From NCBI GenBank assembly GCA_016839555.1, contig JAEOUA010000012.1, forward strand, positions 192,001-256,000: DNA of 64,000 nucleotides, given 5' to 3'. Position 1 is the first letter of the stretch, and the number at the start of each line of letters is the position of its first letter. The DNA is from Promethearchaeota archaeon. Its GTDB lineage: Archaea > Asgardarchaeota > Lokiarchaeia > Sigyniarchaeales > SOKP01. Both the position numbers and the translations under genes were made by a program. Shown here piece after piece: positions 1 through 64,000 of the stretch. Below the pieces are notes generated by a model. The model was not told the origin of the DNA and searched no databases. It worked only from the letters and a program-made list of their open reading frames with translations.

Positions 1-97
1 TTCTTTCATATTAATTAGAAAGTTATATGCACTTTTAACAATTTTGATTAGAATTTATAAATTTTTAAGAGCTTTTAGTTATAATTCTTTTTATTAT

Positions 98-508
98 CTA
101 TGTTCTGAGAATTTCAGGTACTATTGCATTATTCGGGCAATTCTTAAAACATTTTAAGCAATTAAAGCAATTTTTTAAATCTTTATCATCAAAGATTATT
201 TTCTTCTTTTCTTTTTCAAAAAAATATCGGTTTTGAAAACAAAAATCTTCTTTAGTACATTCTAAGCATAAAGTGCACTTTTCAATATCTATTGTAAATC
301 CCGTTAATTCTCCTTCCTCTAAGGATATTACCTCAATTGCTCCGTGTTCACATACTTCAACACATTTCAAACATCCTTGACATTTATTATAATCTACATA
401 TCGCATGGAATTTCGCCAAAATATTGCCTTTGGTGGACAAGAATATTGACATTTTTGGCAGCGTTTACAGAGTTGAGGATTAATGCTGATAGGAAAAAGT
501 TTTTCCAT
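98..508 (-). CDS. Polyferredoxin (4Fe-4S multicluster protein)
   Basis: Four CxxCxxCxxxC-type motifs: CKRCQKCQYSCP, CQGCLKCVEVCE, CTLCLEC...C, CFNCLKCFKNCP. Confidence 0.85.
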   Translation of the reverse strand: MEKLFPISINPQLCKRCQKCQYSCPPKAIFWRNSMRYVDYNKCQGCLKCVEVCEHGAIEVISLEEGELTGFTIDIEKCTLCLECTKEDFCFQNRYFFEKEKKKIIFDDKDLKNCFNCLKCFKNCPNNAIVPEILRT

Positions 509-598
509 ATTTTAGAAATAGAATTCAAATTATTTTCTAAGAATTATTATTCAAAAAAATAAGCAAAATAAAAAGATAATTCTTTTACAATGAAAGAT

Positions 599-3223
599 TT
601 AATCAAATTTTGTTTTATTTTTAGTGGCAAAATAGACGAATAAAGAAATACAAAACATTGGAAGCACTCCAACAAATAGTAGTAAATAAAGTATTGCGAA
701 TAGTTCTTCCGTAAACCAGACATTTAAAAATAATTGACCAACAGAATCCACTAAATAATGAAGTATGATGGAAGGATACAAGCTTTGAGTCCTTAAAAAC
801 ATATATGCAAAAGCAAATCCTAAACAAGCGGCATAAAATAATTGTAATAAAGTATATAAAGGATTTCCTCCAAATAATACGATAATAAAATTGGCAGAAT
901 GAGCTAATCCGAAGGCGATACCACTAATTAGGATAATGCTTCTTTTTGTATATTTTCGTTCCAGATTTGGAATAATTACTCCACGAAAGGCAACTTCTTC
1001 CCAAATTCCGGGAACAAGCATCGTTATAAACAAAAACCACCCTAAAGTAAAATAACTAGGATTGCTAAATAATATTTCTGGAACAAATTCAAAATTCCCT
1101 AATAAAATTCCTCCTAATAATATAATTCCGCTAAATATAATAAAAGAGACAACCCCAATTAATACATTTTTTACAATCTTTTTACCTCTTCCTAGACCAA
1201 TATTATTCAAATATTCAGAAAATTTTTGATTTTTGAAAGGTAGGTTTAATCCAAAAGGAACAATATAAAACAAGAGAAACGCTAAAAATCCAAACAAAAA
1301 AGCAAAATCGATGAATAAAATTGCTATGTATGGCAATTTTTCAAGAAATGGAATTAATATCAACAATTCGGGGAATTCCGGTATAAATAGAAATATCACA
1401 TATAATACTAACATAACTATTACTCCTAATATAGGAGTTTCCCTTAAAGCCCCTCCAGTTTTGTATTCACGCATTTTTTCTGGTTTTGGGAACATTCTAT
1501 TGAAAGTATACCAGCAAATCAATGTTCCAAATATTCCAACAATAAGCGTGATCAGCATTATTAGCGAGAGATCTCCTAAAATAAATGCCAATATAATCAT
1601 AAAAAAGAAGAAAATCACAAATAATCCTGCTTCAATTCCAACAATTAAAGCCCATTTTAAGATTTTTTTCTGTTTGTAAACTTCTTCAACGACATATTTA
1701 TATTTCATTTTTCCAAACAATCTAACCTTCAATATAAATATTAATAGCAGAAAAAACCATGAAAAAGGAATAGATGCTAATAGTAGCAGGAAAATAAACC
1801 ACTCCTGTGTAATGAAAACAATAATTAGCGGGGCGATGAGAAAGGATAGCGTTTGAATTATCACCATCAAAATTAATTTTGCTTTTGCCTGTTCTCTCGG
1901 TATTAAAGGTAAAGATGCGAGTATAGTTGCTCCACTCTCTTCCATATTAAGAAGTCCTGATGTAATAATGAAAGGAACATAAGTACATGTCGTCATGGAA
2001 AAAGTCCAAATCATTATTATTTCGAACTGTCCTATATTTGCTAAATCTATTCCTGCTAAAGTAGAGATAATTGTGATAACTGGTAAAACAATGGGCATTA
2101 ATAAAAACATGAAAGTCTGAATATCTCGCGAAGCTGTCGCCAAATCTTTACGGATAAATGAATTTATTGGGCTTTTTGTTTCGATTACCACCTCCATCTT
2201 TTCCTTCCTTTTTATCTCCTCTTCTTCGATTTTTTTTGTTGCTGATTCCGATGCAACCACAGATTTAAGAGATTTTTTTGCGATTTTATAAATCCCCCAA
2301 GAGAGCACTATAAATAAACTAAACCCAATTAAAGTTGTAATCCATAGTTCTAACGGAACTTGTTCTGAAGCAGACATGATTGAAACTAAAAAGGAGGGGG
2401 CAAAGGGATAGGGAATCAAACTAAAAATATAATTTAGTATAGAAATGTTTTCAAAAGAACTAAGTTGTTCAAAAAGAAACCAAATAGAACTAAATGCAAT
2501 TTGAATGATAAAACCTAATGAAAAAGCCATTATAAAATAACCTAACATCGTAAGCATTCTAATAATTGACTTTTTTTTAGACATCCTTTTTTGACCATAT
2601 AAGATCCTCGCCATTTGTTCACTTAAGAAAATAAGAATACTAAAGCTAAATATTACGTTTGGAATGGAAGTTGCCGCGCATACGAGTGCTAATATAATGT
2701 TTTGAGTAGCTATTCCCATTATTAATGGAAATGCAACTGCCAATGCTATTAATGGAAAATCTAAACTTTTAAATACTGTCATAAATCCTAATTTTTTTAA
2801 TTTCTCTTCAGAAATGGGAAGAGTTTGGAGCCATTGAAAAGAACTACCTGACATATACGAACTTACATTAAGAATGCCTAATAACAGGAGATATAAAAAC
2901 ATTAATCCAAAATATATTGAAAATAAGATAGACCCCGTAAAGATTATTGGTTCAATAGGGGGGCTATTCCCTAAATAAGAACCTGCTAAGATATTCCTAA
3001 TTTCAAAATAAGTTAAAAGCGGAAATATTGGAAGAAAAGAAAATACAAACGCATAGACCACTTTCATTGCAACGACACTATATTTAATATTTTTACTATG
3101 TTTTTCTAAGCTCTCTAAATATCTTTCTTGTCTAGAACCTGCCGATTGAATCTGTCCCTCTAAAAATACTTCATAATTTATTATCTTAGCAATAGAATAT
3201 AATTTTAAACTTTCCTTCAACAT
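599..3223 (-). CDS. ABC transporter permease fused to a C-terminal CPBP (CAAX-type) intramembrane protease
   Basis: Many TM segments; C-terminal EEVAFRG, FGLAH and HYLVD motifs; directly downstream of an ABC ATPase. Confidence 0.75.
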   Translation of the reverse strand: MLKESLKLYSIAKIINYEVFLEGQIQSAGSRQERYLESLEKHSKNIKYSVVAMKVVYAFVFSFLPIFPLLTYFEIRNILAGSYLGNSPPIEPIIFTGSILFSIYFGLMFLYLLLLGILNVSSYMSGSSFQWLQTLPISEEKLKKLGFMTVFKSLDFPLIALAVAFPLIMGIATQNIILALVCAATSIPNVIFSFSILIFLSEQMARILYGQKRMSKKKSIIRMLTMLGYFIMAFSLGFIIQIAFSSIWFLFEQLSSFENISILNYIFSLIPYPFAPSFLVSIMSASEQVPLELWITTLIGFSLFIVLSWGIYKIAKKSLKSVVASESATKKIEEEEIKRKEKMEVVIETKSPINSFIRKDLATASRDIQTFMFLLMPIVLPVITIISTLAGIDLANIGQFEIIMIWTFSMTTCTYVPFIITSGLLNMEESGATILASLPLIPREQAKAKLILMVIIQTLSFLIAPLIIVFITQEWFIFLLLLASIPFSWFFLLLIFILKVRLFGKMKYKYVVEEVYKQKKILKWALIVGIEAGLFVIFFFFMIILAFILGDLSLIMLITLIVGIFGTLICWYTFNRMFPKPEKMREYKTGGALRETPILGVIVMLVLYVIFLFIPEFPELLILIPFLEKLPYIAILFIDFAFLFGFLAFLLFYIVPFGLNLPFKNQKFSEYLNNIGLGRGKKIVKNVLIGVVSFIIFSGIILLGGILLGNFEFVPEILFSNPSYFTLGWFLFITMLVPGIWEEVAFRGVIIPNLERKYTKRSIILISGIAFGLAHSANFIIVLFGGNPLYTLLQLFYAACLGFAFAYMFLRTQSLYPSIILHYLVDSVGQLFLNVWFTEELFAILYLLLFVGVLPMFCISLFVYFATKNKTKFD

Positions 3224-3230
3224 TCCTTTC

Positions 3231-4043
3231 TCACATCAGCTTCTTTTTATTTTTAAAGCTATCCCTTAATTTCTTTACAATTTCATTCACAGAAGTATCT
3301 TGTTCAGTTAAGCGTAAAAATACATCTTCTAAACTGGCCCCAAGTTTATTTGCTTGCTGTCTTAACTCATCTAACCTTCCTATACCCACCATTTTTCCTT
3401 TATTTATTATACCTATTCTATCACACATATCCTCTGCGATTTCCATGATATGAGTTGAAAATAATACAGATCCCCCATTTTCTAAATGTAATTCTATAAT
3501 TTCTCTCATCACTCTTACTGATTTTGCATCCAATCCAGCCAGAGGCTCATCAAGAATTAATAATTGAGGATCATGGAGTATAGCAGCAATAATTTGCAAT
3601 TTTTGTTTATTTCCATGAGACAATGTCGCAATCATTTGATCATAATATTCAAGTGCCTCAAAACTTTCGAGATATTCTTTTGCTCTTGCTTGTATTACAT
3701 CTTCATCTAATTCTCTAATAGAGGCAATAAAATTAAATAAATCTTGGGGGGTCAAAGACTTATAAATAAGTGGGTCCTCTGCTACATATCCTACTCTCTC
3801 TTTAATTTGAACATCTTGGCGTTCAGGATTCAATCCAAATATTTCCATTTCTCCGTCATTTGGTTCTAAGAGTCCAAGTAGTAATTTTATGGTGGTTGTT
3901 TTTCCAGCACCATTAGGTCCCAATAGACCGAATACTTCTCCTTCTCTTACATCGAAGGATATTCCATCCACAGCCTTAACCGTTTCAAAATATTTTTTTA
4001 AATTTCTAACCTTAATGACTACTTTATCTGTTTTATTTGACAT
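3231..4043 (-). CDS. ABC transporter ATP-binding protein
   Basis: Walker A GPNGAGKTT, signature LSHGNKQK, Walker B LLILDEP, H-loop STH. Confidence 0.95.
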   Translation of the reverse strand: MSNKTDKVVIKVRNLKKYFETVKAVDGISFDVREGEVFGLLGPNGAGKTTTIKLLLGLLEPNDGEMEIFGLNPERQDVQIKERVGYVAEDPLIYKSLTPQDLFNFIASIRELDEDVIQARAKEYLESFEALEYYDQMIATLSHGNKQKLQIIAAILHDPQLLILDEPLAGLDAKSVRVMREIIELHLENGGSVLFSTHIMEIAEDMCDRIGIINKGKMVGIGRLDELRQQANKLGASLEDVFLRLTEQDTSVNEIVKKLRDSFKNKKKLM

Positions 4044-4341
4044 GTTTATACTTTTATCATTTTTTTTATATTGTTGTTTAAATATTACATGTAAAATATA
4101 TTCAACATTATTATTTAAATCTTTGGATTTTATATAAATTAATAATTATTCAATTGATTTGATATTTAATATAAATTTTACATTACAAGAGTGTTTAATA
4201 AAAAATTAAAATATATTCTATATTATGACTTTGTATAGTTTATTTTACAAGCAATAATTATACTAAATTCTATTAAAATAATAATTTTTTACATAATATA
4301 AAAAATTTATTTTTTAATTAGGGCATCAAGAATTAAAGAAC

Positions 4342-5283
4342 TTACTTTTGTCTCATAATTAAAATAATTGATACGATTACAATAATTGTTCCAATAAAAT
4401 GAAAAATTGTAAATAATTCTCCTAGAATTAATGTTGCAAAAATAGCAGTTACGATTGGTGTTGGGGATACAATGATACTCGCCTTCGAAACATTCAAATA
4501 TTTTAATGTATTATACCAAAAATATAAGCCCACTCCATAGGTGGCTCCCATTAAAAAACCCCAGAAAATGACAACGGGATTACTAAGTAAACCAATTACT
4601 TCTAAGGGAAAAATAACAATAAATATCACAAATAAAATAATTGCTCCAATTATATTTCTTATAAATACAATTTGGGACGGAAAACCTTCATTTTTATCAA
4701 AAATAGGTTTTGTAAGAGTATGTGCTAACATCCAGATGGACGCTAATATGAATAAAATGATCACACCTATATTTAATTCTAATAAATTAAAAGTACCTTC
4801 CGTGACAGCTAAAATGAGCCCAAAAAATAGGGTTATAGAAAAAATTATTTGAATTTTCGTAATTTTTTCTTTTAAGATAAGAAAACCGAATAGCAATGAA
4901 AAAAAAATGGTAGATTTTTGAGCTAAGGAACCATTTATTGATCCTGCTAAACTATAACCTAAAAAGAATAGAATTTGACCGGCCCCGAAAGTAATTCCTA
5001 CATATAATAGACGCAATTTATTCTTTTTATACCCATATATATATGAATCAAGTTCATTTTGAGTAATGAGATTTCTCTCATATCTGGTTTTATACTTTTT
5101 TCTCTGAAGCAACATAATTGGAAAAAAAATGAGAGCTTCGAAAAATAGAGTTAAAATCGAATAAATATAGGGATCTATAAATTCAGGTCGAGCATTGGCA
5201 ACTATAGGTTGTAATCCAATTAAAAGCGTTGCAATAATTCCGAAGATCAATCCTTTGCGTAAATTTTCCTTTTTCTTCTCCAA
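4342..5283 (-). CDS. EamA/DMT-family transporter
   Basis: About 10 TM helices in two repeats, with LILKEKIT and LILGE motifs. Confidence 0.85.
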   Translation of the reverse strand: MEKKKENLRKGLIFGIIATLLIGLQPIVANARPEFIDPYIYSILTLFFEALIFFPIMLLQRKKYKTRYERNLITQNELDSYIYGYKKNKLRLLYVGITFGAGQILFFLGYSLAGSINGSLAQKSTIFFSLLFGFLILKEKITKIQIIFSITLFFGLILAVTEGTFNLLELNIGVIILFILASIWMLAHTLTKPIFDKNEGFPSQIVFIRNIIGAIILFVIFIVIFPLEVIGLLSNPVVIFWGFLMGATYGVGLYFWYNTLKYLNVSKASIIVSPTPIVTAIFATLILGELFTIFHFIGTIIVIVSIILIMRQK

Positions 5284-5372
5284 GATATAAATGAAAATTC
5301 TAAAAGAATTAAAAAGATTTAGAAAAAACTAAAAAAAAAGAATAATTTAATATTTTTCAATTTGTTCCAGTA

Positions 5373-5558
5373 TTAAATTCCAGTTATCAGCGCACCTAAA
5401 AATATTAAAAGCCAGGCAATTATTATTAAAATTAAACCAATAATAGTCAAATATGAGTCCCCAACTCCCAAAAATGGCATAACTGCAAGAATAATTCCCA
5501 CGATGACTAAAACAATGGAGATAATTACGGTTATACTTTTTGGGGCCTGTGTTTGCAC
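5373..5558 (-). CDS. Small two-TM membrane protein
   Basis: 61 aa with two hydrophobic helices; GTG start preceded by a GGTGA SD-like sequence. Confidence 0.6.
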   Translation of the reverse strand: MQTQAPKSITVIISIVLVIVGIILAVMPFLGVGDSYLTIIGLILIIIAWLLIFLGALITGI

Positions 5559-6039
5559 GATTTATTCACCCTTATAATATATTTTTTTATTATATAAATT
5601 GGTTATATTATCAATTATTTTATTGTTATTTAAATATTTCTTTAAATGAGTTATTCTCTGTTCTAATAAGTGTTGTATCTTAAAGAAATAAAATTTTCAT
5701 TGAATGAATAGAAGAAACAAAAATTTTAAACATATTTATCATTTTTAATCAGATAATTTTATCTAAATTCGGTTATTTATCCGTAGATGGAAACGGATAA
5801 TATTTAAATCAATATCATGCTCAGAATCCTTTACTAAAAATTATCGTTTATTTAATTATTTCATGATTTTATTAGCAATGATTTCACATTATAATTTAAA
5901 AAATATATAATTCAATATTTTTAGGATTAGATAAAGAATACAATAATTGTATAATTTTTTTCAAAAATCATTCAATTCATAAAAAATATTTGAAAGCAAT
6001 CTTTTTTATAGGTAATACTATTACCCGAGATAACTTAGT

Positions 6040-7380
6040 ATGCCTAATAAGTTTTCAAGAGATCCGATAAAAGGTATGGATGATTTTTTCCCTTCGGATT
6101 TGCGAGTGGTTAATTATATATGCGATACATTAAGAAAAATTTCAGAATTATATTCTTATGAAGAATATGATGTCCCTTTGCTCGAACCTATCGAAATTTA
6201 TGAAGCGAAAACTTCAACGGAACTTGTGAATGAACAATCGTTTATAATTAAAAGAAAACAAGGAGAAAAGCTAATTTTAAGACCTGAAATTACACCCTCC
6301 ATGGCACGAATGATCGCTAAAAAAAATCAGGAATTAAAAAAACCAATACGCTGGTATTCTATACCGAAATGCTATAGGCGTGAAGAGCCCCAAAAAGGGA
6401 GAAGGAGGGAGTTCCTTCAATATAACGTAGATATCTTGGGAGAGGACTCACTTTATGCAGAATTAGAGATATTTAATATTATTGTGGATATATTGAGCAG
6501 TTTTGGGGCTACTTCTGATCAATTTCAGATTTACTATAATAATAGAAGATTTATTGACGCATTCTGCAATATTATTCTTGAGCTTCCAGAAGAGAAAAAC
6601 CCCCTAATATATAAGGTTTTAGATAAGTCAGATAAAATGGAGGATTCAGAATTCGAAAAATATGTGATTGATACGTTTCAAAATGAAGTTGCAATTCAAG
6701 GGATATTCAATTTAAAAGATGCCAATGATTTAGAAGAACTTCTTGAAAAATTTGATAACATCCCCGATAAATTTTATGAGAGTCGAGGTTATCAAGAATT
6801 AATACAATTAGAGGGCTTGATTGAAAAGTCTTCGTTCTCAGAATACTGTTCCTTCTCATCAGGAATTGTAAGAGGGCTGGATTATTATACGGGTACCGTT
6901 TTTGAAGTTTTTGACACTGGCAGAGAGAATATTAGGGCAATTTTTGGAGGTGGAAGGTATGATGATCTTCTTTCTATTTTTTCTGATGAACAACTGTCTG
7001 GTATAGGATTTGGAATGGGCGTGTTGATGTTAGAACTTTTCCTTCGAACCTATGATTTAATACCTCAAGAAATAAGTGAAGCAGACTATTCTGAGGTCAT
7101 TTATCTTGCTACAATCGGTGATGAGGTTGCTCCATATGTATTTAAAGTTGCGAACATAATTAGAAATGCAGGCTATTCGTGTATAATAGATTATAGATTT
7201 GACAATTTGGGTAATCAATTAAGTAAGGCAAACGATTTAGGAAATAAAATTAGTTTAATTATCGGCCCTAATGAAATGGAACAAAATAAAATCACTATCA
7301 AAAATATGATTTCGGAGGAACAAGAAACCATAGGACTTGATACACTGGTTAATATTCTTGATGATCTTTTAAAAAGTTAA
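6040..7380 (+). CDS. hisS: Histidyl-tRNA synthetase
   Basis: LRPEITP, YRREEPQKGRRREFLQ, RGLDYYTG, GGGRYD motifs. Confidence 0.97.
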   Translation: MPNKFSRDPIKGMDDFFPSDLRVVNYICDTLRKISELYSYEEYDVPLLEPIEIYEAKTSTELVNEQSFIIKRKQGEKLILRPEITPSMARMIAKKNQELKKPIRWYSIPKCYRREEPQKGRRREFLQYNVDILGEDSLYAELEIFNIIVDILSSFGATSDQFQIYYNNRRFIDAFCNIILELPEEKNPLIYKVLDKSDKMEDSEFEKYVIDTFQNEVAIQGIFNLKDANDLEELLEKFDNIPDKFYESRGYQELIQLEGLIEKSSFSEYCSFSSGIVRGLDYYTGTVFEVFDTGRENIRAIFGGGRYDDLLSIFSDEQLSGIGFGMGVLMLELFLRTYDLIPQEISEADYSEVIYLATIGDEVAPYVFKVANIIRNAGYSCIIDYRFDNLGNQLSKANDLGNKISLIIGPNEMEQNKITIKNMISEEQETIGLDTLVNILDDLLKS

Positions 7381-7435
7381 AAGAAAAGACTAGATAATAA
7401 AATATATTAGAATTTAATCAAAAGAAGTAGAAAAG

Positions 7436-7984
7436 ATGGATTTTGTCCCAAAAAAAGTTTTTTTCGTCCAAGGAACTGGTTATCATAAATCAGAATTAGG
7501 ATCGTTCGAACAAGCCTTAAGAGATGCGGGAATCGAAAGATTTAATTTAGTTAGAGTATCCTCTATTCTCCCTCCTAATTGTTTAGAAATTCCCAAAACG
7601 GATGGGTTAGCTCAACTTAAAGCAGGCCAAATTGTCCACACTGTGATGAGTAAGATAAGTAGTAATGAATTCAATTGTTTTTTGTATGCTTCAATAGGAA
7701 TTGCAAAACAAAAAGATAAGAAAGCTTATGGATATCTAAGCGAATATCGTTTCTCTGGAGTAAATGAGAAAAGGTCTGGTGAAATTGCTGAGGATTTAGC
7801 GACTGAGATGTTAGCATCCACATTAGGGATTCAATTTGGCCTTGGAGTGGATTATGATAAAAATAAAGAAATGTATAAATTAGAGGGGAAAATAATAGAA
7901 ACTAAAAATATTACAGAAACAGCCACTGTTAAAAAAGATGGAGAATGGTGCACAGTCTTGGCGGCAGCTGTTTTTATTTTATAA
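7436..7984 (+). CDS. pdaD: Pyruvoyl-dependent arginine decarboxylase
   Basis: SFEQALRDAGIERFNLVRVSSILPP with the Ser-Ser self-cleavage site. Confidence 0.9.
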   Translation: MDFVPKKVFFVQGTGYHKSELGSFEQALRDAGIERFNLVRVSSILPPNCLEIPKTDGLAQLKAGQIVHTVMSKISSNEFNCFLYASIGIAKQKDKKAYGYLSEYRFSGVNEKRSGEIAEDLATEMLASTLGIQFGLGVDYDKNKEMYKLEGKIIETKNITETATVKKDGEWCTVLAAAVFIL

Positions 7985-8051
7985 GTCGCCGAAAAAGTTT
8001 TATAAACGTGCTTCCATTATATTAAAAAATAACTTTCATTTTTTAATTAAT

Positions 8052-8978
8052 ATGCTTTTTGTCAAAAAATTAATCGAATCTATTAAGGATAAAAAAAGTA
8101 CTATTTGCATGGGGCTCGACCCTCGTATGGATAGGGAACTATATATCCCTAAATTTGTTATTGATCAATATAATAATCCTAATGATATCATATTTGAATT
8201 TAATAAAAGATTAATTGATATAGCAAGCGAAATTATTCCGATAATTAAACCTAATATTGCATTTTACGAAAAATATGATGCTTTAAATGCATTAAAAAAC
8301 ACAATAAAATACGCTCACAAAAAAGACTTATTAGTCCTTTTAGATGCAAAAAGAAATGATATTAGTTCCACTTCTGAGGCTTATGCATACGCCAATTTTG
8401 AAGTGTATGGTGCTGATGCGTGTACGGTGAATGCATATTTTGGTATTGATGGGATAAACCCTTTTCTTCAGTATAAAAATAAAGGTACATTTATTTTAGT
8501 GAAGACATCCAATCCCAGCAGCATAGAATTCCAAGATCTATTCAGTTTTAAGTTCGAAACTAAACAAAAATCAAAAATTCGAAAGGATGATATTCCAAAT
8601 TCTATGATATTTAAAAGAAATTACATAAGAATGGCAGAATTGGTTAAAAAATGGGGCGAGGATTTAGAAATATTTCAAAATTATCATAATTTAGGAGTGG
8701 TTGTAGGCGCAACATATCCCAATGAATTAAAGAAAATAAGAACCATTGTAAAAAATTCATATATATTAATTCCTGGTTATGGGGCACAGAGAGCAACGGT
8801 AAAAGATATAAAATATGGATTTGATGAAAATGGATTAGGTGCGATTGTTAATAGTTCAAGAAATATTATTTATGCTTATACACAGAAAAAAGATTACCCC
8901 CCAGAAAAATTTGATGAAGCTGCTAAAGAAAAAATCCAGCAAATGAATATTCTAATAAACAAAGAAATCAAACTTTGA
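8052..8978 (+). CDS. pyrF: Orotidine-5'-phosphate decarboxylase
   Basis: GLDP, DAKRNDISST, KTSNP, VVGAT, LIPGYGAQ, NSSR motifs; likely start at ATG 8052 rather than 7938. Confidence 0.93.
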   Translation: MLFVKKLIESIKDKKSTICMGLDPRMDRELYIPKFVIDQYNNPNDIIFEFNKRLIDIASEIIPIIKPNIAFYEKYDALNALKNTIKYAHKKDLLVLLDAKRNDISSTSEAYAYANFEVYGADACTVNAYFGIDGINPFLQYKNKGTFILVKTSNPSSIEFQDLFSFKFETKQKSKIRKDDIPNSMIFKRNYIRMAELVKKWGEDLEIFQNYHNLGVVVGATYPNELKKIRTIVKNSYILIPGYGAQRATVKDIKYGFDENGLGAIVNSSRNIIYAYTQKKDYPPEKFDEAAKEKIQQMNILINKEIKL

Positions 8979-9181
8979 AGATTTTATTAAAAATTTGAAT
9001 TTGGCAAGTAAGCATTTAAAATATATCTTATTATAAACAAATAACAAATCTAAACTAATTGTTTTATTTAATTATAATAAAGATTATTTTGAATATGACA
9101 TATACAAAAATAAATATAATTAAGAACATCTTAGCAAGATAATAATATGATTAGGGTGATATAAGCAAAAAAGTGATAAAT

Positions 9182-11149
9182 ATGTCTGAAGAAAAACAGA
9201 CCAATGAAGAACCTAAGATATTTGTTGCTGTCTGTCGCTGAGGGATTAATATCTCTGAAATCATTGACTGCGGAGCACTTGCAGAATTTGCGAAAACATT
9301 GCCGAACGTTGTCGCCGCAGATGAGTATATTTCCATGTGTACAGAAGGTGGGGCGGATTTTATTAAAGAAAATATGAATAAATATAATGCAAATAGATTA
9401 ATAGTTGCGGCTTGAACTCCAATAACTCATGAACCGGTTTTCGAAAATGTTTTAAAATCAATTGATATGGATCCATCCTATTTGCAATTTGTTAATATTC
9501 GGGAACATTCTAGCTTTGTTCATAGAAATGATAGAGAGGGAGCACAAAGAGTAGCTGAAGATCAAATTAAAGCAGGAGTAGCTCGAGCGCTATTATTGGA
9601 AACCATATCTATAAAAGAAGTGGATATCCAAAAAACGGTCTTAATTATTGGTGGTGGTGTTGCCGGATTAACCGCTGGAATTGATCTAGCAGAAGAGGGA
9701 TATGATGTGCATTTAGTTGAAAAAACCCCTACCATTGGCGGAAAAATGGCACAACTTGATCGGACATTTCCTACTGATGATTGTTCAATATGAATTTTAG
9801 GACCTGTAATGCTGGAAGCAGCAAGAACAGAAGGACTCAATATTTATACATATAGCGAAATTGAAGACCTTGATGGATTCATTGGAAATTTTAACGTTAA
9901 AATCAGGAAAAAGGCGAGGTATACCACTAATGATTGCAATGGATGTGGAGCATGTGAAGAAATTTGTCCAACAATCGGTCCTAATGAGTTTGATAAAGGA
10001 ATGAGTGCTCGCACTGCTATATATACGGTTTTCAATCAAGCTGTTCCATTAGTTGCTCAAATAGATATGGATAGATGCATACGATGTGGGTTATGTGAAG
10101 AAGTATGCGAAGTCGATGCGATTGATTTCGATCAAGAAGATGAAATTATAGATTTAAAAGTAGGATCAGTTATCGTTGCAACGGGATGGGATGAATATGA
10201 GCCGCCAGAAGGATATCTCGGGTATAATAAATATCCTAATGTAATCACGCAATTACAATTGGAAAGAATATTAAATCCAAATGGTCCTACTGTGAGTCAT
10301 CTTGTACGTCCTTCTGATGGAAAAGTACCAAAGCGGATATTATTTATTCAATGTGTGGGATCACGAGACTTAAATAAAAATACATATTGTAGTTCAGGGG
10401 TATGTTGTATGACAACCATAAAGAATTCAAAACTAATCAAGCAACATGACCCTAATATAGAAATAGAGGTAGCATATATGGACATCCGAGCTGCCGGAAA
10501 GGATTATGAAGAATACTTTACCGCTTCTAGAAAACAAGGAATTAAGTATATTAGAACTAATATAAGTAAAGTTGAAGAGGATCCACAAACCCATAATCTA
10601 AAAGTAATAATGCAGAATACACTACGCGATTCTTTAGGTCTCCAAGAAAAAGAATATGATTTAATTGTCCTCTCATGTGCAATGGTTCCTCCGAAAGGCA
10701 TTGATAAGATAACGAATATGTTAAAATTAGAAACAAGTCAAGATGGTTTCTATAAAGAATTTCATTCACGATTAAATCCTATTGATACCAAAATTCCTGG
10801 AATGGTGTTAGCAGGGGCCAGTCAAGGACCGAAGTCTATTGCGGAGTCCATAGCCCAAGGAAGAGCTGCAGCCTCTTCGTTAGCACGACTCATGAGCAAG
10901 GATAAATATCAAATTAAGCTTATTCGAGCTAAAGTTGATGAAGAACGATGTTCTAATTGTGGATTATGTGAATTAAATTGCGCATATAACGCCATTACTC
11001 TTAATGAGGATGGAGCGGAAGTAAATGAAATTTTATGTAGAGGATGTGGTTCATGTCTATCTAATTGTCCTTCCGAGGCAATCACTCTAAGATATTATCG
11101 AGAACCTCAATATGAAACTCAAATAGATGCTATTTTAGAAGAGATATAG
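9182..11149 (+). CDS. hdrA: Heterodisulfide reductase subunit A (HdrA), selenoprotein with 3 Sec, 655 aa
   Basis: One frame from ATG 9182 to TAG 11149 with TGA at 9239 (VCRUG), 9413 (VAAUTP) and 9791 (DCSIUIL), all at conserved Cys positions; GGGVAG FAD motif and ferredoxin motifs. Confidence 0.93.
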
Positions 11150-11163
11150 AGGAGATAAATTAA

Positions 11164-11631
11164 ATGGAAAATGGAAATCTAAAAATAATCGCCTTCCTCT
11201 GCCTAAAATGAGGTTATGGAGCTTGTGACATGGCTGGCACCATGCGAGCACAATATCCGGCTTCCATACGCCCTATTAGAATGAATTGTACTGGTAGAGT
11301 GACTCCAAGTTTAATGATGAGAGCTTTGGGTAAAGGAGCAGATGGAATTATTTTAGCAGGTTGATATCCCGGCGAGTGTGATTTTGAAACGGGTAATCTT
11401 GTTGCCAGGAAAAATGTTAACTATGTAAGAGAAATTTTGGCAAGTATAGGGATATCGCCAAAACGAGTCCAAATGTTTTATTGTTCCGCAGCGGAAGGGA
11501 AGAGATTTCAAGAAGAAGTAACCCGAATAACGGAAGATATAGAAAAACTCGGTAAAAATCCCTTTAAGCAAACTGCAACAAATGAAAATTCAAAAGATTC
11601 TAAATCTAAAAGCAAGAAAAATGCCAAATAA
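11164..11631 (+). CDS. mvhD: MvhD/VhuD [2Fe-2S] subunit, selenoprotein with 2 Sec, 155 aa
   Basis: MENGNLKIIAFLCLKUGYGACD...MNCTGRV...GADGIILAGUYPGECDF...CSAAEG; TGA at 11209 and 11362. Confidence 0.92.
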
Positions 11632-11691
11632 GAATGACTCTTATAAGTAAATGGTTGTTATAAGATGACAATCCTTGCGTGGATATTTGGT
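11623..11691 (+). promoter_or_regulatory. Eukaryote-like SECIS element 1
   Basis: AUGAC core, 8-bp stem UCUUAUAA/UUAUAAGA, 11-nt loop containing AAA, then UGAC; directly after a Sec operon; same geometry as the element at 60527. Confidence 0.88.
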
Positions 11692-11770
11692 TAAAGTTTT
11701 AAGAATTAAGGAAAAGAATTAATATAAAATATATATATTTGAAGTATAAAAAAATAAAAAATCATATAAA

Positions 11771-13087
11771 ATGTTTTTTGGAAAATCTCCTAAAGAAAAA
11801 GCAGAAAACGATTTCAATAAAGCAGAACACCTTTTTGAAGCCCTCCAATATAAAAAAGCGGGAAAATATTATGAATCTGCGGGAGATACTTTTTATGAAA
11901 TAAAAGATTTTAGCTCTGCAGAGTTATCTTTTTTAAATGCAGCGAAGTCCTATATAAAAGAAGAACGACACATTAATGTGTTAAATTCACTAAGAAAAGC
12001 CAGTAATTGTTCTCTTCAATTGAATAATTACGCCTATTCTCAAAAAGTGTTTGAAAAGGCTCTAATATATACTAAAAAATTAAGTAAAGGGAAAGAAAAG
12101 CATAGTTTTTATATTATTTTTTCTGTTTTGTATTACTTATGCGCATTAATAAAAGGAGAACCAGAAAAAGGGGTAAATTTAATAAAAAAAATTCAAAAGA
12201 GAATTAATAAGGATTATTTTAAGGTTCATAGCTTAATCCATTTTATAACCAATTTAACGATTGCGATTAGGGATAAAAATGAATCGTATTTAGAAAAAAT
12301 AATAAATGATTTTAATGAAATAGAATTGAATCAAGTAGAGAGAGAATTAGCCCAGATTGCAATTTTATTAGTTTATATGCAAGTTTCTATATCGCCAGAG
12401 GTGGTACTAGACCAAGAGCAATGGACTATCAAAGATTTAATTGGATTACGCATTAAAGTAGATGAAACTTCCTTTAACTCAATTAAACAAAATTTGTTTT
12501 TTGAATTTCAAATTAAAGAATTTAAGATTTTAAAAGTGTCTATAGGTCATTCTGATAATCTTACAATAAAAAATAAACCTGAATTTCCATTAGATATCTC
12601 ACTTCAAAAAGGGTTTGATATGGATTTTGAATTAAAGCCTCAATTTCAAAAGGATATTTCATTCATAGGCCCTATCAAAATACAATATGAGATTAATGGC
12701 AAATATATAGGATATTTTGAAAATAGAAATGAATTTAATTTAACACTCTTATCCCCTCCCACTCATTTAGATGTCTCTATAAAAAATTTAAAACCACCAC
12801 TCATTGATAAAACTTTTCCGCTTGAAATTCTTATTGAAAATCATAGTGATAGCGAAGCACGTAATTTAGAAATTACCCTAACGCTACCGGAACCTCTCAA
12901 GTTGATGAGAGGCACTCTGGAAAAACAAATCTATTCTCTTGGAACTAATGAAAGTATTAACTGGAAAATCAGTGCAAAACCAATTGAGGCCGGAGATTTT
13001 GAAATTATTGGAGATATAAAATATAGTGACCCGGATCAAAATATTCTTAAGGAGCGAAAAATTTTTCCAATTTCAATTAAAATGTAA
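11771..13087 (+). CDS. Hypothetical protein: N-terminal TPR/SNAP-like helical repeats and C-terminal Ig-like (CARDB/DUF11-like) domains
   Basis: KAGKYYESAG and SFLNAAKSY repeats; beta-rich C-terminus (LEILIENHSDSEARNLEITLTLP). Confidence 0.55.
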   Translation: MFFGKSPKEKAENDFNKAEHLFEALQYKKAGKYYESAGDTFYEIKDFSSAELSFLNAAKSYIKEERHINVLNSLRKASNCSLQLNNYAYSQKVFEKALIYTKKLSKGKEKHSFYIIFSVLYYLCALIKGEPEKGVNLIKKIQKRINKDYFKVHSLIHFITNLTIAIRDKNESYLEKIINDFNEIELNQVERELAQIAILLVYMQVSISPEVVLDQEQWTIKDLIGLRIKVDETSFNSIKQNLFFEFQIKEFKILKVSIGHSDNLTIKNKPEFPLDISLQKGFDMDFELKPQFQKDISFIGPIKIQYEINGKYIGYFENRNEFNLTLLSPPTHLDVSIKNLKPPLIDKTFPLEILIENHSDSEARNLEITLTLPEPLKLMRGTLEKQIYSLGTNESINWKISAKPIEAGDFEIIGDIKYSDPDQNILKERKIFPISIKM

Positions 13088-13150
13088 CTTTCTTAAGTTT
13101 CCTTTTATATTTATATAATAATCCTAAAAAACCTATAGGAAGAAATAATT

Positions 13151-14720
13151 ATGAGATTAAAAGTAAAAAAAATTAATTTTGAAACAGGCCACATGAAAGA
13201 TGTAGTTTTAAATTATCTAGATGCTGCTAAACTGGATAAAAAAGCTGGCGAACGAGTCATAATCAAAAATGTTGAATCAAAAAATTTGGATGAGAAATAT
13301 TGGGTTGCAATTATTCAAATATCACATTCTGATAATATAGTTGCACCTGGAGAATTAGGTGTTTTCGTAGATACATTAAATGATATAAAAAATCTCAGAG
13401 CTGAAAGTGAAGTTTCCGTAAAACCTGCAAACCCTCCAGATTCATATCAATATATTAAAGAAAAAATAGCTGGGAAAAAATTAAGGACTGAAGATATCAA
13501 CGATATTGTTAACGATGCAGTCTCTGGGCTTCTTTCACGAATCGAATTATCCTCTTTTATCACTAGTGTATCCATTCATGGTATGAGCAATAGAGAAATG
13601 AAGGCCTTAACCCTTGCTGAAGCAAAAAGTGGGGAGGCATTCGATTTTGGTCCGAATGTCTATGATAAGCATAGTACATAAATTTACATATCAGTAAATT
13701 TAGCTAAAAGGAGGCGTCCCGGGTAATAAGGTCTCATTAATTATCGTTCCTATTATTGCAGCAGAAGGATTAACCATTCCCAAAACGAGCACGAGAGCCA
13801 TTACTTCCCCTTCAGGTACAGCAGACTCGATGGAAGTTTTAGCTCCAATTGAATTTAACTCGGAAGAAGTAAAAAGAATCATTTCAGAAATAGGAGCTTG
13901 TATTATTTGGGGGGGTGCATTAGATATTGCTCCAGCTGATAATGTGTTAATTGAAGTAGAGAGACCTTTACATTTAGATCCATGGGGACTGATGATTCCA
14001 TCAATATTGGCAAAGAAAAAATCGATGGGGGTGAAGCAATTGGTATTGGACATCCCTGTGGGAGGCGGAACTAAATTCAGCACTCCTGATGATGGAAAGA
14101 AATTTGCTCATATATTTAAACAAATAGCAAGTAGTGTAGGAATTGAATCAGAATGCGCACTTACTTTAGCTCATCAACCCATAGGGCATAATATTGGACC
14201 TGCCTTAGAGGCGAAAGAAGCGTTAACTCTATTACGAGATTATTCTGCTGGTCCAAATTCCCTTATTGAAAAATCTACTTCATTAGCGGGAATAATTTTT
14301 GAAATGGCAGGAAAAGCATCTAAAGGAGAAGGTCAGAAATTGGCTAAGGATATATTGAAATCAGGCAAAGCCTATCAAAAAATGCAAAAAATTATCGAAA
14401 TTCAAGGTGGCAATCCGGATATTACTCCAGAAGAAATAAATTTAGGTCCCTATAAAAAGGACTTTTATTCAACTAAATCAGGATTTATTACTGAGGTTGA
14501 TAATGCGATAATTAATCAAATTTCAAAAACAGCAGGATGTCCTTTTTCTAAAACCTCTGGTGTAATTGTTTATAAGAAGCAAGGGGCAAAAATCGAAGAG
14601 GGTCAAAAAATTCTTACTGTATATTCTAACAGCAAAACTAAACTCAGAAGAGCAATGAAGTTTTATAATATTAGTGGAGGCCCAGTAATTCTAGGGGGTA
14701 TGTTGATTGAGAGAATATAA
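13151..14720 (+). CDS. deoA: AMP phosphorylase (thymidine phosphorylase family), two exons 13151-13677 and 13709-14720, 512 aa spliced
   Basis: Joined product reads DKHST-GGVPGNKVSLIIVPI...IPKTSTRAITSPSGTADSME...WGGALDIAPAD...SILAKKK. Confidence 0.9.
13678..13708 (+). other. Candidate 31-nt bulge-helix-bulge mRNA intron
   Basis: Central helix UAGU/GCUA, 3-nt bulges ACA and AAA, 9-bp stem UAAAUUUAC/GUAAAUUUA; removal restores the frame and the conserved motif. Confidence 0.82.
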
Positions 14721-14875
14721 ATTCTAATAAGTCTACTCCTCGAATCCTAAGATATACTTTGAGTATCCCTTTAACTTTTATTAAAAAAGTTATTACTCAA
14801 GAAAAAATTAAATAGAAATGGAGATATTTGTATAAAACTTATAAAGGATAAAGAGAAAAAATATAAAATTTATAA

Positions 14876-14890
14876 TTTTTTTTTTTTTTT
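14876..14890 (+). terminator. Oligo-T tract, possible terminator after the AMP phosphorylase gene
   Basis: T15 run in the intergenic region. Confidence 0.35.
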
Positions 14891-14957
14891 ACCACTTAAG
14901 TAATATTAAAAAAACTACGATTTTTAACCATTTAAAGAAATATATATAAAACCAAGA

Positions 14958-16463
14958 ATGAACAAAATAGAAGAATTACCAAATAATATAATTGAAAGGT
15001 ATAATTCTAAGAAAATCGATAAAACCTCTACTTTCCAACAACTTATCGCTATTATAGAAAATAGCAATAATATAACTCATCGAATAGAAAGTATTAAATA
15101 TCTAATGAGGCTTGGAATCAAAAAAGAGGCATTTTTCGAATTACTAGAAAATTTATTAATTTCAGATTCTAATCCCAAAATTAGGACCATCGCTGTAAAA
15201 ATTATTAAAAATAATTTTATAGATAAAGCTTTCGAGCTCATGAATTGGGCGTATAATCATGAAGCCTCAATCGAATGTGTCTTAAATATTATTTCAACAA
15301 TGGGAGAAATAGATACCTATGAGGCAAAAAAATTTTTAATTGATAAATTAAGAAATATCAAGTCTGATAAATATAAGTCCCATTTAAAAAATATTTTTGA
15401 AGATAATAAAATAAATGATTATTCAACACACCAATTAGCAAATATCTTAAATAATTATCATGTAATAAAGTTTTTAGAGAAAAAATTTAAGAAAATTAAT
15501 TATAATCTTAAATTAGGGGTTGTTAAAACATTAGATTTATCAAATGCAAGTAATTACCATGTATTTGAATGGAACATTTTAAATAAATTACCAGATGTTA
15601 TTTGTACTTTAAATTTTTTGAATAAATTAGATATGAAATTCAATAGAATAAAGATTGTTTCAAATGCTATCAAAAATCTTCAATATTTAAAATATTTAGA
15701 TTTAAGTTATAACAAAATTAAAAACCTTCCGAATTCAATAGGGCAACTTCATTCTTTGACCTATTTAAATTTAAAGCATAATAATTTGACGAATATTCCC
15801 GACATGATTGGGGATTTAACAAATCTCAATATTTTAGATTTGCGTGCTAATAATTTAAAATTTCTTCCCAAATCGCTTAATAAATTAATAAAATTAGAAG
15901 AATTAATATTACATGGAAATAAACTTGATGATTTAGCTTTATCTTTTCATAATTCTTCATTAAAAATCTTAGAGTTAGGATTAAATAATTTAAAATATAT
16001 ACCAGATGGGTTAAAATATTTAACATCATTAAAAAGATTGGGATTAGGATCTAATAAGATTGTTGAAATCCCCTTTTGGATTGAAAATCTAATTTCTTTA
16101 GAAGAACTACATCTATATAATAATAATATAAGTAAATTACCATCTTCTATTGGAAATTTATCTAATTTAAAAGAACTAACCTTATGGAATAATAATTTAC
16201 GCACATTACCCCCAACATTTAAATCATTAACAAATTTAAAAAGGCTTAATTTAAGTTGGAATAAATTTGAGTCGATCCCAGATGTTCTCCCAAATTCTTT
16301 AGAAATATTAAGCTTATGGGGAAATAATCTGAAGGTTATCGATGAATCTACTAAAAACTTAAAAAATTTAAGAATATTAGATTTAAATTTTAATAAAAAT
16401 TTGGAAATAACTGAAAAAATTAGAAAAAAATTAGAAAAAGACGGATTAACGATATATAAATAA
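14958..16463 (+). CDS. HEAT-like N-terminus plus leucine-rich repeat protein
   Basis: LENLLISDSNPKIR HEAT-like segment; about 13 LxxLxLxxNxLxxLP repeats. Confidence 0.9.
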   Translation: MNKIEELPNNIIERYNSKKIDKTSTFQQLIAIIENSNNITHRIESIKYLMRLGIKKEAFFELLENLLISDSNPKIRTIAVKIIKNNFIDKAFELMNWAYNHEASIECVLNIISTMGEIDTYEAKKFLIDKLRNIKSDKYKSHLKNIFEDNKINDYSTHQLANILNNYHVIKFLEKKFKKINYNLKLGVVKTLDLSNASNYHVFEWNILNKLPDVICTLNFLNKLDMKFNRIKIVSNAIKNLQYLKYLDLSYNKIKNLPNSIGQLHSLTYLNLKHNNLTNIPDMIGDLTNLNILDLRANNLKFLPKSLNKLIKLEELILHGNKLDDLALSFHNSSLKILELGLNNLKYIPDGLKYLTSLKRLGLGSNKIVEIPFWIENLISLEELHLYNNNISKLPSSIGNLSNLKELTLWNNNLRTLPPTFKSLTNLKRLNLSWNKFESIPDVLPNSLEILSLWGNNLKVIDESTKNLKNLRILDLNFNKNLEITEKIRKKLEKDGLTIYK

Positions 16464-16478
16464 TTAAATAAAAGCGAT

Positions 16479-17837
16479 ATGAAACTAACACCTAAACAGA
16501 TTTTTACAGAGTTAATGGATAAGTCTATTAATAAGCCAACAGGGATAGAAAAATTAATCTCTATTGTCGAAAAAAGTAATGATCATGACGAGCGAATGGA
16601 GGCGCTTAATATTTTTAAGATTTTACATTTTAATGACAATGGTGTTTTTAATCTATTAGAAAATCTTTTAATTTCAGATTCTAGTGAAAAAATTAGAAAA
16701 ATCTCAGCCGAAATAATAAGAGATGATTTTCTAGACCTTTCTTACATACCTATGGAATGGACACTTAAACATGAACCCTCTCCTCAATGTTTAAAAGTAA
16801 TTTATGACACTCTAATTCTTGCTTTAAAAAAATTAGAGAATCAAGAAAACATATTTTCTAAAAAGGTATTAATTTCCTTAATAAATAAAATAGAAAAAAA
16901 AGATTTTTTAGTAGATTTAACGATATTAAAAAAACAAAAAATATTAAGTAAACTTGCTAATAAGGAATTAATTGAGATTCTAATCAATTATTATACTATT
17001 ATATATTTCGAAAAGGTATATTGGCGTATAAGATATGATATAGAAAATTTTCGAATTACTAAATTAAATTTTATTTTCAAAGGATTAATAAATCTCCCAG
17101 TAGAACTTCAGAACCTCCATTCCTTAAAATCACTCGTTTTTCGATATAATCAAATATCCTCTATTCCAGATTGGATTGGATCTTTAAAATCTCTGGAAGT
17201 ATTAAATTTTAATGTAAATGAAATCGATAAGCTCCCAGCATCAATAAGACATTTACAATCCTTAAAAGAATTATATTTATGGAAAAATAATCTTGAAGAA
17301 CTTCCCAATACTATAGGTTCTTTAAAATCATTACAAATTTTAAATTTAAGATTAAATTTTTTAAGTACATTACCATCAACAATTAAGTATTTAAAATCTT
17401 TGAGAAATTTAAACCTTCATGATAATAGATTGATCTTATTACCTGATTCAATAGGTGAATTAATAAATTTAAGAAAAATTAATTTAAGTTGGAATAAGCT
17501 TAAGGCAATTCCTCCTTCAATTGGGAGATTACGATTCCTAAAAACTCTTGATATAGGGAGAAATGAATTAAAAAATTTACCTAATTCTCTTGGAAATCTC
17601 CAATCATTAGAAATTCTTAATTTAAGTGAGAATAAATTAACCTCTTTGCCTAACAAAATAAAAAATTTGAAAAATTTGAAGCAATTAAATATATTTAGAA
17701 ATAAATTAACTGAATTACCAGAAGAAATAGAAAATTTAACGAATTTAGAAGAGCTTTATATAGGAGAGAATTATATAGATAATTTTTCAAAACTATTAAA
17801 AGTTTTAGAATCAAGGGGTGTTAAAATCTTTTTTTAA
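16479..17837 (+). CDS. HEAT-like N-terminus plus leucine-rich repeat protein (tandem paralog)
   Basis: LENLLISDSSEKIR; about 10 23-aa LRRs. Confidence 0.9.
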   Translation: MKLTPKQIFTELMDKSINKPTGIEKLISIVEKSNDHDERMEALNIFKILHFNDNGVFNLLENLLISDSSEKIRKISAEIIRDDFLDLSYIPMEWTLKHEPSPQCLKVIYDTLILALKKLENQENIFSKKVLISLINKIEKKDFLVDLTILKKQKILSKLANKELIEILINYYTIIYFEKVYWRIRYDIENFRITKLNFIFKGLINLPVELQNLHSLKSLVFRYNQISSIPDWIGSLKSLEVLNFNVNEIDKLPASIRHLQSLKELYLWKNNLEELPNTIGSLKSLQILNLRLNFLSTLPSTIKYLKSLRNLNLHDNRLILLPDSIGELINLRKINLSWNKLKAIPPSIGRLRFLKTLDIGRNELKNLPNSLGNLQSLEILNLSENKLTSLPNKIKNLKNLKQLNIFRNKLTELPEEIENLTNLEELYIGENYIDNFSKLLKVLESRGVKIFF

Positions 17838-17902
17838 AAGGTTAAAATTTAAATAAAATCGGAATAATTTTTTAACTATCCTTAAAAATTAATAAAAATC
17901 AT

Positions 17903-18343
17903 GTGATTTTTATGAGAAAAGTAGCGGGCAAAATTAAAGCTTTTATATGTTGCCTTTTAGCTGGGCTGATTTATCTTTATGTAGCCATTGAAAGCGTAAC
18001 TGGTCTTGGAGTCACTATTTTAGAATATATTCAAGAATTTTTCCCGGATTTATTGCCAATTGAACCGATTTTAAGCATTTTACTCCAAATATCCAACTGG
18101 GTTGGTATTATCGCTATAGTATGCGGGTTTTTATTCCTCGCAGGGCAAAGGAAAGCAGCTAATATTATCTTAATAATTACCATGTCTTCTGGTATTTTCG
18201 GATTTCTATTGCCTGTGATATTAGCGATTCCAGAGGGATTAGGGGCACTTGAGATTGCAATTAATGGTATCGCAACGAAATATGCTGTCCCAGTTCTATT
18301 CTTAGCTCTCGCCAGGGCTTATGCTAAAGAAGCAGAAACTTAA
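17903..18343 (+). CDS. Hypothetical membrane protein
   Basis: About 4 TM segments; start may be ATG 17912. Confidence 0.7.
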   Translation: MIFMRKVAGKIKAFICCLLAGLIYLYVAIESVTGLGVTILEYIQEFFPDLLPIEPILSILLQISNWVGIIAIVCGFLFLAGQRKAANIILIITMSSGIFGFLLPVILAIPEGLGALEIAINGIATKYAVPVLFLALARAYAKEAET

Positions 18344-18404
18344 AATAATTTTGTTTAATATCTTTTTTTTTCTTTTTATATTTATAAAAAAAAACTTTTT
18401 AGTA

Positions 18405-20168
18405 TTATTGTGTTTTATATAATTGAATAATTTCTTCTACAGTAGTTATATCTCTAATTCCTTTATCTGGTCGGAATCGCTGAAATACGGGAAACCTCAT
18501 GCTATAACCCAGCGTGGAAAATTTCTCACTTATTGTAATCTCATCACCAATAATTTCAATTATTATCTCAGGTATAAGCCAGATATCGGGTTTATCTTCA
18601 CATATTACATTTTGAGGCTTAGTAGATTGTTCATAAGGTTTAACTTTCTCCATTAAATCTTCCATAATTGAATCTGTCCATCCAGAGGCAATCCGTGTAA
18701 AAGCGATGAATTGATCATTTTCTTGATTATATACTGCCCCTAAATAGGTTCCATACACTCCACTTCTTCGTCCTCTTCCATAAAACGCCCCAATGAGAAC
18801 TACATCGACCGTATCTTTTAATTTTCCTCCTTCCAATCCCTTTAATTTTATCCATAAAAAGCCTCTATTTCCTGCTTTATAGATAGAATTCTTTTGAATA
18901 GATTTTGCAATAATTCCTTCAGTTCCATCTTCTCTAGCCTGATAGAAAAAGTCTAGTAATTCTTCGGTGGTCTGTATCAATTTTGATTGGACTAACTTTA
19001 ATTCATCTCGTTGATTTACAATTTTTTCTAATTTTTCCCTTCGTTTTGGAAATGTTTTTTCGATATATTGCTCATCTTGTAACATTAATAGATCAAAAAG
19101 AAAAAGACATACTGGGATCTCTTCGATGGTCTCTTCCACATCATATTTCCTCCTCCTTTTACTTAATACTTGAAAAGGCAGCATTTTCTCATAGAATGGA
19201 TCCATCGCAACAACTTCACCTTCTAAGATTGCATTCTCTGCATCGATATTCTCTCTTATGACCTGACATACATCTGGATATTGTTCAGACACCTCCAGTA
19301 ATCTCCTCGAAAAAAGAATAACTTCCTCACCTTTTTTATGGATTTGGAGCCTTTCACCATCTAATTTATACTCTGCCATGAATGGACTTTCCAATCGTGT
19401 GATAATTTCTGTATATGGAACACGAGAAGCTAACATCATTCTTATAGGAATGCCATATGATATTTTTATTTTCTTTACCTCCTCTAATCCTTTTTCTGCC
19501 AAAATTTTGGTAATATCGCCTAAATCAGGATGCAAATTATATGCATATTCGATGATATCTCTGTTTTTTTCTTTAACTCCGGTAAAGCCTAATGCGAGAC
19601 CATCTATTATTGTCTGTGTGGAGACTCCAACCCGCAATGTGGATGTTATGATTCGTAATAGATATTTTGTTTCTAAAGGGGTGATTTTACTGATTAATCC
19701 CCTTAAGATCCCCAATTTTAGGTCATGTGAGCCGCTTCCTTCAGTTTTGGCAATTTTTTCCAACTCAGAATAAAGTTCTAATATTTCTATCGAAATTTGA
19801 CCGCCTTCTTTAGTTGTATTAAAATCAAGTAATGATTTTTGTTTTTTCCTTTTTTCAAGTATGATCTCTGCCGTGCTCCCGATATCCCCTTTTTTAACTA
19901 AAATGTCTTTGATATTTTTTTTATTTATTCCAGAGTGAAGTGAAAGCGCCTCGATAATCATTTTCTCAGCAATCCCCATCTTTGGAAAATCAGCTTTAAT
20001 ATTTGAGGCCAATTGTCCCTGCAAAAGATGCATTATTTTACCTAAATCTTCAAAATTATGACTTTCCTTAATTTTATTGAAGAAATCCGAAAGTAAATCA
20101 ATCATTTCCAAACGTTTGGGCGTGCTTTCCAAATCAGATAGCAATTTAGCTAATTTATTGAATTTCAT
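18405..20168 (-). CDS. lig: ATP-dependent DNA ligase
   Basis: EYKLDGERLQIH adenylation motif, LEGEVV, EGIIAK, WIKLK, RFPVFQRFRPDK. Confidence 0.97.
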   Translation of the reverse strand: MKFNKLAKLLSDLESTPKRLEMIDLLSDFFNKIKESHNFEDLGKIMHLLQGQLASNIKADFPKMGIAEKMIIEALSLHSGINKKNIKDILVKKGDIGSTAEIILEKRKKQKSLLDFNTTKEGGQISIEILELYSELEKIAKTEGSGSHDLKLGILRGLISKITPLETKYLLRIITSTLRVGVSTQTIIDGLALGFTGVKEKNRDIIEYAYNLHPDLGDITKILAEKGLEEVKKIKISYGIPIRMMLASRVPYTEIITRLESPFMAEYKLDGERLQIHKKGEEVILFSRRLLEVSEQYPDVCQVIRENIDAENAILEGEVVAMDPFYEKMLPFQVLSKRRRKYDVEETIEEIPVCLFLFDLLMLQDEQYIEKTFPKRREKLEKIVNQRDELKLVQSKLIQTTEELLDFFYQAREDGTEGIIAKSIQKNSIYKAGNRGFLWIKLKGLEGGKLKDTVDVVLIGAFYGRGRRSGVYGTYLGAVYNQENDQFIAFTRIASGWTDSIMEDLMEKVKPYEQSTKPQNVICEDKPDIWLIPEIIIEIIGDEITISEKFSTLGYSMRFPVFQRFRPDKGIRDITTVEEIIQLYKTQ

Positions 20169-20251
20169 AGATATATTATTAAATATGTTATATAAAAAAT
20201 CTATTTATATTCAATTTCAATTAATAAGAAATAAAGAAAAAATAAAAAAAT

Positions 20252-21064
20252 TTATTTCAAAAGATTATTTAATTCCACAAATTTCTTCTGCACAGATATT
20301 TTTATATCTGGTGAGATTCCCGAGAATGAATTTTTAGTAAATTTAATCCTTCCCTCAACAATTGAAAATGTACAGATAGGACCATCCATCATTTCTACTG
20401 AAAATTGTTGATCCACCTTCCGCGATACCCAGATATCATCAAAGCTGTCAAGAAGGGATATTAACACGAAAGCTACTTTTGCTCTGGTTTTAAGATCCAT
20501 TTTTAATTTTGTTTGTGCTTCAGATTGCGGAGAGGATATTGGTATTACTTTTGGTGGTTCCAATTTTGAGACTTTTGGTTTTGATTCAGATTTTTCTATT
20601 GGTTGAGGTTTAGGAGTTGGTTTTGAAATAAGTCCAGTTTTAGGTTTTGCTTTACTTTTTGTAGAAGATACTTTTGTTACACTCCTATCAAAAGTTATTA
20701 TATTATTTTCGAGTTTTTTATGCTTTCTATGAAGAAGTTCTTGAAATTCCTCGTTCAATTCGGTTTCATGGGGGACTCTTCCTACTTTTCGCTGGTCTAT
20801 CTCCTTAATTTCCTTAATATCCCTTCCTATGATACTTTGATCAATACTATATCCATGACCCTTTAAACTATCCGCCTGTCGATGAGCCGTCCTTCGAGCA
20901 ACAAGACCCTGGGATTTTCCATGCCACAGATATAGATTCATCGATGATTCATCAAGCACAATAATCGAGCGATCGGGCTGAAGCTGATCTGGACTCCATT
21001 CGATAGGCTCGATCACCCCTCCCTCCTTGCAATTAAACATTATAGCAAAATCATGCGCTGTCAT
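20252..21064 (-). CDS. Gelsolin-like domain protein (one domain, Pro/Lys linker, C-terminal domain)
   Basis: LQPDRSIIVLDESSMNLYLWHGKSQGLVARRTAHRQA resembles the gelsolin repeat core. Confidence 0.65.
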   Translation of the reverse strand: MTAHDFAIMFNCKEGGVIEPIEWSPDQLQPDRSIIVLDESSMNLYLWHGKSQGLVARRTAHRQADSLKGHGYSIDQSIIGRDIKEIKEIDQRKVGRVPHETELNEEFQELLHRKHKKLENNIITFDRSVTKVSSTKSKAKPKTGLISKPTPKPQPIEKSESKPKVSKLEPPKVIPISSPQSEAQTKLKMDLKTRAKVAFVLISLLDSFDDIWVSRKVDQQFSVEMMDGPICTFSIVEGRIKFTKNSFSGISPDIKISVQKKFVELNNLLK

Positions 21065-21444
21065 TTCACATCAATACTTCTAATTTTCGTTTTCTTATAC
21101 TCTAAATATTATACTTTATATAATAATAAAAAAATTTAAAGTTGAGCATAATTTTTCAAAAAATCTCTTAGATAGGTTATATAACCTCGATGATATATTT
21201 TTATTGTTTAAGATAATATAAAGGAATTCTAGATCTCGAATAATCTACATTTCAAAAATAATAAAGCTATTAATCAATCATTAAAAGAAAAAAAATATAA
21301 TGTATGATAGATATGTTTAATTGATATAGCTTTCGCAAAAACAAACTTTCTTATTTATTTTTGCTTATTAAAAAATACCTTTCATATTTCCATTTCAATT
21401 AAAAATTAAGATAATAAATCTTTTAAATTTGGAGGATCTTTTAG

Positions 21445-22521
21445 ATGAATATTAAACCACGAGAAGAAGTTCTTAAAATGCCAAAATATGATCCACCTTT
21501 AGAGGGTCGTAGGGGAAAGCTTAGATTAGATTTTAATGAGAATCCCATTGGGTGTTCCCCAAAAGTTATTGAAATGCTTAAATCATTGACAAGAGAGGAT
21601 ATTGCAATTTATCCAGAGTATAATAAAATAAATGAAAAAATAGCGAATTATTTTAATGTAAGTCAAAATGAATTTTTATTAACTAATGGAACCGATGAGG
21701 GGATTAAATTAATTATAGATACTTATATCTCACCCCAAGATGAGATGCTCCTCCCAGTACCTATATTTTCCATGTTTGAAATTTATGCATCAATTATCGG
21801 ATGCCAAATATCTAAAATTTTATATAATCCCGATTTAAGTTTTCCAACGAACAATCTTCTTAAAGCTATTTCAGCTCGAACTAAAATAATAATTCTTGCT
21901 AATCCAAATAATCCCACTGGGACTGATATTAATGAAAACGATATTTTGAAAATTTTAAAAATTACTAATAAAAAAGGTATAGTAGTACTTTTAGATGAGG
22001 CTTATTACGACTTTTATGGAGAAACATTTTTACCGTCCATAAATAAATATATGAATCTAATAATAACTCGAACTTTTTCAAAAGCTTATGGCCTGGCAGG
22101 ATTAAGGCTAGGAATAGTATTTAGTAATTCTCAAAATATTAAATTTCTAAGAAGGGTTCTCTCTCCTTACAGCGTTAATATTATTGCCGTTATGGCAGCT
22201 ATGGTTGCACTTGATGATGAAGAATATATTAAAAAATTCTCAAATATGATTAAAATTAATAGAAATATTGTTAAAAGAGAATTAGAAAAACTAGATCTAA
22301 AAGTATATCCTTCCCATACTAATTTTTTAATTACCGATTTTGGAAATGCTTGTGAATATGTTGAAAAAGAATTAAAGAAAAGAGGGATCTTAGTTCGTAA
22401 TAGAAGCAATTATCCTCTTTTGAAAAATTGTCTAAGGATTGGCATTGGCACTGAAGATCAATGTGAAAAATTACTACAAGCAATTAAAGATATCATAATT
22501 AAATGGAGAAAAAATCATTAA
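21445..22521 (+). CDS. hisC: Histidinol-phosphate aminotransferase (class I/II PLP enzyme)
   Basis: LDFNENP, NGTDE, NPNNPTG, DEAY, RTFSKAYGLAGLRLG. Confidence 0.88.
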   Translation: MNIKPREEVLKMPKYDPPLEGRRGKLRLDFNENPIGCSPKVIEMLKSLTREDIAIYPEYNKINEKIANYFNVSQNEFLLTNGTDEGIKLIIDTYISPQDEMLLPVPIFSMFEIYASIIGCQISKILYNPDLSFPTNNLLKAISARTKIIILANPNNPTGTDINENDILKILKITNKKGIVVLLDEAYYDFYGETFLPSINKYMNLIITRTFSKAYGLAGLRLGIVFSNSQNIKFLRRVLSPYSVNIIAVMAAMVALDDEEYIKKFSNMIKINRNIVKRELEKLDLKVYPSHTNFLITDFGNACEYVEKELKKRGILVRNRSNYPLLKNCLRIGIGTEDQCEKLLQAIKDIIIKWRKNH

Positions 22522-22673
22522 AACCAATTAAAATCAAAATCTGCTCTTTAAAGTATTTAAATATTTTTAAGAAAGAGGGGAGTCATTTCTAAACAAAAAT
22601 AATAAATCTTTAAAATCTTCTAAAAATTAATATACTGAATTACACATATCAAAATATATTAATTTTATGGAAA

Positions 22674-25160
22674 ATGCTGACTATTCTTCAAAATGATGAA
22701 AGAGTTTTCGAATTAAAAGATAGTATTATTGAATTCAAATTTTTCACATCTGGTGAACATAAAGGAAGATTTAATATTGCATTTAAGGACTTTCAAGGTA
22801 ATAAAAGTGGTTTAAGAAAATGTTATACTTCCATTAATTATTATAACCATAATTATAAATTAAAAGAATATCCCTCATTTAATTATACTTATAAAGCAGC
22901 AGATGTCGAACAAATAGAAGATGCTTTAGGAAGCGGCCTAATTGTATTATTTTCCAGAACCACATCCGATAAAGATAAGTTTGATTTTCAAATTCTTTTT
23001 AGATTTTATGATGATACTGATTTTTTTTTAATAGAATTAATAAGCATCAAAGACCTTACGAATCAAAATTATGGAATTCATAGTATATCCCCTTTCACTA
23101 TAAAGGATACTAAATTATGGTTAACTGGAAATAAAGAACCTACAAATTTAAAAGATATAACGTGGTTTAAAAATGGTTGGCAAAGTTGGTCTCCTTGCAA
23201 AATTTTCTTTGGAAAAGAAAAGGATAGAAAAGGTCCCCCATTAAAAATTTTTAAAAGAACTCTTGATAATCAAGATTATGAAATTGAAGGGCGGTTTTAT
23301 TCTGAATATAACACAGTTATCACTGATCTCATCTCGAAAAACTCCTTAATTATCGGATTTACCACATTAAAAGACCAATTTTCAAGAATTATTATGGATT
23401 ATAAAAAAACTTATAGATTAAAAATATTAACTGCTTTTGGGTGTATGGATGGAAGAACATTCCAAGACTCCTTTATTAATTCTTCTGAAGAACTTTTTAT
23501 CGGTTTCAAAACAGAAAATAAGGGTTGTTATGGTTTAATTGATTATGCAAAGATTGTGAAAGAAAATGCGGAAGAGGAGCATCCTAATGACGTTCCCATT
23601 GGCTGGGCTTCTTGGTATTATTATTTTACAAAAGTTACTGAAAGTGATATAATTAAAAATCTAAACTTTTTTAAAAAAAATGAAGAAAAGGTTCCTATAG
23701 ATTTTATTCAGCTTGATGATGGTTATTTTGAGAAAATTGGCGATTATCAAAATATTAATAATAAATTCTCTCATGGAATATCATGGTTATTTGAAAAAAT
23801 TAAAAATACAGGATTCATAGGCGGTATCTGGACAGCTCCCTTTTTCGCAGAAAAAAATTCAAATCTTTTTCAAGAACATCCACAATGGTTTTTAAAGAAA
23901 GCGGGAAAAAATAAGTTCTTAAAAACTCATTTTAACTGGGGAACCTTTCAATATGGTCTTGATTTAACTCAACACGAAATTCTTGTTTATATTAAGAATT
24001 ATTTCAAAAAATTCCGATTTGCATTAAAGGAAAAACAAATTGAAGAGGAAAGTTTGATAGAATTTTTTAAAATTGACTTTCTCTTTGCTGCTGCTCCTTA
24101 TGATGCAGATTATGAAAATAAAAAGCTTACTAGAGCTCAATTATATTATAATGGTGTGAAAGCTATACGAGAAGGGATCTCAGAGGATTCTTTTCTACTT
24201 GGCTGCGGTGCCCCCTTAGGGCCTTGTGCGGGTTTAGTGGATGCTATGAGAATTGGCACGGATACGGCTCCTGAATGGACAAAATGGGATTGGATTGGAA
24301 ATAAATTGGGATTTGCCTTACCAAATCTTAAGCGTGCCTTAATCAATACACTCTATCGTTCATTTATGCATAAATATTTCTGGATAAATGATCCAGATTG
24401 TCTTATGATACGCAGAACTGATACAAATTTAAATCTGAATGAAATTAGACTTCAATTAACTCTATTTGGGATTTCAGGAGGGCAAATTTTAATCTCTGAT
24501 GATATGACAAAATTAACTGAAGAGGAGATTCGAGATGCTTCTCTTATGCTCCCAGTTTATAATCCAGAAGATTTTGATCCCGTTGTTCCCGATGCCTTTA
24601 TTTCAGAATTGCCTACAATTTATTTTCTCGAAACGCAAGAAACTATCGGTAAACGATATTTGGTTGCGATAATAAATTGGGATAAAAAGCCACATAATAG
24701 AAGCATTAAAATTTCACAAATTTTACCTAATCTCCCGAAAGATGAGAAAAATTTCTTTGTATTTGATTTTTGGAATAATAAATTTCTAGGGGAATATAAT
24801 AGAGATACAGCAATCTATTTAAACAAAATCCCACCTCATGGATGTAGCTATTTATCACTTATTTTTATTGATAAATTCTTAAAAAAGGAACCCATATTTT
24901 TATCGTCAGACTTACATATAACACAAGGATGCTGCGAAATAACTAATTTCGACTATAACGAAGAGGAAATGATAATTTCATTAATTCTAGATTTAATCGG
25001 AGAACGAGAGGGAAAACTATTATTAAAATTGCCTTCCCATCTGAAAATAAAGGAATGTCAATATAACTACTCTATTTTTGATAAAGAACGAAATATCTTT
25101 GAGATTGAGGTTGCTTTTATAGATCATACTTCATTTACGATTTTTTTGACCAATAAATAA
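22674..25160 (+). CDS. Glycoside hydrolase family 36 (alpha-galactosidase-like)
   Basis: GWASWYYY, QLDDGY, GIWTAPF, FKIDF, LLGCGAP, MRIGTD, INDPDC. Confidence 0.88.
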   Translation: MLTILQNDERVFELKDSIIEFKFFTSGEHKGRFNIAFKDFQGNKSGLRKCYTSINYYNHNYKLKEYPSFNYTYKAADVEQIEDALGSGLIVLFSRTTSDKDKFDFQILFRFYDDTDFFLIELISIKDLTNQNYGIHSISPFTIKDTKLWLTGNKEPTNLKDITWFKNGWQSWSPCKIFFGKEKDRKGPPLKIFKRTLDNQDYEIEGRFYSEYNTVITDLISKNSLIIGFTTLKDQFSRIIMDYKKTYRLKILTAFGCMDGRTFQDSFINSSEELFIGFKTENKGCYGLIDYAKIVKENAEEEHPNDVPIGWASWYYYFTKVTESDIIKNLNFFKKNEEKVPIDFIQLDDGYFEKIGDYQNINNKFSHGISWLFEKIKNTGFIGGIWTAPFFAEKNSNLFQEHPQWFLKKAGKNKFLKTHFNWGTFQYGLDLTQHEILVYIKNYFKKFRFALKEKQIEEESLIEFFKIDFLFAAAPYDADYENKKLTRAQLYYNGVKAIREGISEDSFLLGCGAPLGPCAGLVDAMRIGTDTAPEWTKWDWIGNKLGFALPNLKRALINTLYRSFMHKYFWINDPDCLMIRRTDTNLNLNEIRLQLTLFGISGGQILISDDMTKLTEEEIRDASLMLPVYNPEDFDPVVPDAFISELPTIYFLETQETIGKRYLVAIINWDKKPHNRSIKISQILPNLPKDEKNFFVFDFWNNKFLGEYNRDTAIYLNKIPPHGCSYLSLIFIDKFLKKEPIFLSSDLHITQGCCEITNFDYNEEEMIISLILDLIGEREGKLLLKLPSHLKIKECQYNYSIFDKERNIFEIEVAFIDHTSFTIFLTNK

Positions 25161-25239
25161 ATCAAAATACTCAGAGATAAATTAGAAATAGAAACTGAAA
25201 AATAAAAATAAAAATAATGAAACATTTTATCGATTACAC

Positions 25240-26715
25240 ATGGCTCATTTTTTAGAAGAGTTTTTAACTCCAGAAAGTATTGCTGTTTATGGCGCAAATA
25301 ATAAAGGAGCAGGAATTGGATCTCTTCAATTAATGGGACTCATAATTTCCGGTTTTAAAGGAAATATTTATCCTATTCACCTTAAATTGGATTCTGTTAT
25401 GGGCTTTAAAGCTTATCAAACAATTTCCGAAGTTCCTGAAATACCAGATCTAGTTTTGATTGTATTGCCTCCAAACATAGTTCCACAGATCTTTAGAGAA
25501 TGTGGTGAGAAAGGGGTCAAGAGAATAATTTTAATATCTGGAGGATTTAGAGAATTATGCGGAGAAAGAGCTAATACTTTAACAGAAGAAATTCAAGAGA
25601 TAGCAGATAAATATGGAATAAGATTTATTGGACCAAATTGTTTGGGAATTTATAATAGTTGGCTCTATCCAGATGATGAAGGGAGTGCTTTAAATACTGC
25701 TATTTGGGAACAACAACAAAGAGGATATTTTTCTATTGCTTCTCAAAGTGGAACACTTGCATCTCATATTTTTTTTGACCCCGAAAACTTAGATTTAGGT
25801 ATAAGCAGGTCCCTATCCTTAGGAAATGAAGCAAATATAGATATTGTAGATTGTCTCGAATACTATAAGAAAGATGAAAAAACGAAAGTAATAGGATTAT
25901 ACATAGAAGAATTAAAACGAGCAAAGAAATTTCTAAGGTTAACTAAAGAAATTACTCCAAAAAAACCTATAATAACAATTTATGTTGGCGGATCAAATGC
26001 AGCAAAAAGAGCTGTAAAAAGTCATACGGGCTCACTAGCGGGAAATGCTAAAATATATGAAGCTGCCTTTAAAGAAACAGGAATTATTAAAACCGAATTG
26101 GTAGAAGAATTTCTTGATTTAGCCAGAATATGTGAAAAAGGAATTTTTCCAAAAGGAAAAAGATTAGGAATTATTACCAATTCTGGAGGTCCAGGAGTTA
26201 TGATAGCATACCAAGCAGAGCAAAAAGGTTTAACTGTTCCCAAATTTTCTGAAGAATTAAGAAATGATCTGAAGCAATACGTTATAAAAACGGCTTCAGT
26301 TGAGAATCCTGTCGATACTACTTTTGATATAAATCTTAATAATTTTTATATAAATATTCCAAAGACGCTTATGAAGTCAGGGGAGGTGGATGCAATAATT
26401 ATGTATGGGGTATTCGGATTTCAAGATGTTTTAAATGAATTATTGCAATATGAAAGAATTGCTAAATATCAGAATTTTCCGGAACAACCAAATGTTCCAT
26501 TAGAGAAAATTTTTATTTCTCCCATCTTAAAAACTTCAAAAAGATATTCAATACCGATCTTTTATATTAATCCACAGAATTACAATAACCCTTGGTCCAA
26601 AAAAATAAGAAGCACAGGTGCTCTTTTATTTAAATTGTGGGATAGCCCAGTAAGATGTTTAGCAAAATTGTCGGAATATGCTTCATATAGGAAAAGGATG
26701 CAATCAAAAGAGTAA
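25240..26715 (+). CDS. ADP-forming acyl-CoA synthetase alpha subunit
   Basis: CoA-binding N-terminus, GPNCLG, SQSGT, SHTGSLAG phospho-His, TNSGGPG, NPVD. Confidence 0.9.
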   Translation: MAHFLEEFLTPESIAVYGANNKGAGIGSLQLMGLIISGFKGNIYPIHLKLDSVMGFKAYQTISEVPEIPDLVLIVLPPNIVPQIFRECGEKGVKRIILISGGFRELCGERANTLTEEIQEIADKYGIRFIGPNCLGIYNSWLYPDDEGSALNTAIWEQQQRGYFSIASQSGTLASHIFFDPENLDLGISRSLSLGNEANIDIVDCLEYYKKDEKTKVIGLYIEELKRAKKFLRLTKEITPKKPIITIYVGGSNAAKRAVKSHTGSLAGNAKIYEAAFKETGIIKTELVEEFLDLARICEKGIFPKGKRLGIITNSGGPGVMIAYQAEQKGLTVPKFSEELRNDLKQYVIKTASVENPVDTTFDINLNNFYINIPKTLMKSGEVDAIIMYGVFGFQDVLNELLQYERIAKYQNFPEQPNVPLEKIFISPILKTSKRYSIPIFYINPQNYNNPWSKKIRSTGALLFKLWDSPVRCLAKLSEYASYRKRMQSKE

Positions 26716-26735
26716 AAATTATTGATAAATGGCAG

Positions 26736-27164
26736 TTATTCATAACATTTTTTATTTAAATCTTTCTTATTAGTTGTCTTCCCACTGAGAATGCAATTTT
26801 TAAGGGTTAAATTATTGAAATTGAATTCACTGTCTTTATCAACAATGCAATAATCCAATTTGAATATCTCACCTAATCTAACATTATTAAATATTATAGA
26901 ATTTGAGATCTCATCATAATCTCCAATTACAGAATTATCTCCAATATATACATTTGGGCCCAATAAAACATCATCTCCTATAGTTACATTATCTCCAATA
27001 AAGACTGGTTCTATGATCGAAGGAAAATCCCCAATATATTCTTTAATACGATTTTTTGTGATATTATTATTTAAAAAATGTTTCAAACTTCTCTTAAACT
27101 CTTCAATTGTGAGATTTTCTTTATTAACTATTAAATCTTTTATTGATTCAAGTATATCCTTCAT
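26736..27164 (-). CDS. Left-handed beta-helix protein (NDP-sugar synthase C-terminal-like)
   Basis: Hexapeptide repeats PVFIGDNVTIGDDVLLGPNVYIGDNSVIG. Confidence 0.7.
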   Translation of the reverse strand: MKDILESIKDLIVNKENLTIEEFKRSLKHFLNNNITKNRIKEYIGDFPSIIEPVFIGDNVTIGDDVLLGPNVYIGDNSVIGDYDEISNSIIFNNVRLGEIFKLDYCIVDKDSEFNFNNLTLKNCILSGKTTNKKDLNKKCYE

Positions 27165-27244
27165 TTTTTCACTTCTTGTATTTTTTTGCTTTTTTAATTT
27201 ATTATTTCAAAAATTTTTAAAATGAATCCTAAAATCTTATAATT

Positions 27245-27961
27245 TTATAATAATCCCATCGCATTCATTAACTTCTCTATTCCCTCCCCTGTACGCGCAC
27301 TTGTTTGAATAACTTTTATATTTGGATTAATCTTTTTTGCATCTTTCACCATTTTATTAATATCTGTATTCAATCTCTCAACCAGATCGATTTTATTAAT
27401 AATTGCTATTTCAGACATTTTGAATAATAAGGGATGCTTTTCAATCACCCATTCTCCCTCAGTCACTGATACTACCGTAATTCTCATATCCATCCCTAGG
27501 ATAAATTCTGAAGGGCAAATTAAATTTCCCACATTCTCAACAAAAATAATATCATATTTTTCAAGTTCGATATTTTGTGTTATTTTATTAATATGATAGG
27601 CATTTAAAGCACATTCACGCCCGGTGTTGATCTGTATAGTATCCACATGTTTTTTTTGAATCCGATCGGCATCTAATCGGGTAGTAACATCTCCACAGAT
27701 GACTAATATTTTCTTTTTTGGTCCTAACTTTTCTGCTAATTTTTCCAATATAGCAGTTTTTCCTGAACCGATTGCTCCCACAATATCAAAGGATTTAATA
27801 TCATAATGATTTAATTTTTGTTTTATATTGAGAGCGATTATATCATTATTTTTTCCCACTTCTTTTTGCATTCTTACAATCTCTTCTCTATTTATTTCAT
27901 TTGCTAATTTTCTGCTTTCTAATTCCATCACTCTTTCAAAATCTTTTTCTTGCTTAGCCAT
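27245..27961 (-). CDS. hypB: Hydrogenase nickel incorporation GTPase HypB
   Basis: GAIGSGKT, QINTGREC, ENVGNLICP, SVTEG, NKID, SARTGEG. Confidence 0.92.
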   Translation of the reverse strand: MAKQEKDFERVMELESRKLANEINREEIVRMQKEVGKNNDIIALNIKQKLNHYDIKSFDIVGAIGSGKTAILEKLAEKLGPKKKILVICGDVTTRLDADRIQKKHVDTIQINTGRECALNAYHINKITQNIELEKYDIIFVENVGNLICPSEFILGMDMRITVVSVTEGEWVIEKHPLLFKMSEIAIINKIDLVERLNTDINKMVKDAKKINPNIKVIQTSARTGEGIEKLMNAMGLL

Positions 27962-28186
27962 TCTTTTATAAACCGATTTTTACCTTACTTTTATACTATA
28001 TTTCTAATAATAATAAATTACATTAAAAATTACTTCTAAGAAAATAAAATTAAGATATAGCTGAAAAATTGTTAAAAACCATAAGTGGTTTCAGAAAATA
28101 GAAAAAAATGAAAAGAGAAAATAAAAAATTAATAAAAATAAAAATTAATTATTAATAGGGTTTCCAGGTATACGGAAAGATCATAT

Positions 28187-29551
28187 TCAAACAGAAGTAA
28201 ATTCGGTTTTTTTTGGTGGAAATAAGTTTAAGGATACACCTAATTCATGTGCCTCTTCTTGTTTGGCGTATTGTTTAACTGATATTCCTTGCATTGCAGC
28301 ATCTATAGCTTGTCGAAAGGCTCTAGCCCCTGCAATTGGTCCCTCCGGATGAGCATGTATTGCTCCTCCACTCCCAATCATAATATTTGGACCTAAATCC
28401 TCCACAATCTTTTCAACTAATCCTTGTGTAATACCACCACTGGGCATTGGCATTGTACGTTTAATATGAGGCGCATTGCGCATCGGCATAACCATTTGAC
28501 GAGCAGTTTCCAAAAACTTGTCTTTACTTGTAGGTGCTTTTCCATAAGGAGCAGGATGGACAATTGTATCACAGCCAGCTAATCTTCCGAATTTTCCAAG
28601 TATTAAGGGGCTACTAACGCCTCCCCATGGATCTTGATATATAGCTCCAGCAAAATCCATATGTCCTAAGATGGGAACTTTCACGGAAGGATCTTCTGCC
28701 AATTTTCTCATTGCAGAATATCCAACTGAGATGTGATTAACCATTAATGCATTTGCTCCATGTTCTTGGGCTATGTCTGCAAGCTCGAACATCCGATCTA
28801 CTCTATCTGTGATATTGACGGTATATAATGTTTTTTCTCCTTTTTCCTCATCTGCCCTATCAAGCGCTTCCATAAATTTGGTAAGCCTTTCGGTTAAAGG
28901 ATTAAAATCAACATCAGCAATTAATTCATCGTCTTTGATCACATCGCAGCCTCCTACAGCCGCTTGATAAGCTAATTCTGCAGCTGGTGTTTCTGAAAGC
29001 GTATAGACACAAGGTTTTATCATATTATTTAATAAAGGTCTCTCAGGTACTCCTAAGATTTTTCTAATCCCTATATCTCCAAATTTTGGCCCTTTAAATT
29101 CCTTCAAGAATGCTTTTGGAAAACGCACGTCCACCATTTTAAGAGGTCCACCCATAGAAATATTACCGAAAATAGTGGTAAATAGCATAGGAAATTGCGG
29201 TCTGAAATTTAATGGATAAGCGACTTGTACTATCCAATCTCTATATTTAGGATTATCAAAAAAGTCTTCGACACCTTCATATTCATAATCGGGAACTGAC
29301 CATAACCCAATAACTTTTGCAACGTGTTTTCTCCTTGTTTCGGGTGTTTCCGCAGGAACAGCAACAAATGTCCCTGTGCTCTGCTCTATACATAAACTCT
29401 GTGTCATATAAAACGCATCCATTTTCCTATGGAGTTTGGCAATATAAGTTGCGATGATATGAGTCTCATAATCAATATCTTCTGGTAAGGCATTAGGTCT
29501 ACTTAATCTATCTAAATCAAATTTATCAAATTCTTCCGGCAATTTTGACAT
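28187..29551 (-). CDS. RuBisCO-like protein (form IV, RLP)
   Basis: EQSTGT, IKDDE, PSGG and GSGGAIHAHP present, but IKPC replaces KPK and HMDFA replaces HRAxH. Confidence 0.85.
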   Translation of the reverse strand: MSKLPEEFDKFDLDRLSRPNALPEDIDYETHIIATYIAKLHRKMDAFYMTQSLCIEQSTGTFVAVPAETPETRRKHVAKVIGLWSVPDYEYEGVEDFFDNPKYRDWIVQVAYPLNFRPQFPMLFTTIFGNISMGGPLKMVDVRFPKAFLKEFKGPKFGDIGIRKILGVPERPLLNNMIKPCVYTLSETPAAELAYQAAVGGCDVIKDDELIADVDFNPLTERLTKFMEALDRADEEKGEKTLYTVNITDRVDRMFELADIAQEHGANALMVNHISVGYSAMRKLAEDPSVKVPILGHMDFAGAIYQDPWGGVSSPLILGKFGRLAGCDTIVHPAPYGKAPTSKDKFLETARQMVMPMRNAPHIKRTMPMPSGGITQGLVEKIVEDLGPNIMIGSGGAIHAHPEGPIAGARAFRQAIDAAMQGISVKQYAKQEEAHELGVSLNLFPPKKTEFTSV

Positions 29552-29826
29552 TTTTATTCTTTTATTTTAGTTTTTTTTTATATTAATTTAATAAATTTTT
29601 TCATTAAAATAAAAGTGAAGAAGATTTTTCAATTTTATTGAAGAAAAGAAAAAATACTCATTTTTAAAACCCAAAACTAAAATTTTAAATATATTTAATA
29701 TGATTAGCACAAGTATGTTTAAATCCTTGAATTTAGTAGAAATAGAAAAAATAAATAAATTAACAATTAGATACGAATAAAAATTATATAAACAAAAAAT
29801 TTCTAAAAAAAATAATATAATATTAT

Positions 29827-29841
29827 AAAAAAAAAAAAAAA
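29827..29841 (-). terminator. Oligo-T terminator on the minus strand
   Basis: T15 run beginning about 17 nt after the stop of 29859-30977. Confidence 0.5.
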
Positions 29842-29858
29842 TTAAAGTATTTAAATTC

Positions 29859-30977
29859 TTATTCTGCAGTTTCTATTTCTTCTGCCTCGGTTTCTTCTTT
29901 AAGTGTTAAACATGTATCTTCTAACACATTCAGATATTCTATTAAAACATCGTTGGTTTTTGATTTCTGGAAATATTGTTTCTTAATGATATTTAAGAGA
30001 TAATTCGGAAACACCTTTTCAATGGTAAAGTCTGATAAAAGCCCGTAATATTCATTTCCTTTATCATCTTGAAATACTTGAATCATTTTATTCTCCCATA
30101 GAAGTCGTAAAACTTCATCGAGATTATCAACACCTTTCTTCTTCAGCTTTTCTAATTCATTTTTAGTAACTATAGAAGTACGCAGCAATTTCAAGGTTTC
30201 ATATGTCTGAGGGTTTGTAAACAATTTAACTAAGCTAATATTATCATACTCTTCTAACTTATATTCCGAAAAGAATTTTCTACATTCTGCGCGATAATCA
30301 TCTGCTAATCGAGCTGGCAAACCATGATCAGCAGGATTCTTTAATAGATTTACTGGAGGACGACGAAGAATCAACAAATCATTAATAAAGAAGATCAAAG
30401 GTGATGGCATTCCTTTTACTGACGCTTCCTTGACCAATCCTCTTCTTATTAATTCAATAAAGATACTTTCTAAATCTATAAAACCTTGCTTATACTGATC
30501 CTTTAGCCACACTGCTAATTCTGACCTCGAAACTACTCCTTCATCACGTAATCGATTAATAATCATTCGTTTAATCTCATCCTCATAAGTCATTGCTAAC
30601 CTCTGCTCTTCATTTAAAGTTGGATATACAGATAATCTCTGAAATAATGAAGGAATCATATCTTTATAGGCATCATCTTCTAGATTTTGTAATATTGTGA
30701 GTGCAACATTAGATAAACCACCTTCGTACGCATCTGGATCATCATCCACATTCAATAATAGAAGGATATAATAGCCAGAGTCTGGTCCCGTATAATAGGA
30801 GGCAATATTGAGTGAGCCAACCATTAAACTAATCATTCCAGCCTCTCCACTATATTCATGAGTGCTATATACCTGCATTAGAGTTTTATCCGTTATGTTA
30901 ATTTCTTCCGGATATTTAGCGAGAATCTCTGTACCAACTCTTTCATTCCATCTCATTATGACTAATCCAACTGGCAT
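29859..30977 (-). CDS. Asgard-type protein with an N-terminal longin/uDENN-like domain
   Basis: MPVGLVIMRWNERVGTEILAKYP N-terminus; later wHTH-like segments. Confidence 0.55.
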   Translation of the reverse strand: MPVGLVIMRWNERVGTEILAKYPEEINITDKTLMQVYSTHEYSGEAGMISLMVGSLNIASYYTGPDSGYYILLLLNVDDDPDAYEGGLSNVALTILQNLEDDAYKDMIPSLFQRLSVYPTLNEEQRLAMTYEDEIKRMIINRLRDEGVVSRSELAVWLKDQYKQGFIDLESIFIELIRRGLVKEASVKGMPSPLIFFINDLLILRRPPVNLLKNPADHGLPARLADDYRAECRKFFSEYKLEEYDNISLVKLFTNPQTYETLKLLRTSIVTKNELEKLKKKGVDNLDEVLRLLWENKMIQVFQDDKGNEYYGLLSDFTIEKVFPNYLLNIIKKQYFQKSKTNDVLIEYLNVLEDTCLTLKEETEAEEIETAE

Positions 30978-30980
30978 GAT

Positions 30981-33900
30981 TTATTGAGCACCTCCTTCTT
31001 TAAATGATTTATTGGATAATTTTTTTCCACCTTTTTTTTCTAATCCTAAAGAATCATCTATGGATAATCCTAACTCCTTCCACTCATCTCCGTATTGTTC
31101 TGCGATGAATTGTTCTTTAATCGGGTAGAGATATTCTTCTGAGATGGCTTCTTTCGCCTTAATCTGCTTTTTAATGTTCCTTGCTTTCTTTACAAATTCA
31201 GGTATCTTTGCTAACTGAACGTATCGATAAATCGCAACAGCAGCTATAACAGTGGCAGTGATAGCAACACCCAATATGAAATAAAAGAGTGGCACGCCCT
31301 CAAAAATTTCTTGCATGTTTACAACAATATTAAAGTCTTGATTTATTGATACGTAATTATCTTTTGTAATGCTTAATTTACAAGATAACGTTTTATCTGC
31401 AAAGAAGGCATCCATATCACTTGTTGGGATACTTACTTGATAAAGTCCATCTCCAATTTCTATAAAGGGGTATAAAGCTCCATCCAGAGTTAATATAACA
31501 CTAGCATCATTTAATGGCAAATTACTGAAACCATCAGACAGTTGAATCGAAAATTGAATATTTTCTCCATAATCTACATCAACTTGGAATTTTAAGGGAA
31601 TAATTGAAATTGGTCGTTCTAGAATTGTTAGAGAGAAATATACAGTCTGTTCTTCATAATTTTCTTTTCTAATATGAGCGGCAATTTCATATTTTCCCAC
31701 TGGTTTATTGGCAGTATCAAAATTTAATACATATAATGAGTCTACAGTTTCAGTTATATTATTGACAGCAAGTCCGTAATTGCCTTCGCTAGTTAATCTA
31801 TTTCCATCTGCGTCTAATTTCCACCAGTTATAATATAATATTTCACAATCGCTAACTCTTGTAGCAACTCGAGTATCCTTATATTCAAGAGTGAAGTTCT
31901 TAGCTTGCCAGACATAAACTTGAAGGGTAAAAGAAGCATCTATAGAATCGTTCACGGAGGTTGGTCTGGATAATATTTGAAGATCCAAGCCTCGAGTACC
32001 ATCTAAATAATATTTTTTTGCTACTGTAAATGTTACTGTATATGTTCTCACTTCCAATGCTGTTGTATTTATTCTCTGAGTATAGTATTCTTGGTTCGAA
32101 TTATATGAAACTGATCCGCTAAGCGGTCCTACTAAATAAGTGACGGATGATACATCATTTTTTAAATCCTTAAATACAGACCTTGAATAATCGGCTTCAA
32201 ATCTAACTGTATAATTTACTGGTTGAGAAGTTTCTATAGAAACACTATAGATTGTATTTTTACTGAAAGCCAATAATTGATCCATTAAGAAATATCCTCC
32301 TCCCACACTATCCGCAACGCTGAATTCCTGACCTGCTATTGTAATTTTCATATTTACCTCTGAAGCTTGAAAATACTGGGTTCCATTATTAATATTATCG
32401 AAATATAATATGGGTGTTTGCATATCCTGCCAACCAAGGTCATCTGCAATAATTTGAAAACTTTGTGAATAGCTAATATCTAGTATTGTATCTGTTTGTG
32501 TAATATTTTCTAAGTTATAATATTCATAGAAATATTGAATATATTTAACACTCATATTTACGTCAAATATTACATTTGGATTATCTGCTTCAACCGAAAA
32601 GCTAAATTGATTACTATATGGAAATAAAGTTATATTATCAATAGATAATAGACCCTTTCCAACACCATTATTAGCTACTGAGTAAGTAAATCTATTTGTA
32701 GCAGTAAAATTCTGATTTGCTCTGATTACTAAGTTCACATCTTCAGGATTTATATCGCTCCAATCTGTTTTGTCTTTGCAGTTATAAATATTAAAGGTTA
32801 TATTTTTAATGGCCCATCCTTCTCCGCTATATGGTATAGAAATAGAATCTGTTATATTAAATTGCGTGTATTGAACATCTATTTGATCCCTTACTAGTTT
32901 AGCTTGGGCTGTAACATCTACCGCATTATTAAAAGTTCCATATAGTTTAAAATTAAAAATATTATTTGTTGTAGGACTCTTTTTATTTAGATATTCCTTT
33001 GGAATTATTATATCATGACAATAACCTAAATTATCTCCTATTGGAACATTTAAGCTACTATTAATTTGAGTAAATGTGTGATTGTTTCCCCAGGGATCTT
33101 CAATTATTATATTCGCAAAAAGACTATCAGCCGTCCAATTTATATTATCAATATTAAGTTCTAATTCCGTTAAATTCCAAACATTTGATGCATCAGGGAT
33201 AGAGAATTGAAACTCATTATTATTATTAAAAATATTATCCTCTATCGTTAAAAATTCTTCATATTGGCCGTATGGTTTAATTGACATATTCACATCTTCA
33301 TTCCAATACGTTGTTTGCATGGAATTATCATTCTCAGATTGATTTACCAATAAATCATTTTTTTGAACCGTCAAATAAAAATACTTCGGTGATGGTGATT
33401 GAAATTGAGTTTTTGAAGCAGTTATTGTTATAGTATATGTCCCAATATCCATATCTCGAAGACGTGTATCAATAATGCCATAATAATAACCAATACCCAT
33501 CTCTTCCTCAGGATACAGATTTCCTGAGAAAACCCTTCCCACTCCTATAACCGTGTATTTAATTGAATCTGTAGTATTAGGTCCAACATAGGGATGATTT
33601 ATATCATTATCGTATTTTGTTATATTGAATAAGACTCTGATTTTGAATTGTGCACCTTGTTTAATAGAGGGATATATCGTAGGATTTAAGTCTATTAACT
33701 CCGTTTGGAAGAAAGTTGGATCTACATTGAGAGAAATGTTAAAATTTTCTTGAGTAGCAAAATTAAATGTATAAGACCAATATGTAGCCGAAATAGGAGT
33801 ATTAACTCCAAACTGCTTTATACCTCCAAAATATGCTCGTAAAGTATAGTTTCCATTAGCTCCTACATCGTAAGTAGAGAGTTCCGAGCTAATAAACCAT

Positions 33901-35636
33901 CGCAATGTTGCTTGACCTGAAGTGTTTGTAACTAAATCAACGATTGGATTGCCCGTCCCATTCTCTTTAAATTCCAGTTTAACATTACTAACTGTAGCCT
34001 CTATATCATTAAGTTCATGGACCATAAAAACAATTGTTGTCATATTTACTATTACATTATCATAGCGATCGGTTGGATCTGTGAAATTCCCCGTAGCTAA
34101 GACTATTTTACTAGATGGATATTCATAATCGGAATCTTCATAATAGACTGTATAATTATAATTATAATTCGTGGTATCATTAATCCAAATGAAGGTTGCA
34201 TTACCAATAGAATTTATCGAACAGTTTTGAATAAATGGAGATGTTGAATTCCCTACTTCTACCCATGCAGTATCGACCGGTACTCCATCAACATCTTTAA
34301 CGTTCAAAATATGTGTACTCGCATCGCAAATTAAATTAATTTCTGTATATGTTTCGTCAATTGGTATTGTTTCAATTATTATTGGATCTGAAGTTGTATT
34401 TATAATTCTGGTTAGCCCACTGTCAGATGTAATCGATACATTAAAAGTTAAATTTAATGGCATAAATCCTAAATCTTCAAATAGAATACTACCCGTATCA
34501 TTTGTTAGCCCGCTTATTAGATAACTTTCCCCAGCGGTATAATTATAGATTGAGACGTTTGCATTAGGTATTGGATACCCATATAAATCAAATGCATTCA
34601 CCTTTATAGAGGCCAGTCCCGGTTCTGCCTCACCAATAGATACGGTCGGTTCAGTCTCCGAATATTTCCTGCACCAAAGATGCGAACCAGGAATAGGATA
34701 AGTCTTTGAACCCCCTGGTGGGGTCCATCCAAGCTGTGAAACAGCTTGTCCGCCCCATTCATACCACTCATATTTAATAGGAATTATTGATGAAAAAATA
34801 TATGGAGTAGAATAATGCTCGTGTGGGGATTGATCATACCATTTATCCATAATTACTGTATTATTAATCCATAATTTGCTGCCATCGTCAGTATAGATCC
34901 AGAATATATGTCCTCCATCACCATCATTAGCAATCCAGCCCTCCCACCTTATACTTACATAATCTGAGAGATTTTCCCAAGGATTACCATTTAATATGAT
35001 ATAGTTTCCGCCCCAATTAAAGTTCGGTGCTGTAGAATAGACATCGGTCCCATGAAATGTGTGAAAATAGTCTCTATTAATGTCTCTATAGTAAAAATAC
35101 CTCAACCCTGAATCCATAGTATTATCAATGCTACTTGCCATTTCTGCATCAAGATTTCCAAAATACATATAAATAGTTTCTATTTCGCTTTGAGATATTT
35201 TTGGAATTTTTACCCATATTGTACTTTTTTCACCCGAAACTTCCATATCTTCTATCCAAAAATCAAGCTCTACACCTGAGGAGTTTGCAAAGCGAATATC
35301 TTTTCCAGATTCATCAAGGTATCCCTTTTCATACCATTCTGTAAGGTTGATATCAATTTGAACTTGATAATCAGTTAAATCTACTCCTGATGATATATTT
35401 ATTGGAATTCTGTATCGCCAACTATAATTCCACCATACATCTCCTCCATTTCCTTGGCTTACAGAAATCGGATTATTGTCAGAAAAATTCTGATTGCCCG
35501 TTAATAACTTATTGGATTCTGAGGTATCTCTAAAATCTAATGAAATCATTACCAAAAAGGGAATAAACATTATAACGAAAAGAATCAATGTGGCTATGAT
35601 TTTTTTTTTTCTAATATTTTTAAATAAAGAATTCAT
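30981..35636 (-). CDS. Large membrane-anchored surface glycoprotein (DUF2341, PA14 and Ig-like repeats, C-terminal TM and basic tail)
   Basis: WWNYSWRYRIPI and DIRF...LDFWIE (DUF2341); SIRWEG, TDDGSKLW, YEWGG (PA14); many NxS/T sites; TM at both ends. Confidence 0.8.
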   Translation of the reverse strand: MNSLFKNIRKKKIIATLILFVIMFIPFLVMISLDFRDTSESNKLLTGNQNFSDNNPISVSQGNGGDVWWNYSWRYRIPINISSGVDLTDYQVQIDINLTEWYEKGYLDESGKDIRFANSSGVELDFWIEDMEVSGEKSTIWVKIPKISQSEIETIYMYFGNLDAEMASSIDNTMDSGLRYFYYRDINRDYFHTFHGTDVYSTAPNFNWGGNYIILNGNPWENLSDYVSIRWEGWIANDGDGGHIFWIYTDDGSKLWINNTVIMDKWYDQSPHEHYSTPYIFSSIIPIKYEWYEWGGQAVSQLGWTPPGGSKTYPIPGSHLWCRKYSETEPTVSIGEAEPGLASIKVNAFDLYGYPIPNANVSIYNYTAGESYLISGLTNDTGSILFEDLGFMPLNLTFNVSITSDSGLTRIINTTSDPIIIETIPIDETYTEINLICDASTHILNVKDVDGVPVDTAWVEVGNSTSPFIQNCSINSIGNATFIWINDTTNYNYNYTVYYEDSDYEYPSSKIVLATGNFTDPTDRYDNVIVNMTTIVFMVHELNDIEATVSNVKLEFKENGTGNPIVDLVTNTSGQATLRWFISSELSTYDVGANGNYTLRAYFGGIKQFGVNTPISATYWSYTFNFATQENFNISLNVDPTFFQTELIDLNPTIYPSIKQGAQFKIRVLFNITKYDNDINHPYVGPNTTDSIKYTVIGVGRVFSGNLYPEEEMGIGYYYGIIDTRLRDMDIGTYTITITASKTQFQSPSPKYFYLTVQKNDLLVNQSENDNSMQTTYWNEDVNMSIKPYGQYEEFLTIEDNIFNNNNEFQFSIPDASNVWNLTELELNIDNINWTADSLFANIIIEDPWGNNHTFTQINSSLNVPIGDNLGYCHDIIIPKEYLNKKSPTTNNIFNFKLYGTFNNAVDVTAQAKLVRDQIDVQYTQFNITDSISIPYSGEGWAIKNITFNIYNCKDKTDWSDINPEDVNLVIRANQNFTATNRFTYSVANNGVGKGLLSIDNITLFPYSNQFSFSVEADNPNVIFDVNMSVKYIQYFYEYYNLENITQTDTILDISYSQSFQIIADDLGWQDMQTPILYFDNINNGTQYFQASEVNMKITIAGQEFSVADSVGGGYFLMDQLLAFSKNTIYSVSIETSQPVNYTVRFEADYSRSVFKDLKNDVSSVTYLVGPLSGSVSYNSNQEYYTQRINTTALEVRTYTVTFTVAKKYYLDGTRGLDLQILSRPTSVNDSIDASFTLQVYVWQAKNFTLEYKDTRVATRVSDCEILYYNWWKLDADGNRLTSEGNYGLAVNNITETVDSLYVLNFDTANKPVGKYEIAAHIRKENYEEQTVYFSLTILERPISIIPLKFQVDVDYGENIQFSIQLSDGFSNLPLNDASVILTLDGALYPFIEIGDGLYQVSIPTSDMDAFFADKTLSCKLSITKDNYVSINQDFNIVVNMQEIFEGVPLFYFILGVAITATVIAAVAIYRYVQLAKIPEFVKKARNIKKQIKAKEAISEEYLYPIKEQFIAEQYGDEWKELGLSIDDSLGLEKKGGKKLSNKSFKEGGAQ

Positions 35637-35826
35637 TGTAATTGCCTTTTTCTTTTTTAATTTTTCTAATTATTAATTTTTTCAATTTTTGATAAATAAA
35701 TTTAAAAAAAAAAAACAAAAAAAAAAATTTTACTAAATTTTTGTATAATAAATAAAATATTGAATATAAAAACTTTAACTAATTTGACAAAATAAGCGAT
35801 AATCTATCTCCAAAGTCGAAATTTAT

Positions 35827-36462
35827 TTATTTCATTTTTTCTAATATTAAAAAAATTTTTCGTTTTTTAGGATTATTCGGATTATCTATTACATAACCAC
35901 CATTAAAATCTATTTGTGAATTAATTAGAGCTTTCATTTTATCCATCAATTTGAAATTTTTTGGATAAAAGTGAAAGACAATTTTGCAGTTAAATTTTAA
36001 AATACTATAAAACGATGAAATTAACTCAATAAAATCATTTTCCATCGTTTTATCTGAAATATCTCTATAAATCCATTGTAGAGCAGAGATAGAAATGATT
36101 CCATTAAACATTTCAGGTTTAAATGGAGATCTACACATATCTGCAACAACAGGATTGATATCCTTCATTTCATAATAGTATAAAAATTGAGATATAATAT
36201 CTAAAGCAACTACTTTATAACCCAATTCTTTTATAAAAAATGAAGCAAATCCAGGGCCACATCCGGCATCTAATAATAAAGAAGATTTTTGGTTAATATC
36301 CAATAATTGTAAAGCTCTTATAGTAATTTTAGTTTGAATTCTCTGCATATTTTTGGAGAGTGAATAGTCTTCAATTCTTTCGGCTGTAAAATAATCACTC
36401 ATATTTTTGTAGAGATCTTCTGGTCTTTCCTTTTTTACATCAAATAAGAATTCATCGTTCAT
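35827..36462 (-). CDS. bud23: Bud23/WBSCR22-like SAM-dependent rRNA methyltransferase
   Basis: RPE, RIQTKITIRALQLL, LDAGCGPG, ISISALQW, FYPKN, GGYVIDNP..KKRKIFLIL match the Bud23 motif series in order. Confidence 0.8.
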   Translation of the reverse strand: MNDEFLFDVKKERPEDLYKNMSDYFTAERIEDYSLSKNMQRIQTKITIRALQLLDINQKSSLLLDAGCGPGFASFFIKELGYKVVALDIISQFLYYYEMKDINPVVADMCRSPFKPEMFNGIISISALQWIYRDISDKTMENDFIELISSFYSILKFNCKIVFHFYPKNFKLMDKMKALINSQIDFNGGYVIDNPNNPKKRKIFLILEKMK

Positions 36463-36594
36463 CCTATTACTATTAAAAATTTAGAATTTTATTGGAATTG
36501 TTTTTAAAATAGATCAAAAATTTTATTATTTTTAATTATTTACTATTAATAAGAGTATAGCATAGAATTTATATATTTAAAGGTATGTATCACT

Positions 36595-36894
36595 GTGTCC
36601 GAAAAAGAAGATAAGGTTTTATTCCGCAAGGATACTCTCAATTTAAGGAGAAAATATGGAAGATCTCAGCGAATAGATGTTATAGAGCGAGATGCTTTTA
36701 TCCCTAAGGGGTTAGAAGAAGAAATTAAAAAGGATATTCTAAATCGAAAAGCCATATTAGCAACGGATATAGCAATTAAATACGATGTGCGAGTCTCTAC
36801 GGTTAAAAAATTATTGGAAAAATATGAGAAAGAAGGAATCATTCAATTACATGATCCATCCTTAAAAATAAATATATATGTCCCTATTTCTTAG
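36595..36894 (+). CDS. rps25e: Ribosomal protein eS25
   Basis: 99-aa wHTH: AILATDIAIKYDVRVSTVKKLLEKYEKEGII. Confidence 0.75.
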   Translation: MSEKEDKVLFRKDTLNLRRKYGRSQRIDVIERDAFIPKGLEEEIKKDILNRKAILATDIAIKYDVRVSTVKKLLEKYEKEGIIQLHDPSLKINIYVPIS

Positions 36895-37009
36895 AACAGC
36901 AATTATTTTTTAATGCAATTCTATAACTTTTAAAAATCTTAAAATGCTTTAAATTAACGGAAACTTATTTTATAACTCATCCAATTTTTTATTATAAAAA
37001 TATTTTAAA

Positions 37010-37091
37010 GCAGATGTAGCCTAGTGGTAAGACGCTGGCCTCGAGAGCCAGTGCGTGAAAGCGCTCGAGGGTTCGAATCCCTCCATCTGCG
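37010..37091 (+). tRNA. tRNA-Ser(CGA), no intron, CCA not encoded
   Basis: Acceptor GCAGATG/CATCTGC, anticodon arm CTGGC-CTCGAGA-GCCAG, long variable arm, GTTCGAATC T-loop, G discriminator. Confidence 0.96.
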
Positions 37092-37148
37092 TTTAAAAAT
37101 TCTTTCAAAAAAAAATTCTTTTATAAATTATTATCTGAAAAAATTTAT

Positions 37149-38084
37149 TTATTGAACTATTTGTGAGATGATAGTTTCCATTTTTGGCTTAGCTGCTTCA
37201 ATTTCATCTAATAACCTAACCGTTTCTTCCAAATTTTCCTCATTTTCTTCAATAATAAAAAGCAAATAAAAATGAAGCATCCCAAAGGTTAAAACCTCAA
37301 TTACGCCCGAAAATCTACTCCCCTCTCTAAATTTATCTGAAAATTCATATAACGAAAGGTTTTCTGATAAGATTCTCTTCTGCAGATGTAAATATCTATC
37401 ATAGATTTTCATTTTTTCATCCAATCGAAGATTAGGTCTCGTATATTCTCCCACCGTAAATCCATTTGAATCATATAAACTAATCAAGACTACATTATAT
37501 TTTTTACTGATTTCATTAAATAATTGAGTTATCATTTCCATTTTATCAAAAAGTAAAGCTAGTCCACTGGAAAAAGCATCCATCACGGATTTTAGATCAT
37601 AAATGCTCGTTTCGAAGAAAAAAAGATCATAATCGGGAGAAAATTTCATCAATGTCTGCCTAAGTGTAAGTGCTTTTTGATTAAGATAATCATTGTTAAT
37701 GAGATCTGGGTCGAATTTATGGAATAATATCGCAACCGGCGGATATTCTCTAATTTCTTTAAAAAAAAGTAGTACTTCTTCTAAATAATCTATTGATTCA
37801 AGGTATCTATCTGGATCTTGAATATCTACTACATAAAAAATTAAGTCTGTACCACCTATATATTTTCCAAGATTATCTAAATACTCTCTTCTATATTCCA
37901 ATTGACCACCAAAATCCATTCTTATGAATTTTATTCCCAAAAATCCAAAAGTATCTCTGCTAACTCTTCGTGTTGGTAAAATTTCTTTTAGTTCTTCTTC
38001 AAATCCGAATTTCTTAGTTATCGCAGTAATAATACTTGTCTTTCCTGCATTATCTAGACCTAAAAAAGCAATTTTTCTCGGCAT
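37149..38084 (-). CDS. Rag/Gtr-like small GTPase with a C-terminal roadblock/longin-like domain
   Basis: GLDNAGKTS, DFGGQ, HKFD, TSIYD, plus about 130 aa of alpha/beta C-terminal domain. Confidence 0.8.
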   Translation of the reverse strand: MPRKIAFLGLDNAGKTSIITAITKKFGFEEELKEILPTRRVSRDTFGFLGIKFIRMDFGGQLEYRREYLDNLGKYIGGTDLIFYVVDIQDPDRYLESIDYLEEVLLFFKEIREYPPVAILFHKFDPDLINNDYLNQKALTLRQTLMKFSPDYDLFFFETSIYDLKSVMDAFSSGLALLFDKMEMITQLFNEISKKYNVVLISLYDSNGFTVGEYTRPNLRLDEKMKIYDRYLHLQKRILSENLSLYEFSDKFREGSRFSGVIEVLTFGMLHFYLLFIIEENEENLEETVRLLDEIEAAKPKMETIISQIVQ

Positions 38085-38223
38085 TTTTTAATTGGAAATT
38101 ATTAATTAAAATTTATATCTTAAAAAGCAACTCTAACTTTTATATTTATATATACAAATTATTGAGAGATATTTTTTCAGTAAAAAACCATCATTTATAT
38201 TATTAGTTTTTGAGATTTTTAAA

Positions 38224-39453
38224 TTATTTTATAATAATTATTTCTTGATTCTTAAGTGCAGTTGAAATTAAATCTTTAATTTTTAATTGTAAGGAATTAT
38301 ACAATTTTATTACTGTTTCCCATTCAAATTCTTGTTTTTTCGGTTTATACTTGCAATAATCTGAATCATAGAGATTATCTGATATTTTTTTCAGCAATTT
38401 CTTAATTTCATCTAATTCCAACCCAATTAAAGGAGTAAAAAGGGGTAAATTTACATAATTATAACTGGCTGCAATTGTATTTAGATCAATTTCCTCGGGA
38501 CAAAAATTATTATTATTAAAATTTAAACCGTCTGTTATGGCTTTAGACTTTTCAATTCCAGTGATATTTTGGGTATTAAGTAGTTTAGAAATAATTTCAA
38601 ATCGCATTAAGCGACAAATCGCACATAAATATTTTTCTTCTTTTGATAAATCTCTTATTGTATCAAGTATTTCAATAAGATTAATTTTTATTATTGTAAA
38701 TTTTGAAAAAGGAGTATAAGAAAAAACTTTTTTCCAATTTGCAATTCTTTTTTCCCATTCTCTATATTCATCTGTAATTTTAAACAAAACAGGATAAATT
38801 GTACATCCTCTTCTCATCATAAAAAAGGCTGCGAGGATATCATCTAATCTCCCAATTTCCATTACTATTAGTTTTTTATTGCTCTCTATTGGAAGTCCTT
38901 TCCATTTATTTTCAATTATTTCTGTAAAAATATAAGAAAATTGGTTTCTCACTTCTATAAAAATTTTTTTATCTGGATTCCCTAAATCAACCGTTAGATC
39001 TAAATCACTAAATTGATCTAAGATTATTTGCCCAACCTTTACTGCCACATCTTGGGAACTAAACTCATGTTTCCCCGAACGTTTCACTCGTAATGCAAAG
39101 CTGTCACCTTTTTGCAGAATTTTTTCAGCAACTTCTAAAGTTCTTTCCGAAATATTTTTTATTTTATTTGAAGTTCTTAATGCGGGACTTATTGAATAAA
39201 TTCCAAATACTTTCTTTAAAACATCAATTGCATTGGCGATGTCTTTGTTTTCGAAAAAGAAAAATATCCTTGCTGTATCTTTACTTATTTGATATTTGTG
39301 ATATGAAATATTTACTTTCCCTAACATACTTTTTATATTGTCTATTAGGGTATGTATCATTCGAAGCTTAATTTTAGTGGATTTTAACCAAATTTCATCA
39401 GTATAGCGAATAAGAATTAAATTATATATTGTTAAAATTTTATTATGTCCCAT
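38224..39453 (-). CDS. thiI: ThiI-like THUMP-domain protein with a degenerate PP-loop
   Basis: LIRYTDEIWLKS, VFGI, FALRVKRSGKH, GLP; SGGxDS replaced by EIGRLDD. Confidence 0.75.
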   Translation of the reverse strand: MGHNKILTIYNLILIRYTDEIWLKSTKIKLRMIHTLIDNIKSMLGKVNISYHKYQISKDTARIFFFFENKDIANAIDVLKKVFGIYSISPALRTSNKIKNISERTLEVAEKILQKGDSFALRVKRSGKHEFSSQDVAVKVGQIILDQFSDLDLTVDLGNPDKKIFIEVRNQFSYIFTEIIENKWKGLPIESNKKLIVMEIGRLDDILAAFFMMRRGCTIYPVLFKITDEYREWEKRIANWKKVFSYTPFSKFTIIKINLIEILDTIRDLSKEEKYLCAICRLMRFEIISKLLNTQNITGIEKSKAITDGLNFNNNNFCPEEIDLNTIAASYNYVNLPLFTPLIGLELDEIKKLLKKISDNLYDSDYCKYKPKKQEFEWETVIKLYNSLQLKIKDLISTALKNQEIIIIK

Positions 39454-39455
39454 TA

Positions 39456-41051
39456 TTAAGAAAAGATATTTACGTGATAAGATCCAATCAAAATTCTTTC
39501 TTTTTCTCTTAGTTTATTTTCATAGATATTTATTAGTCCGTCTTTATATATAATAATTTCAATTAATTCTTCATCAAAACGTTTTGTTCTAAGATTTCCA
39601 CCATTAGAAATTAATGAATTCTCTACTTTTAAATTAAATGGGACGCTTGGAGTACTATTTAAAATAATATCAATTTGAGAGAGTGCTAATTGAGATAAAA
39701 CATCTCCACTATCAGATAGTTCTGTACGCCAAATGCTTAAAGGGGTTGGAATTAAGCTATGAAAGCACGCAAATCCACAAACCTTTTCCCTACTAAACCG
39801 CAAAACCTTTTCAATTAATAAACGTAGTCGTTTTCTCCCAATATATCCGACTGTAGAATCTTTCGTACTCGAATTTATCCCTTGAAAAAATAGTTTATCA
39901 TTTTTATACGAAGGATCCAAAGGACCAATATATTCTTCCCAATAGTCCCATGCAGGAGGGCTGGAATCAGTTTGCCCTGGGACTACAATATAAGGATGTT
40001 TTAATTTATCTAATTTTTCTTTAGCAGTTATAAATTCAGATTTATAACCGTTTTTTGTTAAATTTCCCGTATGTACAATCAAATCTATGTTATCCTTATT
40101 ATTAATATAATTAATGGTTCTATCAATATTTAGACTATTATTATTGTTTTTATTTGAGATTAAAGTGTTTGAGATTTGAACGATCTTACAAAATGGTACT
40201 TCATTGGCTTCTACTTCTCTCGGCTGATAATAATTAATAGATCTCTCAATATCCTTCATATATTGGGATTCTAATACAGGAAAAATTCTAAAATTTATCT
40301 TATTTCCTTCGATATCAATGACATTATATGTGAATAATTCTCTATATCGTGTTTTATTGCAGGAAAACGTACCAGAATTGAAAATATATAGATCTTTTTC
40401 AGGAGAACCAACATTATATAAATTTGAAATATGGCGATGTCCATTAATCACTAAATCTACATGCGTACCCAATAACATCTGAAGAGTGTCTCCAGAATCG
40501 TCTATTGCGGATCTTTCCTTTCCTGTTTTTGGAATAGGAATTGTTTGATGATGAAAACAGATTATTTTTATTTTTTCGTCTCGATCAGCTTTTTCTAATT
40601 GATTTTTAACTGATCTTAAGGTGCTCTGATGGATAATTCCACTTGCTAAATCGGGTTTGGTACTATCAATACCCACTATATAAAGGTCGTTATCTTCATA
40701 TTCAAAGTGCCTTTCACCAATAATTTCTTCAAACAAGAGGTATCCAACATTTTCAGAATCATGATTACCTATTATATAATAAAGTGGTGCCTCAGAAGCA
40801 GGTTTAAATTTACTCATTTGTTGTAAAGCATGTTCATAATCTAATAATGTTCCTGAATGAGTAAGATCACCAAGATGTAAGTAGCACGTCACATCTTTTA
40901 TTTTATTAATCTTTTCGATACCCACATGGAAAATATCTGAATTAAATACTGCATTATGAGGGGTTATATGAGTATCAGAAAAAATTACTAATCGCTTCCT
41001 TTTATTGGTTCCTTTTGAACCCTTAACAATACTTTCAACCATTTTGTTCAC
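39456..41051 (-). CDS. Tandem calcineurin-like metallophosphoesterase
   Basis: First domain SDTH, GDLT, GNHD, HH, GHRH; second domain degenerate (SNT, GNLT, GQTD). Confidence 0.85.
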   Translation of the reverse strand: MNKMVESIVKGSKGTNKRKRLVIFSDTHITPHNAVFNSDIFHVGIEKINKIKDVTCYLHLGDLTHSGTLLDYEHALQQMSKFKPASEAPLYYIIGNHDSENVGYLLFEEIIGERHFEYEDNDLYIVGIDSTKPDLASGIIHQSTLRSVKNQLEKADRDEKIKIICFHHQTIPIPKTGKERSAIDDSGDTLQMLLGTHVDLVINGHRHISNLYNVGSPEKDLYIFNSGTFSCNKTRYRELFTYNVIDIEGNKINFRIFPVLESQYMKDIERSINYYQPREVEANEVPFCKIVQISNTLISNKNNNNSLNIDRTINYINNKDNIDLIVHTGNLTKNGYKSEFITAKEKLDKLKHPYIVVPGQTDSSPPAWDYWEEYIGPLDPSYKNDKLFFQGINSSTKDSTVGYIGRKRLRLLIEKVLRFSREKVCGFACFHSLIPTPLSIWRTELSDSGDVLSQLALSQIDIILNSTPSVPFNLKVENSLISNGGNLRTKRFDEELIEIIIYKDGLINIYENKLREKERILIGSYHVNIFS

Positions 41052-41065
41052 ATTTTCATTTTTTA

Positions 41066-41800
41066 TTATTTATGTAATGTTGCTGGTTGTCCCATGTATA
41101 AAGAATTTTCTTTTAAAACTTGATTATATTTTGTAAAAGATTGTGCGGAAAGCTCTACTCCCTTACCTATTTTCGTTCCAGGCATCAATGAACACTTGGC
41201 CCCGATTAAAACATTATCCTCAATTATGATCCTTCTAAGAATGAATGTATCTTGTTCGATACCAAAAGGTAAAATAGTAGAACCCATTCCAATTATAACA
41301 TTATCTCCTATATCAACAAATTCAGAAAAAATCCATGCATTATCACAAATTGTATGTTTTCCAATTTTAACGCCGAAAAATCTAAGAGTGAACCTATTCT
41401 TAATCCAAGGTAGTGGATTTGTAGCTATCAGAAATAAAGGCCATTTTTTTATCATATTACGCAAATTCCAATATCTATAATTTTTATCATCAATCTTTCT
41501 TGTAAAAACTCCTTCTACTGGATAATATATTAATTTACAAATTATTAAATTTAATGTAGAAAATAATATTGCTCCTAATTGAAGAATATATAAAAGCACA
41601 CAAATATTAAGTGGTAATAGTAAAAAAAATATCCAATAGAATTTATTATTCCATAAAAAAAAGATATAATTATATTCTAATATGCTAATGGGAATAAAAC
41701 TTAAGAAAATAATTAAAAGGTAAATTGGTAGATATTTACGACGTAAGCGCTCGTCTATAGGAGTAGGCGAATCACCCTTTGAACTAGCTGGAGAGAACAT
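41066..41800 (-). CDS. Membrane-anchored LbH acyltransferase-like protein
   Basis: N-terminal TMs; FGVKIG, IGDNVIIG, VLIGAKCSLMPG. Confidence 0.75.
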   Translation of the reverse strand: MFSPASSKGDSPTPIDERLRRKYLPIYLLIIFLSFIPISILEYNYIFFLWNNKFYWIFFLLLPLNICVLLYILQLGAILFSTLNLIICKLIYYPVEGVFTRKIDDKNYRYWNLRNMIKKWPLFLIATNPLPWIKNRFTLRFFGVKIGKHTICDNAWIFSEFVDIGDNVIIGMGSTILPFGIEQDTFILRRIIIEDNVLIGAKCSLMPGTKIGKGVELSAQSFTKYNQVLKENSLYMGQPATLHK

Positions 41801-41923
41801 AATTGTTAAAAATTAATAGTTTGATGCATAAAATTTAGTGTTTATCGTTTATAAATTTAAGTTCATTAACCTTAATATCCTTAAACTAATTAATTTAGAT
41901 AATTATCTGTATTATTTGGGTTT

Positions 41924-42739
41924 TTAATCTTTTTTAGTGGAATTTTCTTTAGAATTTTTTGTAGGGGATAATGAGAATGTTTTTGTAGCAGGTCTCCCTA
42001 TCCAAATTAAATCTCCCTTTAAAATTTGATTGGGTCTAGTATATGAAGCAGCCCCCAAAACCGCTCCATCTTCTAAAACAGTTCCCGGAGATAAAATAGA
42101 ATGTGGTCCTATGACACAATTCTTCCCTACTGTTATTTTTTTAATCAAAACCTCATCATGATAAATTAAATGTGAAAAAATACATATTTGTAACGAAGTC
42201 ATACTAGAATCGCCTATTTCTATCAATTCCGGGTCAATATATCCTTCATATGCTACTACACTTTTCCCGATTTTTACACCAAATAGACGATAGACAATTA
42301 TGTCAGACCAAGGAAAAGGCATCGCTCTTGCCAACCAAATTGGAAAATAGGCAGTCCAAAATCTCCTATGCACATACTTCCAATCCTTACTTCCTTTTTT
42401 AAATCTTCCTTCCCGAGGAGGATATAATTTATTAAGTATCTTAAAGATTATTACCGATATCAACATAGTTACTATCAGAAATAAAAAAAGATTTCCGTAT
42501 ATATTTAAGGGGAGCAATAACCAAAACCACCATTTAGCATTCGGGCTAAAAGGAAATAATTTTTCGCTTGTTAAGAGATAATATATTCCACTATAATACC
42601 ATAGATTTAAAAGTACGACAATAATGCCCGATATAAAAATTTCCACCAAAATTATTATTGTGAATGGTGTTTTATAGACCCCTGATGTGCTTATAATCTC
42701 AAATTTATGATCTTTAATTTTTATGTTATTTTTTTCCAT
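41924..42739 (-). CDS. Membrane-anchored LbH acyltransferase-like protein (paralog)
   Basis: TMs; FGVKIG, VGKNCVIGPHSILSPG, GRPA. Confidence 0.75.
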   Translation of the reverse strand: MEKNNIKIKDHKFEIISTSGVYKTPFTIIILVEIFISGIIVVLLNLWYYSGIYYLLTSEKLFPFSPNAKWWFWLLLPLNIYGNLFLFLIVTMLISVIIFKILNKLYPPREGRFKKGSKDWKYVHRRFWTAYFPIWLARAMPFPWSDIIVYRLFGVKIGKSVVAYEGYIDPELIEIGDSSMTSLQICIFSHLIYHDEVLIKKITVGKNCVIGPHSILSPGTVLEDGAVLGAASYTRPNQILKGDLIWIGRPATKTFSLSPTKNSKENSTKKD

Positions 42740-42964
42740 CTTTACTGTATCATTTTATAAAACGCTACATTCTTTTTATTTTATGTAAAAAGATACTTTT
42801 TTTATTATCATATAAATCAAATAATATGGAAATCATTCTTATTAATAAAAAGAGACCTTTTTCAATTAACAAAAACATAAAAATAATATATTTATATTAT
42901 ATTTATATTATTTTAATTTTAACAAAATTAAATTTTTTAAATTACAAAAGTTGAAAATTAGACT

Positions 42965-43693
42965 ATGAGTATAGATTGGCAAAAAGCCGAAGAGAATCCC
43001 GATAAAAGTCAAAAAATCGAAGGCAAAAGGTTATTAGATTTACGGTCGAAAATAAATGATCTTGAAAAAGAGCTAGTTGAAACAAAAAATTTTTTGTCCC
43101 AAACTGAGGAGAATTTAACAATAGCCACTAATGAAATACAAAATATGACGCAAAAAGCTAAAGAAAAAGACCAAGAGAATGCACAATTAAATCAAAAAAT
43201 CCAGAATTATTCCAATCAAGTTCAAAATCTTGAAAATAAATTAGATGAGCTTGCCAAGTTATCAGAAGAGACTCATAATACTATTGCTCAAAAAGATGAA
43301 AAAATTGCATCATTAAATAACGAAATTTCACAAACACAACAAACACAACAACAATTAGATAGCCTACAACAACAATTAGAAGAAGCAAAGAATTCAATTA
43401 ATGAAAAAGATGAAATAATTACTTCTCTGAATGTAAATCTAAAAGAAAAAGAAAAACAAATGGATCAAACCATTAGTAGACTGGAAGAGACTGAGCAAGC
43501 ATTGAAAGAATATGCCCCCCTTGAAATGGAAGAAACAATTGAAGTAAATGAGCGTCTATCGTGCCCTCAATGCGGTGCTGTGGGTCAGGATATTAGAACA
43601 ACTGAGGACAAATCGAAAGTGATTAGCTATGTAGGACATGTGCCTATGTATGCTAAGAAACATGTATGTAAAAAGTGTGGAAAGGAATTCTAA
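42965..43693 (+). CDS. Coiled-coil protein with a C-terminal zinc ribbon
   Basis: Long heptad region; CPQCG...CKKCG. Confidence 0.8.
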   Translation: MSIDWQKAEENPDKSQKIEGKRLLDLRSKINDLEKELVETKNFLSQTEENLTIATNEIQNMTQKAKEKDQENAQLNQKIQNYSNQVQNLENKLDELAKLSEETHNTIAQKDEKIASLNNEISQTQQTQQQLDSLQQQLEEAKNSINEKDEIITSLNVNLKEKEKQMDQTISRLEETEQALKEYAPLEMEETIEVNERLSCPQCGAVGQDIRTTEDKSKVISYVGHVPMYAKKHVCKKCGKEF

Positions 43694-43865
43694 CCTGGTT
43701 GATATAACTAATATTTTCTTTATTTTTTTTAACTTTTTTCTGTGTTGGGATGATTTAAAAATTTTTAGTATCAAATCTAATATTAAATAATTATAAAAAA
43801 TCATGGAAATTGATATTTCATAGATTGTTTATAATATTATCATGTAAATATCATTACTGAGAAAT

Positions 43866-45314
43866 ATGGATCTAGACAAACTTTTTAGACCTAAATCAAT
43901 GGCAGTGGTTGGGATTTCACGGAAAAATAACTTATCTCCGGGAAGAATTATTTTATTAAAAAATGAATTCGAAATGAATGTAGATGTATATGGCATTCAT
44001 CCAGAGGGAGGAAATGTTGAGGGAGTTGACTTATACAAAAGTCTGGGAGCCCTGCCTGTAAATCCGGACATCTTAGTCATTGCAGTGGGACCAGATGATA
44101 CAATTGAATATATTAGGGAATGTGTGGAATATGAAATTCCTGCTAGTATCATCATTGGTGGTGGTTTTGCGGAGATTGGAGGAGAAGGAATAAAAAGGCA
44201 AGAGACATTAGAAAAGATCGCTATAGATAATGATATTGCCGTTTTGGGACCAAATTGCATTGGCGTGTATTCTCCTCCCTTAATTGATACCGTTTTTTTA
44301 CCCACTGAGAGAATAACTCGCCCCCCGAAAGGTTCTGTAGCATTAATTAGTCAATCAGGAGGAGTACTTGTGGATCAATTTTTTGTAAAATTTAAGGAGA
44401 GAAATATAGGTGTCTCAACAGCCGTTTCTATTGGTAATAGAGCCGTTGTGGATGAATCTATGTTATTAGAATATTTTAGTAAAGTGGATCCCGAAACGAG
44501 CAATATTGCCTTTTATTTAGAAGGATTTAAAATAGGAAAATCAAGAAAATTTCTTACTTTAGCGAAAGAATCCGATGATATGACAATTTGTTACTTTGGG
44601 GGAATAACTGAGCAAGGAAAGGTTGCAACTCTATCGCATACTGCAAGCTTAGGAGGAAATTATAAGATACTCTCGGGAGCTTTAAAGCAATACTACATTA
44701 TTCAACCTCATTCAGAACGAGAATTGTTAACAATGCTTAAAGTCTATGATGTACTTTCACATAAAAAAAATCCTTTTGGAGCGAATACTATTACCTTTGG
44801 TAAAGTAGCGATCCTATCTGTGTCTGGGGGACATGGAGTTCTCTGTTCAGACATGTTAAGCGATTACGGATTGAGTGCTATAACTTTTACTGAAGAAGAA
44901 AAGGAAGAAATGTATGAAATGATAAACCCAATTGCTAGAGAAATCGCCTCCTTCAATAATCCCATTGATTTGACAGGATCAGTATTGGACAAAGATATTG
45001 AAAACATTATTCAATATCTATCTAATATCGAGAGAATTGAATGTATTCTTTTATTGTTATTACCTTATCCACCAAATATTTCTTTCCAAATTGGAAGAAG
45101 AATTGCTAATGTAGTAACTGCTAAAAAAAAGCCCATCATAACCTTTATTCCATATGTGGAAAAATATCAAATGATTATAGAATCTTTAGAATTAAGTAAA
45201 ATTCCTGTCTTTCACAGCATCAAGGAGGTTGTACAAGCAGCCTCAGCACTTAAGGATAGAACGAGGATTATGAATTTAAAGAAAGATAATATTTTTTGGG
45301 AAGATAAAAGGTAA
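43866..45314 (+). CDS. ADP-forming acyl-CoA synthetase alpha subunit
   Basis: GPNCIG, SQSGG, SHTASLGG, SGGHG, NPIDLTG. Confidence 0.88.
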   Translation: MDLDKLFRPKSMAVVGISRKNNLSPGRIILLKNEFEMNVDVYGIHPEGGNVEGVDLYKSLGALPVNPDILVIAVGPDDTIEYIRECVEYEIPASIIIGGGFAEIGGEGIKRQETLEKIAIDNDIAVLGPNCIGVYSPPLIDTVFLPTERITRPPKGSVALISQSGGVLVDQFFVKFKERNIGVSTAVSIGNRAVVDESMLLEYFSKVDPETSNIAFYLEGFKIGKSRKFLTLAKESDDMTICYFGGITEQGKVATLSHTASLGGNYKILSGALKQYYIIQPHSERELLTMLKVYDVLSHKKNPFGANTITFGKVAILSVSGGHGVLCSDMLSDYGLSAITFTEEEKEEMYEMINPIAREIASFNNPIDLTGSVLDKDIENIIQYLSNIERIECILLLLLPYPPNISFQIGRRIANVVTAKKKPIITFIPYVEKYQMIIESLELSKIPVFHSIKEVVQAASALKDRTRIMNLKKDNIFWEDKR

Positions 45315-45340
45315 AATAAATATTAAGATTATTTAAAAAA

Positions 45341-46159
45341 TTAATTTTCAATATTTACTAATTTATCTATCTGCTTAATCGCTTTATTAATGTAATCTTC
45401 ATCTTCTATTATTAATTCAATAGCATCATTGGGACACACTTCTATGCAACGCCCACACGCTCGACATTGGTCAGTAATATGGGCCTTTTTATTTATAATT
45501 TTAATCGCATCAACAAAACAAATGTCTTTCGTGCAAGTCCCGCACCCAACACAATTATCATTAATAAATACCTTCACTCCGGGTATTTTTTTCACTTTGT
45601 TCGAAAGACTTGAATGCAAAATTGGTGCTATCCGCCATAAACAACAGCAAGGGCAGCAATTACAAATAGATAACAGCTTTGCCCCATCCTTCACACCTAA
45701 CCATTGCTTATCCAAAAGGTTTCTACCAATCATATGGACTAATCCCGCATCTCTACATTTTCGAATATGATCAAGAGCTTCTTGTTTAGTAGCTAGATGT
45801 CCTAAACTAGGATTTATATCTAGAACACCTTTACCCAAGAAGAGGCAACCTAAATCAATGGGATAATCTTTACATTTCATAGAAGCTCGACAAATACAGA
45901 AGTCCATGATCCAATGATAATTTGCTTTCTCAATAAAATATTCTAATACTCTTGTAGGAAGGACATAATTATCAGGTTGGTCTACATTCTGGTTTACTTC
46001 AATTACACTATCTTTTGGTAGGTATATTATATTATCTTCTTTAAACAACAGAATCTCAAAAAGTTTATTCATGAATGGTAAATTACTTAATTTTGCGAGG
46101 ACTTTGATACTTCGAAAAGCTTTTTTTAATAACTTTACAAACCATAATGGTCTAGCCAT
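45341..46159 (-). CDS. 4Fe-4S dicluster protein
   Basis: CICR, CNCCPCCC, CVGCGTC and CRACGRCIEVCP. Confidence 0.85.
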   Translation of the reverse strand: MARPLWFVKLLKKAFRSIKVLAKLSNLPFMNKLFEILLFKEDNIIYLPKDSVIEVNQNVDQPDNYVLPTRVLEYFIEKANYHWIMDFCICRASMKCKDYPIDLGCLFLGKGVLDINPSLGHLATKQEALDHIRKCRDAGLVHMIGRNLLDKQWLGVKDGAKLLSICNCCPCCCLWRIAPILHSSLSNKVKKIPGVKVFINDNCVGCGTCTKDICFVDAIKIINKKAHITDQCRACGRCIEVCPNDAIELIIEDEDYINKAIKQIDKLVNIEN

Positions 46160-46294
46160 TTTAAATCAAAAATTTTCTTTTTAAAATATTTTATTCATAA
46201 TTATTAATATAATATAATAAATAATATAAGTTTCAGATTCTCGAAAAAATTAGCCAATAATGATGGAATTAAGCTTATTAAATAGAAAAAGAAA

Positions 46295-48355
46295 TTATTT
46301 TAAATAATTTATTTTTATAGATAAAGGAAGTTCTCTAGAAGAAGTACCTGCCCAAATTGTGAAAGATCCAGATTCAGATATGAATTTTTTCTCCTTTTCT
46401 GAATAAAATTCAAATGATGAATCATCTAAAGTGATTGATACAGTTTTTTTCTCCCCCGGATTTAAATAAACTTTCTCAAAACCCTGTAATTCCTTTGGTG
46501 GACGTTCCACCGAACACTCATCATCTCCAATATAGATTTGAATTACTTCTGCTCCAGCAATTTTCCCAGTATTTTTCACTTCTACAGAAATGGTAAAATT
46601 TCCTTTTCCTTGAAGATTACTCTTATCTGATTGAATATTAGATAACTCAAATTCAGAATAAGAAAGACCAAAACCAAATGGGAAAAAGGGTTCAATTTTG
46701 TGTTTATCGAAATAACGATAGCCAACAAAGATTCCTTCGTCAAAATAAATTTTCATTTCCTTGAGATCTCCAGGAAATCTCTTTTTAGATTTATGCGCAG
46801 GATGATCTTGAATCTTTTTCGGATAAGTCACTGGTAATTTGCCAGATGGATTCACTTCACCAAAGAGTACCCGAGCGAGAGCGTTTCCCCCCATCATACC
46901 TGGATACCATGCGTTTAGAATAGCGGGAACATTATCATACCAATCCGAACAATCTATTGGACTTCCAGCAATTAATATGATTATAGTTTTCGGATTTTTT
47001 GCTACGGTTTCATTAATTAATTTAATTTGCTTCTGAGGTAATCCATAATGCGTCCGATCACTTCCTTCGGTATCCCCCTCTGTTTTAAATAAAAGGGTTT
47101 TAAAAAAACCGCCTCCATGGTCAAGCCCAATAATTAAGAGAGTGATATCAGCATCTTTTGGATCATCAATAATTTCTGCACTCTTCGAAACATATCTTTT
47201 AATTCCATTATATGGTGTAATAAATCGTGGAGGAATCACAGCAGAACTTCCTCCCTGGAATGGTTTCCCAAATTTTTTTTTCGCATTTGGACCTATAATT
47301 GCAATTTTTTTAATTGCCTTTAAATTTAAAGGAAGAATGTCAGAATCATTTTTTAGCAGTACCATACTCTCCTCGGCAATCTGCTGAGCTATATCTTGAT
47401 GCTCGGGGATATCTGTAACCTTAAGATAAGATTCTTCTTCTTGTTCAAATAATCCTACTCTCATGAAAGTACGAAGTAATGGTTTTAAAATATAATTTAT
47501 GTCTTCTTCAACAATTTCTCCAGCATCTAATGCTTTCTGAACCTTTTTAGGGGTCAAAACTCTACCCAAGAGCATACCAGGCATTTCTAAGCTAAGTCCT
47601 GCTTTTATGCAAGCCGCAGCTCCTGATGTATTTCTCGCTGCCCCCCAATCTGATGTAACATGACCTATAAATCCGATCTGATCCCTTAATATATCCTTAA
47701 GAATATATTTATTCTCCGGACCATAAATGCCATTAAATTTGTTATAACAGACCATCAATCCCCAAGGGTCTGATTTTTTAATGATTCTCATATAATTCTT
47801 AACATAAATCTCTTGGAAAGCACGTTCACTGATCTCTGTACTAATTTTCATTCTTTTTGTCTCGGAATTATTCGTAATATAGTGTTTGATACAGGCTGCA
47901 ATATTTTGAGATTGAATGCCCCTTACTAATTCTGATGCGATATTGGAGGAAAGAATCGGATCTTCACTCAAATATTCAAAATTCCGACCACATAGAGGAG
48001 AGCGAATTATATTAACTCCAGGTCCTAAAATTTGATGCCGGCCCGCTAATTTCGTTTCTTTACCCAGAACTTCTCCCATTTTATATGCTAATTCTTTATT
48101 CCAGGTGGCAGCCAATCCGATTGTAGCGGGGAACCTCGTATGCTTTCCCCAATGGCTGGAATGCCAGGCGACGCCTAAAGGACCATCCGTCATACCAAAA
48201 GAAGGAATTTCTAATCGATCGATTGGATTTGTGGTCCAAAAATCTTTGCCTCGGATTAAAGTGATTTTTTCATCTATATTCAGTCTTTTTATGAGATCAT
48301 TTACTCTTTTTTCTAAATCCAAATTAGGATCTAAATATTTTGCGTTTTTATCCAT
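46295..48355 (-). CDS. Glycoside hydrolase family 3 (beta-glucosidase)
   Basis: TDGPLG, GRNFEYLSEDP, KHY, SDW nucleophile, AWYPG, FPFGFGLSY, Fn3-like tail. Confidence 0.95.
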   Translation of the reverse strand: MDKNAKYLDPNLDLEKRVNDLIKRLNIDEKITLIRGKDFWTTNPIDRLEIPSFGMTDGPLGVAWHSSHWGKHTRFPATIGLAATWNKELAYKMGEVLGKETKLAGRHQILGPGVNIIRSPLCGRNFEYLSEDPILSSNIASELVRGIQSQNIAACIKHYITNNSETKRMKISTEISERAFQEIYVKNYMRIIKKSDPWGLMVCYNKFNGIYGPENKYILKDILRDQIGFIGHVTSDWGAARNTSGAAACIKAGLSLEMPGMLLGRVLTPKKVQKALDAGEIVEEDINYILKPLLRTFMRVGLFEQEEESYLKVTDIPEHQDIAQQIAEESMVLLKNDSDILPLNLKAIKKIAIIGPNAKKKFGKPFQGGSSAVIPPRFITPYNGIKRYVSKSAEIIDDPKDADITLLIIGLDHGGGFFKTLLFKTEGDTEGSDRTHYGLPQKQIKLINETVAKNPKTIIILIAGSPIDCSDWYDNVPAILNAWYPGMMGGNALARVLFGEVNPSGKLPVTYPKKIQDHPAHKSKKRFPGDLKEMKIYFDEGIFVGYRYFDKHKIEPFFPFGFGLSYSEFELSNIQSDKSNLQGKGNFTISVEVKNTGKIAGAEVIQIYIGDDECSVERPPKELQGFEKVYLNPGEKKTVSITLDDSSFEFYSEKEKKFISESGSFTIWAGTSSRELPLSIKINYLK

Positions 48356-48589
48356 AATAATCGTATTGAATCAGAATTTATTTAATTTATATTTTACATA
48401 TTTATTTTATTTATCTTTATGTTTTACTAGAATAAATAGTATTATATCAAATGAAAAACCTCAATTCAAAAGAAGCTATTTTTTTATTAAAATAACAGAG
48501 AACTAGTAAAAAGGACATTTATAAATATAATAAGATTATAAAATGTGCATAATTAATTTTCTTAACATACAAAAACACTATTACTAAAT

Positions 48590-49174
48590 ATGATTAGAAC
48601 TTTTATTGCTTTTAAGCTAAATAATGAAGAAACGCTTTCTGAAATTAGAGAATTTACAAATCGTCTTAATCAAAATCAAAAACGAATAAAAATCATAAAA
48701 CCAGAAAATATTCATTTAACGGTTAAGTTTATTGGTAATATAAAAGAGTCTATGGCTCCTAAAATATATGATATCTTAGAAAGAGAGATTAATAAAAAGA
48801 TACTTCACGGAGATAAACATATTTATCTCTTGAAAGGAGTGGGAAATTTTAGAAATTATGAAATTATTTGGATAGGCATGGAAGGAGATATTGAATTGCT
48901 CCAAAAGATTAAAGATACTGTAGAGGAAAAATTAGATGAGCATCTAAAAATTAAAAAAGATAAACGTCTTAAATTTAAACCCCACATTACTATTGCTCGA
49001 TTAAAAAAAGATAGAAGAGATTATACATCCTTTGATAGCTTTAAAACATTCATAAACGAAAATAGAAATAAGGAATTCGGCGAATTTCTCATTGAAAAAA
49101 TTGTATTAAAAAAATCAGACCTGACTCCAAAAGGTCCCATCTACACAACTTATAATGGAAAGGAATTTGTCTAA
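48590..49174 (+). CDS. thpR: RNA 2',3'-cyclic phosphodiesterase (2H family)
   Basis: RTFIA, HLTVKF, PHITIAR, SDLTPKGPIY. Confidence 0.92.
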   Translation: MIRTFIAFKLNNEETLSEIREFTNRLNQNQKRIKIIKPENIHLTVKFIGNIKESMAPKIYDILEREINKKILHGDKHIYLLKGVGNFRNYEIIWIGMEGDIELLQKIKDTVEEKLDEHLKIKKDKRLKFKPHITIARLKKDRRDYTSFDSFKTFINENRNKEFGEFLIEKIVLKKSDLTPKGPIYTTYNGKEFV

Positions 49175-49227
49175 TTCGATTTATAAATTTTGTATTCTAA
49201 TAGAATTGATTATAATAAATAGGAATA

Positions 49228-50019
49228 ATGAACTCTTATAATAAATTAAGTATCATAATTTATGTCATTATCGCCTACGGAATGACTTGGTGTATAACAA
49301 TCCCGTTAATTTTTTATTATGATATCATAAATTATGAAATAAGAGAATTATGGCATTCTCTAGGTTCTATTGGACCAACTCTGGCGGGATTAATAATAAT
49401 TTATACGAGAAAACGTAAATTGGGACTAGTTCAGTTAAAAGATCGAATCTTAAAAGTTGCTGATAAAAAATTATTTCTTGTTGCTTTTTCACCTTTAATA
49501 ATTCTAGCTCTAATATTGCCTTTCGAAGCAGTTTTTGGATTATTTGATTATTATACATTCTTAAAAACTAATAATCTGGAAGATATAAAATCTTTTATCC
49601 TGTTTTTCTTACCTTCTCTCTGTTATGGATTTTTTGAAGAAATAGGATGGAGAGGATATCTTTTACCGGAATTACAAAACTTTTATACTGCTTTAAAATC
49701 AACAATAATTCTCACCGTAATTTGGTGGTTATGGCACGTTCCCATGTTTTTTTATCGATTCGATTTATACTTTTCCCTTATTTTTATGTTTCCCTTACTG
49801 TTAAGTGGTTCAATCGCTTTTACATTTTTGTTTAATCAATCGGGAGGAAGTTTATTAATGATTATCATATTCCATATTAGCTATGATATCGTTACTTCCA
49901 GTGAGATTTCACTTATAGCAATTCTAGTTGTAAGTGCGTTATTTATCTTTATTGATGTTCGAGCAATTAAAGTATATGGAATAGAAAGTTTATCCCAAAA
50001 AGAAAAAATTCTTATATAA
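49228..50019 (+). CDS. CPBP-family intramembrane metalloprotease
   Basis: EEIGWRGYLLP, WWLWHVP, FH. Confidence 0.9.
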   Translation: MNSYNKLSIIIYVIIAYGMTWCITIPLIFYYDIINYEIRELWHSLGSIGPTLAGLIIIYTRKRKLGLVQLKDRILKVADKKLFLVAFSPLIILALILPFEAVFGLFDYYTFLKTNNLEDIKSFILFFLPSLCYGFFEEIGWRGYLLPELQNFYTALKSTIILTVIWWLWHVPMFFYRFDLYFSLIFMFPLLLSGSIAFTFLFNQSGGSLLMIIIFHISYDIVTSSEISLIAILVVSALFIFIDVRAIKVYGIESLSQKEKILI

Positions 50020-50076
50020 TTCAAACTACATTATAAAAAGAAATTTATATTTATAAAATAATTCTGCATGACTTAA

Positions 50077-50778
50077 TTGATGAAAGAAATACGCATAAAA
50101 GCATTAATATGGGATCTTGATGGGACTCTGATCCATTTTAGAATAGATTATTTAAAAGCTCGAAGAGTAGCGATTAAAATTTTAATTCATCATGGAATAC
50201 CAAAAAAGGAATTAGCGATAACACAGAGTATTTTAGATAATTTGAAAATCTCCATTGAAATCTTCAAGAAAAAAAATTATAGTTTAGAGAAAATAGATCA
50301 AATTAAAAAAGAAATTAATGATGCTGTGAGCGACATTGAATATGAGGCTGCTTTACATGCTAGTAAAATTCAGGGAATTGAAGATGTATTAAAATATGCC
50401 CAAAAAATTAAGCTAAAACAAGCAATTTATACTTATAATACCCATAAAAACGCAGAAGTTTCTTTAAAAACAGTTAAATTGCTTAAATATTTTAATGTTA
50501 TTGTGGGAAGGGATGATGTTGATAATCCAAAACCCCATAAAGACCATCTTTTAATGATTTGTAAAAAGCTTAATGTAGAACCTTTAAATGTAATCGTGAT
50601 CGGAGATACCTATCGAGATATCCAAGGAGCTCTTCACTTGGGTGCAAAATCAATTGCTATAGAAACCCCCACCTCCAAATTTTCTAATATTTCAAATTTT
50701 CACAAAGCAGATCTCATAATAAAACAAGATTCCCAATTTTCCAAAGAATTAATTAAATCAATTATTTCATTTCTTTAA
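50077..50778 (+). CDS. HAD-family hydrolase
   Basis: WDLDGTL, KP, IGDTYRD. Confidence 0.9.
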   Translation: MMKEIRIKALIWDLDGTLIHFRIDYLKARRVAIKILIHHGIPKKELAITQSILDNLKISIEIFKKKNYSLEKIDQIKKEINDAVSDIEYEAALHASKIQGIEDVLKYAQKIKLKQAIYTYNTHKNAEVSLKTVKLLKYFNVIVGRDDVDNPKPHKDHLLMICKKLNVEPLNVIVIGDTYRDIQGALHLGAKSIAIETPTSKFSNISNFHKADLIIKQDSQFSKELIKSIISFL

Positions 50779-50867
50779 AGAAAAATATAAATCTTTTAAA
50801 TAATTGTAATATATATTGATATAATCTAATTATTTTATGAAAATAATAAAACACGGATATAATTTTA

Positions 50868-51134
50868 ATGTTAAAAATTGAATATTGGCTTGACGTGCTG
50901 AAGCCCCACCAACCAAGCTCTGATATTATTGCGCACGCATTAATGGAAATCGATGGTATAAGTGAAGTAAGAGTAAATGTAGATGAGCTTGACCAAAAGA
51001 CAGCTTCATTACACATTAAAGTTGTAGGAACTGATCTTGGTATTGATGTTATTCGGGAAAAATTGGAAGAACTGAATTGTGCTCTACATAGTGTGGATGA
51101 AGTTACAATGTATAAAATCGAAGATAATAAATGA
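50868..51134 (+). CDS. DUF211-family protein
   Basis: LDVLKPHQP ... HSVDEV. Confidence 0.85.
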   Translation: MLKIEYWLDVLKPHQPSSDIIAHALMEIDGISEVRVNVDELDQKTASLHIKVVGTDLGIDVIREKLEELNCALHSVDEVTMYKIEDNK

Positions 51135-51418
51135 GTCAATTTAACTTAATTTTATAAATAATTAATATCTCCTTCTAATAATTTAATTTGAATACTTAAT
51201 TAAATTTGTTTTTTAAGATTATTTTAAAATTTTTCATACAACGAAATTTCTGAATATAAAAATTATTCTTATTAGATGATATTTTAATTAAAAAGTTGTA
51301 AATTAATATACCAAAATAAATAATTAGTATTAACTAGTTTTAACCAAACATTTAAAATTTTAGATTTATACAAAAATATAAGAATTAATCAATTAAATTA
51401 TAGGATTTATAGATAATT

Positions 51419-51772
51419 ATGACGGTTCCAAAAATAAAAAAGGTCTTGGAAGAAAAGGGAGAAATTTCTGATGAGTTAGATTTTGCTCTAATGAATTTTC
51501 TTCTTAAGAATCGGGGTACGGGATACACTGCCTGCCAACCGCAATTAGTAGAATTGGAAAGTGGAAAAGAAGTAATTAAAATGAATATTGATAATACTTT
51601 TATAGATAAAAATAATCATTTGATGGGCCTAGGTATAGTGGGAAAAATATTTATAGATCCAGACTCCTATGAAGTAATTTATGCTACATCTAAAGAAGAG
51701 TTAGAAAAAAATATTCAAAAATTGGAAGACGCCGGTGTTGAGCCTAAGCCAAGACCTAGAGGTAAGTATTAA
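51419..51772 (+). CDS. Hypothetical protein
   Basis: Stand-alone 117-aa ORF in an otherwise AT-rich interval. Confidence 0.75.
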   Translation: MTVPKIKKVLEEKGEISDELDFALMNFLLKNRGTGYTACQPQLVELESGKEVIKMNIDNTFIDKNNHLMGLGIVGKIFIDPDSYEVIYATSKEELEKNIQKLEDAGVEPKPRPRGKY

Positions 51773-51872
51773 TTTATATAACGATAATCCCAGAATATAA
51801 TGAAAATACTTCAAATTAATTCATACTAATAAATTTAAGTATATATTTCAGTTATTAAATAATGAAAATTTA

Positions 51873-52427
51873 ATGAATAAAAAAACTACACATTCTAATA
51901 AAATCGAGGCTATTATTAGGGAATATTTATTAGATGAAGGTATTTTAAGAAAAAAATTACAAAATAACAACATTGAATTTGGCTTTCAATTTGTATTTCC
52001 TCCTATCCATCCTCAAGAGGAATTTAAAAAAAGTCAATTTATGGTAGTTTTTCAACCGAAAAATAAGAATGATTTACTTATTGTTTCAATCGGAACACAA
52101 ATTAGTCCTGCTCATATCGAAGCATTACAAAAGAATAAGGATAAAGAACTGCTATTTTTTAAAGAGTTAAAAAAGTTTTTTCATCTAAAAAACGTATTTT
52201 TTTACTTAGATATTAAAAATCATCGATATGAAGTAAGTGATCAAATCTTTTTAAATGAAAATTACATTTCGAAAAATAATTTTTTTCTGCTTATACGTAG
52301 AATTTTTAATATTCAAGCATATACTAATCTAATACTATTAGATTTTTGTTCTGGAGAATTAAATTCTGAAAATTATGATAATTCAAGTAAATATGACTCG
52401 GGATCGCATTTTTCCCTTTATTCTTAA
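51873..52427 (+). CDS. Hypothetical protein (DUF2299-like)
   Basis: IREYLLDEG N-terminus and alpha/beta pattern. Confidence 0.6.
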   Translation: MNKKTTHSNKIEAIIREYLLDEGILRKKLQNNNIEFGFQFVFPPIHPQEEFKKSQFMVVFQPKNKNDLLIVSIGTQISPAHIEALQKNKDKELLFFKELKKFFHLKNVFFYLDIKNHRYEVSDQIFLNENYISKNNFFLLIRRIFNIQAYTNLILLDFCSGELNSENYDNSSKYDSGSHFSLYS

Positions 52428-52438
52428 TTATTCTAAAA

Positions 52439-52963
52439 ATGATTGTTATGTTTGAAAAGTGGCTACAAGCTCTCGGAAAATTGGATTACGTCCAAGGAAA
52501 AGACCGTCCCAAAGTTGATTGTATTCTATGTGCAGTAAAGAATGAAGATAAACAAGTTACTTCTATAAAAGTTTATCAAGATGATTTAATATTTATTTGT
52601 TTGAATATTTATCCTTACAATCCGGGTCATTGTATGGTAGTTCCCAATCGACATGTGCTTAGATTCATTGAATTGACGAGAAAGGAAGTCAAAAGAATCT
52701 TTAGAGCCATACAAGGATTACAAATGTTATTTGATGATTTATATTCCCCGAAGGGATACAATATTGGATTCAATGAAGGTGTGGCCGGGGCGAGTATCCC
52801 TCATATACATTGTCACATCGTCCCAAGATACGGATCTGAATTAGGGTTTATAGATATTTTTGCAAAGACAAGAGTTGTCCCAGAAGGACTAGAATCAGTC
52901 AAGAAGAAGTTAGATGAGAATATTGATAAATATCTGAATAAAGATTTTTTTGAAAGTTTTTAA
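52439..52963 (+). CDS. HIT-family hydrolase
   Basis: CILC, NIYPYNPGH, HIHCHIVPR. Confidence 0.93.
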   Translation: MIVMFEKWLQALGKLDYVQGKDRPKVDCILCAVKNEDKQVTSIKVYQDDLIFICLNIYPYNPGHCMVVPNRHVLRFIELTRKEVKRIFRAIQGLQMLFDDLYSPKGYNIGFNEGVAGASIPHIHCHIVPRYGSELGFIDIFAKTRVVPEGLESVKKKLDENIDKYLNKDFFESF

Positions 52964-53042
52964 AATAGTAATTCAGATCATGAATAAAGAATGAACTTCA
53001 ATAAATTAATAAAAATAAAAAAATATAAGGATTAAAAACAAC

Positions 53043-53255
53043 TTAATACCAAATTCTGCTCGCGTTTCTAATATCTGCTTGAGTTACTCTTTTACGTTTG
53101 TCCGCCTTACATACACTAAGGGCTTTATCTGTCGTTTCAGCCGCTACGTTCTCTAAAAATTCAATTAATCGGTCTAATGCATCAGCGGCTACTAAATCTG
53201 CTCCTCGTTGTTTCATCAGCCTTCTAATCGGGGCTTTTGCAATATAACCAGCCAT
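53043..53255 (-). CDS. Archaeal histone
   Basis: APIRRLMK..GA..V..DA...A...KRKRVTQADI histone fold; ATG 53255 preceded by GGAGGA. Confidence 0.9.
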   Translation of the reverse strand: MAGYIAKAPIRRLMKQRGADLVAADALDRLIEFLENVAAETTDKALSVCKADKRKRVTQADIRNASRIWY

Positions 53256-53900
53256 AATATTTTTCTCCTCCACTAAATTTTTAAATTTTTTTATTTAATT
53301 TTTAGTTTATAATTAATTTCTTAATAATAAATTGAATTTTCTTATATATAAATCTTATGGTTGGAATTAATATTTTTATGAATCTAAATAGATTTTTTTG
53401 ATGATTGAAAAATAAATTTAATTTTTTATCATCCGACAAAATTTTTAATTCAAAATAATTTTTTAAAATCCTTTTAATGTAGTATGATAATATTTTGGGT
53501 GAAATTATAAATAAGAGACTTTATTTTAAATATTTTTACTAAATATTATTTGCTTATGAATAAACTTATTAAACTTTTGATTATTCTGGAAATCTTATAA
53601 TAAATCTCATGTTGAGGTAAAAATAAACAATTTTTTATATTGTTATTAGAGATAATTTGCCCAAACATAAATGAGTTAGATGAACAATCAAAATTGAACT
53701 CAAAATAGGTATTTTTCAAGTTTTCTAAGGATTATATGCATAGTTTATTTAGCCAGCAATAAATCTAGTTTTTATAACAATTAAGAATTAATAAAAAAAA
53801 ATCTTAAAATAATGTGCTATAAAGAATACTGCAAAAAATTTAAAAAAGAAATCAATCATAAAATAAGTATATAGTTAAATTTAGGTGACGGATTTTCGAT

Positions 53901-54761
53901 CTGATAATTGATAAACAATATGAAAAACTTCTTGATGAGTCAGAAATAGAAAAAATTTTACGAAACTTAGGGTTTACAAAAAATGATTCAAAAGTATTTC
54001 TAACTCTTGCCAAATATAAAGTCTTATCACCAGCAGACATCGCTCGAGCGAGTGATGTTGACCGAGCAAGAGTCTATGACTCACTTAAACGTTTAATGGA
54101 AAAAGGATTCATAAGAAAAGAACCTGTAAAAAGAGGAGCGAATTATAAAATTATCTCTATTAAACGAATATTTAAATCCATACGCGACGATTATAAAGAA
54201 AAAATTGAAGAAACTGTTTTATTAGAAAAATCTATACGAGAATTGGAAGTGAAACAAGAAGAACCAGAATCGCGAGTATGGGCAATAAATTCAAAACAAA
54301 AGATTAGAAATAAAATTAAACAACTTATTAATGAAGCAGAAGAAAGATTATATTTTATCATAACCCCAGATTTATTAATGGAAGAGTTAGGCGGTTTTGA
54401 GTGGATTTTAAAAGAAATTTGGAATAAAAAATTTTCCTCGGAAAAGATAGATATTATACTCGCATTGAAATATTTTGAATCATTAAAAGAGGAAATCAAA
54501 AAATTATTGAATATTAATGTGAAAATTCATGCAATTGAAGGAGAAAATGTAATTCCATTTGGATTGTTGATTGCTGATAATGATTTCTTACTCACTACCT
54601 TAGATCAAGTAAGAGAAGCTCCTGAATATACTTCTGGAATTTGGCTTGAAGATGGATTTGAACGACAAATTTTAGGCTATGAACATCTTTTTAAACATTT
54701 TCTTACCTCGGAATGTAAGGAAATTAAACTCACAACCAGAAAAAATGCTACTCAGAACTGA
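53901..54761 (+). CDS. TrmB-family transcriptional regulator (start codon uncertain)
   Basis: Frame is open upstream of ATG 54096 and encodes the HTH: LRNLGFTKNDSKVFLTL...SPADIARASDVDRARVYDSLKRLMEKG. Confidence 0.85.
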   Translation: MIIDKQYEKLLDESEIEKILRNLGFTKNDSKVFLTLAKYKVLSPADIARASDVDRARVYDSLKRLMEKGFIRKEPVKRGANYKIISIKRIFKSIRDDYKEKIEETVLLEKSIRELEVKQEEPESRVWAINSKQKIRNKIKQLINEAEERLYFIITPDLLMEELGGFEWILKEIWNKKFSSEKIDIILALKYFESLKEEIKKLLNINVKIHAIEGENVIPFGLLIADNDFLLTTLDQVREAPEYTSGIWLEDGFERQILGYEHLFKHFLTSECKEIKLTTRKNATQN

Positions 54762-54836
54762 ATTTTAAATTAAATTTAAATACAAAAAATCAATATATAA
54801 ATCGTATCATCAAAAATCATATCTAGATAATGAATT

Positions 54837-55403
54837 ATGAGCTATCGAGGTAAAGTAATATTATTGGGTAATCCTTCAGTAGGAAAAACCTCTTTACTTA
54901 GTAGATATGTTGATAATACATTTCCTGATCAATATAATCCTACTATTGGAGCTAATTTTTTAATTAAAGAAGTAGATTTAAAAGGGATTATAAATAATTT
55001 AACGCAGTTGAATGATAATTTAAAACAACAAATAAAAGAGAAAGGGTTTAAAATTTATTTCTGGGACATCGGTGGTCAGCGGGACAAATTATTCGCTAAT
55101 GAATACTATTTTCAAGATGCTGTTGGAGCAATAATAGTTTTTGATGTAGTAGATAGAAACTCGTTTGAAACTCTAGAATTTTGGATATCAAAATTAAAAG
55201 AATTAAGTGGAAAAGATGTTCCCTTTATAATTGTAGGGAATAAAACTGATTTATCTAAAGACAGGAAGATTTCCGAGAAAGAAATTAAGGATAAAGCAAA
55301 TAAATATGAGGTTGAATATTTTGAAACTTCAGCAAAAATAAATGAAAACGTTATAAAAGCCTTTGAAGCATTATCTACTAAAATATTGAATAATTTAAAA
55401 TGA
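54837..55403 (+). CDS. Rab-like small GTPase
   Basis: GNPSVGKTS, YNPTIG, WDIGGQ, GNKTD, ETSAK; no C-terminal Cys. Confidence 0.93.
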   Translation: MSYRGKVILLGNPSVGKTSLLSRYVDNTFPDQYNPTIGANFLIKEVDLKGIINNLTQLNDNLKQQIKEKGFKIYFWDIGGQRDKLFANEYYFQDAVGAIIVFDVVDRNSFETLEFWISKLKELSGKDVPFIIVGNKTDLSKDRKISEKEIKDKANKYEVEYFETSAKINENVIKAFEALSTKILNNLK

Positions 55404-55476
55404 AGGAGAAATTTCTTATATAAAGTTAAATTCCTTCTACCAAATAAATTAGATATTCTATTTATTAAGTTAACAA

Positions 55477-56208
55477 ATGAGCAGTCTTTTAATTCCAATT
55501 AGTCCTTTAGCAAAAGCTAAGTCTCGGTTACGTGAAGTATTTACGGGAGGACAAATTGAGAATTTAATCATTTCAATGGTTAAAGATCTTGGAAATATTT
55601 TATCAACTATAGACTGCTTTAAAAATATTCTTGTATATTGTCATAATAATAAAATACTAGAGTTAGTTCAAAAATTCGGTTTAATTGGTATTAAAGAAAA
55701 AGTTATATCTCCACGCAAATCATTCGATAAAGTTATTAACGAGATAAATTCTATTGCTATAAATGATTATCACGCAAAACAAACTATCATTACCTTTTTA
55801 GATACCATATTAATTTCAGCAAAAAATTTTAAAGAGATAAATTCCTTGCTTCAAAAGAATCAGATAGTGATATGTCCTGCGTTCCATTCAGCAGGCATAT
55901 CTGTTTTAGGAAGGAATCCTCCCAATATTATTCCAACATTTTTTTCAGATACCAAAACACCTTCCCTAATTGCTCTAATTAATGAAGCGAAAAAGCGTGG
56001 CATATCAGAAATTAAGATTTATGACTCATTTAGAGCGGGTTTTGATATTGACACAAAAAAAGATTTAGTACTTGCTTTTGAATATATGAAAATCTTAAAT
56101 CTAACTAACACTAATATTTATAGATTTTTAATAAATAATTTGAATCTTAAATTAAAGAAATCTAATGATAATAACAGAGAATTTAGAATTAAAGAAAATT
56201 ATAAATAG
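55477..56208 (+). CDS. cofC: CofC-like guanylyltransferase (F420 biosynthesis)
   Basis: LIPI..LAKAKSRL and FDIDTKKDL motifs. Confidence 0.75.
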   Translation: MSSLLIPISPLAKAKSRLREVFTGGQIENLIISMVKDLGNILSTIDCFKNILVYCHNNKILELVQKFGLIGIKEKVISPRKSFDKVINEINSIAINDYHAKQTIITFLDTILISAKNFKEINSLLQKNQIVICPAFHSAGISVLGRNPPNIIPTFFSDTKTPSLIALINEAKKRGISEIKIYDSFRAGFDIDTKKDLVLAFEYMKILNLTNTNIYRFLINNLNLKLKKSNDNNREFRIKENYK

Positions 56209-56221
56209 TCGATTTTAAATT

Positions 56222-57457
56222 TTAGAAGGAAAATTTAATTGTTAATTTAATTTTTTCACCAATAAAGTTTTCTACAAGTTTTTGAAACTCATCTCTGTCT
56301 TTCTTAAGCCGAGCCAAATATTTCAGATAATCTCTATTTTTTCTTTCAATATCGCTTTCATTATGTTCTAATCTCTGAGTATACACTGAGATATCGTTTT
56401 TTACAGACTCCAGTTTTTCATCTAAACCTTTACTTTGAATTTTTTTCCTAATTTTTTCAATAGTGCTTCTTATTTCTTTATATTGTTCTAAATTTTCATA
56501 AATTTCCCGATCATCAAAAATTTTATTAATTTGGTCGATTGTCTTTTCTCTCTTGTCTGATTTCAAATTTAATTTATTTTGCTCAAGCACATGCCTGAGT
56601 TGAACTAATAAACCTCGAAATTTAGTTAGGTCCTTTCCTTCCTTTCGTAGTACACCTATTGGATTTTTTACAAAAGCTCTCACATAATTTTCATCTATAT
56701 TTGTTAAATGAATATTATCGCGCTCCACTTCTACTTTGAGTTTTTTTAATGCTTTTTTAAATGCTAATTCATTATTTATTTTTATTTTCAATTGAAATAG
56801 ATTTTCTCTATTTTGTTTAAGCTTTTGAAATAAACTATCCTTTTCTAACTTTAATAAAGTTTTTTTTAATTCTTCTAATTCTTCTTTTATTTCTTCCTGT
56901 TCTTTTTCAAACTGTTCTAAATTTTGTTTAGCATTTTCAATATTACTTCTAAGAGTATAAAATTTAGGGACTTTTTGGGACAAATCCTCCGCTTCTTTCA
57001 CATCATTATATTTTTTTAGTAAAAATTGTTCTAAAATGGATTGTTTTTTGCCAAGCTTTCTCGAAAGATAATTTAACTCCTTTATTTCTGATTGAACTTC
57101 GCTTTGAAATTTCGGGAGTGATTTTTTGGCTGCATCGTTAATACTAGTAAATAATTGCTTTACTGCTTTTAAAAGTTGATTAAGATCTTCATAACTTATA
57201 TGATCTTCAGGAATTTTAATCTCGTCAATTTCCTTTTTAATTTTATCACAAAAAAAATCTAAAGATTTCAGAGCTTTTTCATTAAGTCTATCCTTTACTT
57301 CTCGGAAGTGATTCATGCACGTTTTAATATCGAGCAAATTTTCCCTTATATCCTCAATTAACTTAAGCGCTACTTTCTTTTTTTTATTGAATATCTCATT
57401 TATCTTTTCTCTGTAAAAATCTTCGAAATCTTCAAGATTAATTTCAATTTCGGACAT
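56222..57457 (-). CDS. Coiled-coil hypothetical protein
   Basis: 411 aa, charged helical heptads. Confidence 0.75.
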   Translation of the reverse strand: MSEIEINLEDFEDFYREKINEIFNKKKKVALKLIEDIRENLLDIKTCMNHFREVKDRLNEKALKSLDFFCDKIKKEIDEIKIPEDHISYEDLNQLLKAVKQLFTSINDAAKKSLPKFQSEVQSEIKELNYLSRKLGKKQSILEQFLLKKYNDVKEAEDLSQKVPKFYTLRSNIENAKQNLEQFEKEQEEIKEELEELKKTLLKLEKDSLFQKLKQNRENLFQLKIKINNELAFKKALKKLKVEVERDNIHLTNIDENYVRAFVKNPIGVLRKEGKDLTKFRGLLVQLRHVLEQNKLNLKSDKREKTIDQINKIFDDREIYENLEQYKEIRSTIEKIRKKIQSKGLDEKLESVKNDISVYTQRLEHNESDIERKNRDYLKYLARLKKDRDEFQKLVENFIGEKIKLTIKFSF

Positions 57458-57583
57458 ATTATTGGATCAATTAAAATGTTTCTATTTCTAAATTTTTTTT
57501 AATTTTTCTTCTAATCAAGTAAGTTTAAATTAAACCGGTTTAATTAATATTTTGGATGTTCAAAAATTCATAAAACGTAAGCA

Positions 57584-57769
57584 TTATTCATGATTAATTC
57601 TGTTCTTAATAGTTGATCTTAAAAGCGCCGTTTTAATCTTTCTTTTATCAAAACCAACCGTCTCGATTATTCTAATAATTTTCATTCGTCTTGCCTTGCC
57701 TTTTAATCCTTCCTCACTCATGAATTCATTTGCGAACTCCTCAATGTCTTCTTTATCCTTATCACTCAT
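57584..57769 (-). CDS. Small hypothetical protein
   Basis: 61-aa ORF with protein-like composition in its own intergenic slot. Confidence 0.65.
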   Translation of the reverse strand: MSDKDKEDIEEFANEFMSEEGLKGKARRMKIIRIIETVGFDKRKIKTALLRSTIKNRINHE

Positions 57770-58093
57770 TTAAGTCTTTAAATGTTTATTTTAATAAAAA
57801 ATTTAAGGAGATTTCTTTTTTCTATTTTCATTTAATAATAAAACGATTAATCTAAAAGAATAATAATCATATTTTTTTAAGATCCTAATTTTAAAATCTT
57901 TTAAATCTATTCAAAGTAATGATTTATCTTGATCATGTAGTTTTCATTTTACAAAAATAATTATTATATTTTATAACAAAAAATAAATTATTATTTTAAT
58001 TTCCTAAAACAATGGAGATTTTGATTATAACATGTTTAATTTAACAATTAAAATATCAAATAAATAAAACAAAAAATAAAAAAGTTTGAAATT

Positions 58094-60094
58094 ATGTCTG
58101 ATAATCAGACCAAAGATGTTATTAGAGTAGGAGTATATATTTGTGAGTGAGGAGTGAATATAGGTGCTACTATAGATTGCGAAGCTGTGAAAGATTTTGC
58201 TGAAACTCAACCAGATGTATTTATAGCAAGAGTGAATAAATTTACATGTAGCGATCCTGGTCAAGCGATTATTAAAAATGATATCTTGGAATTACATTTA
58301 AATAGAATCGTAGTTGCTGCATGTACACCAAAGATTCATGAGTCTACTTATCGAGCAGTACTAACTGAAGCAGGATTAAGCCCATATTATTTTCAAATGG
58401 TAAATTTAAGAGAGCAATGTTCTTTTGTACATTCTAATAGGAAGGAGGAGGCAACAGAAAAAGCGAAGAATTTAGTTTTAGCGGGAATAAATCGTGCTCG
58501 AGAATTAGAATCAATTCCTAGAAAAGAGATACCCATAGAACATTCTGTTCTTATCGTAGGAGCAGGGATTGCTGGCATGAATGCTGCTTTAGATTTAGCG
58601 AACCAAGGTATTAATGTATATCTTGTTGAGAAAGAACCGACAATTGGAGGAAAAATGGCCCAGTTAGATAGAATTTTTCCAACAGATGATTGCGGTATAT
58701 GAGTATTGGCACCAATTATGGTGAATACCTCAAAACATCCGAATATTAATTTATTGACTTATAGTGAAGTAGTTGAATTTAGTGGGATTACTGGTAATTT
58801 TAATGTACGGATAAAGAAAAAACCTCGATATGTTGATGAAGAAAAATGTACTGGTTGTGGATTATGTACCACAAAATGTCCTATGAGTGTTCCTAGTGAA
58901 TTTGATCGAGGAATTGGAGAGCGCAGTGCAATATATATTCCATTTCCCCAAGCAGTTCCCAAGTTTGCGTTAATTGATAAGGAAATGTGCATTGAATGTA
59001 AAAATTGTGAGCGAACTTGTCCTGCAGAAGCGATTAATTTCGAGCAAGAAATAGAATATCTGGATGTTAAAGTTGGATCAGTGATTATTGCTACTGGCTG
59101 GGACGAATACCCCATCTGGAAAACAAATGAGTATAAATATGGCATTTATCCTGATGTGATAACCCAAATAGAACTAGAGAGAATGTTAAGCCCAATAGGC
59201 CCTACTGATGGACATATTTATAGAATATCAGATGGTAAAACACCAAATAAAATAGCAATGATTCAATGTGTGGGGTCAAGAACCTTAAGAGGGAATCGAT
59301 ATTGTTCTGCAGTGTGTTGCAATGTTGCCTTAAAAAATGCTCAGTTATTAAAACAAGAATATCCAGATATGGAAATAATAATATTTTATATTGATATCCG
59401 TAGCCCTGATAAAGGTAATGAAGAATATTACAGAAAGATTAGGGAATCTGATATTATTTTTATTAAAGGAAAACCAGGAGATATCAAATTAATTGATGAT
59501 GGAACTATGAGATTATTTTATGATAATAGCTTATTAGATGAAGTTACTCATTTAGATGTAGATTTATTAGTATTATCTACGGGAATTATTCCATCAAAAG
59601 GTACCACTGAAATGGTTAAAGTAATGGGTTTAGAAGAAGGTCCTGCTCAATTTTTATCGGAAATTCATGGGTGTTTAAAACCTCAAGAAACTAAAGATAT
59701 GGGAATATATATATGTGGGTGTGCTGCCGGACCAAAAAGTATTCCATATTCAGTTTCAACAGCTTTAGCTGCTGCGAGCAAGGCTTCAACACTTCTTTCA
59801 AAGGACACTATTTATCAGGAATTAATAATAGCCGAAGTTGATAAAAATCTATGTATGGGATGTCATCGGTGTGAAAAAAGTTGTTTTTATGATGCAATTA
59901 AAGTAGGAGAAGATGATATAGCACTCGTTGATGAACTAAAATGTAAGGGTTGTGGAGTATGCGTTACGGTTTGTCCTGCTCGAGCAATAGATTTGAAATA
60001 TTACCGAGATCATCAATTTGAAGAGGAAATAAAAGGAATTGGTGCAACAGAGATTATTGAAATAAAAAATATGGAGCCTGAAATTAAAAAATAG
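58094..60094 (+). CDS. hdrA: Heterodisulfide reductase subunit A (HdrA) paralog 2, selenoprotein with 2 Sec, 666 aa
   Basis: One frame from ATG 58094 to TAG 60094; TGA at 58148 (ICEUG) and 58700 (DCGIUVL); GAGIAG FAD motif. Confidence 0.93.
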
Positions 60095-60115
60095 TTGAAC
60101 TAATGGTGATAAAAT

Positions 60116-60535
60116 ATGTCAATAAAAAATAATAGAAGAAACATAATAGCATTTGGTTGTGACAAATGAGGGTATTCCGTGGCTGATTTGACAGGTACTA
60201 CAAGAAAAACGTATACAACAGATTTCCGTATGATTAGAGTTAGATGTACTGGGAGGATTGGTATTCATTTAATAATGAACTGCTTTCTAAACGGTGCTGA
60301 TGGAGTTGCAATTATCTCTTGAAAGAAAGGAGAATGCGATTATGGGAATGGGAACTTAATAGCTAATGAACACGTCAAAATTCTAAAGAAAATATTTAAT
60401 CATCTGGGAATCTCAGAAGACAGAGTTCAGCAATATTTTTGTTCTGCTGCTGAAGTAGAAAATTTTTTAAATTCTATAGAAGATATTTCAAAAAAAATTC
60501 ATTCACTCCCTCCATTACCAAAAAAACCGAAATGA
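60116..60535 (+). CDS. mvhD: MvhD/VhuD paralog 2, selenoprotein with 2 Sec, 139 aa (absent from the ORF track)
   Basis: MSIKNNRRNIIAFGCDKUGYSVAD...RVRCTGRI...GADGVAIISUKKGECDY...CSAAE; TGA at 60167 and 60320; ends at TGA 60533. Confidence 0.9.
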
Positions 60536-60592
60536 ATGACTCTTTCGAAAAAATATTAGTCGAAAGATGACTTACCTTGCAAAGGTATTCGG
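60527..60592 (+). promoter_or_regulatory. Eukaryote-like SECIS element 2
   Basis: AUGAC, 8-bp stem UCUUUCGA/UCGAAAGA, 11-nt A-rich loop, UGAC; compensatory changes relative to SECIS 1. Confidence 0.88.
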
Positions 60593-60647
60593 AAAAAAAC
60601 AATTTTTTGAAATATTTAAGATAAAATTAATAGCATGACAAAGAAAT

Positions 60648-62147
60648 ATGAATAAAAAAGTAGATATCTCTTGGAATTATCTTGAGAATGTTACAGAGGC
60701 TCTAGACTCTTATAAAATCCGAGCATTTATCGATGCTAAGGATGAAATTATTGATTGTGGGGTTTATAATGAATATCAATTTTTTGAAATTCTTTTTAAA
60801 ATGATTGATGAGGAAAAATTAAAATTTGAGTTATATAATTATTTAAAAAATAATCAAGATAATGGATTTTCAATTATTAAACAATTTTCTGAAGAAAAGA
60901 AAATTAAAATAAAAAAAGTATTAAGTTTACTTGAATTGTTAGAGATTGAAGGCTTAATTTTCTTAGAAGATATTAATAAATCCAATCAAAATGAAGATAT
61001 AAATGAAATTTTTACCAAAAATTTTGAAGATATTCTAATTAAAGTGAAAAAATCTTCTCTAAAAGAGTTAAAAACTATATATGAACCAGTAAAAGTAATT
61101 TTCAACTCAAATATTTGTGCTGGATGTGGAATTTGTGCTGGGATCTGTCCAATGGATTGTATCAATATCCAAAATGGTTATGGTGAAATAGATGAAAATA
61201 AATGTATCAGATGTGGGTTATGTTATTTTGTTTGCCCAAGATCATTTCTTCCAGCTGAAATTTTAAATATTTATCAAAACAAAACATCTAATATCAAAAA
61301 TAATAAAAATCTTGGACCATATTTAGAAGCATATGTCGCAAGGACAAAAGTTAAAGAAATAAAAGCAGCTTGCCAAGATGGGGGGGTTTCAAGTACTTGT
61401 ATCCTTTATTTATTAAATACCAATGAAATTGATGCGGCTTTAGGAGCAAAAATTGGACAAAATCCATGGTGTCCAGAACCCACAATAATCAAAAATAAAG
61501 ATGATATAATCAATTCTGCTGGAACAAAATATGTTAATAATCCAAATTTAAAATTATTAAATAAGTTCAATCTTGAAGATAAGAAAATTGCGGTAATTGG
61601 AGTACCATGTATGATGCAAGCTTTATTGAAATCTAAAATTTACAATATTAATATTCCTTCCATAAATTCTGTTAAATACCGTATAGGAATATTTTGTATG
61701 GAATCTTTTTCTTATGAACAAGGATTTTTAAAAATATGTGAGAAACTAAATGTAGATTTAAGAGATATAAAAAAAACGAATATAGATAAAGGTAAATTTT
61801 TAATTCATACAAATAATGATGATATATTAAGCATTCCAATTAAAGAAATAAATCATTTAGCCAGAGAAGATTGTGAAGTTTGTTTTGATCTTACTTCTGA
61901 ATCTGCTGATATTTCTATAGGTTCGATCGGTGCACCCTTAGGCTGGAATTCTGTATTAATAAGAACACAAAAAGGAAAAGAATTATTTGAAGCTCTGATA
62001 AACAATGATTTAATTGAATCGAAACCAATAGAAGAGGTTAAACCTGGCTTAGAACTGCTTAAAAAAACCGCCATTGGAAAGAAAAAGAATAGTTATAAAC
62101 ATATTATTAAGAAATTGGAGCAAAATAAAAAAGTACCAATATATTAA
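60648..62147 (+). CDS. Coenzyme F420 hydrogenase/dehydrogenase beta subunit (FrhB-like) with ferredoxin domain and N-terminal extension
   Basis: CAGCGICAGICP, CIRCGLCYFVCP, QDGGV, AGTKY, GVPC, GIFCMESF, ADISIGSIG. Confidence 0.9.
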   Translation: MNKKVDISWNYLENVTEALDSYKIRAFIDAKDEIIDCGVYNEYQFFEILFKMIDEEKLKFELYNYLKNNQDNGFSIIKQFSEEKKIKIKKVLSLLELLEIEGLIFLEDINKSNQNEDINEIFTKNFEDILIKVKKSSLKELKTIYEPVKVIFNSNICAGCGICAGICPMDCINIQNGYGEIDENKCIRCGLCYFVCPRSFLPAEILNIYQNKTSNIKNNKNLGPYLEAYVARTKVKEIKAACQDGGVSSTCILYLLNTNEIDAALGAKIGQNPWCPEPTIIKNKDDIINSAGTKYVNNPNLKLLNKFNLEDKKIAVIGVPCMMQALLKSKIYNINIPSINSVKYRIGIFCMESFSYEQGFLKICEKLNVDLRDIKKTNIDKGKFLIHTNNDDILSIPIKEINHLAREDCEVCFDLTSESADISIGSIGAPLGWNSVLIRTQKGKELFEALINNDLIESKPIEEVKPGLELLKKTAIGKKKNSYKHIIKKLEQNKKVPIY

Positions 62148-62227
62148 AATTAGTTTCCAGAAATTTTCTTTTTTCTATTTAATGGCTAATTTGAATTAAA
62201 TAACAAGTTTTATAGATCTTTTAAATA

Positions 62228-63340
62228 TTACTTATTAATGAGGATTTCCTTTTTTTTGTATTTATTTTCTATAGATACTGTTAAATATAATGCTAATTGA
62301 GAAATTTGATGTTTTAAAGAAAATTTTTTGCCATATTTCTTATACATAAATCTTAGAAAAAAATAAAAAACCGCAATAAGCACAAAATAGCTAATAAAAT
62401 ATTTGAATATGAAAAACTCATGACCAACAACACCTATAAGATAAGAAAAAGTCACGCTATGAAGAACAAAAATAGTGAGAGAATAATAAGAAAAATAGAA
62501 AAAGAATTTATATTCCTTTTTAAAATTAAAAATTTCTAATTTCTCAACAATAAATAGTATATTAAAAACAAGGAATTGTAGACCAGATGAATAAATTAAC
62601 CAACAGATTGAATTTCCTTCAAATACACAAGAAGGTGAATAGAGAAAAATAATGGTTATCAAGGAAGACCCTATTATTAAAAAGGGAATAGTTACAGTTT
62701 TAATAAATTTTTTATTAGAGACTTTAGTTTTTTCATTTAAGACTTTTGAATAAATAAGATCTCCCATAAGAGTGCCAAAAATAAAAAATGGAAAATATCC
62801 CAAAATTGGGGAAAAAAGAAAACCATTATAAAAAATATAATAAATAATGCCATTTTTATCCAAAATTTCTAATAGAAATTGAAATAAAAATAAAAAAATA
62901 AGTGCGACAATAATTTTTGTTATTTTTTTTGCATTTAATAAAGGCCATATTAATATCATAGATATTGAAAGTGTTTGGAAGATATTCCATATCCACAAAT
63001 ACTCTAAAGATCCCCAAGTAATCGTTATTAATAAATTATATTGAAGAAATCCTAATGTGAATAGTAAAATTGCCCTCAAAAAATGCATTAGACGATATTT
63101 TTTATAATCTTTATTTTTTTTACCCTGCATCTTATTCATACTATTATGAAAAGATAAGCATAGGCTCAATCCTGATATAAACACAAATCCTTCTGCCCCA
63201 ATCCCGTCAATTAATTTTACAATTGAATCAAAAATAAGATTAGAACCAAATTTTCGACCCCATATTGACATGTGTAAAAAAATCATAAAAGCAATATCAA
63301 ATCCTCTAAAAATATCAATGCTTACGAATCTTTTCTTCAT
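62228..63340 (-). CDS. DUF1624/HGSNAT-like membrane acyltransferase
   Basis: RFVSIDIFRG..IAFMIFLH, FVFISGLS; multiple TMs. Confidence 0.8.
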   Translation of the reverse strand: MKKRFVSIDIFRGFDIAFMIFLHMSIWGRKFGSNLIFDSIVKLIDGIGAEGFVFISGLSLCLSFHNSMNKMQGKKNKDYKKYRLMHFLRAILLFTLGFLQYNLLITITWGSLEYLWIWNIFQTLSISMILIWPLLNAKKITKIIVALIFLFLFQFLLEILDKNGIIYYIFYNGFLFSPILGYFPFFIFGTLMGDLIYSKVLNEKTKVSNKKFIKTVTIPFLIIGSSLITIIFLYSPSCVFEGNSICWLIYSSGLQFLVFNILFIVEKLEIFNFKKEYKFFFYFSYYSLTIFVLHSVTFSYLIGVVGHEFFIFKYFISYFVLIAVFYFFLRFMYKKYGKKFSLKHQISQLALYLTVSIENKYKKKEILINK

Positions 63341-63513
63341 ATTAGAGAATAGTTATTTTAATTCTTGAATAAATCCTTTATTTTTAAAAACTTTTATTTT
63401 TTTTAAATTATGTGCTTTTCATAGGCTCCTATTGATAGATAGGGAAATAAAAAAATTAATATTTTATATTGAATTTGTAGAAATATATTATTCATATAAA
63501 AGTAAACATAAAT

Positions 63514-64000
63514 ATGAGCCAACAACCAATAAGACCTCAGAGTTTTAAAGAGCAAGTTTTCTTTCGAAAATTACGAACTAGAGTAGATGGAAAAGCTAAA
63601 GTTGATTATGGTTTAACTCAGATTAAAGGAATTGGCAGAAGATTTGCTCAAGCTATATTGAAAACTGCAGATATTGACCCGAATTTAAGAATGGGAGCAT
63701 TATCCGAAAAAAACATTAATACTCTAGAAGAAATAATCTTATCTCCAGTAGAAAATGGAATCCCTAACTGGATGGTAAACAGAAAAAAAGATTTAAGAGA
63801 TGGTGAAGATAAACACCTTTTAGGAAACCAATTAGAAATTAGTGTAAAAAGGGATATTGATCGAATGAAAAAGATTAAAAGTTATAAAGGGATAAGGCAT
63901 CAATTAGGATTAAAGGTTCGTGGTCAAAGAACAAAAAGTACCGGACGCCATGGACTTGTTATTGGAGTACAAAGGAAAAAAATCAGAGCTCAAATGGCTA
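63514..64000 (+). CDS. rps13: 30S ribosomal protein uS13 (3' end runs off the window)
   Basis: GLTQIKGIGRRFA, IPNWMVNRKKD, SYKGIRHQLGLKVRGQRTKSTGR. Confidence 0.96.
   Translation, partial: MSQQPIRPQSFKEQVFFRKLRTRVDGKAKVDYGLTQIKGIGRRFAQAILKTADIDPNLRMGALSEKNINTLEEIILSPVENGIPNWMVNRKKDLRDGEDKHLLGNQLEISVKRDIDRMKKIKSYKGIRHQLGLKVRGQRTKSTGRHGLVIGVQRKKIRAQMA

Follow-up and report, generated by a model that had tools for sequence, protein, structure and literature searches.

A third helical arm in the SECIS elements that follow two archaeal hdrA-mvhD gene pairs

Eukaryotes have their closest known relatives in the Asgard archaea, whose SECIS elements have been taken as a link between the archaeal and the eukaryotic selenocysteine systems. 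To our knowledge, no SECIS reader is known for any archaeon. The window considered here, a stretch of 64,000 nucleotides from a Promethearchaeota archaeon, contains two such elements, each of which carries a small additional hairpin on the 3' side of its core and a basal helix that closes the whole. Whether these two helices belong to the signal or are accidents of the surrounding sequence, and what the additional hairpin might contribute, are the questions that this locus raises.

Two hdrA-mvhD pairs and their SECIS elements

When open reading frames are read with TGA as selenocysteine (Sec), the + strand of the window encodes two hdrA-mvhD pairs:

9173..11149, + strand: hdrA copy 1, an ORF read with TGA as U, with Fer4 and FAD domains by Pfam, three UGA (Sec) codons in frame (9239, 9413, 9791), and no SECIS of its own
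11164..11631, + strand: mvhD (vhuD/FlpD) copy 1, Pfam PF02662 FlpD (E = 2e-45), with in-frame UGA codons at 11209 and 11362 and the stop codon UAA at 11629-11631
58094..60094, + strand: hdrA copy 2, with in-frame UGA at 58148 and 58700 and with HdrA-type ferredoxin and FAD domains (Pfam)
60116..60535, + strand: mvhD copy 2, Pfam FlpD (E = 1.5e-37), with in-frame UGA at 60167 and 60320 and the stop codon UGA at 60533-60535, immediately 5' of the AUGA core

The two genes of a pair lie 14 nt (copy 1) or 21 nt (copy 2) apart, and the covariance model finds two matches in the whole window, one per pair and each after mvhD. There are five UGA codons to the SECIS of copy 1, up to 2.4 kb upstream of it, and four to that of copy 2. 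Judging from the sequence, the RNA signal after hdrA-mvhD most likely directs the reading of these UGA codons as Sec. If the UGA stop codon of mvhD copy 2 (60533-60535) were itself read as Sec, the protein would be extended by 7 codons until UAG at 60557-60559.

Both elements are built of four parts, namely a basal helix (P1), a standard kink-turn (k-turn), an upper stem with its loop (P2), and a small hairpin (P3) that follows the 3' GA and precedes the 3' strand of P1:

11623-11691, + strand: SECIS 1, whole element, a 69-nt RNA
11623..11629, + strand: SECIS 1, 5' strand of P1 (GCCAAAU), comprising the last two sense codons of mvhD and the first base of its stop codon
11632..11638, + strand: SECIS 1, bulged strand of the k-turn, in order G (-1b), A-A-U (L1-L3), G-A (1b, 2b) and C (3b), with AUGA at 11634-11637
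11639..11665, + strand: SECIS 1, P2, an 8-bp stem (11639-11646 with 11658-11665) and an 11-nt loop (11647-11657) that begins GUAAA and has G as its last base
11666..11670, + strand: SECIS 1, non-bulged strand of the k-turn, U (3n), G-A (2n, 1n; 11667-11668), C (-1n), which forms the closing pair with G 11632, and a 1-nt linker
11671..11684, + strand: SECIS 1, the third arm P3, AUCC (11671-11674), loop UUGCGU and GGAU (11681-11684)
11685..11691, + strand: SECIS 1, 3' strand of P1 (AUUUGGU), which adjoins P3 without a linker
60527..60592, + strand: SECIS 2, whole element, whose minimum-free-energy fold is the three-way junction
60527-60531 with 60588-60592, + strand: SECIS 2, P1, CCGAA with UUCGG
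60536-60539 and 60569-60570, + strand: SECIS 2, AUGA and GA of the core
60541-60548 with 60560-60567, + strand: SECIS 2, P2, with an 11-nt loop (60549-60559) that begins AAAAA and has G as its final base
60573-60578 with 60582-60587, + strand: SECIS 2, P3, UACCUU with AAGGUA and the loop GCA

The features that the sequence-only reading had named for the two copies are all present at 11623-11691 and 60527-60592. The coordinates of both copies bear out its placing of the 5' strand of the closing helix in the last mvhD codons and of the stop codon inside the element, and the compensatory changes that it saw between the copies are real, consisting of A-U/U-A swaps in P3 and a replacement of A-U by G-C in P1. 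Its version of P3 in copy 2, UACC/GGUA, is contained in a longer stem, UACCUU/AAGGUA, with the loop GCA.

The core of this signal has been described before. Mariotti et al. 2016 (PMC4989117) described the core hairpin of lokiSECIS, reported that hdrA and vhuD share one signal, and noted that stop codons of the UGA type lie close to it; Huang et al. 2024 (PMC11227280) described an Asgard type I eSECIS-like structure, of which only the core, the upper stem and the loop were modelled, and noted UGG_CCA pairs for frhA. Both window copies share with lokiSECIS an AUGA directly 5' of the stem and a GA, for which the family also admits AA, directly 3' of it, stem strands of 9 positions (one N.N and 8 bp), an A-rich loop of 11 nt ending in G, a location at the 3' end of a selenoprotein gene with one element per hdrA-vhuD tandem, and a stop codon that overlaps or abuts AUGA. 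They are ordinary members of the lokiSECIS or Asgard type I eSECIS-like family, and their earlier description as Loki-type, eukaryote-like SECIS holds for the AUGA/GA core, the 9-nt strands and the 11-nt loop alike.

What is new is an undescribed third arm of this known family. As published, the lokiSECIS hairpin consists of an upper part, an internal loop and a stem below it, whereas the Asgard elements examined here fold as a three-way junction. The basal helix P1 corresponds to the 'lower stem' of the published eSECIS-like model, for which no conserved nucleotides were reported, and the overlap of the stop codon with the element is likewise covered by the publications of 2016 and 2024. By contrast, the P3 hairpin with its C-G pairs and G-Y loop, and the invariant closing pair of the k-turn, are absent from the published descriptions accessible to us, and the third arm does not figure in Rfam. 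The sequence-only reading had left it open whether the arm was already on record; the third arm is found in no searchable paper, whereas the basal helix and the stop-codon overlap had indeed been published. Likewise, no searchable paper joins SECIS with a three-way junction in archaea, and the literature searched contained no experimental test of any Asgard SECIS.

Like the eukaryotic elements (forms 1 and 2), the Asgard elements lie downstream of the coding region and have an AUGA...GA core resembling a k-turn, with a helix beneath it and with adenines in the loop at the apex. Unlike them, they have a shorter upper stem and find no Rfam match: the Rfam SECIS models give none at gathering score over the window and none at E <= 10 for 11560-11760. 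In eukaryotic SECIS, which is read by SBP2, a plain internal loop takes the place of the third Asgard helix. The euryarchaeal elements of Methanococcales and Methanopyrus also follow selenoprotein genes, and euryarchaeal vhuD SECIS has AUGA and GAC/AAC together with a short extra stem; euryarchaeal SECIS is defined, however, by an asymmetric GAA_A bulge flanked by a GC-rich stem of 10 bp and a GC stem of 3 bp (Mariotti 2016, PMC4989117), and both window copies lack this bulge and the GC-rich stems.

Spread and covariation of the third arm

The genome from which the window comes (3.74 Mb, 30% G+C) was scanned with a pattern that represents the published core only. The scan returned 8 elements with a loop ending in G, the variant element L004 being included, and every one of them follows immediately on a gene that contains UGA in frame, namely four hdrA-mvhD pairs, vhuU, prxL, a 157-aa ORF and a 123-aa ORF. 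Covariance model R1 added a second vhuU element, and the type II element of selD is another. All 11 SECIS elements of this genome carry P3 and P1, and all stand after selenoprotein genes (four hdrA-mvhD, two vhuU, prxL, selD and three small selenoprotein genes). In every one of them a hairpin lies 1-6 nt past GA and is followed by a strand complementary to the sequence just 5' of AUGA, while the sequences of the helices vary from gene to gene.

Relatives were gathered without reference to RNA structure, through a protein-pattern search with the four MvhD paralogues, which yielded 80 Asgard mvhD loci. A covariance-model comparison with other Asgard SECIS had been suggested in the sequence-only reading, and it finds the arm conserved: 79 of the 80 loci match a three-way-junction model that was built from 13 of the 80, and the remaining locus (L074) has the arms in variant form with different sequences, which brings the arm to 80/80. 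Models R1 and R2 miss the variants L004 and L074, which have longer linkers though both possess the arms; SECIS 2 is among the best matches to both models, at 80-84 bits. Genomes sampled from the same family (24/24 and 25/25) have 2-12 matches each, and 80 further elements from 24 related genomes, located after vhuU, prxL, mvhD paralogues and small selenoprotein genes, display many unrelated P1 sequences. Beyond the family, the arm occurs in genomes of three other Asgard families with unrelated GC-rich helices. In two families of the same phylum that are richer in G+C (f18 and f15), unconstrained folding predicts the same junction from unrelated helix sequences, and these predicted folds lend support that is independent of any alignment fitted to a model. 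Most other Asgard families gave no model match, which may reflect the absence of Sec use, a divergent signal, or loss in filtering. P3 is an integral and conserved arm of Asgard SECIS in all gene families and is not special to hdrA-mvhD.

The claim that the extra hairpin and the closing helix covary was also borne out. Over 98 distinct elements aligned to a covariance model that already contained P1 and P3, so that pair counts lean towards these two helices and, the rows being related, are counts rather than probabilities, each of the 6 modelled P1 pairs varies on either side, with pairing in 90% of cells; pairing amounts to 98% in P2, where every pair covaries, and to 79% in P3, its outer pairs covarying and its two C-G pairs being kept in 93/98 and 86/98. 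The covariation score is 0.815, against 0.05-0.19 when the partners are slid by 1-3 columns, and none of 500 shuffles reaches 0.815. A comparison confined to mvhD orthologues shows conservation rather than covariation of P1 (CCGA/UCGG) and of the P3 core. When 78 elements were aligned by MAFFT alone, RNAalifold recovered P2 only, because indels in the junction misalign P1 and P3; covariance-model alignments and an alignment-free parser were therefore used.

The third arm is constant in place and in part of its sequence. It starts 1-3 nt from GA, adjoins P1 without a linker in 76/141 elements, and has a G-Y dinucleotide in its loop in 140/141, which is GC in 83%. GYRA tetranucleotides occur in about 55% of P3 loops. 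A closed GNRA tetraloop was considered as a general rule for P3 and set aside, since the tetraloop register breaks the conserved C-G pairs and GYRA is confined to that fraction of loops. Inspection by eye revealed no conserved complementarity of the P3 loop, whether to the apical loop or to the 5' strand of the junction, that would indicate a pseudoknot.

The kink-turn core and the topology of the junction

In the core, the -1b:-1n pair joins the base two before AUGA with the base after GA and is present in 146/146 non-identical elements as G-C (138), A-U (5) or U-A (3), whereas the combinations neighbouring it pair in 10-68%. A second C-helix pair, -2b:-2n, was rejected as a fixed feature at 68% paired, about two thirds. 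The bulge is N-A-U, 3 nt long, with a purine at L1 in 125/131, and the 5' G-A faces G-A in 115 elements and A-A in 16. A standard k-turn is defined by a canonical closing pair and a 3-nt bulge followed by G.A and A.G (PMC5061560), and lies between a canonical and a non-canonical helix; at the level of sequence, the core is a standard k-turn. The 3b.3n position is variable among the elements and is C.U in both window copies. Under the 3b.3n rule for k-turn folding in metal ions, as given in PMC4382518, metal ions alone would leave about 96/131 of these k-turns unfolded, which would fit a dependence on a protein or on the junction, and the rule predicts that both window copies, with C.U, would fold.

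The branch point of the third helix is in the non-bulged strand, 1-2 bp below the k-turn, and the overall topology is that of a k-junction, the secondary structure being backed by covariation and by minimum-free-energy folds. The k-junction was described by Wang, Daldrop, Huang and Lilley 2014 (PMC4005666) for the TPP riboswitch and H. marismortui 23S rRNA. In k-junctions the third helix is coaxial with the C helix, and the k-turn has cross-strand A-minor hydrogen bonds. In roughly every second Asgard element the third helix runs into the basal helix with no linker, and a coaxial stack of this kind would then be possible. Unlike those RNAs, the Asgard elements have one or two Watson-Crick pairs between the k-turn and the branch point, and their role is that of a recoding signal rather than of a riboswitch or an rRNA. 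The likeness is best regarded as an analogy of topology rather than as membership in that class.

Alternative explanations and the possible role of the third arm

Folding energy speaks differently for the two copies. The minimum-free-energy structure of copy 2 is exactly the three-way junction, at -15.5 kcal/mol (z = -2.6 to -3.5). In copy 1 the junction comes to -12.8 kcal/mol against -14.4 for an alternative hairpin, 1.6 kcal/mol worse, and in its ensemble P1 is the only helix with a pairing probability of at least 0.75, P2 and P3 having 0.1-0.2 in a nearest-neighbour model that ignores G.A pairs. The alternative hairpin being more stable, the case for copy 1 depends on comparison with other elements rather than on energy. 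It is conceivable that P3 represents one state of a switch, with the SECIS toggling between active and inactive folds as the 5' strand of P3 and GA change partners to the apical loop and the 3' half of the P2 stem, and the minimum of copy 1 is exactly such a hairpin. Copy 2 and the GC-rich relatives nevertheless fold straight into the junction, no conserved alternative pairing was seen in the alignments, and the energy model gives no credit for G.A pairs, all of which makes a switch quite unlikely. Nor do two copies by themselves say much, since single short helices are frequent in DNA of 30% G+C: P3-like stems of at least 4 bp are found in 45-48% of controls and P1-like helices of at least 5 bp in 73%, and alignment-free tests of P3 alone or of P1 alone discriminate poorly in AT-rich DNA. 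That the hairpin and the basal helix are chance complementarity in AT-rich sequence, with function confined to the published hairpin, is scarcely credible all the same, given their fixed position, the covariation of all P1 pairs, and the conservation of the core and loop of P3 over gene families and over Asgard families of differing base composition. A joint, position-restricted P3 and P1 score of at least 17 in the alignment-free parser is attained by 74/74 non-identical elements; among shuffled flanks 9% reach it, and among native control sites 12%. The fixed joint position and the covariation over about 100-146 related elements place the structure far beyond chance.

A conserved structure might also serve something other than recoding. 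P3 and P1 could form a 3'-end element that acts in transcript stability, processing or termination and merely flanks the SECIS hairpin, an idea invited by the location of SECIS at the ends of coding regions with A/U-rich sequence next to it. P1, however, pairs across the SECIS core and encloses it, the closing pair of the k-turn joins both sides in 146/146, and P3 keeps its constant distance of 1-3 nt from GA. Further, oligo-U suffices for termination in archaea, and copy 2 is not obviously at a transcript end: an FrhB/FdhB-like gene (PF04432, PF04422; window 60648-62147) begins 55 nt past SECIS 2 on the same strand, so SECIS 2 may be internal to a longer operon and not part of a terminal 3' UTR. 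A role at the 3' end is accordingly unlikely. Still less can be said for the proposal, put forward in the sequence-only reading, that the arm helps one SECIS to act over a polycistron and is an adaptation for serving several UGA codons in two cistrons. Both window copies do stand after hdrA-mvhD, with 4-5 UGA codons over about 2.4 kb, but the same arm is found on the SECIS of single selenoprotein genes, equally on vhuU, prxL, selD, a HesB-like gene and other small selenoprotein genes with 1-2 nearby UGA codons each. The polycistron idea fails on this distribution, and we regard it as very unlikely.

The reading that we prefer, and consider probable, is that both elements are Loki-type SECIS, each the only such signal of its hdrA-mvhD pair, and that each forms a compact three-way junction of which P3 is an integral part. 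As to what the arm does, protein docking or a k-junction-like scaffold would be the best reading, and docking would fit the conserved C-G pairs and G-Y loop motif of P3. The junction may hold the k-turn in its kinked form and so pre-organise it, while P3, with its two conserved C-G pairs and a G-Y loop that is often GYRA, could combine with the k-turn into a composite surface for the archaeal SECIS reader, which might be a SelB-like factor or an adaptor standing in for SBP2. L7Ae could bind the k-turn as an L7Ae-type site, with P3 supplying the specificity that separates SECIS from other k-turns. The genome that contains the window has only two L7Ae-family genes, both small, with L7Ae at C1:149165-149437, and a SelB-like gene (C5, from 407787), and no SBP2-like gene was found in it. 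A more far-reaching version is offered tentatively, as a possibility on which we would not lean: P3 would dock an archaeal reader (SelB or an adaptor) beside L7Ae, the pre-eukaryotic ancestor of SECIS would have had the form of a k-junction, and the plain internal loop found in eukaryotes would be its remnant after recognition had passed to SBP2.

With the stop codon in the 5' strand of the junction, a terminating ribosome would have to open P1 and part of P2; with the stop and the last codons inside the junction, every terminating ribosome would have to unfold the signal, a point of relevance to the way in which a single element acts on UGA codons at a distance of 2.4 kb. P3 would lie outside the footprint of such a ribosome and could seed refolding once P1 and part of P2 had been melted. 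If the element is indeed a k-turn fused to a three-way junction with a third arm conserved in sequence, this arm belongs in the search patterns and covariance models used for Asgard selenoproteins and would offer a concrete pull-down bait for the missing reader, and the step to the eukaryotic element would amount to the loss of the arm and the gain of SBP2, which is testable.

Several observations concern the neighbours of these elements. In the window, an ORF of 438 aa directly past SECIS 1 (11771-13087) has a weak SNAP (PF14938) TPR-like match (E = 2e-6). A tRNA-Ser gene (anticodon CGA, 82 nt, window 37010-37091), which is not tRNA-Sec, is the sole RNA gene found in the window by Rfam or ARAGORN. 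Elsewhere in the genome, selD (C1:367638-368441, - strand; L196) has one in-frame UGA, and its type II SECIS has the third arm CACC/GGUG with the loop UGCGA and the basal helix UGAUG/CAUCA directly past the stop codon. In the vhuU paralogues at C9:63071-63299 (L093) and around C6 314120-314230 (L002), the stop codon is the UGA within the AUGA core and the 5' strand of P1 encodes the final residues N-V-G, so that vhuU coding sequence spans the whole 5' half of the junction. The 157-aa ORF (C7, around 6067-6601; L003) has two adjacent in-frame UGA codons (..GCUUD..) and a three-way-junction SECIS directly downstream. Among the relatives, seven loci (L102, L121, L134, L137, L144, L167 and L173) contain small zinc-ribbon-like ORFs (CxxC...CxxC) that end at the UGA of the AUGA core, each with a three-way-junction SECIS; in L173 the second motif is CPLU instead of CPVC.

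What the first reader, a model, noticed from the sequence alone, without database searches (positions are those of the whole stretch)
13672..13712. Candidate tRNA-type (BHB) intron inside an Asgard protein-coding gene (AMP phosphorylase)
Seen in sequence: the gene reads ...GAT AAG CAT AGT AC|A TAAATTTAC ATATCA GTAAATTTA GCTA AA|A GGA GGC GTC CCG GGT AAT AAG. A 31-nt insert with an immediate in-frame TAA and a frameshift splits the conserved DKHST/GGVPGNK motif, and no coding nucleotide is lost or duplicated. The RNA folds as a 4-bp central helix UAGU(13672-75)/GCUA(13703-06), a 3-nt bulge ACA(13676-78), a perfect 9-bp stem (13679-87/13694-702) with a 6-nt loop, and AAA(13707-09) at the second bulge position. 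Established: archaeal splicing endonuclease EndA cuts after the 2nd nucleotide of each bulge. Applying that rule removes 13678-13708 and gives AGT ACA GGA GGC (S-T-G-G), an intact 512-aa enzyme. The third nucleotide of both bulges is A, as is typical. BHB mRNA introns are classically known from crenarchaeal cbf5; I know of none described in this gene or lineage. Caveat: the outer exon-exon helix is weak, so this is a relaxed motif. Inference: this organism splices mRNA with the tRNA machinery (EndA plus RtcB), and other genes annotated as split may carry such introns.
Basis: partly seen in the sequence, partly recalled or inferred. Interest (0 to 1): 0.95.

Follow-up and report, generated by a model that had tools for sequence, protein, structure and literature searches.

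The report
tRNA-type mini-intron in Asgard AMP phosphorylase
The only AMP phosphorylase gene of this Asgard (Loki-type) archaeon is broken inside its phosphate-binding motif by a 31-base insert shaped like a tRNA intron. Thirty-three related genomes carry a co-evolving insert at the same codon in an otherwise well-kept gene, so the mRNA is very probably cut and rejoined by the tRNA-splicing enzymes, which papers document for very few archaeal mRNAs.

Summary
Window 13678-13708 is a 31-nt insert with an immediate in-frame TAA. It splits DKHST|GGVPGNK of a 512-aa AMP phosphorylase, and exons 1 and 2 match TIGR03327 positions 1-165 and 167-500.

- **Distribution:** 34 of about 114 orthologues that could be judged, in 10 of 13 genera of the family, carry a 29-31-nt insert at the same codon.
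- **Structure:** RNAalifold, with no structure given, predicts a 4-bp helix, a 3-nt bulge and a 9-bp stem. 98% of cells pair and 10 of 13 pairs show compensatory changes. The His-codon wobble base in exon 1 covaries with an intron base (UA 25, CG 9, none broken).
- **Coding:** cutting after the 2nd bulge nucleotide restores an intact ORF in 34 of 34.
- **Selection:** dN/dS is about 0.08 and the gene is single-copy.
- **Enzymes:** the genome has a crenarchaeal-type EndA catalytic subunit, a divergent second EndA paralogue and RtcB.
- **DNA:** contigs of two independent studies carry the insert.

Two caveats apply. No RNA run exists, so splicing is inferred. There is no outer exon-exon helix, so the motif is relaxed.

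This scan has already reported such mini-introns in other genes of the same genome. I read two of them (argG, RNase HII) and found a further one, in an HDAC-family gene, not among the eight notes I was shown. I found no paper on this in Asgard.

The parts
13151..13677 (+). Exon 1 of AMP phosphorylase: codons 1-175 plus the first two bases (AC) of Thr codon 176
   Evidence: ORF. Pfam Glycos_trans_3N. TIGR03327 positions 1-165. PDB 4ga5 residues up to 165.
13672..13675 (+). 5' strand of the central 4-bp helix H (UAGU). It is exonic: the His wobble base plus the Ser codon
   Evidence: Pairs with 13703-06. 100% of cells are paired in 34 sequences, with UA:25 and CG:9 at the outermost pair.
13676..13678 (+). 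Bulge 1 (ACA). The predicted 5' cut lies between 13677 and 13678
   Evidence: Three unpaired nt between H and the stem in all 34 orthologues (ACA 31, ACT 3). The cut rule is taken from PMC2738675.
13678..13708 (+). 31-nt intron with an in-frame TAA at 13679-81
   Evidence: Removing it restores a 512-aa ORF. It is unique in the genome. It is present in DNA contigs of runs X1, X2 and X4.
13679..13702 (+). Intron helix h': a 9-bp stem (13679-87 with 13694-702) and a 6-nt loop (13688-93)
   Evidence: Pair probabilities 0.41-0.999 in the single sequence. 97% of cells are paired and 8 of 9 pairs show compensatory change.
13703..13706 (+). 3' strand of the central helix H (GCUA), intronic
13707..13709 (+). 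Bulge 2 (AAA). The predicted 3' cut lies between 13708 and 13709. Base 13709 becomes the third base of the Thr codon
   Evidence: In orthologues the third base is A, C, T or G, and the result is always ACN = Thr.
13709..14720 (+). Exon 2: the last base of codon 176, then GGVPGNK... to the stop codon (14718-14720)
   Evidence: Pfam Glycos_transf_3 and PYNP_C. TIGR03327 positions 167-500. PDB 4ga5 from residue 167.

Best explanation
Window 13678-13708 is an archaeal bulge-helix-bulge (tRNA-type) intron inside the coding sequence of the genome's only AMP phosphorylase gene.

Proposed mechanism:
1. In the pre-mRNA, four exon bases (UAGU, from the His-Ser codons) pair with the last four intron bases before the 3' bulge (GCUA). 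This forms the central helix.
2. A 9-bp intron hairpin supplies the inner helix.
3. The splicing endonuclease EndA, here of the two-paralogue broad-specificity kind, cuts after the second base of each 3-nt bulge.
4. RtcB joins the exons, giving ...CAU AGU ACA GGA GGC... and a 512-aa enzyme. The 31-nt intron is probably released as a circle.

Without splicing, translation ends at the TAA right after the 5' cut and gives a 176-aa fragment that lacks the catalytic domain.

Shown here: the structure, its covariation, the exact in-frame junction, purifying selection, the presence of the enzymes, and the insert in DNA. Inferred: the cleavage and ligation themselves, and the circular intron.
For: - **Sequence and frames:** as described.
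- **Exon continuity:** exon 1 matches TIGR03327 AMP_phos positions 1-165 and exon 2 matches 167-500. In PDB 4ga5 the exons align up to residue 165 and from residue 167.
- **Recurrence:** the insert sits at the same codon in 34 of about 114 orthologues that could be judged in the family, in 10 of 13 genera.
- **Consensus structure:** RNAalifold on a 110-nt context predicts exactly H (4 bp), a 3-nt bulge and a 9-bp stem.
- **Covariation:** 98% of cells are paired and 10 of 13 pairs have compensatory change. No shuffle of 500 reaches this, and slid controls give 29-49%.
- **Exon-intron coupling:** the synonymous His codon change CAU to CAC in exon 1 always comes with A to G in the intron (25 UA, 9 CG, 0 broken).
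- **Junction:** removing the insert gives an intact ORF in 34 of 34, about 512 aa from the first ATG in 32 of them.
- **Stops:** every insert carries an in-frame stop, including the 30-nt ones (open frames of 338-340 aa).
- **Selection:** median dN/dS is 0.08 among intron-bearers at saturated dS.
- **Copy number:** one copy in G000 and in nearly all intron-bearing genomes.
- **Enzymes:** two EndA paralogues. One resembles crenarchaeal EndA chains (3p1z_B, E = 5e-40). The other is divergent and has no His at the aligned position. There is one RtcB.
- **DNA support:** the insert is present with 0 differences in contigs of X2 and X4, and X4 is from another study.
- **Not a repeat:** no other copy exists in the genome.
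- **Same architecture elsewhere:** an HDAC-family gene, argG and RNase HII are split in the same way.
- **Pathway context:** intact RuBisCO-family and e2b2-family genes lie side by side.
Against: - No RNA run holds this sequence, so no spliced read or circular intron has been seen.
- No outer exon-exon helix is predicted. The 3' bulge is closed on one side only, which makes this a relaxed motif.
- In the single sequence the minimum-energy fold pairs UAGU into an exon-1 hairpin (CUAUG with CAUAG). The H pairs have probability of about 0.001. H is therefore supported by covariation and not by energy.
- A generic genome-wide scan (BHB shape plus ORF fusion) showed little or no excess over frame-shifted controls. 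It gives no statistical support for a genome-wide class.
Confidence: 0.85

Rival explanations
1. Translational bypass (hopping), as in phage T4 gene 60 or the mitochondrial byp elements. The ribosome would take off at ACA before the stop in a hairpin, skip about 30 nt and resume at GGA.
For: A stop codon follows the putative take-off codon directly, and a stable hairpin starts there. This resembles gene 60 (from my own knowledge).
Against: - Bypass needs a landing codon that matches the take-off codon. Here the take-off is ACA or ACT, but the codon before GGN is AAA, AAT, AAG, AAC, ATT, ACT or ACA across orthologues.
- Bypass does not explain the covariation between the exon bases UAGU and the 3' end of the insert. 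It also does not explain the conserved 3-nt spacing.
Confidence: 0.04
2. The insert is removed from the RNA, but not by EndA and RtcB. Another nuclease and ligase, or an unknown guide-dependent system, would do it.
For: The motif lacks the outer helix, and the H helix is weak by energy. No enzymology was done.
Against: - The geometry is exactly that of the BHB core, and the in-frame junction falls exactly at the rule's cut sites.
- Relaxed motifs are cleaved by heteromeric EndA in Crenarchaeota (PMC2738675; abstract of PMC5829648).
- This genome has that type of EndA.
Confidence: 0.06
3. The gene is dead or split. The insert would be a tolerated hairpin insertion, and either no full-length enzyme is made or two separate polypeptides work together.
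For: As annotated, the frame is broken. A 176-aa N-terminal ORF and a 296-aa ORF starting at an ATG (13830) both exist.
Against: - dN/dS is about 0.08 over saturated synonymous divergence in 34 intron-bearing genes. No further stop or frameshift occurs in any of them.
- The stretch 13710-13829, which includes GGVPGNK, has no start codon in front of it yet is conserved.
- The gene is the sole copy.
- The insert itself is under structural selection.
Confidence: 0.03
4. The insert is an assembly or sequencing artefact, or a mobile repeat (MITE-like).
For: The genome is a MAG of 12 contigs, and the insert is a short AT-rich palindrome.
Against: - The sequence is identical in contigs of three runs from two studies.
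- A homologous insert is present in 33 other genomes.
- There is no second copy in the genome.
Confidence: 0.01

Closest known systems
BHB intron in the cbf5 (aCBF5 pseudouridine synthase) pre-mRNA of Crenarchaeota (Watanabe 2002; Yokobori 2009, PMC2738675)
   Same: - A short intron inside a protein-coding sequence that splits a codon in a catalytic motif.
- An unconventional or relaxed BHB, with cuts between the 2nd and 3rd bulge residues.
- Dependence on a heteromeric EndA.
- A patchy distribution that implies gain and loss (compared).
   Different: - A different gene (AMP phosphorylase).
- A different lineage (Asgard, class Promethearchaeia, by a relative's record title).
- One of several interrupted genes in the same genome, whereas in the papers I read cbf5 is the only coding-sequence case named.
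- Splicing of cbf5 is shown by cDNA and in vitro cleavage. Here it is not shown.
BHB intron in the 5' UTR of HVO_1309 mRNA of Haloferax volcanii (PMC7714728)
   Same: An mRNA substrate of the archaeal splicing endonuclease.
   Different: That intron lies in the untranslated leader, so no reading frame depends on it. It has been shown experimentally.
Non-canonical tRNA introns of Asgard archaea (bioRxiv 10.64898/2026.10.13.758758)
   Same: The same lineage and the same presumed machinery. That paper reports two full-length EndA paralogues in 44 of 60 genomes. Size and hairpin-like shape are similar.
   Different: Those introns lie in tRNA genes. The preprint does not deal with protein-coding genes: 'mRNA' occurs 0 times in it.
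HAC1/XBP1 unconventional mRNA splicing in eukaryotes (Ire1 plus a tRNA ligase; RtcB in animals)
   Same: A short intron is removed from a coding sequence by a protein endonuclease and a tRNA ligase without a spliceosome, and this changes the reading frame. This comparison rests on my own knowledge and on the abstract of PMC5435141 listed.
   Different: The endonuclease is different (Ire1) and the motif is different (two 7-nt loops). That system is a regulated stress response. There is no homology of the intron.

Membership tests
Archaeal BHB (EndA-cleaved) intron | Central helix of exactly 4 base pairs | tested here: met
   13672-75 pairs with 13703-06. 100% of cells are paired in 34 orthologues. 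Two of the four pairs show changes on both sides.
Archaeal BHB (EndA-cleaved) intron | Two 3-nt bulges on opposite strands, one at each end of the central helix | tested here: inconclusive
   The 5' bulge (ACA or ACT) is closed on both sides in 34 of 34. The three bases after H on the 3' side (AAA and variants) are closed by H only, because no outer helix follows.
Archaeal BHB (EndA-cleaved) intron | Flanking helices h (exon-exon) and h' (intron) of the strict hBHBh' form | tested here: not met
   h' is present (9 bp, covarying). h is absent from the RNAalifold consensus. This makes it the relaxed form, for which I use the name HBh' from my own knowledge of Marck and Grosjean 2003. The strict form is not met, while the relaxed form is a recognised substrate class.
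Archaeal BHB (EndA-cleaved) intron | Cuts after the 2nd nucleotide of each bulge give a functional joined product | tested here: met
   An intact ORF in 34 of 34, about 512 aa from the first ATG in 32, with junction codon ACN = Thr. The profile and the PDB chain are continuous across the junction: 165, then the split codon, then 167.
Archaeal BHB (EndA-cleaved) intron | Host encodes a splicing endonuclease able to cut relaxed motifs, and an RNA ligase | tested here: met
   Two PF01974 paralogues. One is closest to A. pernix, S. tokodaii and P. aerophilum EndA chains. The other is divergent and lacks His at the aligned site. One RtcB is present. The substrate range itself was not tested.
Archaeal BHB (EndA-cleaved) intron | Spliced RNA and excised (circular) intron observed | not testable with these tools
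   No RNA run holds the sequence.
AMP phosphorylase (NCBIfam TIGR03327, equivalog) | Full-length match above the curated cut-off of 535 bits | tested here: inconclusive
   The exons score 108.9 and 455.9 bits on adjoining profile parts. A rough sum is 565 bits. The joined protein could not be submitted. The best solved relative is 4ga5/4ga4.
Translational bypass element (T4 gene 60 / byp type) | Matching take-off and landing codons | tested here: not met
   The take-off codon is ACA or ACT. The codon before the resumed frame is AAA, AAT, AAG, AAC, ATT, ACT or ACA.
Miniature mobile repeat (MITE-like) | Several similar copies in the genome | tested here: not met
   blastn-short finds only the insert itself. 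Other hits are exact words of 11-15 nt.

The most novel reading that the evidence does not exclude
In this family of Asgard archaea (Promethearchaeia), splicing of messenger RNAs by the tRNA endonuclease and ligase is a routine, multi-gene step of gene expression. Mini-introns of about 30 nt sit inside catalytic-motif codons of several essential or central enzymes. Synonymous codon choice in the exons co-evolves with the intron to keep the cleavage helix. The introns have been lost precisely many times, which would imply recombination with a copy of the spliced mRNA. If true, close prokaryotic relatives of eukaryotes already have to finish mRNA splicing before translation.
Probability: 0.6. 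Interest if true: 0.9.

Novelty: new member of a known kind. Interest (0 to 1): 0.8.

Why it matters
Published cases of protein-enzyme (BHB) splicing of archaeal mRNAs come down to cbf5 in Crenarchaeota and one 5' UTR in Haloferax (PMC7714728). This would be a new case in a central-metabolism gene of an Asgard archaeon, the group closest to eukaryotes, and it sits next to several others in the same genome.

Three consequences follow.
- **Annotation:** gene callers will report two fragments or a pseudogene for a live gene, so metabolic reconstructions of these MAGs will wrongly lack the AMP-salvage step.
- **Cell biology:** an in-frame stop right after the 5' cut means that translation of unspliced mRNA gives a truncated protein. 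The cell must either splice before ribosomes arrive or tolerate the waste. This makes the question of transcription-translation coupling in Asgard archaea testable.
- **Evolution:** the covariation between exon wobble bases and the intron, and the patchy, base-exact presence and absence, give a clean system for studying intron gain and loss outside the spliceosomal world.

Tried and rejected
- **RNA evidence:** The look-up of sequencing runs listed no RNA holder, so expression and splicing could not be examined.
- **Genome-wide scan, strict descriptor:** requiring a perfect H and a stem of at least 6 bp, plus fusion of two frames each open for at least 60 codons, gave 11 loci. Controls with the 3' cut displaced by 1-2 nt gave 3-7 loci.
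- **Genome-wide scan, relaxed descriptor:** 82 loci against 77-91 in controls. A first control that slid both cuts together was uninformative by design, and one version timed out. A simple shape-plus-ORF scan therefore cannot count such introns in this 30% GC genome. It also missed argG and RNase HII, whose inserts fold differently.
- **Single-sequence folding:** it does not recover the H helix.
- **Outer exon-exon helix:** a 6-bp distal pairing appears in a constrained fold of the single sequence but not in the consensus. I rejected it as not conserved.
- **Rfam:** no family matched on either strand of 13300-14100.
- **Upstream exon in genus g8:** I looked for one in the short orthologues and found none.
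- **Literature:** five full-text searches found no paper on BHB introns in Asgard protein-coding genes. The library is not complete, so this is not proof that none exists.

Full report
**1. The observation**

- An ORF starting at 13151 runs to a TAA at 13679-81 (176 aa).
- A second frame is open from 13710 to the stop at 14718-20 (336 aa).
- Between them lies a 31-nt stretch (13678-13708) containing a perfect 9-bp hairpin, 13679-87 with 13694-702, and a 6-nt loop.
- Four bases before the hairpin (UAGU, 13672-75) can pair with the four bases after it (GCUA, 13703-06).
- Three unpaired bases (ACA) lie on the 5' side between the two helices, and three bases (AAA) follow the helix on the 3' side.

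I checked the topology against the canonical tRNA case. There the 3' bulge lies next to the exon-exon helix, and the 5' bulge lies between the central helix and the intron helix.

**2. The gene**

- Exon 1 carries Glycos_trans_3N, and exon 2 carries Glycos_transf_3 and PYNP_C.
- Against NCBIfam, exon 1 matches the AMP phosphorylase equivalog TIGR03327 at profile positions 1-165. Exon 2 matches positions 167-500 of 500.
- Against the solved AMP phosphorylase chain 4ga5, exon 1 aligns up to residue 165 and exon 2 from residue 167.
- Exactly one residue is missing between the exons, and it is the split codon AC|A. No coding base is lost or duplicated.
- The genome has a single copy of the gene.
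- A RuBisCO large-subunit gene lies next to an e2b2-family gene at C1:107808-109691. These are candidates for the other two steps of the archaeal AMP-salvage route (pathway from my own knowledge). The e2b2 match is below the equivalog cut-off.

**3. Comparative evidence, which decides the case**

I searched 135 genomes of the same family with exon 2. In 34 of them the open frame ends 2-4 codons upstream of GGVPGNK, against about 76 with a continuous frame of more than 500 aa.

I fetched all 34. Every one has an insert of 29, 30 or 31 nt at exactly the same codon. They come from 10 of the 13 genera. Sixteen genomes of three other families of the order have continuous frames at this site.

Covariation:
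- 10 of 13 pairs show a change on both sides, across 47 cells.
- No shuffle of 500 reaches any of the five measures.
- Sliding the 3' partners by 1-3 columns drops pairing to 29-49%.
- RNAalifold, given 110-nt contexts and no structure, returns exactly the same 4-bp helix, 3-nt bulge and 9-bp stem.

The most telling pair is the outermost pair of the central helix. Its 5' partner is the wobble base of the His codon in exon 1, and its 3' partner is an intron base. It is U-A in 25 sequences and C-G in 9, and it is never broken. The third base of the Ser codon behaves the same way (C-G 19, U-G 14, U-A 1).

All 34 intron-bearers use AGY for this Ser. Five of the 14 intron-less orthologues I fetched use TCN. 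These rows are related to one another, so this is only a hint.

**4. The junction**

Cutting after the second base of each bulge and joining gives an uninterrupted ORF in all 34. It is about 512 aa from the first ATG in 32 of them. The third base of bulge 2 becomes the wobble base of the Thr codon. It is A, C, T or G in different genomes, and the result is always Thr.

Cuts one base later on both sides would give the same protein, so coding alone cannot fix the cut to the base.

Inserts of 30 nt keep the frame but always carry in-frame stops (open frames of 340 aa). Read-through is therefore not an option.

**5. The gene is alive**

Among the 34 intron-bearing genes the median dN is 0.17 and the median dS is 1.66, and many pairs are saturated. 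The median dN/dS is 0.08. This is at least as low as among intron-less orthologues (0.12).

None of the 34 has any further stop or frameshift. Nearly all have a single copy. A pseudogene would not look like this after that much divergence.

**6. The insert is real DNA and not a repeat**

- Contigs of three runs hold the stretch 13400-14000 (for X2, 13400-13860) with no difference. One of these runs is from a different study and habitat label.
- A fourth run holds a relative's allele without the insert, reading AAA CAC TCA ACA GGA across the site.
- The 31-mer has no other copy in the genome.
- No Rfam family matches.

**7. The machinery**

- The genome has two proteins with the tRNA-intron endonuclease catalytic domain.
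- One is closest to the EndA chains of Aeropyrum pernix, Sulfolobus tokodaii and Pyrobaculum aerophilum (E = 5e-40 to 4e-30).
- The other is much more divergent. In a pairwise alignment it has no His where the first has the His of its Y...H...K pattern. The assignment of that pattern as catalytic is from my own knowledge.
[quoted passage not shown] A recent preprint reports this architecture in most Asgard genomes.
- One RtcB ligase gene is present.

**8. Weak points**

- No RNA run holds the sequence, so splicing is inferred.
- There is no conserved outer exon-exon helix. The flanking exon is the invariant GGVPGNK coding sequence and cannot easily supply one. The motif is therefore of the relaxed kind.
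- In the single sequence, the nearest-neighbour model prefers an exon-1 hairpin (CUAUG with CAUAG). It gives the H pairs a probability of about 0.001. That hairpin is not conserved; for example, L003 has CTTTG.

**9. Distribution in time**

In a quick maximum-likelihood tree of the 48 proteins, the intron-bearers are spread over the whole ingroup. The outgroup genus g8 lacks the intron. Well-supported branches force at least 5 changes of state.

The insert sequences are alike across genera. One old gain with repeated base-exact losses is therefore the simplest reading, but the direction is not resolved. I also included only 14 of about 80 intron-less genes. The careful tree search did not finish, so the tree is the quick one.

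**10. Other genes**

- My own strict scan returned a second clear case. It is a 30-nt insert with a 9-bp stem and the same layout at G000:C10:447264-447293 (minus strand). It splits DFDLHTG|DGN of a histone-deacetylase-family gene, and both exons match PF00850.
- Following earlier notes of this scan, I read two further sites on the window's contig. A 30-nt insert lies inside YSGGL|DTS of argG at C12:324995-325024 (minus strand). A 28-nt insert lies inside DEAGR|GPVLGP of RNase HII at C12:69955-69982. Both are there. I did not analyse their structure or relatives.
- As a statistical census the scan failed (see Tried and rejected).

**11. Lineage**

A relative with 77% identity in exon 2 is titled 'Promethearchaeia archaeon', which is the Loki-type Asgard class.

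**12. Comparison with what is known**

The closest known case is the cbf5 intron of Crenarchaeota. It is also short, splits a catalytic-residue codon, has a relaxed BHB, is cut between bulge residues 2 and 3, needs the heteromeric endonuclease, and is patchy in distribution (PMC2738675).

A 2020 paper states that cbf5 was then the only other BHB intron reported in an archaeal mRNA, besides the 5' UTR case that the paper itself describes (PMC7714728). Five full-text searches found nothing on Asgard protein-coding genes.

This is therefore a new member of a known kind: a new gene and a new lineage, and one of several in one genome. This scan has already reported such mini-introns in other genes of the same genome. 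The AMP phosphorylase case is not among the eight notes I was shown. Two other notes on this same stretch are first-reader notes only.

**Verdict**

My confidence that this is an EndA/RtcB-spliced mRNA intron is 0.85, and the interest score is 0.8.

Noticed in passing
G000:C10:447264-447293 (minus strand); L054:565-594: A 30-nt insert with the same layout (CAGG, GGA, a 9-bp stem, CTTG, AAA) splits the DFDLHTG|DGN motif of a histone-deacetylase-family gene. Both exons match PF00850. It is not among the eight earlier notes shown to me.
   Followed up: partly
G000:C12:324995-325024 (minus strand) and G000:C12:69955-69982 (plus strand): Inserts of 30 and 28 nt lie inside YSGGL|DTS of argG and DEAGR|GPVLGP of RNase HII, as earlier notes said. 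With the HDAC and AMP phosphorylase cases, all four sit inside catalytic or ligand-binding motif codons, as the cbf5 intron does.
   Followed up: partly
L049-L052 (genus g8 orthologues): The AMP phosphorylase orthologues of one genus start at MSSYDYILKK and lack the first roughly 95 residues found in the rest of the family. No upstream exon is visible in any frame. They also lack the intron.
   Followed up: partly
G103:C103:5011-6018 and G103:C128:7402-8409: One related genome (9% contamination) holds both an intron-less copy and an intron-bearing copy of the gene. These may be two strains in one bin or true paralogues.
   Followed up: no
Run X5, contig laid on window 13607-13872: A relative's allele in a marsh metagenome lacks the insert. 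It differs at 5 of the 12 bases just before the junction (AAA CAC TCA ACA against AAG CAT AGT ACA), while the 164 nt after it differ at only 5. This fits a release of the helix constraint or a replaced patch.
   Followed up: no
window 28250-29065 (minus strand): A second, weaker RuBisCO large-subunit-family match (144.8 bits) lies in this window. The stronger one is at C1:108813-109691, next to an e2b2-family gene.
   Followed up: no
window 13660-13674: An exon-1 hairpin CUAUG with CAUAG (codons Y-D-K-H-S) competes with the central helix in the single-sequence fold. It is not conserved in all orthologues.
   Followed up: partly
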